Assembly: GCA_963665325.3 (NCBI GenBank) | Contig: CAXXWS020000004.1 | Location: 32,001 to 96,000, forward strand | Direction of reading: 5' to 3' | Length of the DNA stretch: 64,000 nucleotides | From: Alphaproteobacteria bacterium | Lineage (GTDB): Bacteria > Pseudomonadota > Alphaproteobacteria > Bin95 | In this document: positions 1 to 64,000 of the stretch, piece by piece | How the letters are laid out: every line of letters begins with the position of its first letter | How positions within the stretch are numbered: position 1 is the first letter of the stretch | Notes under the pieces: model-generated | What the model was told of the DNA's origin: nothing | The model's database searches: none | What the model saw: the letters and a program-made list of their open reading frames with translations, nothing else | Translations under genes and position numbers: made by a program

Positions 1-674
1 GCGGCGAGGCGGCCCGGAGCCAGGCTGTCCCCGATGGTCCCGGCGAGGCCCGCGGGGCCGTCGACGGAAGCAGAGGGGAGGCGGTCCGCTTCCAGCACGA
101 GCGCCCGGAAGCGCGGGCCCCGCCAGGTCTCGATCAGGGTGAGGCCGGCAACGAACGAACCGCCGCCGGCGAGGATTTCGTAGCCGGGCAGAGGCTGGCG
201 CCGCGCCACCGCGCGCACCAGCCTGACCAGCGCCGCCACATGGGGCGTGCCCGCGAGCGGGGAAGCGGCAGCCGCCGCATCGCTCGACAGCGCGTCGGCA
301 TTGCGGATCAGGATCTGCGCCGCGTCGCGCCCGGAGGGCGTCAGCGTCAGCCGGTAGGTGAAGCCCTTCTCCGTGCCGAGGAACAGCGTGACCGGCGATC
401 CGTCGGCAGGCCCTTCGTCAACGCGCCTCAGCCAGATATCTCCCGTGGCAGCGTCGTGCTCGACCGCGAAGCCGTCCGGCGCGCGCACCACCCTGGCGAT
501 CCGGTCGCCCAGAAGCGCGATCCGGTTGACCGCCGCCGCCGAGATCTCCGCCGCGAGCTCGGCATGGTCGACCGCCTCCAGAAGCTGCATCGCGGCAGCA
601 GGCGGGGGCAGGGCGAGCGCGCCCATGACCATGAGGAATGCCGCCGTGAGCACCCGTCGAATGTTCCGTGTCAT
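1..674 (-). CDS. traK: F-type conjugative secretin-like TraK (3' end outside window)
   Basis: Read manually: MTRNIRRVLTAAFLMVMGALALPPPAAAMQ...AVNRIALLGDRI...VTLFLGTEKGFTYRLTL; signal peptide; ATGA overlap with traE stop; traL-E-K order. Confidence 0.8.
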   Translation of the reverse strand, partial: MTRNIRRVLTAAFLMVMGALALPPPAAAMQLLEAVDHAELAAEISAAAVNRIALLGDRIARVVRAPDGFAVEHDAATGDIWLRRVDEGPADGSPVTLFLGTEKGFTYRLTLTPSGRDAAQILIRNADALSSDAAAAASPLAGTPHVAALVRLVRAVARRQPLPGYEILAGGGSFVAGLTLIETWRGPRFRALVLEADRLPSASVDGPAGLAGTIGDSLAPGRLA

Positions 675-1243
675 TCTCGATCCTCCATCTGTTCGAAGCG
701 CAGCAGGCCGATGCGCCCGGCCTCGATGCGGAAGGCGAGCCGGTAGCGCCGGTCCTCGCGCGCGGCCTCCTCGCGGCCGATCCAGGTCACCAGCTCGCCC
801 GCGATCTCCGCCGTAAGACGCGCCGGGTCGGCCTCGATGCTGTCGGGATAGAACGCGCTGGCCAGATCGCGCCCGGCCATGCGGGACGCCTCGGTCTCGA
901 CCCAGGCGCCGATCGCGCCGCGGGCGGAGGCGTGGCTCATCCGCGCCGCCGCCAGCCGCACATGGGCCGCGTTCTCCGGGGTCAGGGTGAGCAGCGTCAC
1001 CGCCACCGTGCGCGCCATGTCTTCCAGATAGCGGGCGCCGGCGGGACCCATGCCCGCGCCGCCGCTGCCGAGTTCCCATGCCGGACCCGCCGTTGCCGGG
1101 AGCAGCACGGTCACGGTCTCGCGCCCGGCGAAGCCCAGGGTCAGCGTCAGGTTGGCGGTCATCGACAGGACCAGCAGCCCGGCAAGCGCCAGGCGGATGT
1201 CCCGCACCCGGCGGACGGCAAGATCGAGGTCCGGACGCCGCAT
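671..1243 (-). CDS. traE: F-type conjugative transfer protein TraE
   Basis: 190 aa, N-terminal TM, YLEDMA...LTLTPEN, ELVTWIG motifs; synteny. Confidence 0.85.
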   Translation of the reverse strand: MRRPDLDLAVRRVRDIRLALAGLLVLSMTANLTLTLGFAGRETVTVLLPATAGPAWELGSGGAGMGPAGARYLEDMARTVAVTLLTLTPENAAHVRLAAARMSHASARGAIGAWVETEASRMAGRDLASAFYPDSIEADPARLTAEIAGELVTWIGREEAAREDRRYRLAFRIEAGRIGLLRFEQMEDRE

Positions 1244-1253
1244 CCTTCCCGCC

Positions 1254-1547
1254 TCAGCCGGCGAAGCGCCGGAGATGGCTCGGCGGCGTCGCCTTGAGAC
1301 GCAGCACGAAGTCCGGCAGGAACCAGTAGAGGGCGTAGCGCGCGATGTTGGCCCCGCCGCCGCGCTTGACCCGGCGCAGCGCGAGCCAGCCGCCGATGCC
1401 CGCGACCAGCCCGGTCACGAACTGGTTGGCGGCCAATCCGAGCAGGGCCGGGCCCATCAGCGCGGCGGCCTCGTCGACGGTCCAGAACAGCCAGCGCTCC
1501 GGGTCGTCGAGACGCCGGGGGATGGTGTGGCGGGCGGTGTCGTTCAT
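1254..1547 (-). CDS. traL: F-type conjugative transfer protein TraL
   Basis: IPRRLDDPERWLFWTVDE and LYWFLP signatures, 97 aa. Confidence 0.9.
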   Translation of the reverse strand: MNDTARHTIPRRLDDPERWLFWTVDEAAALMGPALLGLAANQFVTGLVAGIGGWLALRRVKRGGGANIARYALYWFLPDFVLRLKATPPSHLRRFAG

Positions 1548-1558
1548 CGGACGATCCC

Positions 1559-1906
1559 TCAGACGATCGCCGTGCCGACCAGGCCGGTGACGATGCCGGT
1601 GCCGGCGCCCGCGGCGATGCCGACGCCGACCGCGCCCATCAGCTGCATGGCGTTGAAGCGCAGCACCGAGCCGACCAGCGCGGCGCCGACGGCAAGCGCC
1701 GCCGCGAGCTGCCCGCCGCTGCCGCCGACGATGTCCTGCACCGTGTCGAGCGGGGCGTCGAAGGTCGTGTCCGTGGTCGCCAGCGCGATCTCCGGTCCCG
1801 CCAGCACGGCCGCCGCGGCGAGCGCCATGACCGCGACCCCGCGCGTCGCGGCATTCGAACCGCTCATGCCGCCGCCGCCGGGAATCGAATTCGCCGCCGC
1901 GCTCAT
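1559..1906 (-). CDS. traA: F-type pilin TraA
   Basis: Leader followed by two Gly/Ala-rich hydrophobic helices, directly upstream of traL. Confidence 0.75.
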   Translation of the reverse strand: MSAAANSIPGGGGMSGSNAATRGVAVMALAAAAVLAGPEIALATTDTTFDAPLDTVQDIVGGSGGQLAAALAVGAALVGSVLRFNAMQLMGAVGVGIAAGAGTGIVTGLVGTAIV

Positions 1907-2235
1907 CGGGACGCCCCCGGATCGTTGGTTTCGGCCTGCCTCTTCCCCCGCTTACGGCCCGCCTTCCCGGATCTCGGGCCGGGAGAGGGGGAGCCGGGGG
2001 CGTCCGGGGCCGGCAGCGCCGGGCGTTCGCCGGTGCCGTCGTCCGAGGTCGACTTGCGCCGCCGCGTCCTGGCCCATTCGTCCAGGTCCTCGCGCAGATA
2101 GCGCACCCGCCCGCCGAAGCGCAGGAACACCGGCCCCTCGCCCGACACCCGGTAGCGGTCCAGCGTGCGCGTCGACAGCCCGAGATGGAGCGCCGCCTCG
2201 CGCGTCGTCAGATAGATCGTCCCCCTGTCCGTCAT
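1903..2235 (-). CDS. Excisionase/RdfS-like HTH_17 DNA-binding protein
   Basis: YLTTREAA.HLGLS.RTLDRYR..GEGPVF.RFGGRVRY..EDLDEW; strong AGGAGG RBS; first gene of the tra operon. Confidence 0.85.
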   Translation of the reverse strand: MTDRGTIYLTTREAALHLGLSTRTLDRYRVSGEGPVFLRFGGRVRYLREDLDEWARTRRRKSTSDDGTGERPALPAPDAPGSPSPGPRSGKAGRKRGKRQAETNDPGASR

Positions 2236-2328
2236 CCGCTTCTCCTCCTTCTCCCGAATTCACGGCCGGCCCCGGGTCGATCCGGGGCGCATGTGCGGGC
2301 ATCGGAGCGAAGAAGGGGGATTCGGGAT

Positions 2329-2361
2329 AGGGGCGATTTTCAGGCGTCGAAAAACGCCCCT
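2329..2361. promoter_or_regulatory. Inverted repeat upstream of xis/tra operon (candidate activator box)
   Basis: AGGGGCGATTTTC-N7-GAAAAACGCCCCT, 12/13 arm match. Confidence 0.55.
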
Positions 2362-3079
2362 CAGTTTGGCCGCCAGACGTCGCCATGCGCCGCCGGCCGG
2401 CGCCGGGCGCGAGAATTCGCGTGCGCCCGGCTGCCGGTCCTGCCGGCCGGGCAGAACCGGACCGCCCCTCCATGGAGCCGTCGGGCGGTCCGGCGCAGGG
2501 AATATCGGCGGGGGGGGCGATTCGGCCCGGACGGTTCCGTCCGGCAACCGTGGGACACCCGGCGGCGGCGATCGGGAACCGCCGGCTACATTGAGAATCG
2601 GCAGTCGATGCCCGGCGCCGGACATGACGCGACGGAAGGGTCATGCGAATTCGACGGCGCATCCCGCGGTGCGCATCCCGCCGCCCGTGCCGGCGGCGGG
2701 CGCGGACGTTCATGGCGCCGCCGTCATCCTGCCGTCCCCGGTCACCGCGCCGCGCAGCGCGCCCGCCCGCCGTCCCGGAACCGGAGCGATGTCCGCGGTG
2801 ACCCGCCCGGCGGGGACCGTAATGCGTGACGGTGACGTTCGACGGGCCCGGACGAGGCAAGACGGCAATGCATTGCCGATGACGGCCGTCAGCGGCGATC
2901 GCGTCGATCCGGGAGCGCAGGCATGCGGCAGGGAAGACGGACGGCAGGGGTCCGCCTCCCGGTCGCTTGCGATCCCGGCGGTGGCCATCTTCGCCGGCTG
3001 GCGATTCCGTCTCAAGGGCAGACGAAAACCCGACCTTGCACACCGTCACCACCGGAAGGGCGATGGCGCGGCCCGCGGA

Positions 3080-3786
3080 CTACGCCCCGGCGGCCATGTC
3101 GCGGTACCGCTTCAGGATGCGCCTTGCCGAGGCGAAGCGGCGCTTGACGCGCTCATGCATCCAGCTGCCGGTGTAGTAGTCTTCCTCGACCTTCTTCGGC
3201 TTCCAGAAGCGCAGCGCGTAGTCGCGCTGCGTGAGTCCTTCGGCCTCCATCTCCAGCGCCAGCAGAAGCTCACCGTCCCCGTCCCCCGTGCCCGCCCCGG
3301 TCGAGGGGCCGGGAACCCCGACCAGACGTCCTCGATGCGCGCCACCTCGCGCTCCAGCACGAGACGCAGCCCGCCGTCATCGGGAAACACCGTACCGGCC
3401 GGCAGACGGACCGGGACCGACACGCCCGGCCGCTCGATCCTGAGCAGCAGCGCGCCGTCGGCGAGACGCAGCCCGGAGAGCGTGGCGTCTCCCTCGGCGG
3501 CAAGCCGCACCAGCGGCGGCGTATCCCGCGTCACCCGTCCCTCGACCACGCCGGCCCGGGCCCAGAAGGGCGCGAGCGGCAGCGCCGCATGGGGATCCTC
3601 CCACGCCGCCATGCCCCAGGACATGGCGGCGAGGTCGGCCGGGGTCTGGAGCCGCACCGGGAACGGTGCGCGTTCCGGCAGCCCGGGCTGCGGCCGGCGC
3701 CGCTTCCATGCATTGCGATACGCCTTGCTCGCGCGGATGAAGCGCCAGGCGCGCAAGGCATCCCATCCGCCGACCCGCCGCGCCAC
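3080..3786 (-). CDS. FseA-like (DUF6499 + DUF2285) transcriptional activator, split by a -1 frameshift near 3285
   Basis: Frame 1: AWRFIRASKAYR...SWGMAAWEDP; -1 frame continues ELLLALEMEAEGLTQRDYALRFW...HERVKRRFASARRILKRYRDMAAGA* (stop 3080-3082), resembling the DUF2285 HTH. Confidence 0.65.
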
Positions 3787-3902
3787 GGTCAGCCGCTCCC
3801 GGATCGGGTCCGGGACAGGCTGCCGCCGGGCGCCGCCGCCGGACCGGAGGCCGTGTCGGCCGGTCTCCGGTCCGGGGCGCAGTCATCGGCCCATGCCATG
3901 GC

Positions 3903-6900
3903 TCACCAACGCGCGGTAATCTCGACCCCGACCGTGTGTTCCGGCGCCTGCGCGTCGCTCTCCCTGCGGGTTGCCCTGAGGCCGAAGGAGAAGTCGGGCG
4001 CGTTGGCTTCCGGCGTCAGCCGCCAGCCGACGCTGTAGTCGCGCGCGCCCGTCGCAAGCCCCAGGCCCACATGCGGGCTGCCGGTCCAGCGCCCGCCGAA
4101 GGCCGGGAAGCCGTACGCGGCTTCGGCCGCCCAGCGGCTCGCCGCCACGCCGCCCGTGCGATCCTCCAGCGTCGCCGGCTGGAACAGCGCGTCCAGCCCG
4201 CCGCTGGCCTGACCGCCGAACTCCTGGCGCAGGCTCAGCGACGGACCCCGCTGCGTCCCCGGAGCGGGATCGAAGGCGAGCGAGGCCGCATAGCCCCGGT
4301 CCTTCAGGTCGTCGTTCTCGTGCGCCAGCAGCGTGCGGCCCGAGACGTCGAGCGAGAGACCGAGCGCCGGGTCGCTCCACGCGATCCCGCCGCCGAGCTC
4401 GACCCCGAAGCCGGTCTCGGCATCGCCGCCGTCATGGCGCGCGCCGATCTCCAGCTTCGGCACCAGAGACCCGCCGCCCTCCATCGCGAACCGCCAGCTG
4501 CCCTCCAGCCCGAGCCTGAGCCGGGTCGCGTCGGAGTCCGAGGCCGCGAGGTCGCGGGTCTTCTCAGACGAGGTCCGCGTCCACAGGGCGTCCGAAGTGA
4601 GCGCCAGCGCCGGGCCGCCGCCTTCCGCGGGGGGCGCCAGCAGGTCGCCCCTGAGCCCCGCCGCCGCCATGCTCCAGGCGGTGTCGGAGCTGTAGCTGTC
4701 GCCCAGCGCGGTCTTCAGCGTCACCTCGCCCGTGCCGTAGCCCGCCGCGCCCCAGAGCTTCAGGCGCTCCGAGGCCTGCAACGCCGCATAGGGGATCGCC
4801 GCCGTCAGCGACGCCTCCACCTTGCCGTCGCCCGCGCGCACGGCGCCGCCGCACAGTTCGGCGTCCACGCCGTCGGGACAGGTCTGGCCGTCGGGACGGG
4901 GACTGACCCCGGTGTCGCGGTAGTCGCCCTCGCCCGCGCTCTGCGCGAGCGCCAGGCCGACCAGCCACTTGCCGCGCGCATAGTCCGCGCCGAGCATGCC
5001 CGTGGTGACCGTGCCGTCGAGCGAGAACGTCCCCTCGCGGCCGTCGAAGCTCCCCTGCGACGCCCGGCCCCAGAACGCCAGGCTGCCGCCCGAGCCGTCC
5101 GCCGCGCCGGTCAGCGAGAAACTCGATCCGAGCAGCGCGTCGCGCGCCGTCATCGACCGCGATTGCGCCAGGGACGCGCCGGCACGGGCGTCGCCGAACC
5201 GGTCGCCCGCGCCGCCCGGCGATACCGCGGCGGGCGCATCCGCACCGAAGCCGCGCGCGATGTCGGCCATGGCCAGCGCCGTATCGCGGTCCGCCGGCGT
5301 TGCGCCGGGCGTTGCGCCCGCTGCCGGCCGGCCGGCGGCGGGGTCGAAGTTGAGCGCCTGCCCGGCAACCGTGCCCTGCATGCCGGGCGTGCGCGGGGCC
5401 GCCATGCGCCCCGCGATGCCGTCCAGCGCCTGCTCCGCCACCGTGCGCCCGAAGCGCGCCAGGAACGCCGCCGGCAGCGGGTCGTCGTTCACGATCGTCC
5501 CCACCGCCACGCCGTCCGCGATCGGCACCACCGTCGCCTCCGTCAGCACGAACTCGAACGTCTCCGGGTCCTCGTCATGGCTGTCGTCGTAGACCCAGAC
5601 CCACACCCGCTTCTCGGTCTCGCCCGGCTGGAAGTAGAGATGCCAGCCGGCGGCAAGGTAGTCCCGGCCCTGCCGCGCCGACACCGGGCTCGACTCCCGG
5701 GTCCGGTACGACACCCGCACCGCCCGCTCCGACGGCGCGCTCAGCCGGAGCGTGAACCACATCAGCCCCGCGCCTTCCTTCACCGTCGCGTCGTCCACCG
5801 AGAGCGACGCCCCGGTGGCCGCCGCGTCGTTGTCGGCCACCGCGACCGAGGCCGTATCCCCCGGAGACGCCGCCACCGTGTAGCCCGCGCCGGCATCCAC
5901 CGCCGCGCTCACCGAGCCGTCGGGCTCGTCCGCCGCGTCGTCGTCCGTCGCCACGGTGAGCGCAACCCCGGTCGTGCCGGCCGGGATGGTCACCGTGCGA
6001 CCGCCCTCGTCGCCCGCGGCCACGAAGTCGCTGCCCGCTTCCTCCGAGACCGTGAGCCGCACCGCAAGCGCCGCATCCGGCGCCCGGTCCGCCGTCACCG
6101 TGAACACCGCGCCCGCCCCCTCGGTAATGGAGCCGGCCTTCGCCGTCACCGAGACCACCGGCGGCGGCAGGTCGTCGTCCGTCACGGCGACGGCGCCCGA
6201 TGCCGGGGAACCGACCGTGTAGCCGTCGCCGCCGTTCAGGGTCACGCTCACCGAGCCGTCCGGCTCGTCCGTACCGTCATCGACCGTCGCCAGGGTCAGC
6301 ACGAGGCTGCCGCTCGTCGGAACGGTCACCGTCCGCGCGCCGGCGGCAATGCCGAAGTCGCCCTCGGCGCCAACCGTCACCTCGACCGCCAGCGGCGATG
6401 CCGGGGCCGGCGCCGCCGTGAGCGTGAACACCGCGCCGCCGCCTTCGGAGACCGCCTCCCCGGCCGCGACGCTCACCGCCGGCGGGATTACGGGCTGCGG
6501 CTCCGGCTCGGGCGCCGCTTCCAGCGCCGCGATCGCCACGACCACCGGGTCCCAGCGTGTCCAGCCCCGGTCGGCATAGGTCCGCGCCTCCGCCGCCGTC
6601 ATCGGCGCACGGCCGTTGTCTTCGCCGAAAGCCGCGAGCACGCGCATCCAGCGTTCCACATGCGCCGCGCCGTTATGGGTCTCCGCCGCGTAGCTCCTGA
6701 CCAGCGCAACCAGCGCCGGGTCCACCGCCGGTGCGGCCTGCTGCGTCGCGGCCTGCTGCGGCGCGGGGTCGCTCCCCGCCGCCCCGATCGCCCCGATCGC
6801 CTCCGCGATCCGGGGCCAGAGCGGGCTGCTGTAGCGACGGGCATTCGCCTCGGCTTGCGCCGCCGTCATCGCCGTCACGCCCGGATACGCCTCCACCCCG

Positions 6901-9900
6901 AACGCCACCAGCACCCGCCGCCAGCGCAGGACATGCGCCGCGCCGTTATGGGTCTGCCCCGCAAGTATTCTGACCTGCGCCACCAGCGACGGGTCCAGCG
7001 CCGGCGCGTCGTCGTCGAGCAGGGCCACGGTGACCGTCGACGGCGTGCCCGCCGTGTAGCCGTCGCCCGGCTTGATCCGGGCCACCACCGTGCCGTCGGC
7101 GCGCTGCTTGTCGTCCGACCAGGTCGTGACCGTCCAGGCCGCCGAGGTCGCGCCCGCCGGGATCGTCACCGTGCGGGCCCGTTCGAGCCCGATATAGTCC
7201 AGGCCCGCGCCCATCTCCTCCGACGCGCCCAGGTGCACCGGGAGGTCGTAGCCCGGCGCCGGGGCGGCCGTGACCGTGAAGGTCACCTCGCCGCCCTCCG
7301 TCACCGAAGCCGCATCGGCGCCGAGCGTCAGCGTCGAGGGCGTGGCCAGCATCTGCGCCCGCGTGTTGTCGTCTATGTTCGTGACCGGGTCCGCGTCCTG
7401 GACCGTGAGCGTCAGCTTGCCCGTGCTGGTCGCATAGTCCCTGCCGCCCAGCAGGATGACCTCCACCTTGCTGTCGCCATCGAGGTCGGGGCTCGCCACG
7501 GTCGGTATGTGAATGACCGTAGCGGAATGCCCGGCCCCGATCTCGATGCTCCGGGGGTTGGGGTCCCGATCCCGCTTCGGATCCGTGAGGCTCGGCCCCC
7601 GGACCACACGCTCGCCGTGGTAGTCGGCGAGGTAGTAGTTCACGATGACCGGAGTGGCCAGCCTGAACCAGGGATCCATCTTCACCCGGAGGTTGAACGC
7701 ACCCCCCTCCGTGACGGTATGCGGGGTCGGGGAAACCACGTTGCCGGGATTGGTGCCGACAACCGCTTCGAGGCTGACGAACGGCAGGGGCGACCTGTCG
7801 TCGAGCGCGATGACGGCCGTCCTGGTCCTGCTGGTGTCGGTCGAATCCTCGAACGTCACCGTGAGGCTTTCGTTCTCGGCCACGCCGTCGGCCACCACGG
7901 TCAGCGTCAGCCTGTACGCGACGCCGTCCCAATGCCCCCGGGTGCGGGTGCCGTCGGCCAGGCCGACGCAGACATCGAGGTTGTTACCAGAGTTGGACAG
8001 CCCGTCAGTCACATGGTCGCACCTGAGCGACGTCGTGGCGCCGGCAAGGGACCTTATCCGGGGCGCGCCCCAGCTGGACGGAAAACCGGTGACGGTGACA
8101 AAGCTGACACCCCCCTCGCGTACCGTGGACGGCCTGGCGGCGAGCGAAGCCGCGACGCCGTCGTTCACGACCACGGTGAAAGCGTTGGCCGTGCCATGCG
8201 GGTCCGCGCCGCCGCCCACATCGGTGCCGAGCGCGGCGGCGTCGAAGGCGGTGTTCGAGCCGAGCGCGATGGTGAAGGTCTCCGCGCCCTCCGTCGTGCC
8301 TTCATTCGCCGGCGTCAGCTCCAGCGTCGCCGTCCGCGCGCCCGCACCGGAAAAGCGCACCTTCGGGGCCGCCGTGCCGACATCGCGCAGGCCGACGCCC
8401 GTGTTGGCCGCACCGGACTTCGCCGCCAGGCTCCAGTCGCCGGTGGTCACCCCTGTGCCGGAGATCGACAGCGGCACGTCGATCGTCTCGCCCACCACCA
8501 GCGCGCGGCCCAGCGTCACCGTGAACTCGACCTGGCCGCCCTCGGTCACCGCGCCGCTGCCCACGCGGGCAAGGCTTGCGACCGTCGGGTCGTCGTCGCG
8601 GATGGTGACCGTGTCGCTCACGTTGATCGGGGCGACCCCGGCAGGACGTGCAGTGTTCGGGTCGTCGGTGACAGTTATCGTCACCACTTCGTCCGGCTCG
8701 TCGGTGGAGTCGGGTGTCCCCCATACGGTGAATGAGAAGGCAGAAAAGCCACTAGATATGTCGCTGTCTAAACAGCCGTTCGTCAAAGTGATTGGGACGA
8801 CGCCGCTCCTGACGCTGAAACTCGGACTGGTGAAGGAACTGGAAAAGCAGGCCCGGAATGGAACATGGGACGTCTGAATCGCGGACAATGTCACAGCCTC
8901 TATAACAACGTTAGTGCCCTGCTCATCGGCATAGCCGCCCGGCAGCGGGCTTCCCCCGGAAACGATCGACACCGTTGCGTCCGGCGGCGCCGCCACCGTG
9001 AATACCGGGGAGAGGCCGAACAAATGTCGGGTAAAAGAGGGGGGGGTAGTGCCAGCAGATATCGGATCAGCACCACTCTGAACGACGCCATTTCTAATCG
9101 CGGCGCTGTGGCCGAAATGCGCGTTATGCTTGGTGCCGTCGGTGTTGCTGCCCGTAAACACAGAAACGTTGCCCGAAAGGCCACCTCCGCTCTCGAGCTT
9201 CACGCTGTAACTGTCCCAGGTTCCGTCGTAGAAGTCGGCGTAGTTGTCGGCGAGCTTGCTGCCGGTCAGCCAGTAGATGGGGACGCCCGTGCCGGTGGTC
9301 CCGGTGTTGTCGCGGGCATCGACGGCGGAGGTCGAGCCGACGACGGTGAAGCGGTTGCCGCAGCTGTCGGTGATCGCGCTGTGGCCGGCCTTGGCGCGGG
9401 TCTGCACGTACGTGTTGTAGGTGGCGATGTCGGTCGCCGAGCCGTCGCGTTGGGTGGAGGTCACGAACAGCAACCGGAACTGGGCCCCGGCGGCGAGCCC
9501 CGAGGGCTTCAGCGCCCAGTCGTTCGGCACCGGGTACGAGCCGTCGGTATTGGCCGTCGTGCATTCGACCGCCGTTTGCGCGGCGGCCCCGGTCGGAAGG
9601 CCCGCCAGGAGCGGCAGGGCGAGCAGAGCGGCGGCAAGGGCGGGACGCAGGCCGCGCCGCAGGCGAAGGGCCGCAGAAGATCCGAAACTACCGGAGGAAG
9701 AAGCGGGCCGGCGGGACGAACCACCCCCGCCGGCGGAACGAGAAGACTCAGGCGGGGAGGACGGACGACCCGGCCGGCGCAGCCATGCGGGCGCCTTCAT
9801 GGCCGGCATGCGGACGCAGCAAGCGCGACCCGGCGACCCGGCGACCCGGCGACCCGGCGACCCGGCGACCCGGCGACCCGGCGACCCGGCGACCCGGCGA

Positions 9901-10220
9901 CCCGGCGACCCGGCGACCCGGCGACCCGGCGACCCGGCGACCCGGCGACCCGGCGACCCGGCGACCCGGCGACCCGGCGACCCGGCGACCCGGCGACCCG
10001 GCGACCCGGCGACCCGGCGACCCGCGACCCGGCGACCCGGCGACCCGGCGACCCGGCGACCCGGCGACCCGGCGACCCGGCGACCCGGCGATCCGGCGAT
10101 TATAGCGGGAATCTCAGGGATAAGCAGGAACGGATTTGTCAACCCCGAAACGCGGATGACGCGGATGGTGTCGACGGGCGCCATCAGCGCCGCCCGGATC
10201 CTGCCCGTAAATCCCGTCAT
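3903..10220 (-). CDS. Giant autotransporter/adhesin: lectin-like N-domain, multiple Calx-beta/Ig-like repeats, C-terminal beta-barrel (start uncertain: 10220, 9809 or 9800)
   Basis: Signal-like LAAALLALPLLAGLPTGAAAQ; repeated V.EG..A.FT.T...DD..DEPDGSV; barrel region WGRASQGSFDG...LGADY...RLRLGLEGS ending in terminal Trp. Confidence 0.85.
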   Translation of the reverse strand: MTGFTGRIRAALMAPVDTIRVIRVSGLTNPFLLIPEIPAIIAGSPGRRVAGSPGRRVAGSPGRRVAGRRVAGSPGRRVAGSPGRRVAGSPGRRVAGSPGRRVAGSPGRRVAGSPGRRVAGSPGRRVAGSPGRACCVRMPAMKAPAWLRRPGRPSSPPESSRSAGGGGSSRRPASSSGSFGSSAALRLRRGLRPALAAALLALPLLAGLPTGAAAQTAVECTTANTDGSYPVPNDWALKPSGLAAGAQFRLLFVTSTQRDGSATDIATYNTYVQTRAKAGHSAITDSCGNRFTVVGSTSAVDARDNTGTTGTGVPIYWLTGSKLADNYADFYDGTWDSYSVKLESGGGLSGNVSVFTGSNTDGTKHNAHFGHSAAIRNGVVQSGADPISAGTTPPSFTRHLFGLSPVFTVAAPPDATVSIVSGGSPLPGGYADEQGTNVVIEAVTLSAIQTSHVPFRACFSSSFTSPSFSVRSGVVPITLTNGCLDSDISSGFSAFSFTVWGTPDSTDEPDEVVTITVTDDPNTARPAGVAPINVSDTVTIRDDDPTVASLARVGSGAVTEGGQVEFTVTLGRALVVGETIDVPLSISGTGVTTGDWSLAAKSGAANTGVGLRDVGTAAPKVRFSGAGARTATLELTPANEGTTEGAETFTIALGSNTAFDAAALGTDVGGGADPHGTANAFTVVVNDGVAASLAARPSTVREGGVSFVTVTGFPSSWGAPRIRSLAGATTSLRCDHVTDGLSNSGNNLDVCVGLADGTRTRGHWDGVAYRLTLTVVADGVAENESLTVTFEDSTDTSRTRTAVIALDDRSPLPFVSLEAVVGTNPGNVVSPTPHTVTEGGAFNLRVKMDPWFRLATPVIVNYYLADYHGERVVRGPSLTDPKRDRDPNPRSIEIGAGHSATVIHIPTVASPDLDGDSKVEVILLGGRDYATSTGKLTLTVQDADPVTNIDDNTRAQMLATPSTLTLGADAASVTEGGEVTFTVTAAPAPGYDLPVHLGASEEMGAGLDYIGLERARTVTIPAGATSAAWTVTTWSDDKQRADGTVVARIKPGDGYTAGTPSTVTVALLDDDAPALDPSLVAQVRILAGQTHNGAAHVLRWRRVLVAFGVEAYPGVTAMTAAQAEANARRYSSPLWPRIAEAIGAIGAAGSDPAPQQAATQQAAPAVDPALVALVRSYAAETHNGAAHVERWMRVLAAFGEDNGRAPMTAAEARTYADRGWTRWDPVVVAIAALEAAPEPEPQPVIPPAVSVAAGEAVSEGGGAVFTLTAAPAPASPLAVEVTVGAEGDFGIAAGARTVTVPTSGSLVLTLATVDDGTDEPDGSVSVTLNGGDGYTVGSPASGAVAVTDDDLPPPVVSVTAKAGSITEGAGAVFTVTADRAPDAALAVRLTVSEEAGSDFVAAGDEGGRTVTIPAGTTGVALTVATDDDAADEPDGSVSAAVDAGAGYTVAASPGDTASVAVADNDAAATGASLSVDDATVKEGAGLMWFTLRLSAPSERAVRVSYRTRESSPVSARQGRDYLAAGWHLYFQPGETEKRVWVWVYDDSHDEDPETFEFVLTEATVVPIADGVAVGTIVNDDPLPAAFLARFGRTVAEQALDGIAGRMAAPRTPGMQGTVAGQALNFDPAAGRPAAGATPGATPADRDTALAMADIARGFGADAPAAVSPGGAGDRFGDARAGASLAQSRSMTARDALLGSSFSLTGAADGSGGSLAFWGRASQGSFDGREGTFSLDGTVTTGMLGADYARGKWLVGLALAQSAGEGDYRDTGVSPRPDGQTCPDGVDAELCGGAVRAGDGKVEASLTAAIPYAALQASERLKLWGAAGYGTGEVTLKTALGDSYSSDTAWSMAAAGLRGDLLAPPAEGGGPALALTSDALWTRTSSEKTRDLAASDSDATRLRLGLEGSWRFAMEGGGSLVPKLEIGARHDGGDAETGFGVELGGGIAWSDPALGLSLDVSGRTLLAHENDDLKDRGYAASLAFDPAPGTQRGPSLSLRQEFGGQASGGLDALFQPATLEDRTGGVAASRWAAEAAYGFPAFGGRWTGSPHVGLGLATGARDYSVGWRLTPEANAPDFSFGLRATRRESDAQAPEHTVGVEITARW
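9824..10101 (+). repeat. 8-bp tandem repeat (CGGCGACC)n
   Basis: 24 perfect units 9831-10022, a 7-bp variant 10023-10029, 7 perfect units 10030-10085, 2 degenerate units, plus a 7-bp variant at 9824-9830. Confidence 0.97.
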
Positions 10221-10530
10221 GACCTGCTCCAATCCCTTGACCGCGATGCACACGCCGCCGAAGCGTAAAGCCCTCCGGGAAGTGTGCCCGATAACCTCCC
10301 GTGACCCATAACAAAATTACCGCCGCAGGGAAAGGGCGATTCGATTCGGCCGCCACGCAGTACTTCGCCGGCGGATCCGCGGAACCGATGCGGCGGGGCA
10401 TGGGGTATGGGCCGCCGCATCTTGCATGAGGAGACGCGGCGATGGCGGTTTCGATCCGAACCGTGGTGGAGCGGCATGCAACCCGGCGCGTGGCGTCGTC
10501 GCCTGCGTGGCGAGCGCGCACACGCTCAAC

Positions 10531-11487
10531 TCACTGGCGGTCCGACCTGGAAGCGCCGAACGACCCGACGAGCGGCCCCGACCTGAACACGCCGCCGGCC
10601 TCCTCGTGGTAACCGCCGTAGAACGTCCCCGCGACATGCTCGCCGTCCCAGTGCGCGCCCTTCGAGAACGCCCCGTCCTTCACCGCGATGCCGGTCCACG
10701 CCATCCTGTGGCCCGCGCCGGCGCCGGTCCTCAGATTGACGAAATTGTCGAGCGTGACATCGACCGAGGAGGCGCCGAAGTCGTAGACGATCCCGGCATC
10801 CCCCTGCAGCATGTCGGGAGCGGGGAACAGCCGGTTCAGGTCCGTGCCCACCGCGACGCCGGTCCACGACGCCGATCCCGATACCGGATTCGTGCCCGAA
10901 GCCCGGCCGATCGAATAGGGCGCCGCCTCAACCAAGTCGGGCGCGCGCTTGTCGGGATGGAAGCCGATCTGCACGAGGAAGGTGTTGTAATGCATCCAGG
11001 CCCCGTAGCCGGTGAAGAGCTGGGGCCTGTCGGGATTGGATGTCGCATCGTAGAAGATCTGGCCGAGCCGGATGCCCCTGCGTTCCATGACCGGCTGGTA
11101 TTCATCATCGAAAGAGAAACCGTCCAGGTTCCCTTCCCCGCTCGTGCCGTACCTGCAGGCGCGTCCCGTGCACGCCGCCCCATAGACGTGGCCGGGAAAC
11201 TCTCCGGGGGAGCGATAGAGGCCGCCGAGTATCCAGGTGTCGGCGCTGGCGACGATCTTCTCGTTGAGCGCTGAAAGTTCGTCCGAGGTCATGTCGTACG
11301 CCGTGCTTCCGGCAACATTCCCCGACGCGGTCCCGGCGTCCAGCAGCCAGTCCGGCGGGCCTGATTCCGTGCTCTCAGCGCTGGAACCGGCGGCCGTCTC
11401 CGCCATGTTCTCCGGACTCCCGGCGCACCCGGAAAGGGCCAGGGCGACGACCATCGCGAACGACACGATCATGGTGTGCATGCTCAT
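10531..11487 (-). CDS. Surface lipoprotein with TbpB C-lobe-like beta-barrel
   Basis: Lipobox LALSGC; GSASWTG...GTFYGGYHEEAGGVF...LVGSFGASR C-terminus. Confidence 0.75.
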   Translation of the reverse strand: MSMHTMIVSFAMVVALALSGCAGSPENMAETAAGSSAESTESGPPDWLLDAGTASGNVAGSTAYDMTSDELSALNEKIVASADTWILGGLYRSPGEFPGHVYGAACTGRACRYGTSGEGNLDGFSFDDEYQPVMERRGIRLGQIFYDATSNPDRPQLFTGYGAWMHYNTFLVQIGFHPDKRAPDLVEAAPYSIGRASGTNPVSGSASWTGVAVGTDLNRLFPAPDMLQGDAGIVYDFGASSVDVTLDNFVNLRTGAGAGHRMAWTGIAVKDGAFSKGAHWDGEHVAGTFYGGYHEEAGGVFRSGPLVGSFGASRSDRQ

Positions 11488-11979
11488 TACCCCGCGTGTC
11501 TGGACGAACCCGAACAGTGCCCCGCCCCCGGCCCGGGGTCAACGCGCCACCGCGTCACTGAGAGGGCGCTCTCTCACCCGGAGAGACGGCCGGCGGGCAG
11601 GAGCCCGCCACGAACGCCGCCTGAGCGAGCCCGCCCTCCCCCGGTCCGGTCCGCGGCATTGCGCGCCGCAGCCCCGGCGACGTCACTGTGGCGGATTGAG
11701 TCCCGGGCGAAGACTGCGTGCGCGGGCAACGCCCGGTAGGCCGGGCCGTCTCACACGGCGGCTTCGACGATGGCGCCGGCCTTCTCCGAGATCCCGACAG
11801 GACGGGCACCGGCAAGGTGAACGCACCCGCCGCGGTCCGGGCAGCCTGACAGCCGGCGGCATCCCGCCGAAGGCCCGCAGGATACGCACGGTCTTGTGTC
11901 ATGCGCCCCCGGGGTTCGCGGTGGGAATTGCAGCGCCGAAGACTTGGGACGACCGCACAATGCCGGAGGAACTCCGGCG

Positions 11980-12419
11980 ATGGCAGATTCAATCCGCACG
12001 GCTCCGGAGCGATGGGCGACCCTGCGCGTGGCGCTCGCGGCGCTGGCCGGCGTCGCCGCCTGCGTGGCGGGACTCCTCTGGCGCCAGGACCGGCCGGACA
12101 GCCTGCCCCTTCTCGACAGCCGCACCTCGTACACGCCCGCCGACGCGGCGGCGCCGTTCGAGGCGCTCGACCGGCTCGACGCGAATGCGCGGGCGGTCTA
12201 CGCGGCGACCGGCCTCACGATCGACATGGTATTCCCGGCGGCCTGCGGGCTGCTGTTCGCTAACCTGCCGGTCCGCCTTTTCCGTGGGAGAGGGCGCCGT
12301 TCTTCCTGCTGCCGCTCGCGACAGCAGCTGCGGACGTGCTGGAGAACGCGACCGTCGCCGTGCTGGCGCTGGACTACGCCGGCGTCCGCTGGCTGTGGGT
12401 GCGGGTGCGCCGGCGCTGA
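11980..12419 (+). pseudogene. Frameshifted small membrane protein
   Basis: LLDSRTSYT...IDMVFP in one frame; LLPLATAAADVLEN continues in another frame after ~12290. Confidence 0.55.
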
Positions 12420-12592
12420 CCGGCCGGGGCGGGCCCTCTGGCGGGAACGCAGCCGGACGCGCGGGGAGACCGGCACGGACGGCGATCCGGCAAACGACGG
12501 CCCGGGGCGGCACGACAGTCTGCAACCGCCGCCGGCAACACAGCTGCGGACCGTTCCATGGCCGGATGCCGCCAGGAGCCGCCCGGAACTGA

Positions 12593-13362
<770 letters not shown>

Positions 13363-13549
13363 CATCCCCCGGGACCCGAACGGTTACCCTCGGAATCGGT
13401 AATCCAGCGTCAAGGCCCGCCGCCGCCCGACCCCGTTTTGAAAAAAACTGCATTCGATTTGATGACTGATCCCGCAACTCGACCCCCAAGACTTCGACTC
13501 AAGATTTTTTCTTCCATGATTACTGTTAGTTATGAGATTCGAGCATAAA

Positions 13550-13632
13550 ATGCTCCGACCTTGATCCGGGCATCCGTTTCCGCCGCCGCGACGACCCCGA
13601 GGGAGATGGCCGGAACGAGTCCGGCCATGACG
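13550..13632. repeat. CGTC-type REP-like dimer, degenerate copy
   Basis: ...GATGGCCGGAACGAGTCCGGCCATGACG matches the copies at 14610 and 23965. Confidence 0.7.
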
Positions 13633-13638
13633 GGAAGT

Positions 13639-13746
13639 GTCATGAAACGTCATGCTCTGTCATGAGGGGGCCGGGCGATGTCATGAAACGTCATGTTTTG
13701 TCATGCGGGGGCCGCGCGATGTCATGATGTGTCAAGTTTCGTCATG
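13639..13746 (+). repeat. Hierarchical array: 3 x 41-bp units, each with 3 GTCATG boxes at 10-bp spacing
   Basis: GTCATG at 13639, 13649, 13659 / 13680, 13690, 13700 / 13721, 13731 (GTCAAG), 13741. Confidence 0.92.
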
Positions 13747-13804
13747 GTCCGGCGGCTGGCGGCCGGCGCTCCGGGTCTTCCGTCCGGTTTCCTGTTTTCG
13801 CCAT
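13742..13804 (-). CDS. Putative 20-aa peptide MAKTGNRTEDPERRPPAAGP
   Basis: Strong RBS AAAGGAGAG upstream of the ATG; stop lies inside the first box of the array. Confidence 0.35.
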   Translation of the reverse strand: MAKTGNRTEDPERRPPAAGP

Positions 13805-14108
13805 GGTCTCTCCTTTCCGTCCGTCTTCGCTCCGTCCTCCCCTCCGCCGCGCTGAACGCGGCGGACATTGCAGATGGCGGCGTTTGCGCCGCCGCCCGGC
13901 CCTGCGCGGCGGGACCCTGTTTCGCGCGTATTACGCGCCTGCCCGCGCGCCCGTCAGCGCGCGTTACGCGCCGGCGCGGTTCGCGCGCCTGATTGCGCGC
14001 GCGGGCCGGACGCAGGGCGCACTTCGCCCGTCGGCTGAATCGGGGCTTTGTTTCCGCGCCGGCGCCGGCGCGGGCGGAAGCGGCCTCCGGATGCCTCTTC
14101 CTATATTT

Positions 14109-14147
14109 GTTCCCTTTTTATTCTAGTGATGCCACGCCGAAATGCAA
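14109..14147 (-). promoter_or_regulatory. sigma70-like promoter overlapped by an alphaproteobacterial LexA-like box
   Basis: Minus strand TTGCAT-N16-TAGAAT; GAAT-N7-GAAC (14109-14123) versus consensus GAAC-N7-GAAC. Confidence 0.55.
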
Positions 14148-14254
14148 GTCTTTCCAGCGGAATTTTTCGCAATTTCCTGCCAGAAGGTTGATTTTCAAGG
14201 AAACATTACCTCGATACATGGCCGCCGTTCGCCTGCTTTTCGGGGGCCGGCGAA

Positions 14255-14497
14255 GTGCTGCCGCCCTTCGGCTGGGACGAGGACCGGCGGCTGCGGCTGC
14301 GCGCGAAGCTGGATGCGCTCTATTTCCACCTCTACGGCGTCACCGACCGCGACGACATCCGCTACATCTACTCCACCTTCCCCATCGTCGAGCGCGAGGA
14401 GATGAAGGTGTGGGGCCGCTATCGCTCGCGCGACCTCTGCCTCGCCTGGACGAGCGCGCTCGCCGCCGGCGATCCCGATGCGGAGATCGACCTGTAG
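14255..14497 (+). pseudogene. C-terminal fragment of a type IIG (Eco57I-like) restriction-modification enzyme
   Basis: PPF.WDEDRR..LRAKLDALYFHLYG..RDDIRYIYSTFPIV is typical of such C-termini; the rest of the gene is missing. Confidence 0.65.
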
Positions 14498-14609
14498 GGA
14501 GGCTCCGCCGGAAAGGCCGCGCCCCCGGAAACTGCCGGGTTCACACATCTGTATCGGGCCGCTCCCGTTCTGTGCCCTCATCCGCCACTCCGGCCTCCGA
14601 GCCTCTTCC

Positions 14610-14695
14610 CGTCATGGCCGGACTTGTTCCGGGCATCTTTCTCGGGGCAGTCGCGATGGCGGAAATGGATGGCCGGAACAAGTCCGGCCATGACG
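14610..14695. repeat. CGTC-type REP-like inverted dimer
   Basis: CGTCATGGCCGGACTTGTTCCGGGCATC...GATGGCCGGAACAAGTCCGGCCATGACG. Confidence 0.85.
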
Positions 14696-14902
14696 ACATG
14701 GGGGCCGGACAGGAGGCGGACAGGAGATGCCGCGCGCTGGACAAGCCGGTCCGCATTCCCCAGAGTGGGGCGGCTACTACGCGGTGGACGCAGGGAAAAT
14801 GCCTGCAACGGCAGTCTGGCGGCGCTTGGGAGCGCGCTGGCGGATTGAGGCGTTCATTGCGTTGCGGCGACGTTGTTTCGCCTCAACAGAGGGAGGATAC
14901 TC

Positions 14903-16549
14903 ATGAGGTCGAGAAGACAATTTTCACTTCGTAACCTAGCGATCGGAGCGGCGGCGGCCATCTTGCTCGCCGGCACCGTCTCGGCTCCGGCGCGGGCCGG
15001 CGGCACGCTCAGGGTCGGCATGACCGCCGCGGACATTCCGCTTTCCTGGGGCCAGCCCGACCAAGGCTTCGAGGGTTTCCGCTTCATGGGGCTGATGCTC
15101 TATGACGGGCTCATCAACTGGGACATGAGCTCCGCCGACAAGGCGTCCGGCCTCATTCCCGGGCTCGCCGAAAGCTGGTCGGTGGACGAGGGCGACAAGA
15201 CCAAGTGGACCTTCAAGCTGCGCAAGGGCGTGAAGTTCCATGACGGCTCGGACTTCGACGCCGATGCGGTGCTCTGGAATTTCGACCGGCTGTTCGACAA
15301 GGACTCGCCGCAATACAGCGCGCGCATGGCCTCGCTGGTGAACTTCCGCATTCCCTCGCTCGTCTACGATCCGGACACCAACACGAAGGGATGGAAGAAG
15401 ATCGACTCGCACACGGTCGAGTTCACCACCAAGTCTCCGGACAGCTTCTTCCCCTACCAGATCTGCTACATCCTGCTGTCGAGCCCGGCGCAATTCGAGG
15501 CGACCGGCAGCGACTGGAACAAGTTCGCCCAGAACCCCTCCGGCACGGGGCCGTGGAAGCTGACCCAGATCGTGCCGCGCGAGCGCGCCGAGTTCGTGCC
15601 GTTCAAGGAGCACTGGGACGAGACGCGCCAGCCGAAGCTCGACAAGGTCGTCACGATTCCGATCCCGGACCCGAACGCGCGCACCGCAGCCCTGCTCTCG
15701 GGCCAGGTGGACTGGATCGAGGCGCCGGCGCCGGATGCGATCCCCAGGCTGAAAGAGCGCGACATGGTGATCTCGTCCAACCTCTACCCGCATGTCTGGT
15801 CGTGGCATCTCAGCCGCGTCGAGGGCTCGCCCTGGAACGACATCCGGGTGCGCAAGGCGGCCAACCTCGCCATCGACCGCGACGGCATCCTCTCGCTGCT
15901 CGGCGGCTACGCCGTCAAGGCGAGCGGGCATGTGTCGCCGGCCGACCCGTGGTACGGCTCGCCCAGCTTCGAGCTCCGCTACGATCCCGACGCGGCGAAG
16001 GCGCTGCTGGCGGAAGCCGGCTTCGGGCCCGACAACCCGGTCCAGGTGAAGATGATGATTTCGGCCAGCGGCTCCGGGCAGATGCTGCCCCTGCCGATGA
16101 ACGAATACATGCAGCAGAACCTGAAGGAAGTCGGCATCGAGGTCGAGTTCGAGGTCATGGAGTGGCAGAGCCTGCTGGACCGCTGGCGCGCCGGCGCCAA
16201 GGCCGAACAGGCACAGGGCGCCAATGGCATCAATGTCAGCTACACGACGCAGGATCCCTATAGCAGCTTCACCCGCTTCCTGCGGTGCGACCTGCACGCG
16301 CCGTCCGGCGTGAACTGGGGCTACCACTGCGACGAGGAGATGGACGCCCTGCTCGCCAAGGCGTCGCTCGCCTTCGACGCGAAAGAGCGCGATGAGTGGC
16401 TGGCGAAGGTCCACGCGCGCGAGGTGGACAACGCCCTCTTCCTCTGGGTGGTCCACGATGTGGCGCCGCGGGCGATGACGAAGCAGGTCAAGGGCTTTAT
16501 CCAGGCCCGGAACTGGTTCCAGTCGCTCACCCCGGTCACCATGGACTAG
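14903..16549 (+). CDS. Peptide/nickel ABC transporter substrate-binding protein
   Basis: PGLAESW, FKLRKGVKFHDG, PSGTGPW; GGAGG RBS. Confidence 0.93.
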   Translation: MRSRRQFSLRNLAIGAAAAILLAGTVSAPARAGGTLRVGMTAADIPLSWGQPDQGFEGFRFMGLMLYDGLINWDMSSADKASGLIPGLAESWSVDEGDKTKWTFKLRKGVKFHDGSDFDADAVLWNFDRLFDKDSPQYSARMASLVNFRIPSLVYDPDTNTKGWKKIDSHTVEFTTKSPDSFFPYQICYILLSSPAQFEATGSDWNKFAQNPSGTGPWKLTQIVPRERAEFVPFKEHWDETRQPKLDKVVTIPIPDPNARTAALLSGQVDWIEAPAPDAIPRLKERDMVISSNLYPHVWSWHLSRVEGSPWNDIRVRKAANLAIDRDGILSLLGGYAVKASGHVSPADPWYGSPSFELRYDPDAAKALLAEAGFGPDNPVQVKMMISASGSGQMLPLPMNEYMQQNLKEVGIEVEFEVMEWQSLLDRWRAGAKAEQAQGANGINVSYTTQDPYSSFTRFLRCDLHAPSGVNWGYHCDEEMDALLAKASLAFDAKERDEWLAKVHAREVDNALFLWVVHDVAPRAMTKQVKGFIQARNWFQSLTPVTMD

Positions 16550-16613
16550 ACCGGACCCGCGCGCGGGGCGGGCGGCCCGCAACGGCCGCCCGCCCCGGCG
16601 TTTGCCGGACCCC

Positions 16614-17567
16614 ATGCTCGAATACATCATCCGCCGCGTCCTCTACGTCATCCCGATCGGCCTCGGGGTGACGGTGCTCGTCTTCGCGCTGGTGCACATG
16701 TCGCCGGGCGACCCGCTGAGCGCGGTCGTGCCGCCGGATGCGCCGGAAGAGATGGTGCAGGAGCTGCGCAAGGCCTACGGTTTCGACAAGCCGCTGCCGA
16801 TCCAGTACTTCACCTGGCTCGGACGGGTGGTGACGGGCGATCTCGGGGTTTCCGTCGCCCGCGGCCGCGAGGTCGTGGACGAGCTTCGCATCGCAGTGCC
16901 CAACACCTTCATCCTGGCGGCGGGGGGAACGCTGCTCGGATTCACCCTCGGCGCGATATTCGGCGGCATCGCCGGCTACTTCCAGGGACGCTGGATCGAC
17001 AAGCTCGCCACCGCCATCGCCATCACCGGGGTCAGCGTGCCGCATTACTGGCTGGGCCTCGTCCTGGTCATCATTTTCTCGGTCGAGATGAACGTGCTGC
17101 CATCCATAGGCATGGGGCCCGGAGGCTCGACCGCCTGGGCGTGGGACGCCGAGCACATGCGCCACCTGGTGCTGCCGGTCGTCACGCTCGCCGTCATCCC
17201 GATGGGGCTGATTACCCGCACGGTGCGCGCCACCGTCGCCGAAATCCTCAACCAGGAATTCGTCCAGGCGCTGCACGCCAAGGGCCTGTTCCAGCGCCAG
17301 GTGCTCATGCATGTGGTGCGCAACGCCGCGCCGACGACGCTGGCGGTGATGGGCCTCCAGCTCGGCTACCTGCTCGGCGGCTCCATCCTGGTCGAGACCG
17401 TGTTCCAGTGGCCGGGCACGGGCTCGCTGCTCAACAGCGCCATCTTCGAGCGCGACCTGCCGCTGCTGCAGGGCACCATCCTGGTGCTCGCCATGTTCTT
17501 CGTGCTGCTGAACCTGCTGGTGGACATCGTCCAGTCGGCCATCGACCCCAGGATGTCGCGCCAGTGA
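16614..17567 (+). CDS. ABC permease (DppB-like)
   Basis: PGDP, GDLGVS, GSILVETVF.WPG.G. Confidence 0.93.
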   Translation: MLEYIIRRVLYVIPIGLGVTVLVFALVHMSPGDPLSAVVPPDAPEEMVQELRKAYGFDKPLPIQYFTWLGRVVTGDLGVSVARGREVVDELRIAVPNTFILAAGGTLLGFTLGAIFGGIAGYFQGRWIDKLATAIAITGVSVPHYWLGLVLVIIFSVEMNVLPSIGMGPGGSTAWAWDAEHMRHLVLPVVTLAVIPMGLITRTVRATVAEILNQEFVQALHAKGLFQRQVLMHVVRNAAPTTLAVMGLQLGYLLGGSILVETVFQWPGTGSLLNSAIFERDLPLLQGTILVLAMFFVLLNLLVDIVQSAIDPRMSRQ

Positions 17568-18472
17568 CGAACGCCCGGCCCCTCGACAGCAAGCAGCAGG
17601 CGGTCGTCGATGCCGCCCAGGTCGCGGTGCAGTCGCGCGGCTACTGGACCACGGTGGGAGGGCGCATCCGCGACGACAAGGTGACGATCGTGTGCGGGCT
17701 CGTCGTGCTGCTCATCATCTTCTCCGCCGTGTTCGCGGACCTGATCGCGCTCGCCGACCCCTACAAGGCGAGCATGCTGAAGCGCCTCGCCGAGATCGGC
17801 GCGCCCGGATATCCGCTCGGCGCGGACGAGATGGGCCGGGACATGATGACCCGCCTGCTCTATGGCGGGCGGCTCTCGCTGTTCATGGGCATCAGCCCCA
17901 TCGTCATCGCGCTGGCCATCGGCGGCACCCTCGGCCTCATCGCAGGCTTCCTCGGGGGCCGGGTGAACATGCTCATCATGCGCCTGATGGACGTGTTCTA
18001 CGCCTTCCCCTCCGTGCTGCTGGCGGTCGCTATCTCGGGCGCGCTGGGCGCCGGTATCGGCAACGCCATCGTGTCACTGACGCTGGTATTCATTCCGCCG
18101 ATCACGCGCGTGACCGAGAGCGTCACCACCCAGGTGCGCTCGCTGGACTATGTGGAGGCGGCCCGCGCGAGCGGCGCCGGCAGCCTCACCATCATCCGGG
18201 TGCATGTGCTGAGCAACGTGCTGGGGCCGGTCTTCATCTATTCGACGAGCCTCATCAGCGTCAGCATCATCCTGGCATCGGGCTTGAGCTTCCTCGGCCT
18301 CGGCACCGAGCCGCCGGAGCCGGAATGGGGGCTCATGCTCAACACCCTCAGGCAGTCGATCTACGTCAATCCCTGGGTCGCGGCCCTGCCCGGCGTAATG
18401 ATCTTCTTCACCTCGCTGTCCTTCAACCTGCTGAGCGACGGGCTCAGAGGCGCCATGGACGTGCGGCTGTGA
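17564..18472 (+). CDS. ABC permease (DppC-like)
   Basis: LGADEMGRD, YVEAARASGA, LSFLGLG..PP.PEWG; GTGA overlap. Confidence 0.93.
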   Translation: MTNARPLDSKQQAVVDAAQVAVQSRGYWTTVGGRIRDDKVTIVCGLVVLLIIFSAVFADLIALADPYKASMLKRLAEIGAPGYPLGADEMGRDMMTRLLYGGRLSLFMGISPIVIALAIGGTLGLIAGFLGGRVNMLIMRLMDVFYAFPSVLLAVAISGALGAGIGNAIVSLTLVFIPPITRVTESVTTQVRSLDYVEAARASGAGSLTIIRVHVLSNVLGPVFIYSTSLISVSIILASGLSFLGLGTEPPEPEWGLMLNTLRQSIYVNPWVAALPGVMIFFTSLSFNLLSDGLRGAMDVRL

Positions 18473-19527
18473 ACGCGCGCCCGGACAATGCGGGCGGCGG
18501 CGCTACCGCGCTGCTCGAAGTCCGCGACCTCCGGAAATATTTCCCGGTGCGCGGCGGCATCCTCAACCGCGCCGTGGCCTGGGTGCAGGCGGTGGACGAT
18601 ATCGACCTCGACGTGCTGCCGGGCGAGGTGCTGGGCATTGTCGGCGAGTCGGGCTGCGGGAAATCGACGACGGCGCGCCTGCTCATGCACCTCATCCGCG
18701 CCGATGCCGGCCGCATCGTCTTCGACGGCGAGCCCGTCCAGCCGGACGACGCGGCGGGCCTGCGCGAGCTCCGCCGCCAGATGCAGATGGTGTTCCAGGA
18801 CTCCTACTCCTCCCTCAACCCGCGCCTGCCCATCGAGGACACGATCATGTTCGGGCCGAAGGTCCACGGCGTGTCGTCGGCCGAAGCGCGCGAGCGGGCG
18901 CGGGAGCTGTTCTCGCTGGTGGGGCTGGACCCGGCGCAGTTCATCCGGCGCTACCCGCACGAGCTTTCCGGCGGGCAGCGCCAGCGGGTGAATATCGCCC
19001 GCGCGCTCGCGCTGGAACCCAGGCTGCTCATCCTCGACGAGGCGGTCTCCGCGCTCGACAAGTCGGTGGAGGCGCAGGTGCTGAACCTGCTGCTGACGCT
19101 TCGCCGCGAGCTCGGCCTCACCTACATCTTCATCTCGCACGACCTCAATGTCGTGCAGTATATGAGCGACCGGGTGCTGGTGATGTATCTCGGCAAGGTG
19201 GTCGAGATCGGCCCGACGGCCGAAATCTACCGGCGCATGCAGCATCCCTATACCGAGGCGCTGCTCTCCGCCATGCCGTCGATGGACCCCGACCGGCGCA
19301 CCGAGACCCCGCCGCTGGTGGGCGACCCGCCGAACCCCATCGACCCGCCGCCCGGATGTCGTTTCCACACGCGATGCCGCTTCGCAGAGGATGTCTGCCG
19401 CCGCGCCGAGCCGCCCCTCGGGCCGGCGGCCGGGCAGGAAGCGGCGAACGGGCAGGGAGCGGATCATCTCGTCGCCTGCCACATGCGCGTGGCGGCCTCC
19501 GGTCACAGCCTTGCGCCGGCCGGGTAG
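18469..19527 (+). CDS. ABC ATP-binding protein (DppF-like)
   Basis: GESGCGKST, LSGGQRQR, HPYT, GCRFHTRC. Confidence 0.93.
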   Translation: MNARPDNAGGGATALLEVRDLRKYFPVRGGILNRAVAWVQAVDDIDLDVLPGEVLGIVGESGCGKSTTARLLMHLIRADAGRIVFDGEPVQPDDAAGLRELRRQMQMVFQDSYSSLNPRLPIEDTIMFGPKVHGVSSAEARERARELFSLVGLDPAQFIRRYPHELSGGQRQRVNIARALALEPRLLILDEAVSALDKSVEAQVLNLLLTLRRELGLTYIFISHDLNVVQYMSDRVLVMYLGKVVEIGPTAEIYRRMQHPYTEALLSAMPSMDPDRRTETPPLVGDPPNPIDPPPGCRFHTRCRFAEDVCRRAEPPLGPAAGQEAANGQGADHLVACHMRVAASGHSLAPAG

Positions 19528-19531
19528 CGCG

Positions 19532-20509
19532 ATGACGGCGCCCGCAGCAGCCGAACCCGTCGTCCGCGCCGAGGACGTGGCCGTCAGCTTCGTCGGCCGC
19601 GACGCCACCGTGAACGCGGTGAACGGCGTGTCCTTCACGCTCGACCCCGGCGAGGTGCTCTGCATTCTCGGCGAATCGGGCTCCGGCAAGAGCGTTACTT
19701 TGCGCGCGCTCATGCGCCTCCTCCCCTCCCGCCGGGCGCGGCTCTCCGGAAGCATCGAAATCTCGGGGCTGGACGTGATGGCGATGAGCGACCGGGCGCT
19801 CGCGGACCTGCGCGGCACCGAGGTCGGCATGATCTTCCAGGAGCCGATGGTGGCGTTCGACCCGGTCTATACGGTCGGCACGCAGATCACCGAAACCATC
19901 GTCCGCCACGAGGGGGTGAGTCGCGAACAGGCCCGGCGCCGCGCGCTCGACCTGCTCGACCGGGTGCGTATCCCCTCGCCCGAGCGGCGGCTGCGCGCCT
20001 ATCCGCACGAGCTTTCGGGCGGGATGCGCCAGCGCGCGATGATCGCGCTCGCGCTCAGCTGCCAGCCGAGGCTGCTGCTGGCCGACGAGCCGACGACCGC
20101 GCTCGATGCGACGGTGCAGATCCAGATACTCCTGCTGCTGCGCGAGTTGCAGCGGGAACTCGGCATGGCCGTCATCTTCGTCACCCACGATGTGGGCGTG
20201 GCGGTCGAGATCGCCGACCGGATCGCAGTGATGTATGGCGGCAAGTTCGTCGAGACCGGCCCGGTGCGCGAGATCATGGGCAATCCCCGGCACCCCTATA
20301 CCCAGGGGCTGCTGGCCTCGACCGTCCACAGCGCATCTCGCGGCCAGACGCTGGAGGCCATTCCGGGATCGCCGCCGGACATGACGCAGCTTCCGCCGGG
20401 CTGCGCTTTCGCGCCCCGCTGCCGTTTCGCCGAGCCCGCGTGCGAGTCCCCGCCCGCCGCCACCCAACTATCGCCGGACCACATGGTGCGCTGCATCCGC
20501 GCGGCGTAA
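19532..20509 (+). CDS. ABC ATP-binding protein (DppD-like)
   Basis: GESGSGKS, LSGGMRQR, ADEPTTALD. Confidence 0.93.
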   Translation: MTAPAAAEPVVRAEDVAVSFVGRDATVNAVNGVSFTLDPGEVLCILGESGSGKSVTLRALMRLLPSRRARLSGSIEISGLDVMAMSDRALADLRGTEVGMIFQEPMVAFDPVYTVGTQITETIVRHEGVSREQARRRALDLLDRVRIPSPERRLRAYPHELSGGMRQRAMIALALSCQPRLLLADEPTTALDATVQIQILLLLRELQRELGMAVIFVTHDVGVAVEIADRIAVMYGGKFVETGPVREIMGNPRHPYTQGLLASTVHSASRGQTLEAIPGSPPDMTQLPPGCAFAPRCRFAEPACESPPAATQLSPDHMVRCIRAA

Positions 20510-20575
20510 AGCGCGGCGCGGCCCAGCTTATCGCAAGCCTTCGGCGCAGGCCGTGACCCTGGTGAGAAATGCCGG

Positions 20576-21403
20576 CTAGTGGTAGGGGCGATCACCCTTG
20601 ATGGTCACGCGCACCCCGCTTCTCGTCTCGGGATAGTAGTCCCAGGTCGCATGGTGCTGCGTGCAACGGTTGTCCCACATGGCGATCGAGTTCTTCTGCC
20701 ACCGGAACCGGCACTGGAACTCCGGCTTGGCGTTGTGCGCATAGAGGAACTCGAGCAGCGCATTGCTCTCCGTCTGCGTCATGCCCACGATATTCTGCGT
20801 GAAGGGCTGGTTCACATAGATGAGCTTGCGGCCGGTTTCGGGATGGGTGCGGATCACCGGGTGTATAGCGTGCGGATGCTCCTCCCGGCGCAGGCCGCCG
20901 CCGATCTGCTCGTAGCGGTTGCGATGCACCTCGGCGGTGTGCAGCGCCTGCAATGGGTCGAGGACGTTCTTCATGGTGTCGGAGAGAGCATCGTAGGCGG
21001 CGTACATGTTTGCGAACAACGTGTCGCCGCCGACCGACGGCACCGTGCTCAGGTGCAGGATGCTCGCCATCGGAGGCTCTTCGTCCGCGCTCACGTCGGT
21101 GTGCCAGGCGGTGCCCTCGGCGAAGGGCGAGGTCCCATCGGCGTGGATCTTCATGAGTTCCTGCCGATCGTCCACGCATGGCGCGGAGGGGTGGATGTGG
21201 AGTTCGCCGAAGCGGCGGCCGAACGCCACATGCTGTTCGTGGTCGATGTCCTGGTCGCGGAAGAAGAGCACGAGGTGCTCGAGCAGCCCTCCGTGCAGCG
21301 TGCGGAACGCCTCGTCGTCGAGCGGCTCCCGCAGGTCCACGCCATGCACTTCTGCACCGATATGGCGGGTGAGCGGCCTGAACTCGATCGTGTCGTTTCT
21401 CAT
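20576..21403 (-). CDS. TauD/TfdA family 2-oxoglutarate dioxygenase
   Basis: WHTD, GGDTLF, HPVIRTHPETG, WDNRCTQH. Confidence 0.92.
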   Translation of the reverse strand: MRNDTIEFRPLTRHIGAEVHGVDLREPLDDEAFRTLHGGLLEHLVLFFRDQDIDHEQHVAFGRRFGELHIHPSAPCVDDRQELMKIHADGTSPFAEGTAWHTDVSADEEPPMASILHLSTVPSVGGDTLFANMYAAYDALSDTMKNVLDPLQALHTAEVHRNRYEQIGGGLRREEHPHAIHPVIRTHPETGRKLIYVNQPFTQNIVGMTQTESNALLEFLYAHNAKPEFQCRFRWQKNSIAMWDNRCTQHHATWDYYPETRSGVRVTIKGDRPYH

Positions 21404-21480
21404 TCTTTCCTCCCTTTGCGAACGGACACACCGGTGCCCGCAATCATGCGCAAGCCCGCATGCATGCGTCAATCCGGATT

Positions 21481-22908
21481 TCAGCCCGCGTGTATGGACG
21501 GGCGGCGATGGGCCCAGGGCGCGGCCTGCTCCAGCGCCGAGGCGACCCGGAACAGGGCCGCTTCGTCGCCGTAGGGCGCGACGAACTGGACGCCGATGGG
21601 CAGACCGTCCCCGTTCCAGTGCAGCGGAACGGAGGCGGCCGGATTGCCGGATGCATTGAACACCGAGGTGAAGGCGATGGTGCGCATGACATCGCGCCAT
21701 TGCGCCTCGGCGTCTTCGCGCGAGGGCGAGAGCAGCCCGAGCGGCATGGGAGGAACAGGCATGGTGGGCGTGATGAGAAGGTCGAAATCCACGAAGAACC
21801 GCGCCACGAGCCGGCCGAGCGCATGGATACCGTTGAGGGCGCGCACATAGTCGGCGCCGGTGCTGCGGTCGCGCCGCGCCATTGCGAGGTTGTTCTTCTC
21901 CACATCCTCCCCGGTTGCCGGGCGGCCGAGGCCTTGCTCGACCAGTTCCACCGTCTCGCGCGTATTGCTGTAGATGATCTGCATGTCGGCATCGAGCAGC
22001 GCACGGGGAATCGGAAGGCTCGCCTCCTCTACCTCGAGGCCCAGTCCCCGGCACAGGCCCGCCGCTCTGTCGACGGCCTCCAGGCAGTCGGGATGCGTCC
22101 CGACGCCGAACCAGGCCTCGCGGACGACCGCGACCTTCATTCCGGCGACATCCCTGCCCAGTTCTTCCACAAACGGCCGCTGCGGCGGCTCGGCCCAGTA
22201 GGGCGCGCCGACATCGGGGCCCGCCGTGCAGTCGAGAAGCAAAGCGCTGTCGCGCACACTCCTCGAAACGGCGTGAACGGTCGCGAGGCCGGACCAGCCC
22301 TCGCCAACGAGGGGACCCATGGGATTGCGGCCGCGCGACGGCTTCAGCCCGAACAGCCCCGTGCAGGACGCGGGCACGCGGATCGAGCCGCCGCCGTCGG
22401 AGGCATTCGCGATCGGCAGCACGCCAGCCGCCACCATGCTGGACGCCCCGCCCGACGAGCCTCCCGACGTCAGCTCCGGGTTCCAGGGGTTGCGCGTCAT
22501 GCCGTGGAGCGCGGATTCCGTGGTCGTGGAGAGGCCGAATTCCGGCGAGGCCGTCCGCCCGAATATGCTGAGTCCGGCGGCCTTGTAGCGGCTGACCATC
22601 TCGCCGTCCTGCCCGGCGACCTTTCCCGCCAGCGCGCGGCAGCCATTGCTCTGCTTCTGCCCTTCATAGTCCTGGTAGAGGTCCTTAAGGAGGAACGGGA
22701 CGCCGTGCAGGGGGCCACGGGGCAAGCCCTCGCGGGCGCGGACCCTGGCGTGGTCGTACCACGGATAGACGAGCGCATTGAGCCGGGGATTGACGCGCTC
22801 GGCCCGCTCGATCGCCTCCTCCAGAACTTCCGGAGCCGAAACTTCTCCACGAGCGACCAGATCTGCAAGATCCGTCGCATCGAGATCGGCATAACCCTGA
22901 ATCGCCAT
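21481..22908 (-). CDS. Amidase signature family protein
   Basis: GGSSGG, ASDGGGSIRVPASCTG. Confidence 0.93.
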   Translation of the reverse strand: MAIQGYADLDATDLADLVARGEVSAPEVLEEAIERAERVNPRLNALVYPWYDHARVRAREGLPRGPLHGVPFLLKDLYQDYEGQKQSNGCRALAGKVAGQDGEMVSRYKAAGLSIFGRTASPEFGLSTTTESALHGMTRNPWNPELTSGGSSGGASSMVAAGVLPIANASDGGGSIRVPASCTGLFGLKPSRGRNPMGPLVGEGWSGLATVHAVSRSVRDSALLLDCTAGPDVGAPYWAEPPQRPFVEELGRDVAGMKVAVVREAWFGVGTHPDCLEAVDRAAGLCRGLGLEVEEASLPIPRALLDADMQIIYSNTRETVELVEQGLGRPATGEDVEKNNLAMARRDRSTGADYVRALNGIHALGRLVARFFVDFDLLITPTMPVPPMPLGLLSPSREDAEAQWRDVMRTIAFTSVFNASGNPAASVPLHWNGDGLPIGVQFVAPYGDEAALFRVASALEQAAPWAHRRPSIHAG

Positions 22909-22971
22909 CGGTCTCTCCCGCTAAAGCACGGTCCGTTCGAGTTGAAACGAAGTCGAACGTGCAGTCTCAAC

Positions 22972-23075
22972 TGTCACCCCGGACGGAGCGCAGCGGAGAT
23001 CCGGGGCCCAGCCTACCGGGACTTCACCAGGTTTCGAAGGCGGTTCTGGACCCCGGCTCGTGGGCCGGGGTGACG
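22972..23075. repeat. Second REP-like palindromic element (GTCACCCCGG...CCGGGGTGAC)
   Basis: Terminal inverted repeats with internal hairpins in an intergenic region. Confidence 0.6.
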
Positions 23076-23251
23076 GTTTTGGGTTCGGTCCCGATTGCAA
23101 TTCAATCCGGATGGATTCCGCTCTAAAGACACCGGTTGCGTCGGCGCGATTGTAGCGCGGCGAGGTGCGGCATCCGAAGATTGTCAGGCAAGTCGGGACC
23201 CCGGAGCAAACACCGCTATAGTGCCGCCGCCATCGAGGGGAGGCGCTTCGC

Positions 23252-23896
23252 ATGAGGCTCAAGGGACAAGTCGTTCCCGTTACGCCGTTCCAGCAGAACT
23301 GCTCGATCGTCTGGTCGGAGGCGACCATGACGGGCGCAGTTATCGATCCCGGCGGGGACCTGCCGCGCATCCGCGCCGCCGTCGAGGAGCAGGGCGTGAC
23401 GGTCGAGAAGATCCTGCTGACCCACGGCCATGTCGATCACGCCGCCGGCGCAGGCACGCTCGCTGCCGAGCTGGGCGTGCCCATCGAGGGTCCGCACGAG
23501 GCCGACCGGTTCCTGATCGAGGGCCTGCCGGAGCAGGCGGAGCAGTTCGGCTTCGGGCCCGCCATTGCGTTCGAGCCGGCGCGTTGGCTCGACGAGGGCG
23601 ATGAGGTGACGGTCTCCGACCTGGTGCTGGAAGTGCGCCACTGCCCCGGCCACACGCCGGGCCATGTGATCTTCTTCCACCGCCCGTCGAACCTGGCCGT
23701 GGTGGGCGACGTGCTGTTTCAGGGCTCCATCGGGCGCACCGACCTGCCCGGCGGCGACCATGCCGCGCTGATCCGCTCGATCCGCACCAGGCTCTGGCCG
23801 CTCGGCTCTGATATCACCTTCCTGCCGGGGCACGGGCCGATGTCCACTTTCGCTGCCGAAAGGGCCGGAAACCCCTTCGTCGGCGACGGCGTCTAG
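23252..23896 (+). CDS. MBL-fold metallohydrolase (glyoxalase II/YcbL-like)
   Basis: THGHVDH, PGHTPG, GDVLF.GSIGRTD, PGHG. Confidence 0.92.
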   Translation: MRLKGQVVPVTPFQQNCSIVWSEATMTGAVIDPGGDLPRIRAAVEEQGVTVEKILLTHGHVDHAAGAGTLAAELGVPIEGPHEADRFLIEGLPEQAEQFGFGPAIAFEPARWLDEGDEVTVSDLVLEVRHCPGHTPGHVIFFHRPSNLAVVGDVLFQGSIGRTDLPGGDHAALIRSIRTRLWPLGSDITFLPGHGPMSTFAAERAGNPFVGDGV

Positions 23897-23964
23897 TGTC
23901 CCGTTTCCGGAGTTCGCGGGCCGTTGCCCGAGGCTCCCCATCCCGTCTCGGCCGGTCCCCATGT

Positions 23965-24050
23965 CGTCATGGCCGGACTTGTTCCGGCCATCCACTTTCG
24001 CCACCGCAACTGCCCCGAGGGAGATGCCCGGAACAAGTCCGGGCATGACG
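23965..24050. repeat. CGTC-type REP-like inverted dimer (inverted copy of 14610-14695)
   Basis: 86 bp, near-identical to the reverse complement of the 14.6-kb copy. Confidence 0.85.
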
Positions 24051-24072
24051 GAGGAGCGGCCGGTCCGGGCTG

Positions 24073-24594
24073 CTATTCCTCCAGCTTGAGGCCGGGGATG
24101 CCGAGCTTCCCGGTGCGCTCGATCTTGGCCACGATGCGCGCATCGTGGCGGAACCACTGGCCCGCCTCCTTGTCCGGATTGGCCTTGGCCCATTCCTTAA
24201 CGAACCAGTTGCCGCGCGCCCACTTGCCGTCCGGGTCTGCCGATTTCTTGAACTGGACGGCGAACATGGGCAGCTTCGGGTTCTCGATCAGCAGGCCGTC
24301 CACCACCGTCTTCTGGCCACAGAAGGGCAGCAGGTCGGCCTGCGTGCCGGCGAAGGGGTCGAAGTTCTTGGCTGCCGGGATAAGGCGGCCTTCTTCGGTG
24401 AGCAATCCAAGCTGGCGCTTGCCGCCGCCGCAATTGTCGGGGCAGTCGTCGGTCAGCTCGCAGACGATATCGACGACGGTCACAGTCAACCGCGCCTTCT
24501 CCTCATATTCGATGCCCCACTCCTCTGCGGCAACAGCGGGACCGGCCATCATCGCAAGGCCCAAAAGGGCGGACAGAATACGCATAGCGTTCAC
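24073..24594 (-). CDS. Secreted hypothetical protein, 3-Cys motif
   Basis: Signal peptide; VVDIVCELTDDCPDNCGGG. Confidence 0.75.
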   Translation of the reverse strand: MNAMRILSALLGLAMMAGPAVAAEEWGIEYEEKARLTVTVVDIVCELTDDCPDNCGGGKRQLGLLTEEGRLIPAAKNFDPFAGTQADLLPFCGQKTVVDGLLIENPKLPMFAVQFKKSADPDGKWARGNWFVKEWAKANPDKEAGQWFRHDARIVAKIERTGKLGIPGLKLEE

Positions 24595-25007
24595 TCCCCG
24601 AACGGCATGATGCCGTATTCTTCGTGGGTCAGGTTGACGACGCCGCCGTCCTCGGCGACCTGCGTCACGATCAGGTAGTTGACGCCGTCGCGCTTGTAGA
24701 GGTCGCCGTCCACCGTCACCTTGTGGGACTGGATGTCGATGACGCGCGGATTGTCCACCGGGTCCTCGTCCTCGATGCGCAGCACCATATAGACCTGCCC
24801 GTCATCGCCCTTGATGGAGACCGGGATGCCGCCCACCGCGCACCAGACCGCGCACTGGTGATGCGCGGTACCTTCCGCGAACATAATCTCCGTGACATAG
24901 CACCAGGTGTCGATGACCTCGCCGGCGACGCGGACGCGCTCCGGCGTGGCGGCTTGCGCCCCGGAAACGCAGGCGAGCGCCAGAATTCCCGCCAGCAATG
25001 CCTTCAT
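24591..25007 (-). CDS. Secreted hypothetical protein, Cys/His motif
   Basis: Signal peptide; GEVIDTWCY...HHQCAVWCAVGGIP; ATGA-coupled to cytochrome c. Confidence 0.75.
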   Translation of the reverse strand: MKALLAGILALACVSGAQAATPERVRVAGEVIDTWCYVTEIMFAEGTAHHQCAVWCAVGGIPVSIKGDDGQVYMVLRIEDEDPVDNPRVIDIQSHKVTVDGDLYKRDGVNYLIVTQVAEDGGVVNLTHEEYGIMPFGE

Positions 25008-25378
25008 TGAACCGCACTCCTCAGATAAGCGATGACGGCAGCGCGCTGCCCGGCCTTCCTGAAGCCCGGAAACGCCATGCGCGTGCCCTTTGCGAACGCC
25101 CTCGGCTTGGTCAACCAGGCGTCGAGATTTTCCTCGGTCCAGGTCTTGCCCTTGTGCCTGCCGAGCCCCTTGGAATATTTGAAACCCGGCGCCGAGGCGA
25201 TGGGACGCCCGACCACGCCCCAGAGGTTCGGGCCGACCTTCTTCTTTCCGGTCTCGTCGAGGCGGTGGCAGACCGTGCATTTCTTCTTGAAGAGCTTTGC
25301 GCCGTCGACATCCGCTGCCGGCGCCGCACCGATACCGCCGACGAGCACGGCCGCAACGGCGATTGCGATGATTCGCAT
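25004..25378 (-). CDS. Class I cytochrome c (c2-like)
   Basis: CTVCH, KVGPNLWGV, GTRMAF. Confidence 0.92.
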   Translation of the reverse strand: MRIIAIAVAAVLVGGIGAAPAADVDGAKLFKKKCTVCHRLDETGKKKVGPNLWGVVGRPIASAPGFKYSKGLGRHKGKTWTEENLDAWLTKPRAFAKGTRMAFPGFRKAGQRAAVIAYLRSAVQ

Positions 25379-25532
25379 GACCCGGAGACCCTCCCGTTGC
25401 GTGGCGCCCAGCATCAAATTACAGCCCGAAAGATACCGGCGCCAGCGTTCCGGCCGGCGCAATCTTCACTTTTCCGTGTGCATCAGGGGCGCTTTTGCGC
25501 TAAGCTGAAAGTTCGGTCATAGCGACCGTGAC

Positions 25533-25548
25533 CCACAAGATATAGCGT
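25533..25548. promoter_or_regulatory. NrdR box
   Basis: CCACAAGATATAGCGT upstream of nrdA; a weaker second box near 25567-25580. Confidence 0.65.
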
Positions 25549-25592
25549 GTATCGTTGGAAAGATGCGCACTGATTGTGGTTGGAGGCAGGAG

Positions 25593-27473
25593 ATGGACGG
25601 TTCCGGCGAACTACGACTCCGCGACCGCGATGCCGACAGCACGGCGCCGCTGCTGCCCCATCTGCATGCCGACGAGGTCTATCAGAACGAGCGCGGCATC
25701 CGCGTCGTGCTCGACCGCGGCCGCGACGGTCTGCTGACCCGCTTCGGCAAGGAGACGCTGGAAGACCGCTACCTGATGCCGGGCGAGTCCTACCAGGACC
25801 TGTTCGCCCGCGTCGCCGGCCATTTCGCCGACGACAGCGCGCACGCCCAGCGGCTCTACGATTACATCTCGAAGCTCTGGTTCATGCCGGCAACGCCCGT
25901 GCTGTCCAATGGCGGTACGAAGCGCGGCCTCCCGATCTCCTGCTTCCTGAACGAGGCCGACGACAGCCTGGAGGGGATTGTCGGGCTCTGGACGGAGAAT
26001 GTGTGGCTGGCGGCGCGCGGCGGTGGAATCGGCAGCTATTGGGGCAATCTGCGCTCCATCGGCGAGAAGGTCGGCCAGAACGGGCGAACCTCCGGCGTCA
26101 TCCCCTTCGTGCGCGTCATGGATTCGCTCACCCTCGCCATCAGCCAGGGCAGCCTCCGGCGCGGCTCGGCGGCGGTGTATATGCAGGCGAGCCACCCGGA
26201 GATCGAGGAGTTCGTGGAACTGCGCCGGCCGACCGGTGGCGACCCCAACCGCAAGGCGCTCAACCTGCATCACGGCGTGCTGGTGCCGGATGCCTTCATG
26301 CGCGCGGTCGAGGCGGACGAGGAATGGGCGCTCATCAGCCCGCGCGACCACAGCGTGCAGAACCGCATCCGCGCCCGCGACCTCTGGATTCGCATTCTCA
26401 CGGCCCGGATCGAGACCGGCGAGCCTTATCTCATCTTCATCGACCATGTGAACCGCGCCCGGCCCGAACACCACAAGCTGGCGGGCCTGGAGGTGAAGAC
26501 CTCGAACCTCTGCGCCGAGATCGTGCTGCCGACCGGCCCCGACCATCGCGGCGGCGAGCGCACGGCCGTGTGCTGCCTCTCCTCGCTCAATCTCGAGCGC
26601 TATCTGGAATGGGAGCGCGCGCCGGGCTTCATCGAGGACGTGATGCGCTTCCTCGACAATGTATTGCAGGACTTCATCGAGAATGCGCCGGACTCCATGC
26701 ACACGGCCGCCTATGCGGCGATGCGCGAGCGCTCGGTGGGGCTCGGCGTCATGGGCTTCCACAGCTTTCTGCAGAGCCTGAATGTGCCGCTCGAGTCCGT
26801 CATGGCGTCGGTCTGGAACCGGCGCATGTTCTCGCGCATCCAGACGGATGCCGATGCTGCGTCGAAGCGGCTGGCGGACGAGCGCGGCCCCTGCCCCGAT
26901 GCCGCCGATTTCGGCATGGACGAGCGTTTCTCCAACAAGACCGCGATTGCGCCGACGGCCTCCATCTCGATCATCTGCGGCGGCGCCTCGCCCGGCATCG
27001 AGCCGGTGGCGGCCAACGCCTATACCCACAAGACGCTCTCCGGCTCCTTCGCGGTGCGCAACCGCTATCTGGAGGCCCTGCTGGAGAAGGCGGGCCGCAA
27101 CGATGAGGACACCTGGTCGTCGATCACGGTCAACGAAGGCTCGGTGCAGCATCTCGACTTCCTGACCGACGACCAGAAGGCCGTGTTCAAGACCGCGTTC
27201 GAGCTGGACCAGCGCTGGATCGTGGACCTCGCCGCGGAGCGGGCGCCGATGGTGGACCAGGCCCAGTCGGTCAACCTCTTCCTGCCGGCTGACATCCACA
27301 AGCGGGACCTGCACGGCCTGCACACGATGGCCTGGAAGCGCGGCCTGAAGAGCCTCTATTACTGCCGCTCGAAGTCGCTCCAGCGCGCGGAGGCGGTGGG
27401 CGGCAAGCGCGTCGCGCGGCAGGCCGAAGCCCTGCTCAAGGTCGATTACGAGGAATGCCTCGCATGCCAGTGA
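25593..27473 (+). CDS. nrdA: Class I ribonucleotide reductase alpha subunit
   Basis: PISCF, TSNLCAEI, APTASIS, KSLYYCR, C-terminal CLACQ. Confidence 0.93.
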   Translation: MDGSGELRLRDRDADSTAPLLPHLHADEVYQNERGIRVVLDRGRDGLLTRFGKETLEDRYLMPGESYQDLFARVAGHFADDSAHAQRLYDYISKLWFMPATPVLSNGGTKRGLPISCFLNEADDSLEGIVGLWTENVWLAARGGGIGSYWGNLRSIGEKVGQNGRTSGVIPFVRVMDSLTLAISQGSLRRGSAAVYMQASHPEIEEFVELRRPTGGDPNRKALNLHHGVLVPDAFMRAVEADEEWALISPRDHSVQNRIRARDLWIRILTARIETGEPYLIFIDHVNRARPEHHKLAGLEVKTSNLCAEIVLPTGPDHRGGERTAVCCLSSLNLERYLEWERAPGFIEDVMRFLDNVLQDFIENAPDSMHTAAYAAMRERSVGLGVMGFHSFLQSLNVPLESVMASVWNRRMFSRIQTDADAASKRLADERGPCPDAADFGMDERFSNKTAIAPTASISIICGGASPGIEPVAANAYTHKTLSGSFAVRNRYLEALLEKAGRNDEDTWSSITVNEGSVQHLDFLTDDQKAVFKTAFELDQRWIVDLAAERAPMVDQAQSVNLFLPADIHKRDLHGLHTMAWKRGLKSLYYCRSKSLQRAEAVGGKRVARQAEALLKVDYEECLACQ

Positions 27474-28210
27474 GCGGCGGGCCGCTTTCCGGAAAGACCG
27501 CCCTCGTCACCGGCGCCAGCCGCAATATCGGCCGCGAAGTCTGCCTGCGCCTTGCGCGCGACGGCGCTCATGTCTGCGTCAACACCCGCCGGGCCGAGGA
27601 CGCCGCCCGCGCGGTCGTCGCGGAGGTCGAGGCTGCCGGCGGGTCGGCCTCGCTGCACATGGCGGATGTAACCGACGAGGCGGCGGTCGCCGCGATGGCG
27701 GAAGCGGCGGGTCCGGTCGATATCCTGGTCAACAATGCCGCCATCCGCCGCCATGTCCCCTTTCTCGAGTCGACGCTCGCCGACTGGCGTGAGGCGCAGG
27801 CGGTCGTCCTCGAAGGCGCTTTTCTCTGCACCCGCGCGGTGCTGGCATCCATGCGGGTGAAAAGCTGGGGGCGGATCGTCAATATGGGCGGTGTCTCGGC
27901 CCATATGGGCATGTCCGAGCGCGCCCATGTCAGCGCCGCCAAGGCGGGGCTGATCGGCTTCACCAAGGGGCTCGCAAAGGAATTCGGCCTCGACGGCATC
28001 ACCGTCAATTGCGTGGTACCGGGCGTGATCGACACGGTGCGCGACGCCGGCGGGCTCCGGCCCGAACAGGCCAGCGCCGTGCCCATCGCCGTCGGCCGCC
28101 AGGGCCGCCCGGAGGAAGTCGCCGAGACGGTTGTGCATCTCTGCCGGCCGGAAAGCGCCTACATCACCGGCGCGACGATCCATGTGAACGGGGGCGCCTA
28201 CCTGCCCTGA
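27470..28210 (+). CDS. SDR family oxidoreductase
   Basis: TGASRNIG, LVNNA, VSAAK (atypical, lacks the catalytic Tyr). Confidence 0.88.
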   Translation: MSGGPLSGKTALVTGASRNIGREVCLRLARDGAHVCVNTRRAEDAARAVVAEVEAAGGSASLHMADVTDEAAVAAMAEAAGPVDILVNNAAIRRHVPFLESTLADWREAQAVVLEGAFLCTRAVLASMRVKSWGRIVNMGGVSAHMGMSERAHVSAAKAGLIGFTKGLAKEFGLDGITVNCVVPGVIDTVRDAGGLRPEQASAVPIAVGRQGRPEEVAETVVHLCRPESAYITGATIHVNGGAYLP

Positions 28211-28257
28211 CCGACAGCGACGTTCGGCCGGAACGGGCAAAGGATCGCTACGGCAAG

Positions 28258-29457
28258 ATGCGAACGGCCGACCGCCCCCCGCTTCGTCTCGGCGAATTCG
28301 TGCCGCTCATCGCGCTGTTGATGTCTCTCGTCGCGCTCGCCATCGACGCGATGCTGCCCGCTCTGCCCGCGATCGGCCGCGACCTTGAGGCGGCGCGCCC
28401 GAACGATGTCCAGTTCGTGATCACGGCCGCCTTTCTGGGGCTCGGCCTCGGCCAGATGATCTTCGGCCCGCTCTCCGACCGCATAGGGCGCAGACCGGCC
28501 ATCCACGCCGGTCTTGCGCTGTTCGCTGTCGGATGCCTCATGAGCATCTTCGCGCCCGACTTCGAGACGATGATCGCGGGCCGCGTGCTGCAGGGCTTCG
28601 GGGCGGCGGGGCCGCGGGTCGTTGTCATGGCGCTGGTGCGCGACCGGTACAAAGGCGACCGGATGGCGCGCATCCTGTCGTTCACGATGGCTGTTTTCAT
28701 ACTCGTTCCGGCAGTCGCCCCGGCGCTCGGACAGGGCATCCAGTGGCTCGGCGGCTGGCGCGCGATATTCGTCGCCTTCCTTGCGGTAGCCGGAGTGGCA
28801 TTCGCATGGTTCGCACTTCGCCTGCCGGAAACGCTCCCGCCCGCCCGCCGCCGGTCGTTTTCCCCGCGGGCCATCGGCGGAGGCGTTCTCGAAGTGCTGA
28901 GGATCCGGGCGTCTCTCGGCTATACGCTGGCCACCGGTTTCGTGTTCGCGGCGTTCGTCACCTATCTGAGCTGCGCCCAGCAGGTCTTCCAGGAGGCCTA
29001 CACGACCGGAGCGCTCTTCCCGCTCTATTTCGCCGTGCTCGCGCTCGCCATCGGGGCCGCTTCGCTCGCAAACGGCCGTCTCGTGATGAAATACGGCATG
29101 CAGCGGCTCGTCAGGGCGGCGACAATAACGCTTGCGCTCGTCTCGGCGGCCGCGTGGGCGGTGGCGTTCGCCTTCGAGGGGCTTCCTCCGTTCTGGCTTT
29201 TCATCGCCTGCCTGCTTGCCGTTTTTCTCTGCAACGGCCTCCTCTTCGGCAACCTCATCGCTCTTGCAATGGAGCCCCTCGGCCATATCGCCGGCGTCGG
29301 TTCGGCGGTAGTCACTTCGCTCTCCACCTTTATCTCGATACCGTTCGGGGCGGCGGTGGCCCTGAGTTTCGACGGCACGATATACCCACTGACCGCAGCC
29401 TTCGCGGTCTTCGGAGCCGCGGCGTTCGCCGCAATCCGGTGGGCCGGGAGACGCTGA
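28258..29457 (+). CDS. Bcr/CflA-type MFS efflux transporter
   Basis: IDAMLPALP, GPLSDRIGRR. Confidence 0.9.
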   Translation: MRTADRPPLRLGEFVPLIALLMSLVALAIDAMLPALPAIGRDLEAARPNDVQFVITAAFLGLGLGQMIFGPLSDRIGRRPAIHAGLALFAVGCLMSIFAPDFETMIAGRVLQGFGAAGPRVVVMALVRDRYKGDRMARILSFTMAVFILVPAVAPALGQGIQWLGGWRAIFVAFLAVAGVAFAWFALRLPETLPPARRRSFSPRAIGGGVLEVLRIRASLGYTLATGFVFAAFVTYLSCAQQVFQEAYTTGALFPLYFAVLALAIGAASLANGRLVMKYGMQRLVRAATITLALVSAAAWAVAFAFEGLPPFWLFIACLLAVFLCNGLLFGNLIALAMEPLGHIAGVGSAVVTSLSTFISIPFGAAVALSFDGTIYPLTAAFAVFGAAAFAAIRWAGRR

Positions 29458-29477
29458 GCCGGGGCCTTCGGCGGAGG

Positions 29478-30713
29478 CTATTTCCTTTGGGCGGCGGCGG
29501 CCTGCCCCGGCCGGTAGAGCCGGTACCAGACCCAGGCGAGGAACTGGAAGGCGAGCAGGCCGCCGAAGGCGACCCGGTAAGCCTCTTCCGGATAGAGGCC
29601 GTCCCGGGCCGTCCAGAAGTCGAGCACGCTGCCTACGGCATATTGAATGGCGAAGGCGCCGAGGAAGACCAGCAGGTTGAGCGCGGTATGGGCGCGGCCC
29701 GCCAGTACGGAGCCGAAATAGGCCGAGAGGTGGGCATAGGAGAGGATCGTCATCTGGCCGGTCATGGCGAACACCGCCCAGAACGCCGTCGCCGGTGTCC
29801 AGATGCCAAGCACGATGGCGAGGAGGGAGGCGAAGAAGACGACCGCAATGACCTCCACCACGGTCATCAGCGAGATGCCGCGCCGGTTCGCCCAGTCGCC
29901 GAGCAAGCCCGAGAGCAGGATGCCGACAATGAAGGCTATCGCCATGAGGAAGAGCGCCGAGGCGACCCCTTGCGGGTCCAAGCCGCCGACATCGCGCAGC
30001 CAGGGCGCGGCCCAGAGCGTCTGGAGCGCGATATGGGTGCCGCAGGTCCCCGCGATCATGGGCGCAAGGCTCCAGAACAGGCGGTCGCGATAGACATGGG
30101 CGATGCCGCCAAGCTGGACGCCGAAGCCGCCCCGGCTCAGCATGTCCGGCCGCTCGCGCGGCGCCAGCAGGAAAATCGACGATGCCGCGAGGGCAACCGC
30201 GCCGCCGAGCCCGACGAACACGATCCGCCAGCCATAGGCGGCGACGGCCATATGGGCAGGCTCGGTGGCAGCCAGCACGCCGAAGCCGCCGAACACCATC
30301 ACCAGCGCGTTGAACAGCGGCACGCGCTGCGGCGGCGCCCAGAGCACCACGGCCTTGAAGGACGCCATCAGCCCGCCCGCAAAGCCGAGCCCGATCAGCA
30401 GCCGCGCCGCCACCAGCGCTTCCACCGATCCGCCCGCCGCGAACAGGAACGAGCCGACGGCCGAGACCATGAGCAGGCAGGCCTGCACCCGGCGCGGCCC
30501 GAACCGGTCCAGCAGCAGGCCGAGCGGAAGCTGGAACGCACCGAAGCCGAACAGGTAGGCGGCGGTAATCAGCCCGAGCCCCTCGGCCGTCACGCCGACA
30601 TCGCGCTCCAGGTCCCCCACCACCACGGCGTTCACCGCGCGCAGCAGGTAGGACATGAAGTAGCCGAGGCCGAAGGGTGCTACGACGGCAGCCCAAAGGC
30701 GCCAGGGGCTCAC
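29478..30713 (-). CDS. MFS transporter
   Basis: GLLLDRFGPRR; many TM segments. Confidence 0.88.
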   Translation of the reverse strand: MSPWRLWAAVVAPFGLGYFMSYLLRAVNAVVVGDLERDVGVTAEGLGLITAAYLFGFGAFQLPLGLLLDRFGPRRVQACLLMVSAVGSFLFAAGGSVEALVAARLLIGLGFAGGLMASFKAVVLWAPPQRVPLFNALVMVFGGFGVLAATEPAHMAVAAYGWRIVFVGLGGAVALAASSIFLLAPRERPDMLSRGGFGVQLGGIAHVYRDRLFWSLAPMIAGTCGTHIALQTLWAAPWLRDVGGLDPQGVASALFLMAIAFIVGILLSGLLGDWANRRGISLMTVVEVIAVVFFASLLAIVLGIWTPATAFWAVFAMTGQMTILSYAHLSAYFGSVLAGRAHTALNLLVFLGAFAIQYAVGSVLDFWTARDGLYPEEAYRVAFGGLLAFQFLAWVWYRLYRPGQAAAAQRK

Positions 30714-30723
30714 CGACGGTCTC

Positions 30724-31500
30724 TCACATCGCAGCTATGCCGCCGTCCACGAAGAGTTCCGAGCCCGTGGTGAAGCTGCTCTCGTCGGAGGCCAGGTAGA
30801 GGATCGCATAGGCGACCTCCTCCGCCTGCCCGACCCGCCCGATGGGCACCTGGCGGGCCAGCTTGCGCAGCGCCTCCTCGGTGCCGAAATGCTCCTTGTA
30901 GCGGTCGAGGATCGGGGTATCGATGAAGGTCGGATGCACGGAGTTGCAGCGGATCGGCATGCCCTGCCGCGCGCAATGCAGCGCCACCGACTTGCTGAGG
31001 TGGCGCACGCCCGCCTTGGCGGAGTTGTAGGCGGCCATGTTGTGCCCGGCGATGACGCCGGCAATTGATGAGATATTTACGATGGAGCCCGCGCCGTCGG
31101 TCTCCCGGCAATGGGCGGCGATGGCGGGGATGGCGTGCTTGCAGCCGAGGAACACGCCGTCGAGGTCGATGGCGTGCACGAGGCGCCATTCCTCCAGTTC
31201 GATCTCGGTCACGGGCTTGGTGAGGCCGATGCCGGCGCTCTGCACCAGGATGTTGAGCCCGCCGAAACGTTCGACCGTCTCCGCAACTGCTGCCTGCCAC
31301 GCCGCTTCGTCGGTCACATCGTGGCGAATGAAGGCCGCGTCGGCCCCGAGCTCCGCCGCGAGGGCACTGCCCCTCGCCTCATCGATATCGGTTATCGCAA
31401 CGCACGCGCCCTCGCGCACGAACATGGCCGCCGTCGCCGCGCCCAGCCCCGAGGCGCCGCCGGTAATCAGCGCCACCTTGCCTTCGATCCGTCCGGTCAT
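30724..31500 (-). CDS. SDR family oxidoreductase
   Basis: TGGASGLG, YNSAK, NSVHP. Confidence 0.92.
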   Translation of the reverse strand: MTGRIEGKVALITGGASGLGAATAAMFVREGACVAITDIDEARGSALAAELGADAAFIRHDVTDEAAWQAAVAETVERFGGLNILVQSAGIGLTKPVTEIELEEWRLVHAIDLDGVFLGCKHAIPAIAAHCRETDGAGSIVNISSIAGVIAGHNMAAYNSAKAGVRHLSKSVALHCARQGMPIRCNSVHPTFIDTPILDRYKEHFGTEEALRKLARQVPIGRVGQAEEVAYAILYLASDESSFTTGSELFVDGGIAAM

Positions 31501-31549
31501 GTCAAACTTTCTCTCTCTCCTGTCCGCGCATGGCGGCTACCCGCCCTAG

Positions 31550-32593
31550 TCAACCGATGTCTTCATCTTCCGGAACGAGCGTCCAGATACGCTGCAATGG
31601 CAATTCGGCGCGTATCTCTTCCGGCAAGTCGTCGTAAACAGCCAACAGATTGTCGACAAGTTCCTGCCTGCCCCACAAGCGCACTCGAAAGAAGAGTTCA
31701 TTGCGGCGGCTTTCGACATCTTTCGTGAAGCCGCCCCAACTGACGATTAAGCCGTAGTCTGCCTGTGTATCCTGCACACTGCCAATCAACGCCTGTAGAA
31801 CGGGTTGATCGACGACTTGTTTGCCGGATTTCACCTGAACCGTGACCCGTGGGCTTTCCAATCCCAACCGACCGCTGCCGGCAACAATGTCCACACCCCT
31901 GTCCTTACCGGGCGGCGAGACTCTCGTTCGATAACCCTGTACCTCCAGCACAGCCGCGACCAGACCGGTAAAATCGTGCGCTGAAAACCTAGCTGCGATT
32001 CGCTGTTCAATCTGGTCCCGGGCTAGGTCATGAAGATTGACCGGAGCTTCAAGCCCATTCTCCGGAGAAATTTCAGCGGCAGACTGCTGGCCGGGCTCCG
32101 CCGGCACAGAGCCATCGCCCGGATCGAACCCCGTTTCGACCAGTCGCGTCACCCGCCGCACGGCGTCGTTCCGCGAAATCTCACAAACGGTCATTATTGC
32201 GCCGAGGCTGTAACGCAAGTCCTGCCTGAAGGCATCGCGGCTGAAGTTTTTTCCTAGCCAGCCAACCGGCCTCAAGATGCCGCCATCCGACCCCGGCCGA
32301 TATGGCCCAGTAAACCGTCCGATTGCGATAGCCGAACTCGTTTTCAGCGGACAAACAATCAGATCGCCGGTCGCAGCGACATTCACGAATTGATTGATTT
32401 GGCTGGCAAAATTGCGCCGCTTCGCTGGCTTGGCTTCCGGGTGAAGCTCCTCCAGCAGAGACAAGAGCTTCTCCCGGTCCAAGCCCTCAATATCCTGCCC
32501 AACACCGAATCCGATGCGCAGCAAACCATCTTCCAGTGCCTGCTGTTCGTTTTCGCCGTTCCTTCCCAAACGAACCAGCCAGAGTCGTGTCAT
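31550..32593 (-). CDS. Mrr-like restriction endonuclease
   Basis: WLVRLG N-terminus; GKDRGVDIVA...VQVKS nuclease motif; visibly lower GC. Confidence 0.85.
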   Translation of the reverse strand: MTRLWLVRLGRNGENEQQALEDGLLRIGFGVGQDIEGLDREKLLSLLEELHPEAKPAKRRNFASQINQFVNVAATGDLIVCPLKTSSAIAIGRFTGPYRPGSDGGILRPVGWLGKNFSRDAFRQDLRYSLGAIMTVCEISRNDAVRRVTRLVETGFDPGDGSVPAEPGQQSAAEISPENGLEAPVNLHDLARDQIEQRIAARFSAHDFTGLVAAVLEVQGYRTRVSPPGKDRGVDIVAGSGRLGLESPRVTVQVKSGKQVVDQPVLQALIGSVQDTQADYGLIVSWGGFTKDVESRRNELFFRVRLWGRQELVDNLLAVYDDLPEEIRAELPLQRIWTLVPEDEDIG

Positions 32594-32603
32594 GCCTGAC
32601 TCC

Positions 32604-33362
32604 CTATTTCGCGCAGAAGCCGCCGTCCACGACGAGTTCGGTGCCGTTGACGAAGCTGGAGTCCTCGGAAGCGAGGAACAGCACGCACTGCGCGACCTCC
32701 TCCGGCTGGCCGATGCGGCCGAGCGGGATCGCCTCGGCGCGGGCGTCGATGGCGCGCTGGCCGAAGCGTTCGCGGTCAGGGTCGAGGATCGGCGTGTCGA
32801 TGGGCCCCGGATGCACCGAGTTCGCCCGAATGTTGTAGCCGCGCCGGCCGCAATGGAGCGCGATGGTCTTCGTGACCATGTGGACACCCGCCTTGGCAGA
32901 GCAATAGGCCGCATAGACCGCCACGCCCCGGAGCGCGGCGACCGAGGAGATGTTGACGATAGACCCGCCGCCGCTCGCCGCCATGGCGGGTACCGCCGCA
33001 TGGCAGCCGAGATAGACGCTGTCGAGGCAGACCTCGTGGACCCGGCGCCAGCCCTCCAGCGTCTCCTGCTCGATGGTCGCCTTGGGCGCGATGCCGGCAT
33101 TGTTGACCAGGATGGAGAAGCCGCCATCGGCCCCGGCGGCAGCCGCAACCGCGCGGTCCCAAGCGCCGGCGTCGGTAACATCGTGCGCCAGCACGGTCAT
33201 CGACCCCCCGGCGGCGCCCGCCGTCTCTCCGGCGGCGCCCGCGTCTATATCCGTCGCGACGACATGCGCGCCCTCGCGCGCCAGCAGCAGCGCCGTGGCG
33301 CGCCCGATGCCGGAGCCCGCCCCCGTCACCAGCGCGGTCCTGCCTTCGAGCCGTCCGCCCAT
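32604..33362 (-). CDS. SDR family oxidoreductase
   Basis: [17 protein letters not shown]. Confidence 0.92.
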
Positions 33363-33634
33363 CCCCTGTCTCCCTCTCGCTGAGTCCGCCGCCACTCTAC
33401 CCTTTCGAATCCCCGCCGCGCATCCCCGCGTCGCCGCCGACAGGAACGGTGCGCCCGGATCGCCGGCAAGAATGCCATTCCGCGCCACCAACGCCGCCAC
33501 TTGGTCCCCAATCATCCGGACCGGCGCGAAGATGGCCGTCATTCGAAGGTGAATTGCACGCCTGGCGGTTTCCAGTCACACTCGGCGGGTCGGGAGGGTT
33601 CCATATGGAGACTCCCGGTTTGGAGGGCGAGAGG

Positions 33635-34039
33635 ATGAACGACGACGAACGCCGCAATCTGGCAGTGATTACCGAGGTTTGCGATGCCTTCAACCGGCAC
33701 GATGTGGAGGGCATCCTCCGGCGCTTCGCCGACGATGCGGACTGGCTGCTCTCGCGGGGCATACCGCCGGAGGGCGGTCGCGTGCGGGGCATCGAGGCGA
33801 TCCGCGTCATGCTGCAGCGGCGCTTCCGCACCATTCCCGACATGCACTGGGAGATCGCCAGCCACTGGGTCGCCGGCAACCGGGGCTGCTCGGAGTGGAC
33901 CGTCACCGGCACCGAGAGCAACGGCAACCGGATCGAGTGGCTCGGCATCGACGTGTGGGAGCTGAACGACGACGGGCAGGTCACCACCAAGGACACCTAC
34001 TGGAAATTCGCGGGCGAGGAAGCGCCGGACTCGGATTAG
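33635..34039 (+). CDS. NTF2/SnoaL-like protein
   Basis: AFNRHDVEGI, SEWTVTGT, KDTYWK. Confidence 0.8.
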   Translation: MNDDERRNLAVITEVCDAFNRHDVEGILRRFADDADWLLSRGIPPEGGRVRGIEAIRVMLQRRFRTIPDMHWEIASHWVAGNRGCSEWTVTGTESNGNRIEWLGIDVWELNDDGQVTTKDTYWKFAGEEAPDSD

Positions 34040-34884
34040 GGTCAGGACTCAATTGGCCCACCAGGCGAGAGTTGCGGCGATGAAGACGGCTGACAAGAAT
34101 GTATCGGCGCGTTTGTCGTAGCGGGTTGCGATACGGCGAAAGTCTTTGAGGCAACAGAACATACGATCGATGCGGTTACGGAGCTTGTAGGCTGTGGCGT
34201 CGAAGGAGTGCGGGTTCTTCCGCGTGGACTGGGGCGGTATCACCGGTTCGCAGCCGCGGTCGGTGAGCCAGTTACGGAACTTGCGGGCATCGTAGGCCCT
34301 GTCGGCGATCAATCGCTTTGGTGCGGGGACCTGCTTCAGGAGAGCCCCGACCCCGGCAAGATCGTGGGCCTGGCCGGGCGTAAGGGCGAATGCCACGGGC
34401 CGGCCGGCCTCATCGGTCAGGGCGCGAATCTTGGTCGTCCGTCCGCCGCGAGATCGTCCGATCGCGTGTTCATATTCCCCCCTTTTGCGCCGGCGGCCGA
34501 ACGGTGAGCCTTTACGTGGGTGGAATCGACAGCGGTCGTGCTGATCACGCCACTTGAGCCCGACAGGGCGTAGAACACATCCTCCCACACACCCTGTTTG
34601 CTCCACCGGTTGAACCGATTGTAGATCGTCGTATAGGGGCCATACTCCGCCGGACAATCCCGCCAGCGCGCTCCGGTCTTCAACATGTGGACAATCCCAG
34701 AGATCACCCGGCGGTCATCAACCCGGTGTGCGCCGCGACGACCATGAGGAAGCCAAGGTTCGATCCGTGTCCATTCCTCCTCGCTCAACCAAAACAGCGT
34801 CCGCGCCATTCAAACCTCCATATCGTTTGGAAACTTGAATCACATTCCAGACTCTGTCGGAATCCCCTAATCGAGTACAGACCC
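34039..34884 (-). mobile_element. IS5-family (IS427-like) element, 846 bp, two-ORF transposase (34049-34809) with -1 frameshift
   Basis: TIRs GGGTCAGGACTCAATT / GGGTCTGTACTCGATT; TA duplication 34037-38 and 34885-86; AAAAGGGGGG slip site; GRSRGG.TTK, ADRAYD, RIATRYDK. Confidence 0.93.
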
Positions 34885-35026
34885 TAGGCACCGGCCCCGC
34901 CGGCTCTCTGCAACAGCCGGCCAGAATCCGCGTTTAGAGGGGTGGCTTTCGAGGCCGCCTTTTTTGCATGGGGGAGTGGGACCCTGTGCGGGCCGGACAA
35001 CCTGCTGCCGCCCGTCGCGTCGCCCT

Positions 35027-35054
35027 CTTGAATCCACGCCGCGCCTCCCCATCT
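35027..35054 (+). promoter_or_regulatory. RpoH (sigma32) promoter
   Basis: CTTGAA-N14-CCCCATCT upstream of hsp20. Confidence 0.8.
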
Positions 35055-35059
35055 GGAGG

Positions 35060-35165
35060 TTGTCCGAGGCTCGCCGGGTAACGGGGGCGGAGGACGGCGG
35101 GTCCGGCCGGTGAGCGGCGGGCCCTCGAAACATCGACAATCGCTTCTCAAGGAGGATGACCGATG
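35060..35165 (+). ncRNA. ROSE-like RNA thermometer 5'UTR
   Basis: UCGCU-loop-AGGAGG immediately before a small-HSP start codon. Confidence 0.5.
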
Positions 35166-35612
35166 ACGGCATTCGATTTCTCCCCTCTCCTGCGGTCCAC
35201 CATCGGCTTCGAACGGCTGATGAAGAACTTCGACCGCGTCATGAACGCCGACGCGACGGCGGAGCACTATCCGCCCTGCAACATCGTCAAGACCGGCGAG
35301 CACACCTACCGCATCGAGATGGCGGTGGCCGGCTTCGGCGAGGAGGACCTCGCGATCGAGGCGAAGGGCGACGAGCTCGTGATCGCCGGCAAGGTCCGCA
35401 ACCAGGGCGACGACCGTGTCTTCCTGCATCGCGGCATCGCGACCCGGCAGTTCCGGCGCACCTTCCGCCTCGCCGAGCATGTGAAGGCGGCCGGCGCGAA
35501 GCTCGAGAACGGCATGCTCGCCGTCGAGCTGGTGAGCGAGGTGCCCGAGGCGCTGAAGCCCCGCCGGATCGAGATCGGCTCCGGCGCCCCGCAGACGCTC
35601 GAAGCGGCCTGA
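35163..35612 (+). CDS. ibpA: Small heat shock protein (IbpA-like)
   Basis: FDFSPLLRSTIGF, YPP.NI, FLHRGIA.R.F. Confidence 0.92.
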   Translation: MTAFDFSPLLRSTIGFERLMKNFDRVMNADATAEHYPPCNIVKTGEHTYRIEMAVAGFGEEDLAIEAKGDELVIAGKVRNQGDDRVFLHRGIATRQFRRTFRLAEHVKAAGAKLENGMLAVELVSEVPEALKPRRIEIGSGAPQTLEAA

Positions 35613-35648
35613 GCGCTCGCACACCTCTCTCAACTTTCACGCAACCGG

Positions 35649-35682
35649 ACGCCGGGCTCTCCAAGGGCCCGGCGTTTCGTTT
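35649..35682 (+). terminator. Rho-independent terminator
   Basis: ACGCCGGGC-loop-GCCCGGCGT followed by TTCGTTT. Confidence 0.65.
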
Positions 35683-35747
35683 GAGGCTCCGGCATGCGTG
35701 GTGCAAACCGCTACCGCTCTGCCCGACGCTCGGCTAGATTGGTGCGC

Positions 35748-36581
35748 ATGACACTCGCTATTCAACCGCTTTCCGACGTTCTGGCCGCCGAGGTCCGGGG
35801 CGTCGATCTGCGTGAGCCGCTCGACGATGGCGACCGGGCCACGCTGCACGAGGCGTTCCTCGAACGCCATATCCTGTGCTTCCGCGACCAGAAGCTCGAC
35901 AAGCCGGCGCAATTGGCGGCAACACTGCAGTTCGGCCCGCTCGACGTGCATATCCAGCGCAACAAGGGCGATGACATCTCGCTCGTCCACACGGTCTCGA
36001 ACCTCGACGCCGACGGAAACCCGAAACCCGAGGCGGCGGCGAAGGGAAGCCTGCGCTGGCACTCCGACAAGTCCTACCGGACGGTGCCGTCCTGTTCGAC
36101 ATTCCTCTATGGCGTACAGGTGCCGGCCCGGGGCGGGCGCACCGAGTTCGCCAACATGCACCGCGCCTTCAAGGCCTATTCGCCCGAGCGGCAGGAAGCC
36201 TTCCGGGGTATGAAGGTGGTGCATGACTGGGTGCGCTCCTGTCAGAAGTCCGGCGAGCGCGAGGCAAGTGCGGAAGAAGCGGCGGTCTATCCTCCAGTCG
36301 CCCACCCGCTGGTGCGCCGCCACCCCGAGAGCGGTTATGAGGCATTCTTCATCGGCAACCATGCCTCGCACATCTTCGGCATGGACCGCGACGAGGGCGA
36401 GGCGCTGCTGGAGGAGATCGAGGCCCACAGTACCGCCGAGCGCTTCGTCTATCGCCACCGGTGGCAGCCGGGCGACCTGCTGATGTGGGACAATCGCTGC
36501 CTGTTGCACCGCGCGGAGGAGCGGGCCGGCGAGGCCCGCGTGCTTCACCGCACCGTCACGCGCGGCACATCGCCCTTCTGA
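35748..36581 (+). CDS. TauD/TfdA family dioxygenase
   Basis: WHSD, GGRTEF, WDNRCLLH. Confidence 0.9.
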   Translation: MTLAIQPLSDVLAAEVRGVDLREPLDDGDRATLHEAFLERHILCFRDQKLDKPAQLAATLQFGPLDVHIQRNKGDDISLVHTVSNLDADGNPKPEAAAKGSLRWHSDKSYRTVPSCSTFLYGVQVPARGGRTEFANMHRAFKAYSPERQEAFRGMKVVHDWVRSCQKSGEREASAEEAAVYPPVAHPLVRRHPESGYEAFFIGNHASHIFGMDRDEGEALLEEIEAHSTAERFVYRHRWQPGDLLMWDNRCLLHRAEERAGEARVLHRTVTRGTSPF

Positions 36582-36598
36582 GCGGGAGCGCCGGCCCC

Positions 36599-38254
36599 AT
36601 GGACGCGCCCACGGGCAGCGACTTCGTCCGCAGCCGCATCCGCGCCGACCTAGCGGAGGGTAAGGTTGCGTCCGTCGTCACCCGCTTTCCGCCGGAGCCC
36701 AACGGCTTCCTGCATATCGGCCACGCCAAGTCGATCTGCCTCAATTTCGGCGTGGCGGAGGAATTCGGCGGGCGCTGCAACCTGCGCTTCGACGACACCA
36801 ACCCGGCGAAGGAAGAGCAGGCTTTTATCGACGCCATCCAGGAGGATGTGCGCTGGCTCGGCTTCGAGTGGGCGGGCGACCCGGTCCATGCCTCGGACTA
36901 TTTCGACACGCTCTACGAATGGGCCGAGCACCTGGTCGAAACGGGTCACGCCTATGTCGATGAGCAGTCGGCGGAGGAAATCCGGAAGAGCCGCGGCACC
37001 CTCACGGAGCCCGGCCGGCCGAGCCCCTGGCGGGACCGCCCGGCGGCGGAAAGCCTGGACCTGCTGCGCCGTATGCGGGCCGGCGAATTCGCGCCGGGCA
37101 CCTGCGTGCTCAGAGCTCGCATCGACATGGGCTCCGGCAATATCAACATGCGCGACCCGGTGCTCTACCGCATCCTCGACCACGCCCACCCGCGAACGGG
37201 CGACGCCTGGCGCATCTACCCGACCTACGACTATGCGCACGGCCAGTCGGACGCCATCGAGGGCGTGACGCACTCGCTCTGCACGCTGGAGTTCGCCGAC
37301 CACCGTCCGCTTTACGACTGGCTGCTGGAGCGCGTGCCGGCCGCCTGCCGCCCCCGCCAGTATGAGTTCGCCCGGCTCGACATGACCGGGACGATCCTTT
37401 CCAAGCGAGCGCTCACCCGCCTCGTGCAGGAAGGCCATGTGGCCGGTTGGGACGACCCGCGCATGCCGACCTTGCGCGGGCTCCGCCGACGAGGCGTGCC
37501 CGCAGAGGCGCTCCGCGACTTCGTCTCCCGGCTCGCGATCTCGAAGAGCGCCGGCCGCGTGGAGGCGGCGCTGCTGGACCATTGCGTGCGCGAACAACTG
37601 AACCGCACCGCCGAGCGGCGCATGGCCGTACTGCGGCCGCTTAAGGTCGTGATCGAGAACTACCCCGAGGGCGAAACGGAGTGGCTGGACGCCGCCAACA
37701 ACCCGGGCGACCCGGAAGCAGGCACCCGCAAGCTGCCCTTCTCGCGCGAGCTTTGGATCGAGCGCGACGATTTCATGGAGGACCCGCCGAGGAAGTTCTT
37801 CCGCCTGGCCCCCGGCCGGGAGGTGCGGTTGCGCTACGCCTATTTCCTGACTTGCCTGGAAGCGGTGAAGGACGATCGCGGCGAGGTCGTCGAGCTGCGC
37901 TGCCGCTACGACCCCGAGACGCGCGGCGGCAGCGCGCCGGACGGCCGCAAGGTCAAGGCCACGATTCACTGGGTCTCCGCCGCCCATGCCGAGCGCGCGC
38001 CGGTCCGGCTCTACAGCCCGCTCTTCGCCTGCGACGAGCCCGCCGGCCTCGAAGACGTCGCCCCGGACTCGCTGGAGGTCCTTGAGGACTGCCGCCTCGA
38101 ACCCGGCCTGGCGGGGGTGGAACCCGGCAGGCCGGTGCAGTTCGAGCGCCTCGGCTACTTCGCAGCCGACCCCGAGGGCGGCTTCAACCGAACGATCGGT
38201 CTCCGCGACGACTGGGCCCGAATCAGGGCCCGGGAGACTAAGACAGCTCCTTGA
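36599..38254 (+). CDS. glnS: Glutamine--tRNA ligase
   Basis: TRFPPEPNGFLHIGHAK, RFDDTNP, LSKR, WDDPRMPT, QFERLGYF. Confidence 0.93.
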   Translation: MDAPTGSDFVRSRIRADLAEGKVASVVTRFPPEPNGFLHIGHAKSICLNFGVAEEFGGRCNLRFDDTNPAKEEQAFIDAIQEDVRWLGFEWAGDPVHASDYFDTLYEWAEHLVETGHAYVDEQSAEEIRKSRGTLTEPGRPSPWRDRPAAESLDLLRRMRAGEFAPGTCVLRARIDMGSGNINMRDPVLYRILDHAHPRTGDAWRIYPTYDYAHGQSDAIEGVTHSLCTLEFADHRPLYDWLLERVPAACRPRQYEFARLDMTGTILSKRALTRLVQEGHVAGWDDPRMPTLRGLRRRGVPAEALRDFVSRLAISKSAGRVEAALLDHCVREQLNRTAERRMAVLRPLKVVIENYPEGETEWLDAANNPGDPEAGTRKLPFSRELWIERDDFMEDPPRKFFRLAPGREVRLRYAYFLTCLEAVKDDRGEVVELRCRYDPETRGGSAPDGRKVKATIHWVSAAHAERAPVRLYSPLFACDEPAGLEDVAPDSLEVLEDCRLEPGLAGVEPGRPVQFERLGYFAADPEGGFNRTIGLRDDWARIRARETKTAP

Positions 38255-39521
38255 GCGACTCGCGGGCGGCGTCGAGGGTGTGCGCGATGTCGTCGTCGCT
38301 ATGGACCACGGAGAGGTAGAATTTGCTCTGCCCCTTGAATATGCCGCGCGCGCGCAGCCCCGCGTTGAAGGCATTGGTCTTGGCCGCATCGGCGCGCATG
38401 GTGGCGCGATAGTCCGCAACCTCGCCGCCGGCGAAGATGACGTCGAACATGGGCGGCGAGCCCAGAACCTGCCCTTCGTGTCCACTCTCACGCAGCAGCG
38501 TCTCCAGCCCGTCGATCAGGGCCTCGCCGATCTGCTCGTGACGCTCGTAGACGCCGGGCCGGCCCAGCACCTCCAGCGTCTTCAACCCGGCGACTGCGGC
38601 GACCGGATTGCCGCTCAGTGTGCCGATCTGCTGCGCGAAACGGTCGCCGTCCACGCGCCCGGCGTCGAAATGCGCCATGATGTCATCGCGACCCGCAATG
38701 GCAGCCAGCGGATAGCCGCCGCCCACTACCTTGCCGAGCGAGCACATGTCGGGCGTCACGCCGTAACGCTCCTGCGCGCCGCCGCGCGCGAAGCGGAAGC
38801 CGGTCACGACCTCGTCGAAGATCAGCACCACGCCGGTCTCCTCCGTAACCTCGCGCAAGGCTTCAAGGAAGCCGGGCTTAGGCGGGATCAGGCGCTGGAA
38901 CGGCTCGGCGATGACGGCCGCCAGTTCGTCGGCATGGTCGCGGATGAGCTGCACCGCCGTTTCGGTGTCGTTGTAAGGCGCGATCAGCACTTCGTCGCGG
39001 ACGCCCGCGGGAATGCCGGCGCTGTCCGGCGCAGCCTGCGGGAAATTGCCGGGCCGCTTCGGCGCCATCGACATGAGCGCATAGTCGTTCATGCCGTGGA
39101 AGCCACCCTCGAACTTCAGGATCTTGTCGCGGCCGCGGAAGGCGCGGGCGATGCGCATGGCGTAGAAGGTGGCCTCGCTGCCGCTGGAGACGAAGCGCAC
39201 CTTCTCCGCGCAGGCGACGCGCTCCGTCACGGCCTCGGCAAGCCGGATGCCGTGCTCGTTGTTGGCGAAGAAGGTCGTGCCGCGACCTACCTGTTCGATC
39301 ACCGCCTCGACCACTTCGGGATGGCAATGTCCCGCCAGCATCGGCCCGGAGCCGAGCAGGTAGTCGACATATTCATTGCCCGAGACGTCCCAGACATGGC
39401 TGCCCTGCCCGGAGCGGATGACGATCTCGAATGGCACATTGCCGAAACTGCCGGCCGGCAGCACGCGGCGCGCGGTCTCGCGCAGTGCGGTTTCCTCGGC
39501 GGTAAGCACGGGTTCAGCCAT
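38238..39521 (-). CDS. Class III aminotransferase (HemL-like)
   Basis: SSGSEAT, FDEVVTGFR, LGKVVGGG, GTLSGNP. Confidence 0.88.
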   Translation of the reverse strand: MAEPVLTAEETALRETARRVLPAGSFGNVPFEIVIRSGQGSHVWDVSGNEYVDYLLGSGPMLAGHCHPEVVEAVIEQVGRGTTFFANNEHGIRLAEAVTERVACAEKVRFVSSGSEATFYAMRIARAFRGRDKILKFEGGFHGMNDYALMSMAPKRPGNFPQAAPDSAGIPAGVRDEVLIAPYNDTETAVQLIRDHADELAAVIAEPFQRLIPPKPGFLEALREVTEETGVVLIFDEVVTGFRFARGGAQERYGVTPDMCSLGKVVGGGYPLAAIAGRDDIMAHFDAGRVDGDRFAQQIGTLSGNPVAAVAGLKTLEVLGRPGVYERHEQIGEALIDGLETLLRESGHEGQVLGSPPMFDVIFAGGEVADYRATMRADAAKTNAFNAGLRARGIFKGQSKFYLSVVHSDDDIAHTLDAARESLKELS

Positions 39522-40128
39522 TGCGCTTCCTCTCGATTGCTGCCCGGACCAGCTCCAGGCGGTCATTGCCGAAATACATGTCGTCGCCGTCGAGGAAGAA
39601 AGTCGGCGAGCCGTAACCGCCCCGCTCGATCAGCTCGTCCGTCGTGTCGAACAGCTTCTGCTTGACCCCCGGGTCGGCGATGGCGGCGAAGAAGCGCTGC
39701 TTGTCGAGGCCTGCCGCCTCGACGACCTCGGCCAGCACGTCCTCCTGGCCTATATCCCGGTCGTCGCGCCAATAGGCCTCGAAGCAGCCGCGCGCGAAGG
39801 CGGACACCTTGCCCTCGTCGATGGCGTGGAAGCAGCCGCGCATGGCCTTCACCGAGTTGACGGGGAAGACCGAGGGCTTGCCGATGACGATGCCCTCGTA
39901 GCGGGCCCAATCGTCCATGTCCTTGCGGTAGTAGGCGTCCTTCGGCGGGACGGGATTCTCGCGGCGCTGATAGACGCTCGGGTTCACCTTGTTGAAGACG
40001 CCGCCCACCAGGAACGGCTTCCAGACCAGGTTCGCGTCCAACTCGTCGCAGAAATCCTCGACGCGGTGGAAGGCGAGATAGGTCCACGGGCTGGAGACGT
40101 CGAAGAAGAACTCTAGGGTGTTGCTCAT
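39514..40128 (-). CDS. 2-hydroxychromene-2-carboxylate isomerase/DsbA-like
   Basis: FFDVSSPWTYLA, GSPTF, FGNDRL. Confidence 0.88.
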   Translation of the reverse strand: MSNTLEFFFDVSSPWTYLAFHRVEDFCDELDANLVWKPFLVGGVFNKVNPSVYQRRENPVPPKDAYYRKDMDDWARYEGIVIGKPSVFPVNSVKAMRGCFHAIDEGKVSAFARGCFEAYWRDDRDIGQEDVLAEVVEAAGLDKQRFFAAIADPGVKQKLFDTTDELIERGGYGSPTFFLDGDDMYFGNDRLELVRAAIERKRNG

Positions 40129-40143
40129 GGTCTCGCGGGACTC

Positions 40144-40911
40144 CTAGCGGGAGACGGCGCCGCCGTCGATGGTGACGACGGTGCCCGAAATGTGCTTGGC
40201 GCGCTCCGAGGCGAGGAAAACGACGAGGTCGGCGCAGTCCTCCGATTCGCCCGGCGGCGGGTTGGTCGGCATGCATTCCTGCCAGCGTTCCTCGTCACCC
40301 AATTGGTCGAGCGCCTGGGCACGCATGATTGTGGTGAGGCGCTCTGTCAGGATCGGGCCTGGATTGACGCCGACGATGCGGAAGCCGTCATCGGGGCTCT
40401 TGCCGCCAAGCGCGCGGGTGAACGCGATGAGGCCTGCATTGCCGCCGGCGCCCGCGATATAGCCGGCCGACGGACGCTCGCCGCCTGTGCCCACGACATT
40501 GACGATCACGCCCGCGCCCTTCGCCGCAAAGACCGGATAGAGCTCCCGGCACATGTTGATATAGCCGAAGACCTTGAGGTCCCACGCCTCGCGCCAGCGC
40601 TCTTCGTCGATCGCGTGGATCGGCCCGCCGGGAATCGCGCCCGCATTGTTGACGACGATGTCCAAGCCTTCGCCGGTCTCGGCGACCAGGCGTTTGACAT
40701 TGCCGCCGTCGGAAAGGTCGAGCGGATGGATCGTCACCGCGACATTATGCCGGCCGCGGATGGCCTCGCGCGCGCGTTCGAGATCGGCCTTCGTGCGGGC
40801 CACCAGGTGCAGGTTGCAGCCCTCCTCTGCGAAGAGTTCGGCGCAGGCAAGCCCGATGCCTTTCGAGGCGCCGGTAATGAGCACGGTTTTCCCGGCCAGT
40901 CGCAGGTCCAT
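40144..40911 (-). CDS. SDR family oxidoreductase
   Basis: TGASKGIG, NNAG. Confidence 0.88.
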   Translation of the reverse strand: MDLRLAGKTVLITGASKGIGLACAELFAEEGCNLHLVARTKADLERAREAIRGRHNVAVTIHPLDLSDGGNVKRLVAETGEGLDIVVNNAGAIPGGPIHAIDEERWREAWDLKVFGYINMCRELYPVFAAKGAGVIVNVVGTGGERPSAGYIAGAGGNAGLIAFTRALGGKSPDDGFRIVGVNPGPILTERLTTIMRAQALDQLGDEERWQECMPTNPPPGESEDCADLVVFLASERAKHISGTVVTIDGGAVSR

Positions 40912-41186
40912 TGGATAGGGTTCCTTTCCCCGGTCATCGTCTTCGGTTCCGGCGAAGGGAACACCGGATAGGCGCGGACGGCAAGGCCGCTCGACCCCGC
41001 TAGACGGCCGACCATTTGTCATACCGTTATGCATAAGTATGATACCGCCAATCGCTGCAACGTGGGCCGGCGGCATGAATTCCGCCCATTTCCGAAACGC
41101 TGCGGCGAAGGCGAGGCGAAACCGTCTGAAATCTGTCGCAATCGACGATTACGTTGTCCTGACGACACTGCAAAGGAGCAGATGCC

Positions 41187-42182
41187 ATGAGAAAGCTCAT
41201 CCCCACCACCGCACTGGCCGCGGCCGCCCTGGTCGGCGCCAGTCTCGTCGCCGGCGGTGCGGCTGCCCAGGAAAAGACCTTCATCTCCATCGGCACAGGC
41301 GGCCCGACGGGCGTCTATTTTGTGGTCGGCAACTCCGTGTGCCGCATGGTGCACAAGGAAGCCGCCGAGGGCCGCAAGAAGGGCCGCAAGCACGGCATCC
41401 GTTGCGCCGCGCCGTCCACCGGCGGTTCGACGTACAATATCGGCCAGATCTGCGCGGGCGAGCTCGAATTCGGCGTCGCCCAGTCGGACTGGCAGTTCCA
41501 TGCGGTCAACGGCAGCTCGGAGAAGGTCACGAATTGCCCCGGTCTGCGCGCCGTTTTCTCGGCCCATCCCGAGCCCTTTCACCTGATCGCCGCGGACGGC
41601 TCCGGCATCGATTCCTTCACCGGCGCCAAGGGCAAGCGGATGAATATCGGCAATCCCGGTTCGGGCCAGCGCGGCACGACCGAGGTGCTGATGGAAGGTC
41701 ACGGCATGAGCGCGGACGATTTCGCGGTGGCAACCGAGCTGACCTCGTCCGAACAGTCTCAGGCACTCTGCGACGGCAAGATCGATGCCTACGGCTACAC
41801 GGTCGGCGTGCCGAATTCCGGTGTGGCCGTGGCGACCGATGGATGCGGAGCCCACATCGTCAACCTCAACAGCGACGTCGAGAAGAAGCTGGTGGCGGAC
41901 AACCCCTACTATGCGTTCGCGACGATCCCGGCCGGCACCTACAAAACGACTGCCGAAGACGTAACGACCTTCGGCGTCATGGCGACCTTCGTCACGCATG
42001 AGAATGTGCCCGAGCAGGTGGTTTATGAGGTCACCCGCGCGGTGATGGAGAACCTGGACGACTTCCGGTCCCTGCATCCCGCCTTCGCCAATCTCGATCC
42101 GGCGATGATGATGGTGGACGGGCTCTCTGCGCCGCTGCATCCCGGCGCCGAGAAGTACTACAAGGAAAAGGGCCTGAAATAG
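41187..42182 (+). CDS. TAXI family TRAP solute-binding protein
   Basis: IGTGGPTGVY, STGGS, AQSD, PLHPGA.KYY. Confidence 0.93.
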   Translation: MRKLIPTTALAAAALVGASLVAGGAAAQEKTFISIGTGGPTGVYFVVGNSVCRMVHKEAAEGRKKGRKHGIRCAAPSTGGSTYNIGQICAGELEFGVAQSDWQFHAVNGSSEKVTNCPGLRAVFSAHPEPFHLIAADGSGIDSFTGAKGKRMNIGNPGSGQRGTTEVLMEGHGMSADDFAVATELTSSEQSQALCDGKIDAYGYTVGVPNSGVAVATDGCGAHIVNLNSDVEKKLVADNPYYAFATIPAGTYKTTAEDVTTFGVMATFVTHENVPEQVVYEVTRAVMENLDDFRSLHPAFANLDPAMMMVDGLSAPLHPGAEKYYKEKGLK

Positions 42183-42307
42183 CCTCGGTCCCCGGCGGCC
42201 GGCGCTCCGAAAGGGCGCCGGCCGTTTCCATTTGAGTATCCATCGCCCCGCAGGACGGCGGCCGAGCGCGCTACGGCCTTGCGGCAGCGGGAAATGGCGG
42301 TCCGAAC

Positions 42308-44653
42308 GTGGCGAAGCCGCCTGACGACAATGACAAACCCCTGGAGGAATTGGAATTCCAGGGCCGCCGGCAAGGGCCCCGGCTCGCCGTAGCGGTCAGC
42401 GCGCTCTGTTTCGCGTGGTCGATCTACCAATTGTGGATCGCCTCTCCTTTCCCCTTCATGTTCAACTTCGCCATCATCGGCGACGTTCCCGCCCGCGGCA
42501 TTCATCTGTCCTTCGCCCTGCTGTTATGCTTCCTGATCTACCCGGTGTCGCGCAGCCGGGCGGAGCATGGCCTGCCCCTCCACGATATCGCCTGCGCCGT
42601 GCTCGGCTGCCTGGCCGCCCTCTATCTGTTTTTCGGATGGGATGGCCTCGTCGCCCGGCAAGGCGTGCTCCATGTCTGGAACGGCATCCCGGTCGAGGCG
42701 ATTCTCGGCGGTGTCGGTATCGTGCTGCTGCTCGAGTCCGCGCGCCGCGCGGTCGGCACGCCGCTGGTCATCGTCTGCGTCGTTTTCCTGGTCTATTCGA
42801 TCTTCGGCCAGGTGATGCCGGATATCGTCTCGCACAAGGGCCTCAGCCCGAACCGGCTGATCGGCTACCAATGGCTGACCGGCGAGGCCGTCTTCGGCAT
42901 CCCGCTCAGCGTCTCGGTCAGTTTCGTGTTCCTGTTCGTGCTGTTCGGCGCGCTGCTCGACAAGGCGGGAGCCGGCAAGTATTTCCTCGCGCTTTCCTTC
43001 GCCATGGTGGGCCGGTACAGCGGCGGCCCGGCCAAGGGGGCGATCCTCGCCTCCGGCATGACGGGCATGATCTCCGGTTCGTCCATTGCCAATGTCGTCA
43101 CCACCGGCACCTTCACCATTCCCGTGATGCGCCGGATCGGCATGCCGGCGATCAAAGCGGGCGCCATAGAAGTCGCCGCATCGACGAACGGCCAGATCAT
43201 GCCGCCGATCATGGGAGCGGCAGCGTTCATCATCGCCGAGTTCATCGGCATCTCATATGTCGACGTGGTGATAGCAGCGGCGATCCCGGCGGCGCTCAGC
43301 TATATCGCGCTGTTCTACATCTCCCATCTGGAGGCGCAGAAGCTGGGGCTTTCCGGGCTCCCCGCCGCTGAGGTCCCTCCCCTCTGGACGACCTTCCTGA
43401 GCGGCCTGCACTACCTCATTCCCATCGTCATCCTGGTCTATCTGCTGATGGTGGAACGCTGGAGCGCGCATAGCGCGGTGTTCTATTCCATCCTCTCGCT
43501 GATGGGGATCATCCTCGCCCGCCGGATCGTCGGCGCAATACGGGGAAACGGCATCGCCGTCCTCGACGCCGTGGCGCAGGGCCTGGCCGAAATCTATGCC
43601 GGCATGGTCGCCGGGGCGCGCAACATGATCGGGATCGCGGTGGCCGTGGCCGCAGCGGGCGTCATTGTGGGCGCGGTGTCCTCGACCGGCCTCAACAACG
43701 CCATGGTCGGTGTGGTCGAGGCGATTGCCGGCAGCAATGTCTATGTCCTTCTGGGACTAACCGCGGTGCTTTGCATCGTGCTCGGCATGGGGCTGCCGAC
43801 GACCGCAAACTACCTGGTCGTCGCCTCCCTGCTCGGCGGCGTGCTGGTGGAGCTCGGCAGCGCATCCGGCCTTGTCCTGCCGCTGATCGCCGTTCACCTC
43901 TACGTCTTCTATTACGGGCTTCTGGCGGATTCGACACCGCCCGTATGCCTCGCGGCATTCGCTGCCTCAGCCATCTCGAGGGCGGACCCGTTGAAGACCG
44001 GCGTGCAGTCCTTCCTCTACGACATCCGCACCGCTGTCCTACCGCTGGTGTTCCTGTTCAACACCGAATTATTGCTGATCGGCATCGAGAGCATCTGGCA
44101 CGGAGCCCTCGTCGTGCTCATGTCGCTGTTCGCCATTCTGGCGTTCAGCTCACTCACCCAGGGCTGGATGCTGGTCCGGGTCAGGTGGTACGAGGGAGCA
44201 CTGCTCGCCGTGGCCTGCTTCATGCTGTTTCGCCCCGACTTCTTCATGGACCAGGTCGCGCCGCCCTATGAGCCGGTCGACTTCGAATCGTTCTTGTCGG
44301 GTGAGTTTGCGCCCGTGCCGGAACGGCATGTCCGGCTGCATGTGACGCGGGAGACCCACTACGGGGACCGTTACAAATTATTCGCCCTGAAGACCCCCGA
44401 AAACCCGGCCGGCAGCGCGGCGGAAACCTTCGGGCTCCGGCTCGACCGCGAGGACGACGGGCGCCATGCCGTGGCCGATCTGGCCTTCAACGGCATGGCG
44501 GAGCAGGCCGGGCTGGATTGGGGCGACTATGTGACTGGCGTCGATATCGAGCAGACGGACCTGCCGCCCAAGGAGCTGGTCTATCCCCTCGGCATGGCGC
44601 TGCTCGGCCTCGTCGGCCTCTCCCAGCTTCGGCGCCGCCGGCAGACCGCCTGA
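42308..44653 (+). CDS. TRAP 4TM/12TM fused permease
   Basis: GPAK, SGSSIAN, PPIMGAAAF, GMGLPT. Confidence 0.93.
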   Translation: MAKPPDDNDKPLEELEFQGRRQGPRLAVAVSALCFAWSIYQLWIASPFPFMFNFAIIGDVPARGIHLSFALLLCFLIYPVSRSRAEHGLPLHDIACAVLGCLAALYLFFGWDGLVARQGVLHVWNGIPVEAILGGVGIVLLLESARRAVGTPLVIVCVVFLVYSIFGQVMPDIVSHKGLSPNRLIGYQWLTGEAVFGIPLSVSVSFVFLFVLFGALLDKAGAGKYFLALSFAMVGRYSGGPAKGAILASGMTGMISGSSIANVVTTGTFTIPVMRRIGMPAIKAGAIEVAASTNGQIMPPIMGAAAFIIAEFIGISYVDVVIAAAIPAALSYIALFYISHLEAQKLGLSGLPAAEVPPLWTTFLSGLHYLIPIVILVYLLMVERWSAHSAVFYSILSLMGIILARRIVGAIRGNGIAVLDAVAQGLAEIYAGMVAGARNMIGIAVAVAAAGVIVGAVSSTGLNNAMVGVVEAIAGSNVYVLLGLTAVLCIVLGMGLPTTANYLVVASLLGGVLVELGSASGLVLPLIAVHLYVFYYGLLADSTPPVCLAAFAASAISRADPLKTGVQSFLYDIRTAVLPLVFLFNTELLLIGIESIWHGALVVLMSLFAILAFSSLTQGWMLVRVRWYEGALLAVACFMLFRPDFFMDQVAPPYEPVDFESFLSGEFAPVPERHVRLHVTRETHYGDRYKLFALKTPENPAGSAAETFGLRLDREDDGRHAVADLAFNGMAEQAGLDWGDYVTGVDIEQTDLPPKELVYPLGMALLGLVGLSQLRRRRQTA

Positions 44654-44679
44654 TCCAACGCTGTGGCCGCTGAGTGCGT

Positions 44680-45849
44680 TCAGCAAGCGCCGGCGAAGAG
44701 TTCCGGCGGGTCGGCCGCATCCGCCGGCACGAGGTCGGCGGCCCCGAGCCCGATCAGCCGGAAGGCCCGGCCATCCGCTTCCGGCCCGAGAAGCTGCTCT
44801 GCCTCTTCCAGCAGGCGGTCTTCGCGCTGCGTGGCGAAGGCAAGCGCGTGGCTGCGGGTCTGCGTGCGGAAATCCGCCGTCTTGAGCTTCAGGACGACGG
44901 CGCCGGCCGCGAGGCCGGCCGTGTCCAGGCGCGCGGCAACGGTCCGGGCCAGCGGCGGCAGGGCGCGGGCGAGGTCGTCATAGGCGTTGCGGTCGGTTTC
45001 GAAGGTGGTTTCGGCGGAAATGCTGCGCGTCTCGCTGACGGGCTGGACGCGCCGGTCGTCCAGGCCGCGCGCAAAGCTGTAGAGCCGGCGCCCGAACACG
45101 CCGAACCGGGCCGTCAACTCCGCTTCCGTCCACCGGCGCAGATCCGCGACCGTAAGCATGCCCTCGGCCCGGAGCCGGCGCGCCATTGCAGCGCCAACGC
45201 CGGGGATGATTGCAACCGGCTTCTCGGCCAGGAAATCGGGCGCTTCTTCCGGGCCGATCACCGCGAAACCGCGCGGCTTGTCGAGGTCCGAGGCGATTTT
45301 GGCGAGGAACTTGTTGGCGGCGAGTCCGACCGAAACCGTGATGCCGACCTCGTCCTCGATCCGCCGGACGAGCCGGACGGCAGCGGCGGCCGGTACCTCG
45401 TGTTCCCTCAGGTCCAGAAACGCCTCGTCGATGGAGATCGGCTCGACCTGGGGCGTCACCTCGCGCATGAGGCTCCGAACCTCGCGCCCCACCTTGCGGT
45501 ATTTCGCCATGTCCGGCCGCAGCACGACCGCGTGCGGGCAGGCGTCGAGCGCCTTGTACATCGCCATGGCCGAACGCACGCCAAAACGACGCGAGACATA
45601 GCAGGCCGCGGCGACGACGCCGCGCCGCCCGCCGCCGATCACAACCGGGCGGTCGGCAAGGCTCGGGTCGTCCCGTTTTTCGATGGCGGCGTAGAAAGCA
45701 TCGCAGTCCAGATGCGCAATGCCGACGCGGCCGATCTCGGGATGGGCAGCGAAGCGGGGCGAATGGCAGTATGGGCAGCGGGGCGGAACCGGGGCGCCCG
45801 CGCAGCGGCCACAATTCCGGCAGACGGCAGCGACCTCGCCGGCGTCCAT
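44680..45849 (-). CDS. dinB: DNA polymerase IV with N-terminal Zn ribbon
   Basis: HLDCDAFYA, SIDEAFLD, NKFLAKIASD; CRNC...CPYC. Confidence 0.93.
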   Translation of the reverse strand: MDAGEVAAVCRNCGRCAGAPVPPRCPYCHSPRFAAHPEIGRVGIAHLDCDAFYAAIEKRDDPSLADRPVVIGGGRRGVVAAACYVSRRFGVRSAMAMYKALDACPHAVVLRPDMAKYRKVGREVRSLMREVTPQVEPISIDEAFLDLREHEVPAAAAVRLVRRIEDEVGITVSVGLAANKFLAKIASDLDKPRGFAVIGPEEAPDFLAEKPVAIIPGVGAAMARRLRAEGMLTVADLRRWTEAELTARFGVFGRRLYSFARGLDDRRVQPVSETRSISAETTFETDRNAYDDLARALPPLARTVAARLDTAGLAAGAVVLKLKTADFRTQTRSHALAFATQREDRLLEEAEQLLGPEADGRAFRLIGLGAADLVPADAADPPELFAGAC

Positions 45850-45905
45850 GAAAACCCGTCCGAAGAGTAAGCCCGCGCCTGCGTCAGGCGAAGCGGCTTC
45901 CGCCG

Positions 45906-46073
45906 CTACTTCATCTTCTGTTCCTTGAAGACGACATGCTTGCGGGCGATGGGGTCGAATTTGCGGATCTCGAGCTTCTCGGTCTTCGTCCGCGGGTTTT
46001 TCTTTGTGACATAGAAATAGCCCGTGTCGGCCGTGCTGACGAGTTTCACCATGACGGTTGCCGGCTTGGCCAT
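45906..46073 (-). CDS. rpmG: 50S ribosomal protein L33
   Basis: Read manually: [55 protein letters not shown] (absent from the ORF track, <60 aa). Confidence 0.95.
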
Positions 46074-46160
46074 CGCATGTGCCTCCGCTGCAAAACTGGA
46101 ACGACGGGAACCTAGAGCCCGGCCTGCCGGGTGTCAAACCGCCTTCGGCTGCCACCCGAC

Positions 46161-49100
46161 CTATTCGTGCCGGCCGTCGGCGATCATCACCATCGCCGGC
46201 AGAAGGAACAGCACGAATATCCCCGCAAACACGAGGCCGCCCAGCATGCTGGCCACGAACGGCACCAGGAAGAGCAGCGCATCGCTCCGTTCGTACAGCA
46301 GTGGAGAGAGACCGAGCACGGTTGTCAGACTGGTGAGCAATACGGCCCGGAAGCGGTGGCGTGTTGCTGCCGCCGCGGCCGCAATCGCGGGCAAAGCCTC
46401 GTTGTCCCGGCGGATGATGTTGTAGCGGTCAAGCAGCACCAGCGCGTCGTTCACGACGACGCCCGAAACGGCGACGATGCCGAATACCGACATGAAGCTG
46501 AAATCCCAGCCGAGTATCCAGTGCGTCAGCACCGCGCCTGCAAAGGCGGCCGGGATTCCGGCAGCCGCGACCAGCGGCTTCCAGTAACTGCGCAGGAACG
46601 CCGCCATGACCGCATACATGGCGATCAGCGCAAGCGGCACCAGCGTGCCCAGCGTTTGCAGCACCCGCCGCTCATTTCGCGCCCCGCCGTCCCGCTCTAT
46701 CGCGAGGCCGGGATTTTCGGCGCGCAGTTCCTGCACGACACCGTCCTCGATCAGCCGGCGGGCCTGAATCGGCGTGATGACCGCAGCGTCGGCCTTCGCC
46801 TCGACGAAGACCGCCGGCTTGCCGTCGATCCGCGTCAGTTCGGCCAGTTCCTGTTTTTCCGTAAGCGTGGCCGCCACGGAGAGCGGAATCTCCCCGCCGC
46901 CGGGGCGCTGGATGCGCATCCCGGCAAGTTCCTTCAGGCTCCGCCGGCGTTCGGCGGGATATCTGACGACGACCTCGATTTCCTCGCGCCCCCGCTGGAT
47001 GCGCTGCGCCTCGGCGCCGTGAAGCCGGGCGCGCAACTGCGCTCCCAGAACCGCCGGAGAGAGCCCCGCCGCCTTGCCGGCCGGCGTCAGCTCTATCTCG
47101 AGCTGCCGCTTGCCCGGCGAAAGATTGTCGTAAACGCCGTAAACGCCGGGTATCGCAGCAAGCGCCGAGCGCAGTTCTTGCGCGGCGTTCTGCGACAGCT
47201 CCGGATCGTCATGCCGAATCGAGTAGGCGAGATTCGGCCTGATCTTGCTCCGGCTCGACACATATTCCACATGTTCCAGGCTCGAAACATCGCCGACGCG
47301 CGACCGCCATGCACGCTCCACTTCGCTCGGCTGCGCAATGCGGACAGGACGGCGGTAGAGATGAGCCCTAACCGTCGCCACGTGGTTGCCTCTGACTTCA
47401 GCGTCTCCGGGCCGGGTCGAGAGGATCCTCCCGACGACGATGCTGACCGACTTGATCGACGAGCCTTCCAGATCGTCGTTCACGCCCTGCGCCGCATCCC
47501 TGAAACGCTCGGCGGCGGCAAGCGTCGCCTCGAAAGGCGAGCCGGCCGGCAAGCGCAGCTCGACCTGGACCATGTTGGAAACGCTCGCCCTTGCCTCGGC
47601 GAACAGGACCCGAACCGCATCGTAGCGCAGTAGCAGCACCGCGCACGCCACAACAACGATGCCGATAGCGACCGCCGCCCAGACATGGCGCACCGACCAG
47701 GAGACGGTAGCCGACACCACGCTGTCGCGAATGCCATCGAGCCATCTGCTGACCGTCCCCTGGTAGGTGCTCAGCGGCCGCGCGCTCCACGGCCTGTCAT
47801 GCGACAGATGCGCGGGCAGGATGAAGAACGCCTCCACCAGGGAGACCGCGAGCACGAACAGCGCCACGAAGGGAATTACACGAATGATCTGCCAGCTGCC
47901 TTCGGTAATGAACAGGAGGGGCGCCAGCGCAATAAGTGTCGTTGCCGCGCCGACAACCAGCGGCCCGGCCACGGCCCTTGCGCCCGAAATTGCCGCGGCA
48001 AGCGCCGACCCGCCGCCGCTTTTCTCCGTGGCGATGCTTTCTCCGACGACAACGGCGTCGTCCACGACAATGCCGACCATCAGGAAGAACGCGAACAAAG
48101 TGCCCATGTTCAGCGTCATGTCGGCCGGCGCAAAGAAAATCAACGACCCGACAAAGGCCAGAGGGATGCCGAACGACGTCCAGAAAGCCACCCGGAGATC
48201 GAATACCGCGACCAGACAGATGAACACCAGAACCGCACCGATGACAGCGTTCCCGAGGACCCTCGTTAACCGCTCGACAGTCAGTTCGACCTTGTCGTCC
48301 CAGACTTCGACCGAAACATGCTGCGGTGGATTATAATCGCCAAGGAATTCGACAACGGTGTTTCTTATCTCCTTGGTCGATTGTCTTCCCGTCGCGCTTA
48401 ACCGAAGAAATACGGCCGGCATGCCGTCTAATTCAGCCAGGACCTTTTCATCGACGAAACTATCGCGAATTCTTGCGATATCATCGAGTGTAACCACTGT
48501 TCCGTCGAGTCTCGTTATGAGTGGTATATCCTTGAATTCCTCACTGTTTTCCCGCTTTTCCACGATCTGCAACACGACGCCACCTGCATCGGTTCGCAGT
48601 TCTCCGAATGTCAGGTTAAGCGAAGCACGCCTGATCGCCTGTCTTATGTCGCTGATATTGAGACGGTTCCGCCGCAGCTCTTCCTCGCTCAGCTCTATCG
48701 TTATCTCACGGTCCCGTGTACCTTCCAGCTGGATGTGCGAGACTGTTGGCAGTGCCAGGAGGGAATCGCGCAGGCTTTCTGCCGCAAGCCGGAGATCACT
48801 TTCGGTTGCCGCGCCGGAAGAAACCGCAATCGTTACGACATCGTTCCTCCATCGCAGAAGCCTGATCTCCGGCTGCTCCGTGTTCGGGGGTGGAAAATTC
48901 TCTATGGTGTCGATCGCATTTTCGACATCGTTCAGTACCGCCTCGTCGTCGGCGAAGGTTTCCAGCTCGACATTGATCAGACCGACGCCTTCCTTCGCAG
49001 TACTGACGACCCGGCTGACGCCGGATATGCCGACAATCGCTTCCTCGACCCGACGGTTTATGTCCTCCTGCACTTCTCTCGGCGACGCGCCGGGCGACGG

Positions 49101-49301
49101 AATCGTGACGGCGATGCGCCGCACGTCGAACTCCGGATAATTCTGGACCACAAGCTGCGAGCCGGCGATCGCGCCGGCGACGATCAGGAAGACCATCAGA
49201 AGATTGGCAGCGACGGGATTTGCCGCAAACCAGGCGATCGGGCCCCGAGGCACAGGCGTTCCGGACCCGCCGGCGCCTCCTCCAGCGTCGGTGTTGCTCA
49301 T
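46161..49301 (-). CDS. RND efflux permease (AcrB family)
   Basis: NPVAANLLM, GIVVDDAVVVGE, RFRAVLLTSLTT. Confidence 0.92.
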   Translation of the reverse strand: MSNTDAGGGAGGSGTPVPRGPIAWFAANPVAANLLMVFLIVAGAIAGSQLVVQNYPEFDVRRIAVTIPSPGASPREVQEDINRRVEEAIVGISGVSRVVSTAKEGVGLINVELETFADDEAVLNDVENAIDTIENFPPPNTEQPEIRLLRWRNDVVTIAVSSGAATESDLRLAAESLRDSLLALPTVSHIQLEGTRDREITIELSEEELRRNRLNISDIRQAIRRASLNLTFGELRTDAGGVVLQIVEKRENSEEFKDIPLITRLDGTVVTLDDIARIRDSFVDEKVLAELDGMPAVFLRLSATGRQSTKEIRNTVVEFLGDYNPPQHVSVEVWDDKVELTVERLTRVLGNAVIGAVLVFICLVAVFDLRVAFWTSFGIPLAFVGSLIFFAPADMTLNMGTLFAFFLMVGIVVDDAVVVGESIATEKSGGGSALAAAISGARAVAGPLVVGAATTLIALAPLLFITEGSWQIIRVIPFVALFVLAVSLVEAFFILPAHLSHDRPWSARPLSTYQGTVSRWLDGIRDSVVSATVSWSVRHVWAAVAIGIVVVACAVLLLRYDAVRVLFAEARASVSNMVQVELRLPAGSPFEATLAAAERFRDAAQGVNDDLEGSSIKSVSIVVGRILSTRPGDAEVRGNHVATVRAHLYRRPVRIAQPSEVERAWRSRVGDVSSLEHVEYVSSRSKIRPNLAYSIRHDDPELSQNAAQELRSALAAIPGVYGVYDNLSPGKRQLEIELTPAGKAAGLSPAVLGAQLRARLHGAEAQRIQRGREEIEVVVRYPAERRRSLKELAGMRIQRPGGGEIPLSVAATLTEKQELAELTRIDGKPAVFVEAKADAAVITPIQARRLIEDGVVQELRAENPGLAIERDGGARNERRVLQTLGTLVPLALIAMYAVMAAFLRSYWKPLVAAAGIPAAFAGAVLTHWILGWDFSFMSVFGIVAVSGVVVNDALVLLDRYNIIRRDNEALPAIAAAAAATRHRFRAVLLTSLTTVLGLSPLLYERSDALLFLVPFVASMLGGLVFAGIFVLFLLPAMVMIADGRHE

Positions 49302-49311
49302 GCGCGGCCCC

Positions 49312-50421
49312 CTATGCCTGAGGTTTCGCGGTCGTTACTGCAAGGCCCTCGCGGGCTCCCGGCAATGTGCCGACAACGATCCCGTCTCCCGCGTCGAAGG
49401 CCTCCACCACCCATCCGCCGTCGATCCGGCCGAGCATCCGCGGTTCGACCGAGGTCAGCGCGCCGTCCCTGACGATCCAGACTCGGTCGTTTGCCTGTGC
49501 GGCCGCTTCCGGCAACACATAGACGTCCCGATGCACCGGGCCCTCGATGGAAACCTCGGCAAAGGTGCGGGGCAGCGGCCGGCCCTCGACGGGCACCTCG
49601 TCGGAGAAATTCAGGAAGAGCGACGCGAGGCGGCTCTTGGGCGCCACGACCGACGAAACCGCCGCGACCTTCCCCCGGTAAACCCCCGTCCTGGTGCGGA
49701 TCAGGGCCGACCGTCCGACGACCGGCGAGAGGTGTCTGAGATCCTGTTGTTCGATGGGAGCCGTCACGCGGATCGACTCGGGCCGATAAACAACTCCCAG
49801 CGCCGCCGCCTTGCCAACCGTTTCCGCGGGGCCGGCGAGCTCGCCGACTTCGACGCTCGAAGAGACCACACGGGCATCGAAGGGGAGGGAAATCTCCGTT
49901 TTGCGAAGTTGCAGTTCCGCAAGCCGAAGCGCCACGCGCGCCTTCTCCAGCTTCAGAACCGTTCCCGCAGTGTCTTCGTTCCGGGCCTCCTTCTCGCTTA
50001 TTTCATGCTCGAGTCCCGCGACCTCCAACCCGGCCTCTTCGACCTTGAGCTCGTACTCCTCGGGATCGATCCTGATAAAGACTTCATCGGCGTCTATCGA
50101 ACCGCCGGGCTCGAATTTCGGCGAGACCCAGACGACGCGGCCCACAACCTCGGACATCACCGTCGCCCGTTCCTTCAGCTTTACCGATCCGGTCAGGCTC
50201 AGTGTCAACGCCTGCTCGGTTGGCTCCGGCCGAATAACGCGGACGACCGGCCTTCTTTCCTCCGTCGCCAGCGCCGACCTGTCGATACGCTCAACCCGTT
50301 CCGGCGCCCGTGCGAAATAGAGCGCAACGGCGATCGCGCCGAGAATGACGGCGAGCTGCAGATAACCGTACCATTTTGGCTTGTCGGCGTGCCCGTCGGG
50401 GCCTGCTGTGTCCTGCGGCAT
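49312..50421 (-). CDS. RND periplasmic adaptor (MFP)
   Basis: N-terminal TM, lipoyl-hairpin pattern, ISLPFDARV. Confidence 0.85.
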   Translation of the reverse strand: MPQDTAGPDGHADKPKWYGYLQLAVILGAIAVALYFARAPERVERIDRSALATEERRPVVRVIRPEPTEQALTLSLTGSVKLKERATVMSEVVGRVVWVSPKFEPGGSIDADEVFIRIDPEEYELKVEEAGLEVAGLEHEISEKEARNEDTAGTVLKLEKARVALRLAELQLRKTEISLPFDARVVSSSVEVGELAGPAETVGKAAALGVVYRPESIRVTAPIEQQDLRHLSPVVGRSALIRTRTGVYRGKVAAVSSVVAPKSRLASLFLNFSDEVPVEGRPLPRTFAEVSIEGPVHRDVYVLPEAAAQANDRVWIVRDGALTSVEPRMLGRIDGGWVVEAFDAGDGIVVGTLPGAREGLAVTTAKPQA

Positions 50422-50585
50422 GGTCCTCTCCGGCCTCTAAACGCACCGCGTTCAGATTATCGGAAACTCCGCTCTTTCGGAATCTCCGACATGCCGCCCG
50501 GAGGCGAAATGCATTGCCGCCGGCTATAGACTCGGAACCGGCGGTCCGATGGACGGGGCCCAGCGGAGCGGCGCGGCCGCCGGAA

Positions 50586-51515
<930 letters not shown>

Positions 51516-51686
51516 CTCGAATCCGGCCTCCCGGCCGCGCAAAGTTGGCGATCCGCCATCATAACCGGATTGTCCGGAGGCGGGGCGCGGCTTGCCAGAG
51601 AGGCAGACCGTCTCGTTGACTTCCTCCCCGGGCGGTCCCAAGTTGCCGCGCCGACCGTCGGCAGAACGGCGGCAAGAGAGCTGCCC

Positions 51687-52877
51687 ATGACATTCATCGC
51701 GGCGCGGTTTCTGTCCTCGCTGTTCGTTCCCTCGGCCTTCGGTCCGGTAATTCTGGTGCTGTTGGCGGTCTGGCCTGCGGTTGCCGAGGCCCAGCGCCCG
51801 GCACCGGTGCGGGTGGACAAGGTCGTCGTCCAGCCGCTGGCCGAAACGGCGCCGGTGTTCGGCAGGCTCGTTTCCCGGATGCACGGCGCTGTCGCCGCGC
51901 AGACCGTAGGCGCCGTTACCGAGATGCGCGTGCAGATGGGAGACCGGGTGGCCCGCGGCGACGTGCTGGCCGTGCTGGATATCGAGAAACTGACATCGGA
52001 GCGCGACGTGCGGGCCGCCACGAGCGACGCCGTTGCCGCGCGCGCCACCGCCGCCGAGGCCCGGCTTGAGCGTATCGAGCAGGAACTCGCCCGCTACGAG
52101 AAGCTGCGCCGTTCGGCGGCCTTCAACAAGGCGCGCCTCCAGGACAAGGAGCAGGAGCGCGCGTGGCTGCGGTCCGAGCTGGATGCGGCGCGCGCGCAGC
52201 TCGTCCAGGCGAGGGCGAATCTGAGGCTGGCGGAAATGAAGCTCGCCCGGGGCACTGTCCACGCGCCCTATGACGGCGTCGTGACCGCGCTGCACACCGA
52301 AATTGGCTCCTACCTGAAGGAAGGCGGCGTGGTGGCGACGCTGGTGAACGACCGCGACCTGGAGATCGAGGCCGACGTCCCGGCGGCGCGTATTGCCGGT
52401 CTCGCGCCCGGCGCGGAGGTGGCTGTGCGGCTTCCGGACGGCACGAAGCATACGGCCAGGGTGAGGGCGGTGGTGCCGGACGAGAACGCCATGACGCGCA
52501 CCCGCGTGGTGCGCTTCACGCCGGTCTTCGGCGCCACGACGACGCCTTTGGCCGCAAACGCATCCGCGACGGTTGTGCTGCCGGTCGGCGCCACGGCCCC
52601 GGCGCTCACCGTCCACAAGGACGCCGTCGTGCGAAAAGGGCAGCAGGCGCTGGTTTTCGTCGCCAACAACGGCAAGGCGGAACGGCGCGCCGTGCGCCTC
52701 GGCCGCGCCTCCGGACAGAGATTCGAGGTACTGGACGGCCTCGCCGAGGGCGATCTCGCCATCGTGCGCGGCAATGAGCGGCTGCGTCCCGGCCAGCCCG
52801 TCCTCGTGCCGGGCGCCAAGGCCGGAAAGGACGGCAAGGCGGGCAAGGCCGCCGCGCCGAAGGCGAAGACCGGATGA
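51687..52877 (+). CDS. RND periplasmic adaptor (MFP)
   Basis: GDRVARGDVLA, APYDGVV. Confidence 0.88.
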   Translation: MTFIAARFLSSLFVPSAFGPVILVLLAVWPAVAEAQRPAPVRVDKVVVQPLAETAPVFGRLVSRMHGAVAAQTVGAVTEMRVQMGDRVARGDVLAVLDIEKLTSERDVRAATSDAVAARATAAEARLERIEQELARYEKLRRSAAFNKARLQDKEQERAWLRSELDAARAQLVQARANLRLAEMKLARGTVHAPYDGVVTALHTEIGSYLKEGGVVATLVNDRDLEIEADVPAARIAGLAPGAEVAVRLPDGTKHTARVRAVVPDENAMTRTRVVRFTPVFGATTTPLAANASATVVLPVGATAPALTVHKDAVVRKGQQALVFVANNGKAERRAVRLGRASGQRFEVLDGLAEGDLAIVRGNERLRPGQPVLVPGAKAGKDGKAGKAAAPKAKTG

Positions 52878-55800
52878 ACCTCGTCCGCTTCGCCATTGAC
52901 CGGCCCATCGCCGTGATCGCGGCCGTGCTCATGGTCGTGCTGTTCGGCCTGGTCGCGCTGGAGACGATCCCGATCCAGCTGACGCCGGACGTGCGCAAGC
53001 CGGTGATTACCGTCCAGACGCTCTGGCCCGGCGCGGCCCCGGCGGAAGTCGAGCGCGAGGTCGTGAACCGCCAGGAGGAGGTGCTGAAGGGCGTCGAGGG
53101 CCTGGAGGAGGTGGAGAGCCGGTCGGAAAATGGGCGGGCCCGCGTCACGCTCACCTTCGCCATCGGCACCAATATGGACCGCGCGCTGCTGCTGGTCGCA
53201 AACCGGCTCGACCGCGTGACCGGCTATCCCGACGAGGCCGACCGCCCGACATTGCGCACGGCCGGCGCGGAAGACAACGCCATCGCCTGGTTCGTGATCC
53301 AGACCGCAAAAGACAATACGCGCCCGATCCACACCTATGGCGATTTCGTCGAGGAGGTGATCCAGGACCGGCTGGAGCGCGTGGAGGGCGTCTCCCGGAC
53401 CGATTTCTTCGGCGGGGTGAAGCGCGAGCTGCATGTCATCGTGCTGCCGGAGCGGATGGCGCAATTCGGCCTGACCGTCACCGAGATCACGCAGAAGCTC
53501 CGGGCGGCGAACGCCTCGATCTCCGCGGGCGACGTGGAAGAGGGCAAGCGGCGCTATCTCGTCCGCGCCGAGGGCGAGCTGGACACGCCGGAAGCGGTGC
53601 GCGCGGTGGTGCTGCGCACGGAGGCGGACAGCACCACCGGGCGGATCGGGCGCGTGACGGTCGGCGACATTGCCGAAGTGTCCTACGGCTATTCGGAGCC
53701 GCGCGCGCGCATCCGCCGGTTGGGCGCCAACGCCGTCGTGATGAACGCCAAGCGCGAGGCCGGGGCCAACGTCATCGAGACCATGGAGGGCGTGCGCGCG
53801 GCCGTCGCGGAGCTGAACGAATCCCTGCTGCCCGCCGAGGGCCTCGTGATGGAGCAGGTCTATGACGAGACCGACTACATCCTGTCCGCCATCGGCCTCG
53901 TGCGGCAGAACATCGTCGTCGGCGGCGCGCTTGCCGGGATCATGCTGCTGCTGTTCCTCAGGTCCTGGCGGCCGACCCTGATCGTCTCGCTGGCGATTCC
54001 CGTCTCCGTGGTGGGCTCCTTCGTCGCCATGGCCATGCTGGGGCGGTCGCTTAATGTCGTGTCGCTCGCCGGCATCGCGTTTGCCGTGGGAATGGTGGTC
54101 GATGCGGCCATCGTGGTGCTGGAGAACATCTACCGCCTGCGCGAACGCGGCGTGCCGCCGCGCGAGGCCGCGCTGCGCGGCGCCAGCCAGGTTTGGGGCG
54201 CGATCCTGGTCTCGGCGCTGACCACGGTGCTGGTCTTCGTGCCTATCCTGGCGATGGACCTCGAGGTCGGCCAGCTCTTCCGCGACATCGCGGTGGCGAT
54301 CTCGGTATCGGTCATCCTGTCGCTCCTGGTCGCGATCACCGTCATCCCGGCGCTGTCGCGCCGCCTGCTCGCCACGCGAATCTGGACCGGTGGGCGCTTC
54401 GAGCTGCCGGTGATCGACAAGCTGGCGAGCCGCTATGCGCGCGCAACGCTCGCCTATGCCGGCGCGGTGGTGCGGAACCGCAAGGCCGCCCTGCTCTCGG
54501 TCCTGGCGATCACGATGGCTGCTGTGGCGGTCGCCTGGTGGCTGACGCCGAAGCTCGACTACCTGCCCGACGGCAGCCGCAATTTCGTGCTCGGACGGGT
54601 GCTGCCGCCGCCGGGCTACAACCTCAGGACGAACAGCGAGATCGCGCGGGAGATCGAGGATTCGACGCGCGCGCTCTGGGCCAGCGAGACCGGCCCGGAG
54701 TCCGAGCCCGGCGGGCCGCCCAAGATCGCCAATTTCTTCTTCGTGGCGCTGCCGTCCTACACCTTCGTGGGCGCGTCCTCCGTCGATCCCGCAAGGCCGC
54801 ACGAGTTGGTGCCGGTCCTGCAACGAGCCTCGCTACGCGAGCCCGGCACGTTCGGCTTCTTCACCGTGGCGTCCATCTTCGGGCGCGGCATCGGCGGCAA
54901 GCGGTCGATCGACCTCGACATTTCCGGGCCCGACCTGGAAACCGTGATGGCGATCGCCGGCAGGGCGACAGGGATGACCGCGGCGGCGCTGCCGCGCGAT
55001 CAGGGCAACCAGCTTCGCCCGATTCCGGGCCTCGAACTCGGCGCGCCGGAAGTACGTGTGCGGCCCGACCGGCTGAGGCTGGCGGACAACGGCGTGTCGG
55101 CGCGCGAATTCGCCGACACCATCGACGCCTTCAACGACGGGCTCAGGGTTGCGCGGGTGACCATCGACGGCAAGCGCACCAGTCTCGTGCTCAAGGGACC
55201 GACCGACAATGTCTCCTCCACGCAGGGCATCGAGTTCCTGCCGGTGGTGACGCGGAACGGCTACATCCTGCCCGCCTCCTCGCTCGCCAATATCGAGGTG
55301 ACCACCGGGCCGACCGAGATCCGGCACAAGGAGCGGGTGCGCACGGTTACATTGCAGATCCGGCCGCGCGCGCAAATGCCGCTTGAGGAGGCGATGGACC
55401 TGGTCCGCGCCGAGGTCATCGCCCCGATTTCCGCCGGCGGGCTGCCGGACGGGGTGAAGCTCCGCTTGTCCGGCGCTGCCGACCAGTTGACCGTCACCTG
55501 GAACCATATCGTCATCGACCTGCTGATCGCCGTCGCCATCGTCTTCCTGGTGATGGCGGTGCTGTTCGAGAGTTTCATCTATCCGCTGGTCATCATGGTG
55601 TCGGTGCCGCTGGCGACAGCAGGCGGCGTACTCGGCCTTGCGGTGCTGAACCTGTTCGCCTTCCAGCCGCTCGACATGCTCACCTTGCTGGGCTTCATCA
55701 TCCTGGTCGGCATCGTCGTCAACAACGCCATCCTGCTGGTCCACCAGACGCTGTTCCATATCCGCGAAGGCAATATGACGGCCGCCGACGCGATACGGGA

Positions 55801-56053
55801 GGCGACGAAGGACCGTCTGCGCCCGATCTACATGTCCACGCTCACCAGCATTTTCGGCATGGCCCCGCTGGTGGTGTTTCCCGGCGCGGGCTCCGAGCTC
55901 TATCGCGGGCTGGGCTCGGTGGTGCTGGGCGGGCTGTCGCTCTCGGCAGTTCTGACGCTCACCATCATCCCGCCCCTGCTCGGCCTGATCCTCGCGCCTC
56001 TGGAGGAACGGCGGCGCGAGCGCGTGGCTGCGGCGACCGCAGCGGCGGAGTGA
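52874..56053 (+). CDS. RND efflux permease (AcrB family)
   Basis: GMVVDAAIVVLENI, GIVVNNAILL, RLRPIYMST. Confidence 0.93.
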   Translation: MNLVRFAIDRPIAVIAAVLMVVLFGLVALETIPIQLTPDVRKPVITVQTLWPGAAPAEVEREVVNRQEEVLKGVEGLEEVESRSENGRARVTLTFAIGTNMDRALLLVANRLDRVTGYPDEADRPTLRTAGAEDNAIAWFVIQTAKDNTRPIHTYGDFVEEVIQDRLERVEGVSRTDFFGGVKRELHVIVLPERMAQFGLTVTEITQKLRAANASISAGDVEEGKRRYLVRAEGELDTPEAVRAVVLRTEADSTTGRIGRVTVGDIAEVSYGYSEPRARIRRLGANAVVMNAKREAGANVIETMEGVRAAVAELNESLLPAEGLVMEQVYDETDYILSAIGLVRQNIVVGGALAGIMLLLFLRSWRPTLIVSLAIPVSVVGSFVAMAMLGRSLNVVSLAGIAFAVGMVVDAAIVVLENIYRLRERGVPPREAALRGASQVWGAILVSALTTVLVFVPILAMDLEVGQLFRDIAVAISVSVILSLLVAITVIPALSRRLLATRIWTGGRFELPVIDKLASRYARATLAYAGAVVRNRKAALLSVLAITMAAVAVAWWLTPKLDYLPDGSRNFVLGRVLPPPGYNLRTNSEIAREIEDSTRALWASETGPESEPGGPPKIANFFFVALPSYTFVGASSVDPARPHELVPVLQRASLREPGTFGFFTVASIFGRGIGGKRSIDLDISGPDLETVMAIAGRATGMTAAALPRDQGNQLRPIPGLELGAPEVRVRPDRLRLADNGVSAREFADTIDAFNDGLRVARVTIDGKRTSLVLKGPTDNVSSTQGIEFLPVVTRNGYILPASSLANIEVTTGPTEIRHKERVRTVTLQIRPRAQMPLEEAMDLVRAEVIAPISAGGLPDGVKLRLSGAADQLTVTWNHIVIDLLIAVAIVFLVMAVLFESFIYPLVIMVSVPLATAGGVLGLAVLNLFAFQPLDMLTLLGFIILVGIVVNNAILLVHQTLFHIREGNMTAADAIREATKDRLRPIYMSTLTSIFGMAPLVVFPGAGSELYRGLGSVVLGGLSLSAVLTLTIIPPLLGLILAPLEERRRERVAAATAAAE

Positions 56054-56119
56054 CCCTGCCGGACCTGCGACCGGCCGTGCTAAGACTCGAATGAAACGAT
56101 TGTCGGAGACACTCCCCGA

Positions 56120-57352
56120 ATGAAGTTCGGCATCTTTTACGAGCACCAATTGCCGCGCCCGTGGGCGGAGGACAGTGAGCAGCGCCTGCTGGAGGAGTCG
56201 CTGGCGCAGATCGAACTCGCGGATGAACTCGGCTACGACTATGCATGGGAAGTCGAGCACCACTTCCTTGAGGAGTATTCCCACTCCTCCGCGCCGGAAG
56301 TGTTCCTCGGCGCCGCCAGCCAGCGCACCCGGAACATCCGCCTCGGCCACGGCGTCATCCAGCTGACGACCAACCATCCGGTTCGCGTCGCGGAGAAGGT
56401 CTCGACCCTCGACCTCCTGTCCGGCGGGCGCGTGGAGCTCGGGCTCGGCGAGGCGCAGGGGCCGGTGGAGCTGCATCCTTTCGGCGTGCAGGTGCGCTCG
56501 AAGCGCGACCGCTGGATCGAGGGCGTCAAGGCAACGATCCCGCTCTTCACCGAGACCGCCTTCGAGTTCAGCGGCGAGTTCTACAGCTACCCGAAACGCA
56601 ATGTCGTGCCGAAGCCGCTCCAGAAGCCGCATCCGCCGCTCTGGGTCGCCTGCTCCAATATCGACACCATCGAGGATGCCGGGCGCTGGGGCATGGGAGC
56701 GCTCGGCTTCCAGTTCGTCTCCCCGGAGGCGGCGAAGGCCTGGGTCAACCGCTACTACCTGAACCTCACCCGCAATCTCGACAGGATCTGCGAGTATCCG
56801 ACCAATCCCAACATCGCCATGGTCTCCGGCTTCATGTGCTGCGAGACCGACGAGGAAGCGATCGAGAAGGCGGCCGGGTGGACCTTCTTCATCTTCTGCC
56901 TCAGCCACTACGGCAAGCACGGCATCTCCGCCCCCGGCGAGACCGACCTCTGGAAGCTCTACCAGGACTGGCGCCACACGGAGAAGGCGCAGCAGGCGCT
57001 GACCGCCGGGCTGATCGGGTCTCCGGAGACCATCCGGAAGAAGCTCCGCGCCTTCGCGGCCGCCAATGTGGACCAGGTAATCCTGCTGAACCAGGCCGGG
57101 CAGAACACGCATGACGACATCTGCGCCTCGCTGGAGCTGTTCGCCCGCGAGGTGATGCCGGAGTTCCACGCGATGGAGGACGCGCATGCGGCCTGGAAGG
57201 CGGGTGTGCTCGCCGGCGACGTCGAGCTTGAGGAGCTCTCGGTCGAAGGCGCCCGGCGCTATGCGCACCAGAACGAGGACATCGTGCGGCTGACGCCCGA
57301 GCAGCTGAAGGCGAAGATGGCGGCCAAGGAAGCGGCCGCCGCCGCCGAATAG
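56120..57352 (+). CDS. LLM class flavin-dependent oxidoreductase
   Basis: VEHHF, LDLLSGGRVELG, PKPLQKPHPP. Confidence 0.92.
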   Translation: MKFGIFYEHQLPRPWAEDSEQRLLEESLAQIELADELGYDYAWEVEHHFLEEYSHSSAPEVFLGAASQRTRNIRLGHGVIQLTTNHPVRVAEKVSTLDLLSGGRVELGLGEAQGPVELHPFGVQVRSKRDRWIEGVKATIPLFTETAFEFSGEFYSYPKRNVVPKPLQKPHPPLWVACSNIDTIEDAGRWGMGALGFQFVSPEAAKAWVNRYYLNLTRNLDRICEYPTNPNIAMVSGFMCCETDEEAIEKAAGWTFFIFCLSHYGKHGISAPGETDLWKLYQDWRHTEKAQQALTAGLIGSPETIRKKLRAFAAANVDQVILLNQAGQNTHDDICASLELFAREVMPEFHAMEDAHAAWKAGVLAGDVELEELSVEGARRYAHQNEDIVRLTPEQLKAKMAAKEAAAAAE

Positions 57353-57365
57353 GAGGAACCGACCG

Positions 57366-58370
57366 ATGCGCGCGCTCGTTCTCGAAGGCCATGGCGGGCA
57401 GGACCAGCTCGCCTTCCGCAGCGACTGGCCGGAGCCGGAGCCGGGGCCCGGCGAGGTCGTCATCCGTGTGGGGGCCTGTTCGCTCAACTATCACGATGTC
57501 TTCACCCGGCGCGGCATGCCGGGCATCAAGGTCCCGATACCGGTCGTGCCCGGCCTCGACATTGCCGGCGAGATCGAGACGCTGGGCGAAGGCGTCGAGG
57601 GCTGGTCCACCGGCGATCGGGTGCTGGTGGACCCGATCTGGCCGGAACGGGGCCTGATGGGCGAAATGCTCGACGGCGGGCTGGCGGAGAAGGCGCTCTG
57701 CTCGGCCGGACAGCTCGTGCCCATGCCGGACGGCGTGAGCTTCGCCCAGGCGGCGTCGCTGCCGGTCGCCTACGGCACGGCGCACCGCATGATGTTCGAG
57801 AACGGCCATGTGAAGGCCGGCGAGACGGTGTTGATCCTCGGGGCGTCGGGCGGCGTCGGCAATGCCTGCGTGCTGCTCGCCAAGGCCGTCGGCGCCCATG
57901 TCATCGGGGCTGCAAGCAGCCAGGAGAAGATCGACCGGCTGCTGGCGCTCGGTGCCGACGAGGGCCTGAACTACGCCGAGACCGCCTTCGAGCGCGAGAT
58001 CTGGAAGCGTTACGGCAAGCCGTTCCGGCGCTCCTATGAAGGCGGCGTCGATGTGGTGGTCAACTTCACCGGCGGCGAGACCTGGGTGCCCTCGATGAAG
58101 GCGCTCAAACGCGGCGGCCGGATGCTCACCTGCGGGGCCACCGCCGGTTTCGATCCCCAGACCGACATCCGCTACATCTGGACCTTCGAGCTCCAGATCC
58201 TCGGCTCCAACAGCTGGACCGTGGAGGGCCTGAAAGAGATGATGGCGGACATCGCCGCCGGGCGTCTCGATCCGCCCATCGACGTGGAACTGCCGCTGGA
58301 GGACGGCGCGGAGGGGGTGCGGATGCTGGAGGACCGAGAGGTCTTCGGCAAGATCGTGGTCGTGCCGTAG
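57366..58370 (+). CDS. MDR/zinc-binding dehydrogenase (quinone reductase-like)
   Basis: LNYHD, GASGGVG, GKIVV. Confidence 0.9.
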   Translation: MRALVLEGHGGQDQLAFRSDWPEPEPGPGEVVIRVGACSLNYHDVFTRRGMPGIKVPIPVVPGLDIAGEIETLGEGVEGWSTGDRVLVDPIWPERGLMGEMLDGGLAEKALCSAGQLVPMPDGVSFAQAASLPVAYGTAHRMMFENGHVKAGETVLILGASGGVGNACVLLAKAVGAHVIGAASSQEKIDRLLALGADEGLNYAETAFEREIWKRYGKPFRRSYEGGVDVVVNFTGGETWVPSMKALKRGGRMLTCGATAGFDPQTDIRYIWTFELQILGSNSWTVEGLKEMMADIAAGRLDPPIDVELPLEDGAEGVRMLEDREVFGKIVVVP

Positions 58371-58376
58371 CGGGGT

Positions 58377-59291
58377 TTATTCCGCCAGTTCGGGCATGTT
58401 GGCGGCGCGGCTGGCGAGGGGAATCTCGGTCATTCGGGCGACATCCCCGGCGGCGGCTACCGCCTCCCCGGTGGTGACGCCGCAGTCGACCTGCATGGCA
58501 TTGAGGAAGCTGACGATATCCTCCGTCGGCAGGTTGCCGACCGACCCGTAATCGCCGGGAAAGGCGATGCCGCCGCCGATACCGCAGATCGACCCCTCGA
58601 CCATCCTCACGCCGGCATCGAGCGCCGCCATCACATTCGCCTGCGCCCAGCCGCGTTTCTCGTGGACGTGGAAACCGAACTCGCAATCCGGGAAACGGTC
58701 CAGCGCCATGCGGAAGAGCGTGTTCACCTGGCGCGGCTCCTCCATGCCCGTGCTCCCGGCGAGATAGAAGCGGCGCACACCCATATTGCGCAAGCGCGCA
58801 ACGCAGTCGAGCGTGCGTTCCGGCGCTATGACGCCCTCATAGGGGCAATAGAGCGACATGCCGAGCGCCATGATGAAGGCCCTGCCGGCTTCGTCGGCGA
58901 CGCGGAAACAGTCTCCGCCCGCCTGGATCGCCTCATCGACCGTCATGTTCTGGTTCTTCGCCATGTAGGTTCCGCTGACCGTCATCAGGCCGAGTATCTC
59001 GTCGATATCGGTCTCGACGCCGCGGATCGCGCCGCGCTTGTTGGGCACCAGCGCGCGATAGACGGTGCCCTCGCGGCGCTTCACCCGGGAGACGACCTCC
59101 TCGGCGTCCGTCAGCATCGGCACATAGCGCGGGCTGGCGAAGCTGGTAATTTCGATGACGGGAAAGCCGGCGTCGGTCAGCCGGTCGATCATCGCAACCT
59201 TCACGTCCGTGTCGATCCAGCGGCCGAGCGACTGCAGGCCGTCGCGCGGGCCCACTTCGACCACCGTCACCCGTTCGGGCAGTGCCAGCAT
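58377..59291 (-). CDS. HMG-CoA lyase family protein
   Basis: EVGPRDGLQ, FHVH, GNLPTED. Confidence 0.88.
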   Translation of the reverse strand: MLALPERVTVVEVGPRDGLQSLGRWIDTDVKVAMIDRLTDAGFPVIEITSFASPRYVPMLTDAEEVVSRVKRREGTVYRALVPNKRGAIRGVETDIDEILGLMTVSGTYMAKNQNMTVDEAIQAGGDCFRVADEAGRAFIMALGMSLYCPYEGVIAPERTLDCVARLRNMGVRRFYLAGSTGMEEPRQVNTLFRMALDRFPDCEFGFHVHEKRGWAQANVMAALDAGVRMVEGSICGIGGGIAFPGDYGSVGNLPTEDIVSFLNAMQVDCGVTTGEAVAAAGDVARMTEIPLASRAANMPELAE

Positions 59292-59327
59292 GTTCTCCCT
59301 CCCCTCGCGCCGGTCCGGGGCGTGCGC

Positions 59328-60527
59328 TCAGTCGAGCGGCAGGCCGGCCGCGCGCAATTCCGCTTCGTCGAAACCCAGCCGTTCCACCAGAACGGCGCGG
59401 TTGCCTGACCCGAGCTTCGGCCCGGCATGGCGAATCCCGCCGGGCGTGCGCGAGAACTTGCCGACCACGTTCTGCATCCGGATCGGGCCGCCGAGCTCCC
59501 CGTCCTCGACCGCCACGATGTTCTCCCGCGCCTGGAAATGCGGGTCCGCGAAAATCTCCGCAATGCTGTTGCAGGGCGCAGCGGCCGCGTCAAACCGGTC
59601 GAAGAGGGCGAGCAGGTCATCCCTGTCGAACCGCAGTATCGCCGCCTGGAGCGCCTCATCGAGCTCCGGCGCGTTCTGGATGCGGAGCCGGTTGTCGAGG
59701 AACCGCTCGTCGTGGACCAGCTCGGGCACTTCCAGCGCCTCGCACATGCGCTCGTAGGTGGATTGCGCGCTGCCGGAGATCGACACCCACTTGTCGTCCT
59801 TCGTCCGGTAGGTGTTGCGCGGCGCGGTAAAGGGCAGCCGGCTGCCGTTGCGCTCCTGGACGATGCCGAGCTGGTCGAAATCCACCACCTGCGGACCGAG
59901 AAGGGTGAACAGCGGCTCGTAGATGGCGAAATCCACGACCTGCCCCCTGCCCGACCGGCGCTTCTCCTGAAGCGCCACCATGGCGAGGAAGGCGCCCATC
60001 AGTCCCGAGCTCTCGTCCGCCAGGCCGAAGCCCGGCAGCAGCGGCGGCCGGTCGGCATAGCCGGTGATGTAGGCATATCCCGAATAGCCCTCGGCGAGCG
60101 TGCCGAAGCCCGGCCGGTGGCTGTTGGGGCCGGTCTGCCCGAAGCCCGTCAGGCGCACCATGATGAGGCCGGGATTGATCTCGCTCAGCACATCGTAGCC
60201 GAGGCCCCAGCGCTCCAGCGTCCCCTTGCGGTAGTTCTCGACCACGATGTCGGCGTCCGCGACGAGGCGCTTGACGATCTCGACGCCGAGCGGCGTGCGC
60301 ATGTCCGCGGTGACCGACTGCTTGTTGCGGTTCACCAGCTTGAACATCAGGCCGACACCGTCCTTGTCGTTGCCCCAGAAGCGCAACTCGTCGCCGGTGT
60401 CCGGACGCTCGACCTTGACGACCTCGGCGCCGAAGTCCGCCAGGAACATCGTGGAAACGGGGCCGGCCAGGAAATTGGAGATATCGACGACCTTGACGCC
60501 GGCGAGCGGCGGAGCGTTGTCAGGCAT
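59328..60527 (-). CDS. CaiB/BaiF family CoA transferase
   Basis: LADFGAEVVKVE, NRNK, ADIVVENY, GFGQTGP. Confidence 0.92.
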   Translation of the reverse strand: MPDNAPPLAGVKVVDISNFLAGPVSTMFLADFGAEVVKVERPDTGDELRFWGNDKDGVGLMFKLVNRNKQSVTADMRTPLGVEIVKRLVADADIVVENYRKGTLERWGLGYDVLSEINPGLIMVRLTGFGQTGPNSHRPGFGTLAEGYSGYAYITGYADRPPLLPGFGLADESSGLMGAFLAMVALQEKRRSGRGQVVDFAIYEPLFTLLGPQVVDFDQLGIVQERNGSRLPFTAPRNTYRTKDDKWVSISGSAQSTYERMCEALEVPELVHDERFLDNRLRIQNAPELDEALQAAILRFDRDDLLALFDRFDAAAAPCNSIAEIFADPHFQARENIVAVEDGELGGPIRMQNVVGKFSRTPGGIRHAGPKLGSGNRAVLVERLGFDEAELRAAGLPLD

Positions 60528-60628
60528 TGCTAGAACCCATTGAGACCGGGGCGCGCGAAACGCCCCTTCGGACCGGGGAACCGTGCCCCGAAACGGCCCG
60601 CCATGCAACCGCCGCGCCCCGCCGTCGG

Positions 60629-61879
60629 TGGAGTGGGCCCCATGGGTCGGACAGTTTCAAGCGGCATTTTTTGACAGGGTAGCGGGACTGTGTCTCCTCG
60701 AAGCGTTTGGGGCTGAGATATCCGAGCGCGGAGTGCAGGCGCCTGTTGTTGTAGCTGTCGATGAAGCGCGGCAGTTGCTGTGCGACGTCTTCGGCGGTCT
60801 CGAAGGCCATGGGATAGACGCCCTCGACCTTCAGGGTTTTCATGAAGCTTTCCATCATGGCGTTGTCGTAGGGGTTGGCGCGTCGTCCCATCGAGCCTTT
60901 CAGCCCGTGCCTGACGAGCCGTGTCCGGTAGGCGTGAGCGGCGTATTGCGAGCCCCTGTCGGAGTGGTGGATGCAGCCGCGCGGCGGGTTGCGGTTGCCG
61001 ATCGCCTTGTCCAGCGCCGCGAGCGTGAGCCTGGCATCGATCCGCTCGCCGAGCGCATAGCCGACAATGCGGCGCGACCAGGCGTCCATGATCGCGGCCA
61101 GATAGACGAAGCCGCCGAGGATGGCGATGTAGGTCAGGTCGGCGACCCAGAGCCGGTTCGGGCCCTCGACCTCGCAGTCCCCGGACCGGTCCGGGAAGAT
61201 CGGCTCGTCGTGGTCGCTGTCCGTCGTGGCGACAAAGCGGCGCCTGCGCGGCGGCTGCAAGGCGTGTTCGCGCATCAGCCGCTTGACCTTCTTGTGGTTG
61301 ACGGTCCAGCCCCGGTGCCGAAGTTCCGCCTGCATGCGCCGCCAGCCATAGGCCTCGAACTCGTCCTTGATCGCGTGCATTGCCTCGACCAGGGCGGTGT
61401 CGTCGACCGGGCTCTGCGGCTCGCGGTAGTAGCTGGAGCGCGCGATCCCCATCAGCCGGCATCCTTCGGCGATGGACAGGCCTCGGGGCCGGCGATCACG
61501 GACATGGGCGCGCGTCTCGACCGTCGTCCTTGCCGCAGAGCCCCCTTTAGGAACTCCAACTCCGCGGCCTGCTTGCCGACCAGCCGTTCGAGCGTCGCGA
61601 TCCGGGCTTCATACTCCCGAAGCGTGTCTGCCGCCTCGGCCTCCTCGTCGAAGGCGCCCACCTCGTATTTCTCCAACCACAGCCGGATCAGAGTGCGTGA
61701 CAGGTCGTGGCGGCGGGCCAGACCGTAAAATGTCTCACCTGCAAGATACTCCTCAACGACCTGGCGCTTGAAGGCCATGCTGTGTGTGCGGTGCTTCCTC
61801 ATGGGCTGTGATCCTTCCAATGCCCGCGCACCTGTCAATTTCCTTCAACCAAACTGTCCGAACCCAGGGGCCCACTCCA
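60629..61879 (-). mobile_element. IS3-family element, 1251 bp (orfA 61452-61802, orfB from 61452)
   Basis: TG...CA ends; TIRs TGGAGTGGGCCCC..GG.CGGACAGTTT; WVADLTY, HHSDRGSQY, DNAMMESF; TGATG coupling. Confidence 0.93.
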
Positions 61880-62118
61880 ATCGTGGCAGATCGTCGTCAG
61901 AATTCGTGCGAAATCGTGAATTGGCACCCTGCGACGGCACCCCCTCTCGCTCGGCGAGGCTAACCACGATTGATGTTGGGCGTTCACGGTATCTCTCCTC
62001 GCATCAGTCCGGCGCGCAGCACATCCTCCATGTGCCCGGCAACCGCAAATACCATGGCAGCGTGATCGACCCGGCCCGACGACTGGAACAGTCCCGATCA
62101 CCTTTAGGCACTCCAACC

Positions 62119-62137
62119 CGTTGCCGATTCGGCAACG
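62119..62137. promoter_or_regulatory. Perfect palindrome, candidate operator
   Basis: CGTTGCCGA-T-TCGGCAACG about 80 bp upstream of the SBP gene. Confidence 0.5.
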
Positions 62138-62214
62138 CATAGGACGAAAAATTGTGATCCTCGCGAACGCTTCGCACGGTTATCGTCGTTCCGTGGTCAC
62201 CAGGGAGGTTACCG

Positions 62215-63057
62215 ATGGCAACGCACAATCATCTCCTCGCTTCACCCCGCCGCCGCCAGGTTCTGAAATACGGCGCAGCCCTGGGCGGGGCCGCGGCAGC
62301 GTCCTCGTTCGTTACCGTGGAGACGCTGGCCGCCGGCAAGGCGAAGGTCAACATGCAGCTCGGCTGGCTCGCCAGCAACGGCATCATGGGCGAAGTCGTG
62401 GCCAACCGGATGGGCTATTACGAAGAGGAAGGCATCGACCTCGAGGTCACGCCGGGCGGTCCCGGTGTGGACGGTGTCGCCTCGGTCGCGGCCGCCCGCG
62501 CGCAGGCAGGCCAGCTCTCCTCCAGCCCGTCGCTGATGCTCGCCCGCTCCGCAGGCATTCCGATCAAGGCGTTCGCCGCGGGCTACCAGAAGCATCCGTT
62601 CACCTACTTCTCGCTCGAGAACGATCCCATCCGCACTCCCAAGGACATGGTTGGCAAGACCATCGCCACCCAGCCGACGGCGGTAATCCTGCTCCGGGCG
62701 CTGCTGGCGAAGAACGGCATTGCCGAGGACCGGGTCGAGGTGGTCAAGATGGGCAGCGACATGAACCAGCTGATGACCGGCCAGGCAGCCGCCGTCACCG
62801 GCTGGATGACCAACACCAACGCGCTCAAGGTGCTGGGCGACGGCCGTGTCGACATGATGCTCTGGGATGCCGGCATCCAGCTTTACGCCAATGTCTACTA
62901 CACCACCGACGACATGCTCGCGAACCACGCCGACGTGCTCGCCCGTTTCCTCACCGGCTCTGCACGCGGGTGGGGCGAGGCCCGCAGGGATCCGGAGGCC
63001 GGTGTCGACCACCTGGTGGCGGAGTACAGGAACCTGAGCCGCGAGAGCGAGCTGGAC
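62215..63057 (+). pseudogene. NMT1/THI5-like ABC substrate-binding protein (Tat signal), interrupted near its 3' end
   Basis: RRQVLK Tat motif, MQLGW, PGGP; coding pattern breaks at GTAAGC (63058). Confidence 0.8.
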
Positions 63058-64000
63058 GTAAGCCTTCGGGCGAGCCGTGAGAAATCCGACAACGGTTCGT
63101 GATCCAGAGCGAATCGAGGTGCCGCAAGGGGGCTGGTAACGCGGAGAACCCTGCGCTATCGTCGGGCGCATGGTGGTTCTCGACGCTGATCTTGCCACGA
63201 CAGACCTGACGCCGGTCGAGGTCGACGGGGGGATACGGTTTTCTCCCGCGCCCCGGCCAGAGCACGAGCCGTGCGATTTGCTGACGCTGTTGCAGCGTGA
63301 GCGCGCCCGTGCGGATCGGGAACAAGCGCGCGCGGACGCGGCGGAGGCGCGCGTTGAGGAATTGCGCTGGGCCGAAGTGGCTGCCCGTAGCGATGCCGGT
63401 TCGTGGAAGTCGCGGTTCGGCAAGTGCCGCAGCAAGCTGACGGCGGTCGAGGAAGAGACCAGGGAACTGCGCCGCGCGGTCAAGACCGTCCCCTTGTTGC
63501 AGACGGAGCTGGCGCAGTTGGAGAAACTTCTGTGCGCCCCCGGGAAACTTCTGTGCGCCCCCGGCCTTGAGCCGGGCGAAGGCGCGAGGATCGTATCCGC
63601 GCGCATCGTGATCGGTCGAATGCGCGGTCTCGTGTCGACGGACGCCGCTGAGCGATCCGAGGCCGCGCGGCGCAGTCGAATGGCGCCGGCACGCGAGATG
63701 TCGGTCAAATCGCTGTACACCCAGATTGCCCGGCTCAACAAGCAGTTGGAAGAGGAGAAGGAGAGGTCGGAAAGCATCAGGGAAACCGCCAAGGCGCTGT
63801 CCCGCGAGAACCTGAGCTTCCGCAGGGAGCTGACGTTCCTGAGAGACGCCGAGATCCGGTCCCGGTCGCTGTCCCACGAAGTGTCCGGGCTGCGCTATGC
63901 GCTGAAGATGTCCGAGGCCAGGCGGGAGAAGCTGAAGGCCCGGATTGCCAAGCTGCGCGCGGCCGGGGCGACGCTGACGAAGTTGCCGTTCGACGAGGTG
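63058..64000 (+). mobile_element. Probable IS66-like element, left part; ORF 63170->64000 open to the window edge, coiled-coil-rich
   Basis: GTAAGC terminus at a gene disruption; 277 stop-free codons of heptad-like sequence; catalytic domain not in window. Confidence 0.55.

Follow-up and report, generated by a model that had tools for sequence, protein, structure and literature searches.

A gene-deleted copy of a genus-restricted cassette with a terminase-like gene and phased CATGAC boxes in an alphaproteobacterial genome

A stretch of 64,000 nucleotides from an alphaproteobacterial genome (the window) carries on its minus strand a promoter, a hairpin-rich leader, a strong ribosome-binding site (RBS), a tiny open reading frame and a repeat array, with no conventional gene to serve. 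Our comparisons show that this arrangement is a gene-less, internally deleted derivative of a longer cassette, in which the RBS, the ATG and the end of the lost gene have been fused into a meaningless ORF. Intact copies encode a small-terminase-like protein and finish in phased CATGAC boxes, and the cassette family, on the genome sequences compared, is restricted to this genus.

Results

Cassette copy in the window

The sequence features listed by the initial annotation are all present on the minus strand, including the RBS (AAAGGAGAG, 13816-13808), the 20-codon ORF (13804-13742) and eight exact GTCATG boxes. The description of the cassette as an orphan was wrong, because there are 64 full-length copies in the genome. 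The parts of the window copy are as follows.

13631..14202, minus strand: whole gene-less cassette copy; ends good to about 20 bp
14142..14147, minus strand: -35 hexamer TTGCAT; 3/6 matches to consensus, aligned with family TTGAC
14120..14125, minus strand: -10 hexamer TAGAAT; read from the sequence and the family alignment
14109..14123, minus strand: LexA-type direct repeat GAAT-N7-GAAC; overlaps the -10 and the likely start site
13841..14102, minus strand: conserved GC-rich leader core; in intact copies it forms the terminase-like gene's 5' UTR
14076..14101, minus strand: 5'-terminal hairpin P1 (GGAAGAGGC / GCCGCUUCC); MFE and centroid folds
14054..14073, minus strand: hairpin P2 (CCGCGCCG-GCGC-CGGCGCGG); MFE and centroid folds
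13968..13998, minus strand: the family's most conserved 31-mer, GCGCAATCAGGCGCGCGAACCGCGCCGGCGC; from exact-match counts
13844..13895, minus strand: family unit of 45-52 nt, single here, 1-4 tandem repeats in other copies
13808..13816, minus strand: Shine-Dalgarno sequence; homologous to the intact gene's RBS, GGAACGAAGGAG
13742..13804, minus strand: vestigial 20-codon ORF; translation MAKTGNRTEDPERRPPAAGP and stop, the ORF ending ...GGACCATGA
13639..13746, minus strand: array of eight CATGAC boxes and one variant; spacing 10/10/21 bp in 41-bp units
13606..13628: REP-like hairpin adjoining the 3' end, outside the cassette

The 5' end is placed at 14202, where homology with the closest copy (C4:243009-243358) begins; the family profile match covers 14180-13902. 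At the other end the array stops at 13639; in the family, a further 20-25 nt or so separate the last box from the 3' end. What follows downstream is the REP-like hairpin, AT-rich sequence and a fragment of an IS110-family transposase in convergent orientation, and the earlier statement that no conventional gene is served holds true for this copy. An IS110 bridge-RNA-like guide was considered and rejected, given that the cassette protein is not an IS110 recombinase, that the insertion sites have no common target and that the IS110-family fragment is convergent and separate. Further copies of the REP-like hairpin occur at 14614-14636 and 14669-14691, and a truncated restriction-modification-like ORF also lies near the window copy. 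A GGA-rich stretch separates leader from array, which prompted the idea of a CsrA sponge, since dropped.

Intact copies and the terminase-like protein

The genome contains five intact copies of 1.35 kb each (one has its gene at C1:2133191-2134171), which share 1.0-1.36 kb at 92-94% identity and consist, in order, of a sigma-70-type promoter, a GC-rich leader of about 300 nt, an RBS, the gene for a 326-aa protein and CATGAC boxes. Through its N-terminal helix-turn-helix (HTH) domain, which is SF6 G1P-like, the protein matches Pfam Terminase_2 (E = 2.2e-12), and phmmer finds SF6 small terminase entries among PDB sequences (4zc3, 2cmp and 3zqp; E = 0.002-0.007). Foldseek ranks 3zqq and 4zc3 highest, with a target-normalised TM of 0.85 and 41% identity (rmsd 1.5 for 4zc3); an alignment with full-length 3zqq spans 126 columns (E = 3e-3), and no Foldseek match reaches E <=0.001. 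Helices 69-90 and 93-106, the oligomerisation region, are modelled at pLDDT 65-75 only. Known small terminases are half the size of this protein, which has an extra conserved region of about 180 aa and an acidic or Lys-rich tail; a protein database search with residues 125-295 gave no usable match. At least 120 full-length homologues exist at 64-93% identity, while a pattern-seeded search of IMG/VR contigs returned no close relative, only four loci at 31-32% identity confined to the HTH.

All five Terminase_2 matches of the genome fall within cassettes, and all five genes are solitary, with no large terminase or portal gene beside them. The genome's only large terminase, its sole Terminase_6N match, is located in a Mu-like prophage elsewhere, and TerL_ATPase has no match in the genome.

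Gene loss can be followed as a deletion series, from the 326-aa gene through an in-frame form of 125 aa (residues 1-39 and 239-326; C3:1324791-1325168) to copies without coding remnant. The window copy belongs to the last kind: tblastn with the intact protein detected no coding remnant in it, and its 20-codon ORF, which aligns with the 3' end of the 326-codon gene, joins a start codon to sequence similar to the final 40 nt or so of that gene. The small-peptide module envisaged by the initial annotation is accordingly ruled out, the ORF being a fusion vestige of the deleted gene that is not conserved among copies.

Distribution and mobility of the family

Searching with nhmmer produced 72 matches in the genome, of which 64 are full length and include the promoter. 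The family also occurs in 13 of the 16 other genomes of the genus, at 2-114 copies each, and has no copy in 20 genomes of two sister genera; copy number among species thus ranges from 0 to 114. The homologue search advocated in the initial annotation recovered promoter, leader and arrays in multiple copies, both here and in related genomes.

At one orthologous site, upstream of lepA, six species carry the unit (G000, G004, G007, G008, G009, G011) and two lack it (G013 and G015, with 40 bp between the flanks), so it was gained by insertion, or lost, as one block. Copies at this site keep the promoter, the 31-mer and the boxes, their middle part varying with indels, and the flanks are 76-93% identical between species, allowing at most a 4-5-bp TCCG(G) duplication. 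The 5' end of the unit (TTTGTTC...GAAATAATTCC) is unrelated to its 3' end (CATGACAcTTC..), so terminal inverted repeats are absent, and no inverted repeat within 12500-15200 joins the two ends. No recombinase or transposase was recognised in the long copy, its only ORF being the Terminase_2 protein, and the 1.35-kb unit, having that single ORF, lacks any integrase, replication or regulatory module. An informal look at the match list revealed no obvious link between copy orientation and position along the contigs. The suggestion of a non-autonomous mobile unit outside any named family is borne out by these observations: the unit has many copies, it arose from longer copies that carry the gene, and one orthologous site has it in some species and not in others. 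The family core has high summed depth in contigs of four sequencing runs, one of them labelled a viral metagenome, contigs being of a kind that cannot show enrichment or packaging starts.

The CATGAC array

Exact GTCATG boxes start on the plus strand at 13639, 13649, 13659, 13680, 13690, 13700, 13721 and 13741, and a GTCAAG variant at 13731. These make up 2.7 copies of a 41-bp unit, through the repetition of which the window array was enlarged to nine boxes. Across the genome, box pairs at 10-bp spacing form 84 clusters where about 1.7 would be expected by chance, and 66 of the 84 lie within 1.5 kb downstream of a family core. A phased CATGAC array follows on the same strand within 700 nt in 53/64 copies, and in the five long copies it sits after the gene. 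There, three boxes in 10-bp phase overlap the last codons (..PDHD..) and the stop codon; the first box encodes H323 and D324, two residues that do not vary among 30 homologues, whereas the tail that precedes them is hypervariable. PhoB-type boxes are direct repeats of TGTCAT with a period of 11. That identity was dropped for the present array, where the period is 10 and no -10 element lies downstream.

The arrays might instead be operators within a portable unit of promoter, leader and operator that drives the downstream gene; bound to the boxes, the HTH protein would then serve as a roadblock or transcription factor, and unrelated genes would be wired together. By crude ORF calls, the downstream gene is co-oriented in 44/64 copies and the upstream gene in 47/64; many start codons lie approximately -14 to 170 nt past the end of an array, the genes downstream have varied functions, and no terminator-like site follows the window array. 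Any transcribed insert, however, would also be expected to be co-oriented, a convergent gene faces 20/64 copies, the window copy serves none, and the gene calls span no more than 60-77% of each contig. In sequence as well as in structure, the protein matches small terminases best, not regulators. We consider a regulon of this kind unlikely.

Leader conservation and RNA structure

The leader core is 70-83% identical across the 64 full-length copies (blastn and nhmmer), and the strongest conservation of the family resides in its 31-mer rather than in the array: among the 64 matches, 38 are exact, 24 have one mismatch and two have two, compared with no match for the reversed 31-mer. The hairpins reported by the initial annotation at 14054-14073, as GGCGGCG-TTTG-CGCCGCC and as CCGCCGCG-CTGAA-CGCGGCGG are present in the window leader, the first also in both MFE and centroid folds, but the long-range pairing of CCCTGCG with CGCAGGG is not conserved in other copies, as judged by eye and without a count. 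Overall, folding is near the expectation from composition, the 309-nt leader giving z = -1.92 in the sense direction (5/100 shuffles as good) and z = -2.87 in the antisense direction.

These data bear on a different view of the family, in which its members are paralogous RNAs, small or leader, each with a promoter of its own; the window copy would then be an SOS-inducible ncRNA and the terminase gene a passenger in a few copies. Promoters are indeed kept in all 64 copies and in the orthologous copies of six species, and no intrinsic terminator-like site was found on the minus strand inside the unit. Among 92 leaders, seven of the ten P1 pairs have changed on both sides, with 85.8% of cells paired; for P2 the figures are two of four pairs and only 72% of cells (MAFFT alignment). 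Across the whole proposed structure double-sided changes affect 89 cells, where shuffles give 42.7 and none of 500 is as high, yet a control slid by -2 gives 14 double-changed pairs against 13 for the structure itself. G-U exceeds A-C in P1 (77 vs 39), P2 (50 vs 14) and the closing helix (47 vs 4), in keeping with a paired sense strand, while in three other proposed helices the excess is of A-C over G-U. Clear covariation in the leader is limited to P1. From the MAFFT alignment of the 92 leaders, RNAalifold predicted 21 pairs with no compensatory change, a poor consensus, the variable GC-rich parts being misaligned, and mutual information with APC on a 152-row HMM alignment placed non-Watson-Crick pairs at the top that reflect subfamily haplotypes; both alignments are sequence-based. 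The Rfam comparison called for at the outset came back empty, with no match to Rfam 15 at gathering score in the whole window and, with the limit set at E of 10, chance-level rows only (E 2.3-5.9) in 13500-14300. In intact copies, moreover, the leader is nothing other than a 5' UTR that precedes a conserved protein gene, and z is lower in the antisense direction than in the sense. An RNA family with a passenger gene appears to us distinctly improbable.

Promoter and LexA-type box

On the minus strand TTGCAT (14147-14142) and TAGAAT (14125-14120) are separated by a 16-nt spacer, and the -10 element is overlapped by GAAT-AAAAAGG-GAAC (14123-14109), a direct repeat with one mismatch to GAAC-N7-GAAC; this is the arrangement first described. 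A simple promoter scan listed no promoter in 13300-14400, because the -35 hexamer matches TTGACA at only 3/6 positions, but the window hexamers align with a TTGAC / TGnTAnnAT promoter conserved across 64 homologous copies.

The alphaproteobacterial LexA consensus is GTTCN7GTTC / GAACN7GAAC (PMC3091678). In this genome, lexA has GAAC-TAATGTA-GAAC over its -10, recA has GAAT-ATTTCAA-GAAC and uvrA has GAAT-TGCGGCG-GAAC, so that the window box resembles those of recA and uvrA in form and that of lexA in position; it differs from such promoters in that no SOS gene is served and the box is limited to a small subfamily. A LexA-type box at this promoter position occurs in only 3/64 copies of the genome, and boxes with an identical offset are seen at C4:243030, C3:762211 and L048 of another genome. 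Other subfamilies bear LexA-like words at different positions. Over the family as a whole, about 9 kb of promoter regions contain 14 words with at most one mismatch, where the genome-wide rate predicts about 5.6, and these words reduce to roughly three independent origins. It is reasonable, from the motif comparison, to read the box of the window copy as a putative LexA operator. SOS control as a family-wide property is not supported, because the box stands at this position in 3/64 copies and the excess of LexA-like words is modest.

The same promoter evidence could be turned towards decay, the window copy being the inert leftover of a selfish element now extinct or nearly so, its promoter, LexA-like word and hairpins functionless. 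The gene has been lost, the -35 hexamer is degenerate, the excess of LexA-like words is slight, and the copy lies amid debris (IS110-family fragment, truncated restriction-modification-like ORF, REP-like hairpins); in addition, copy number among species varies as selfish repeats do. Against this, copies only 70-83% identical retain the 31-mer exactly in 38/64 cases together with the promoter hexamers, six species retain orthologous copies with the same conserved blocks, the window array is enlarged and not eroded, and five intact genes with at least 120 full-length homologues constitute a living family. Inert decay is, to our mind, an improbable description of the window copy.

Discussion

We favour a reading in which the window holds a gene-less copy of a genus-restricted cassette whose arrays dock the terminase-like protein in trans, and whose subfamily is under SOS control; taken as a whole, we regard it as probable, if only just. 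At 10.25 bp per turn, the CATGAC boxes would all point to the same side of the helix and may serve as pac-like docking sites for protein supplied by intact copies, and promoter, leader and array would have been kept because they act in cis. In the window subfamily LexA would shut the promoter and DNA damage would open it, at the time when a prophage terminase would be available, the large terminase being that of the Mu-like prophage. The predicted outcome is packaging or transduction starting at the arrays, or else the diversion of phage packaging.

A bolder extension, which is possible though somewhat doubtful, holds that replicons throughout the genus are seeded with dozens of pac-like CATGAC landing pads for a free-standing chromosomal small terminase, and that helper-driven headful packaging leads to transduction or to decoy defence. 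The helper could be an SOS-induced Mu-like prophage or an infecting phage, the former fitting the LexA boxes seen in several subfamilies. Packaging from the pads could move any part of the chromosome between cells, or could starve the phage, and the conserved leader may represent a second cis site, for cleavage or assembly for example. In such an element class a terminase subunit would take the place of a transposase or integrase. The pac-site idea leaves the top conservation of the leader 31-mer unexplained.

The SPP1 pac site lies around the start of terS and comprises direct-repeat boxes A, B and C (PMC4737164). The cassette resembles SPP1/SF6 G1P and its pac site in the N-terminal HTH, which is of the same family (Terminase_2), and in the physical coupling of direct repeats to a terS-like gene. 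It differs in its 326-aa protein with the extra region of about 180 aa and tail, in having its repeats at the 3' end of the gene, in the absence of an adjacent large terminase, portal or other phage gene, and in being dispersed as about 64 mostly gene-less copies.

Phage satellites of the PICI/SaPI type, and the small marine PICMIs, bring their own small terminase and pac site. Like them, the cassette has a chromosomal TerS homologue and would need the large terminase and capsids of a helper; unlike them, it is only 1.35 kb when intact, has a single ORF without integrase, replication or regulatory module, and is multi-copy with gene-less derivatives. It recalls MITEs in that short copies keep both ends of a few long gene-bearing copies, an intermediate form exists, and copies are present or absent at an orthologous site and number 0 to 114 among species, but its ends are unlike each other, terminal inverted repeats are lacking, no clear target-site duplication was seen, and the long copy has no recognisable transposase. 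Correia/NEMIS elements of Neisseria and 'mobile promoters' are dispersed intergenic repeats that carry promoters. The cassette similarly brings a promoter next to unrelated genes, mostly co-oriented, although it is much longer and has asymmetric ends, a protein-coding origin and a phased box array. No description of such cassettes was found among the titles and abstract openings of the literature searched.

Should the arrays dock a free-standing small terminase, this sponge-associated alphaproteobacterial genus would have a genome-wide, possibly damage-triggered packaging handle. For uncultured symbionts this would amount to a new route by which genes are transferred or phages are disturbed, and also to a mobile-element design that lacks any known recombinase. 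For genome scans, the combination of promoter, hairpins, strong RBS, tiny ORF and array without a gene can be the two ends of a gene-deleted cassette, and longer paralogues should be looked for before such finds are called sRNA or micropeptide genes.

A dispersed cassette family

The minus-strand promoter with GAAT-N7-GAAC over its -10 hexamer, the ribosome-binding site (RBS), the 20-codon ORF and the GTCATG array described in the initial annotation are all present in the 14147–13639 region, as are the GC-rich hairpins that it listed.

14147–14142, minus strand: -35 hexamer TTGCAT, 16 nt before the -10 hexamer
14125–14120, minus strand: -10 hexamer TAGAAT
14123–14109, minus strand: LexA-type word GAAT-AAAAAGG-GAAC, overlapping the -10 hexamer
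13816–13808, minus strand: RBS AAAGGAGAG, upstream of the 20-codon ORF
13804–13742, minus strand: 20-codon ORF, product MAKTGNRTEDPERRPPAAGP-stop, continuing into the box array

The array holds eight exact GTCATG boxes (CATGAC on the cassette strand) and one variant; a 41-bp unit occurs 2.7 times in it, and the boxes are spaced 10/10/21 bp apart. The -35 hexamer matches the consensus at only three of six positions, and a simple promoter scan listed no promoter at this copy.

This cassette is not the orphan it had been thought to be, having 64 full-length copies in the same genome. BLASTN and profile searches of that 5.58-Mb, five-contig genome (contigs C1–C5) revealed the leader core (14102–13841) as a dispersed repeat, a profile of promoter plus core giving 72 matches, of which 64 are full length. 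All 64 begin approximately 40 bp 5' of the -35 hexamer (TTTGTTC...GAAATAATTCC) and keep a TTGAC-N17-TGnTAnnAT promoter, while 53 are followed within 700 nt, on the same strand, by two or more CATGAC boxes spaced 10 bp apart. Box clusters with this spacing number 84 genome-wide, where chance would give about 1.7; for 66 of them a family core stands at most 1.5 kb upstream, and the other 18 include 10 that are members of an unrelated repeat. Flanking genes are diverse. By crude ORF calls, which cover 60–77% of the contigs, 44 of the 64 copies share the orientation of the gene downstream and 47 that of the gene upstream. That the cassette is a portable promoter-operator unit we regard as unlikely.

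Individual copies display further features. The stretch at C5:203133–203251 is 97.5% identical to window 13715–13833 (RBS, micro-ORF and first boxes), although the copy concerned has a promoter and leader of another subfamily, and the match suggests recombination or gene conversion among copies. One copy (C1:684541–685028) lies directly upstream of ssb, some 1.6 kb from uvrA with its GAAT-N7-GAAC box (C1:686601). Another contains, between leader and array, a 475-aa ORF (C1:1919235–1920662) that by eye resembles an IS110-family transposase.

Gene-bearing copies and the origin of the micro-ORF

Five copies without a nearby array carry a 326-aa ORF; these intact copies have 1.0–1.36 kb in common at 92–94% identity and run from promoter through leader, RBS (GGAACGAAGGAG) and ORF to CATGAC boxes over the last codons, ...PDHD(R/K)(S/T)-stop. 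Residues 11–80 match Pfam Terminase_2 (E = 2.2e-12), all five such matches in the genome being genes of intact copies, and the best PDB matches by sequence are to SF6 small terminase (4zc3, 2cmp, 3zqp). An AlphaFold model has a mean pLDDT of 60.5, rising above 90 in the HTH; a structure search with it returned no match at E ≤ 0.001, the nearest structures being 3zqq and 4zc3 (the latter with a target-normalised TM of 0.85 and 41% identity). At least 120 full-length homologues (64–93% identity) occur in public assemblies, this figure being the best 120 of 356 proteins at E ≤ 1e-3, and in a 30-homologue alignment H323 and D324, whose codons lie within the first box, show no variation, in contrast to the hypervariable tail that precedes them.

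A sixth copy has suffered an in-frame deletion that leaves residues 1–39 and 239–326 as a 125-aa product, and tblastn found no coding remnant in any copy beyond these six. The window ORF aligns to the RBS and ATG of the gene followed by sequence resembling its last 40 nt or so (...GCGCCGG...GCCGGACCATGAC), and hence we read it as a vestige of the deleted gene and not as the peptide module proposed initially; a small-peptide product is rejected, since micro-ORFs differ in sequence and length between short copies. On this alignment the 'RBS and micro-ORF' is a deletion scar, and the copy in the window belongs, without its gene, to a family of cassettes organised around a small-terminase-like gene. 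It is improbable, in our estimation, that the window copy is inert and decaying.

Mobility and distribution

The suggestion of a non-autonomous mobile unit holds: besides being multi-copy, the unit is present between an upstream gene and lepA in six genomes of the genus (G000, the window's own, with G004, G007, G008, G009 and G011) and absent from that site in G013 and G015, where 40 bp separate the flanks. Comparison of these sites shows gain or loss of the unit in one block. Orthologous copies here keep the promoter, the 5' leader hairpin (P1, window 14076–14101), the 31-mer (window 13968–13998) and the boxes, and differ by indels in the middle. No terminal inverted repeats of the unit were found, and any target duplication is 4–5 bp at most.

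The 31-mer occurs 64 times in the window's genome at up to two mismatches. Of 16 further genomes from the genus, 13 have it 2–114 times and three lack it; it is also absent from 20 genomes belonging to two sister genera, and the reversed 31-mer has no occurrences. In a scan of genome contigs, all exact matches came from MAGs whose label is Alphaproteobacteria or Rhodospirillales bacterium.

LexA-type words

The same genome has GAAC-TAATGTA-GAAC across the -10 of lexA, GAAT-ATTTCAA-GAAC at recA and GAAT-TGCGGCG-GAAC at uvrA, in agreement with the alphaproteobacterial LexA consensus given in PMC3091678. The window promoter carries a word of the same form (GAAT-N7-GAACA), found also at the same offset at C4:243030, C3:762211 and a copy in another genome. 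The proposed SOS-type box is a reasonable reading for the window copy but is not supported as a family-wide trait, only 11 of 64 copies having any LexA-like word at up to one mismatch: at the -10 in three, and 5' of the -35 in eight copies of another subfamily. Such words number 14 in about 9 kb of the family's promoter regions; at the 0.63 per kb seen across the genome, some 5.6 would be expected. An exact GAAC-N7-GAAC stands approximately 31 nt 5' of the start codon in three of the five intact copies; the 125-aa copy has a GAAT-N7-GAAC at about 34 nt. Perhaps three independent origins are represented, a pattern that is suggestive, not significant.

Leader structure and the conserved 31-mer

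In folding, the 309-nt leader of the window copy has only a small advantage over shuffled sequences (z = -1.92; 5 of 100 did equally well). We aligned 92 leaders, of which 11 come from the same genome; the 81 taken from other MAGs were chosen by exact 31-mer, so that this block is invariant among them by selection. A hand-drawn structure was paired in 85.7% of cells (83.9% in shuffles), with two-sided changes in 89 cells against 42.7, a value reached in none of 500 shuffles. P1 contributes the main share, with two-sided changes in 7 of 10 pairs (for example GC 52, AU 18); the signal is weaker in the next hairpin (P2, 14054–14073), and the remaining helices either do not vary or are frequently unpaired. 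G-U exceeds A-C in P1, P2 and the closing helix, and A-C exceeds G-U in three others. RNAalifold and mutual information added no support, and a -2 slide control had 14 pairs with two-sided changes against 13 for the structure itself. An RNA as the functional product is quite unlikely despite the P1 signal, given that control, the better folding of the opposite strand (z = -2.87) and the Rfam scan, which matched no family.

Copies overall are 70–83% identical. Their best-conserved piece is the 31-mer: of the 64 copies, 38 have it without a mismatch, 24 differ from it at one position and 2 at two. Because pairing fails to account for this conservation, the 31-mer may be a protein site.

Possible function

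In SPP1 and SF6 the pac site is made up of direct repeats lying around the start of terS (PMC4737164), and by this analogy the helically phased boxes would be pac-like sites at which the terminase-like protein, provided in trans, docks. The window copy's subfamily would be under SOS control; packaging, transduction or phage interference as the end point is speculation. Among known systems the cassette comes nearest to the TerS/pac modules of pac phages, TerS-bearing satellites, MITE-like derivatives and promoter-bearing dispersed repeats, having some features in common with each and differing in others. A literature search, covering abstract openings at most, found nothing resembling the family.

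The only large terminase (Terminase_6N/6C) of the genome belongs to a Mu-like prophage (C1:474–494 kb) that also has portal_Mu, gpT, GemA and MuB-like genes; TerL_ATPase had no match in the genome. CATGAC is not enriched across C1:455–505 kb, which spans the prophage (18 on one strand and 22 on the other, with about 20 expected for each), and a pattern-seeded search of IMG/VR gave only distant relatives of the small-terminase-like protein (31–32% identity over the HTH). The prophage (C1:474000–494000) also encodes a 717-aa Mu F-like head protein whose C-terminal domain is an ADP-ribosyltransferase (Pfam matches to ART and to ADPrib_exo_Tox).

Neighbourhood of the window copy

REP-like hairpins (ATGGCCGGAACnAGTCCGGCCAT) lie at 13606–13628, 14614–14636 and 14669–14691, preceded by GTCATG, the reverse of the cassette's box word. 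Two 83-nt arms (13555–13637 and 14605–14687), 84% complementary, flank the cassette and an adjoining truncated ORF. The latter, a 91-codon C-terminal fragment (14222–14497, plus strand) at the cassette's 5' end, has no Pfam match; we take it to resemble the tail of a restriction-modification methylase, and an 82%-identical copy lies at C1:1212648–1212887. Convergent with the cassette is the C-terminal fragment of an IS110-family transposase (12869–13345, plus strand; Pfam Transposase_20, E = 2.5e-19), its N-terminal DEDD domain missing. In a 2116-aa ORF (3903–10253, minus strand), PGRRVAGS repeats follow one another at the N-terminus and the C-terminus looks autotransporter-like, both by eye. 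Elsewhere in the genome, a repeat end of about 396 bp is found at least 11 times, 100% identical (C1:1400504–1400900 and 10 other places); it is probably where an active IS or transposon ends.
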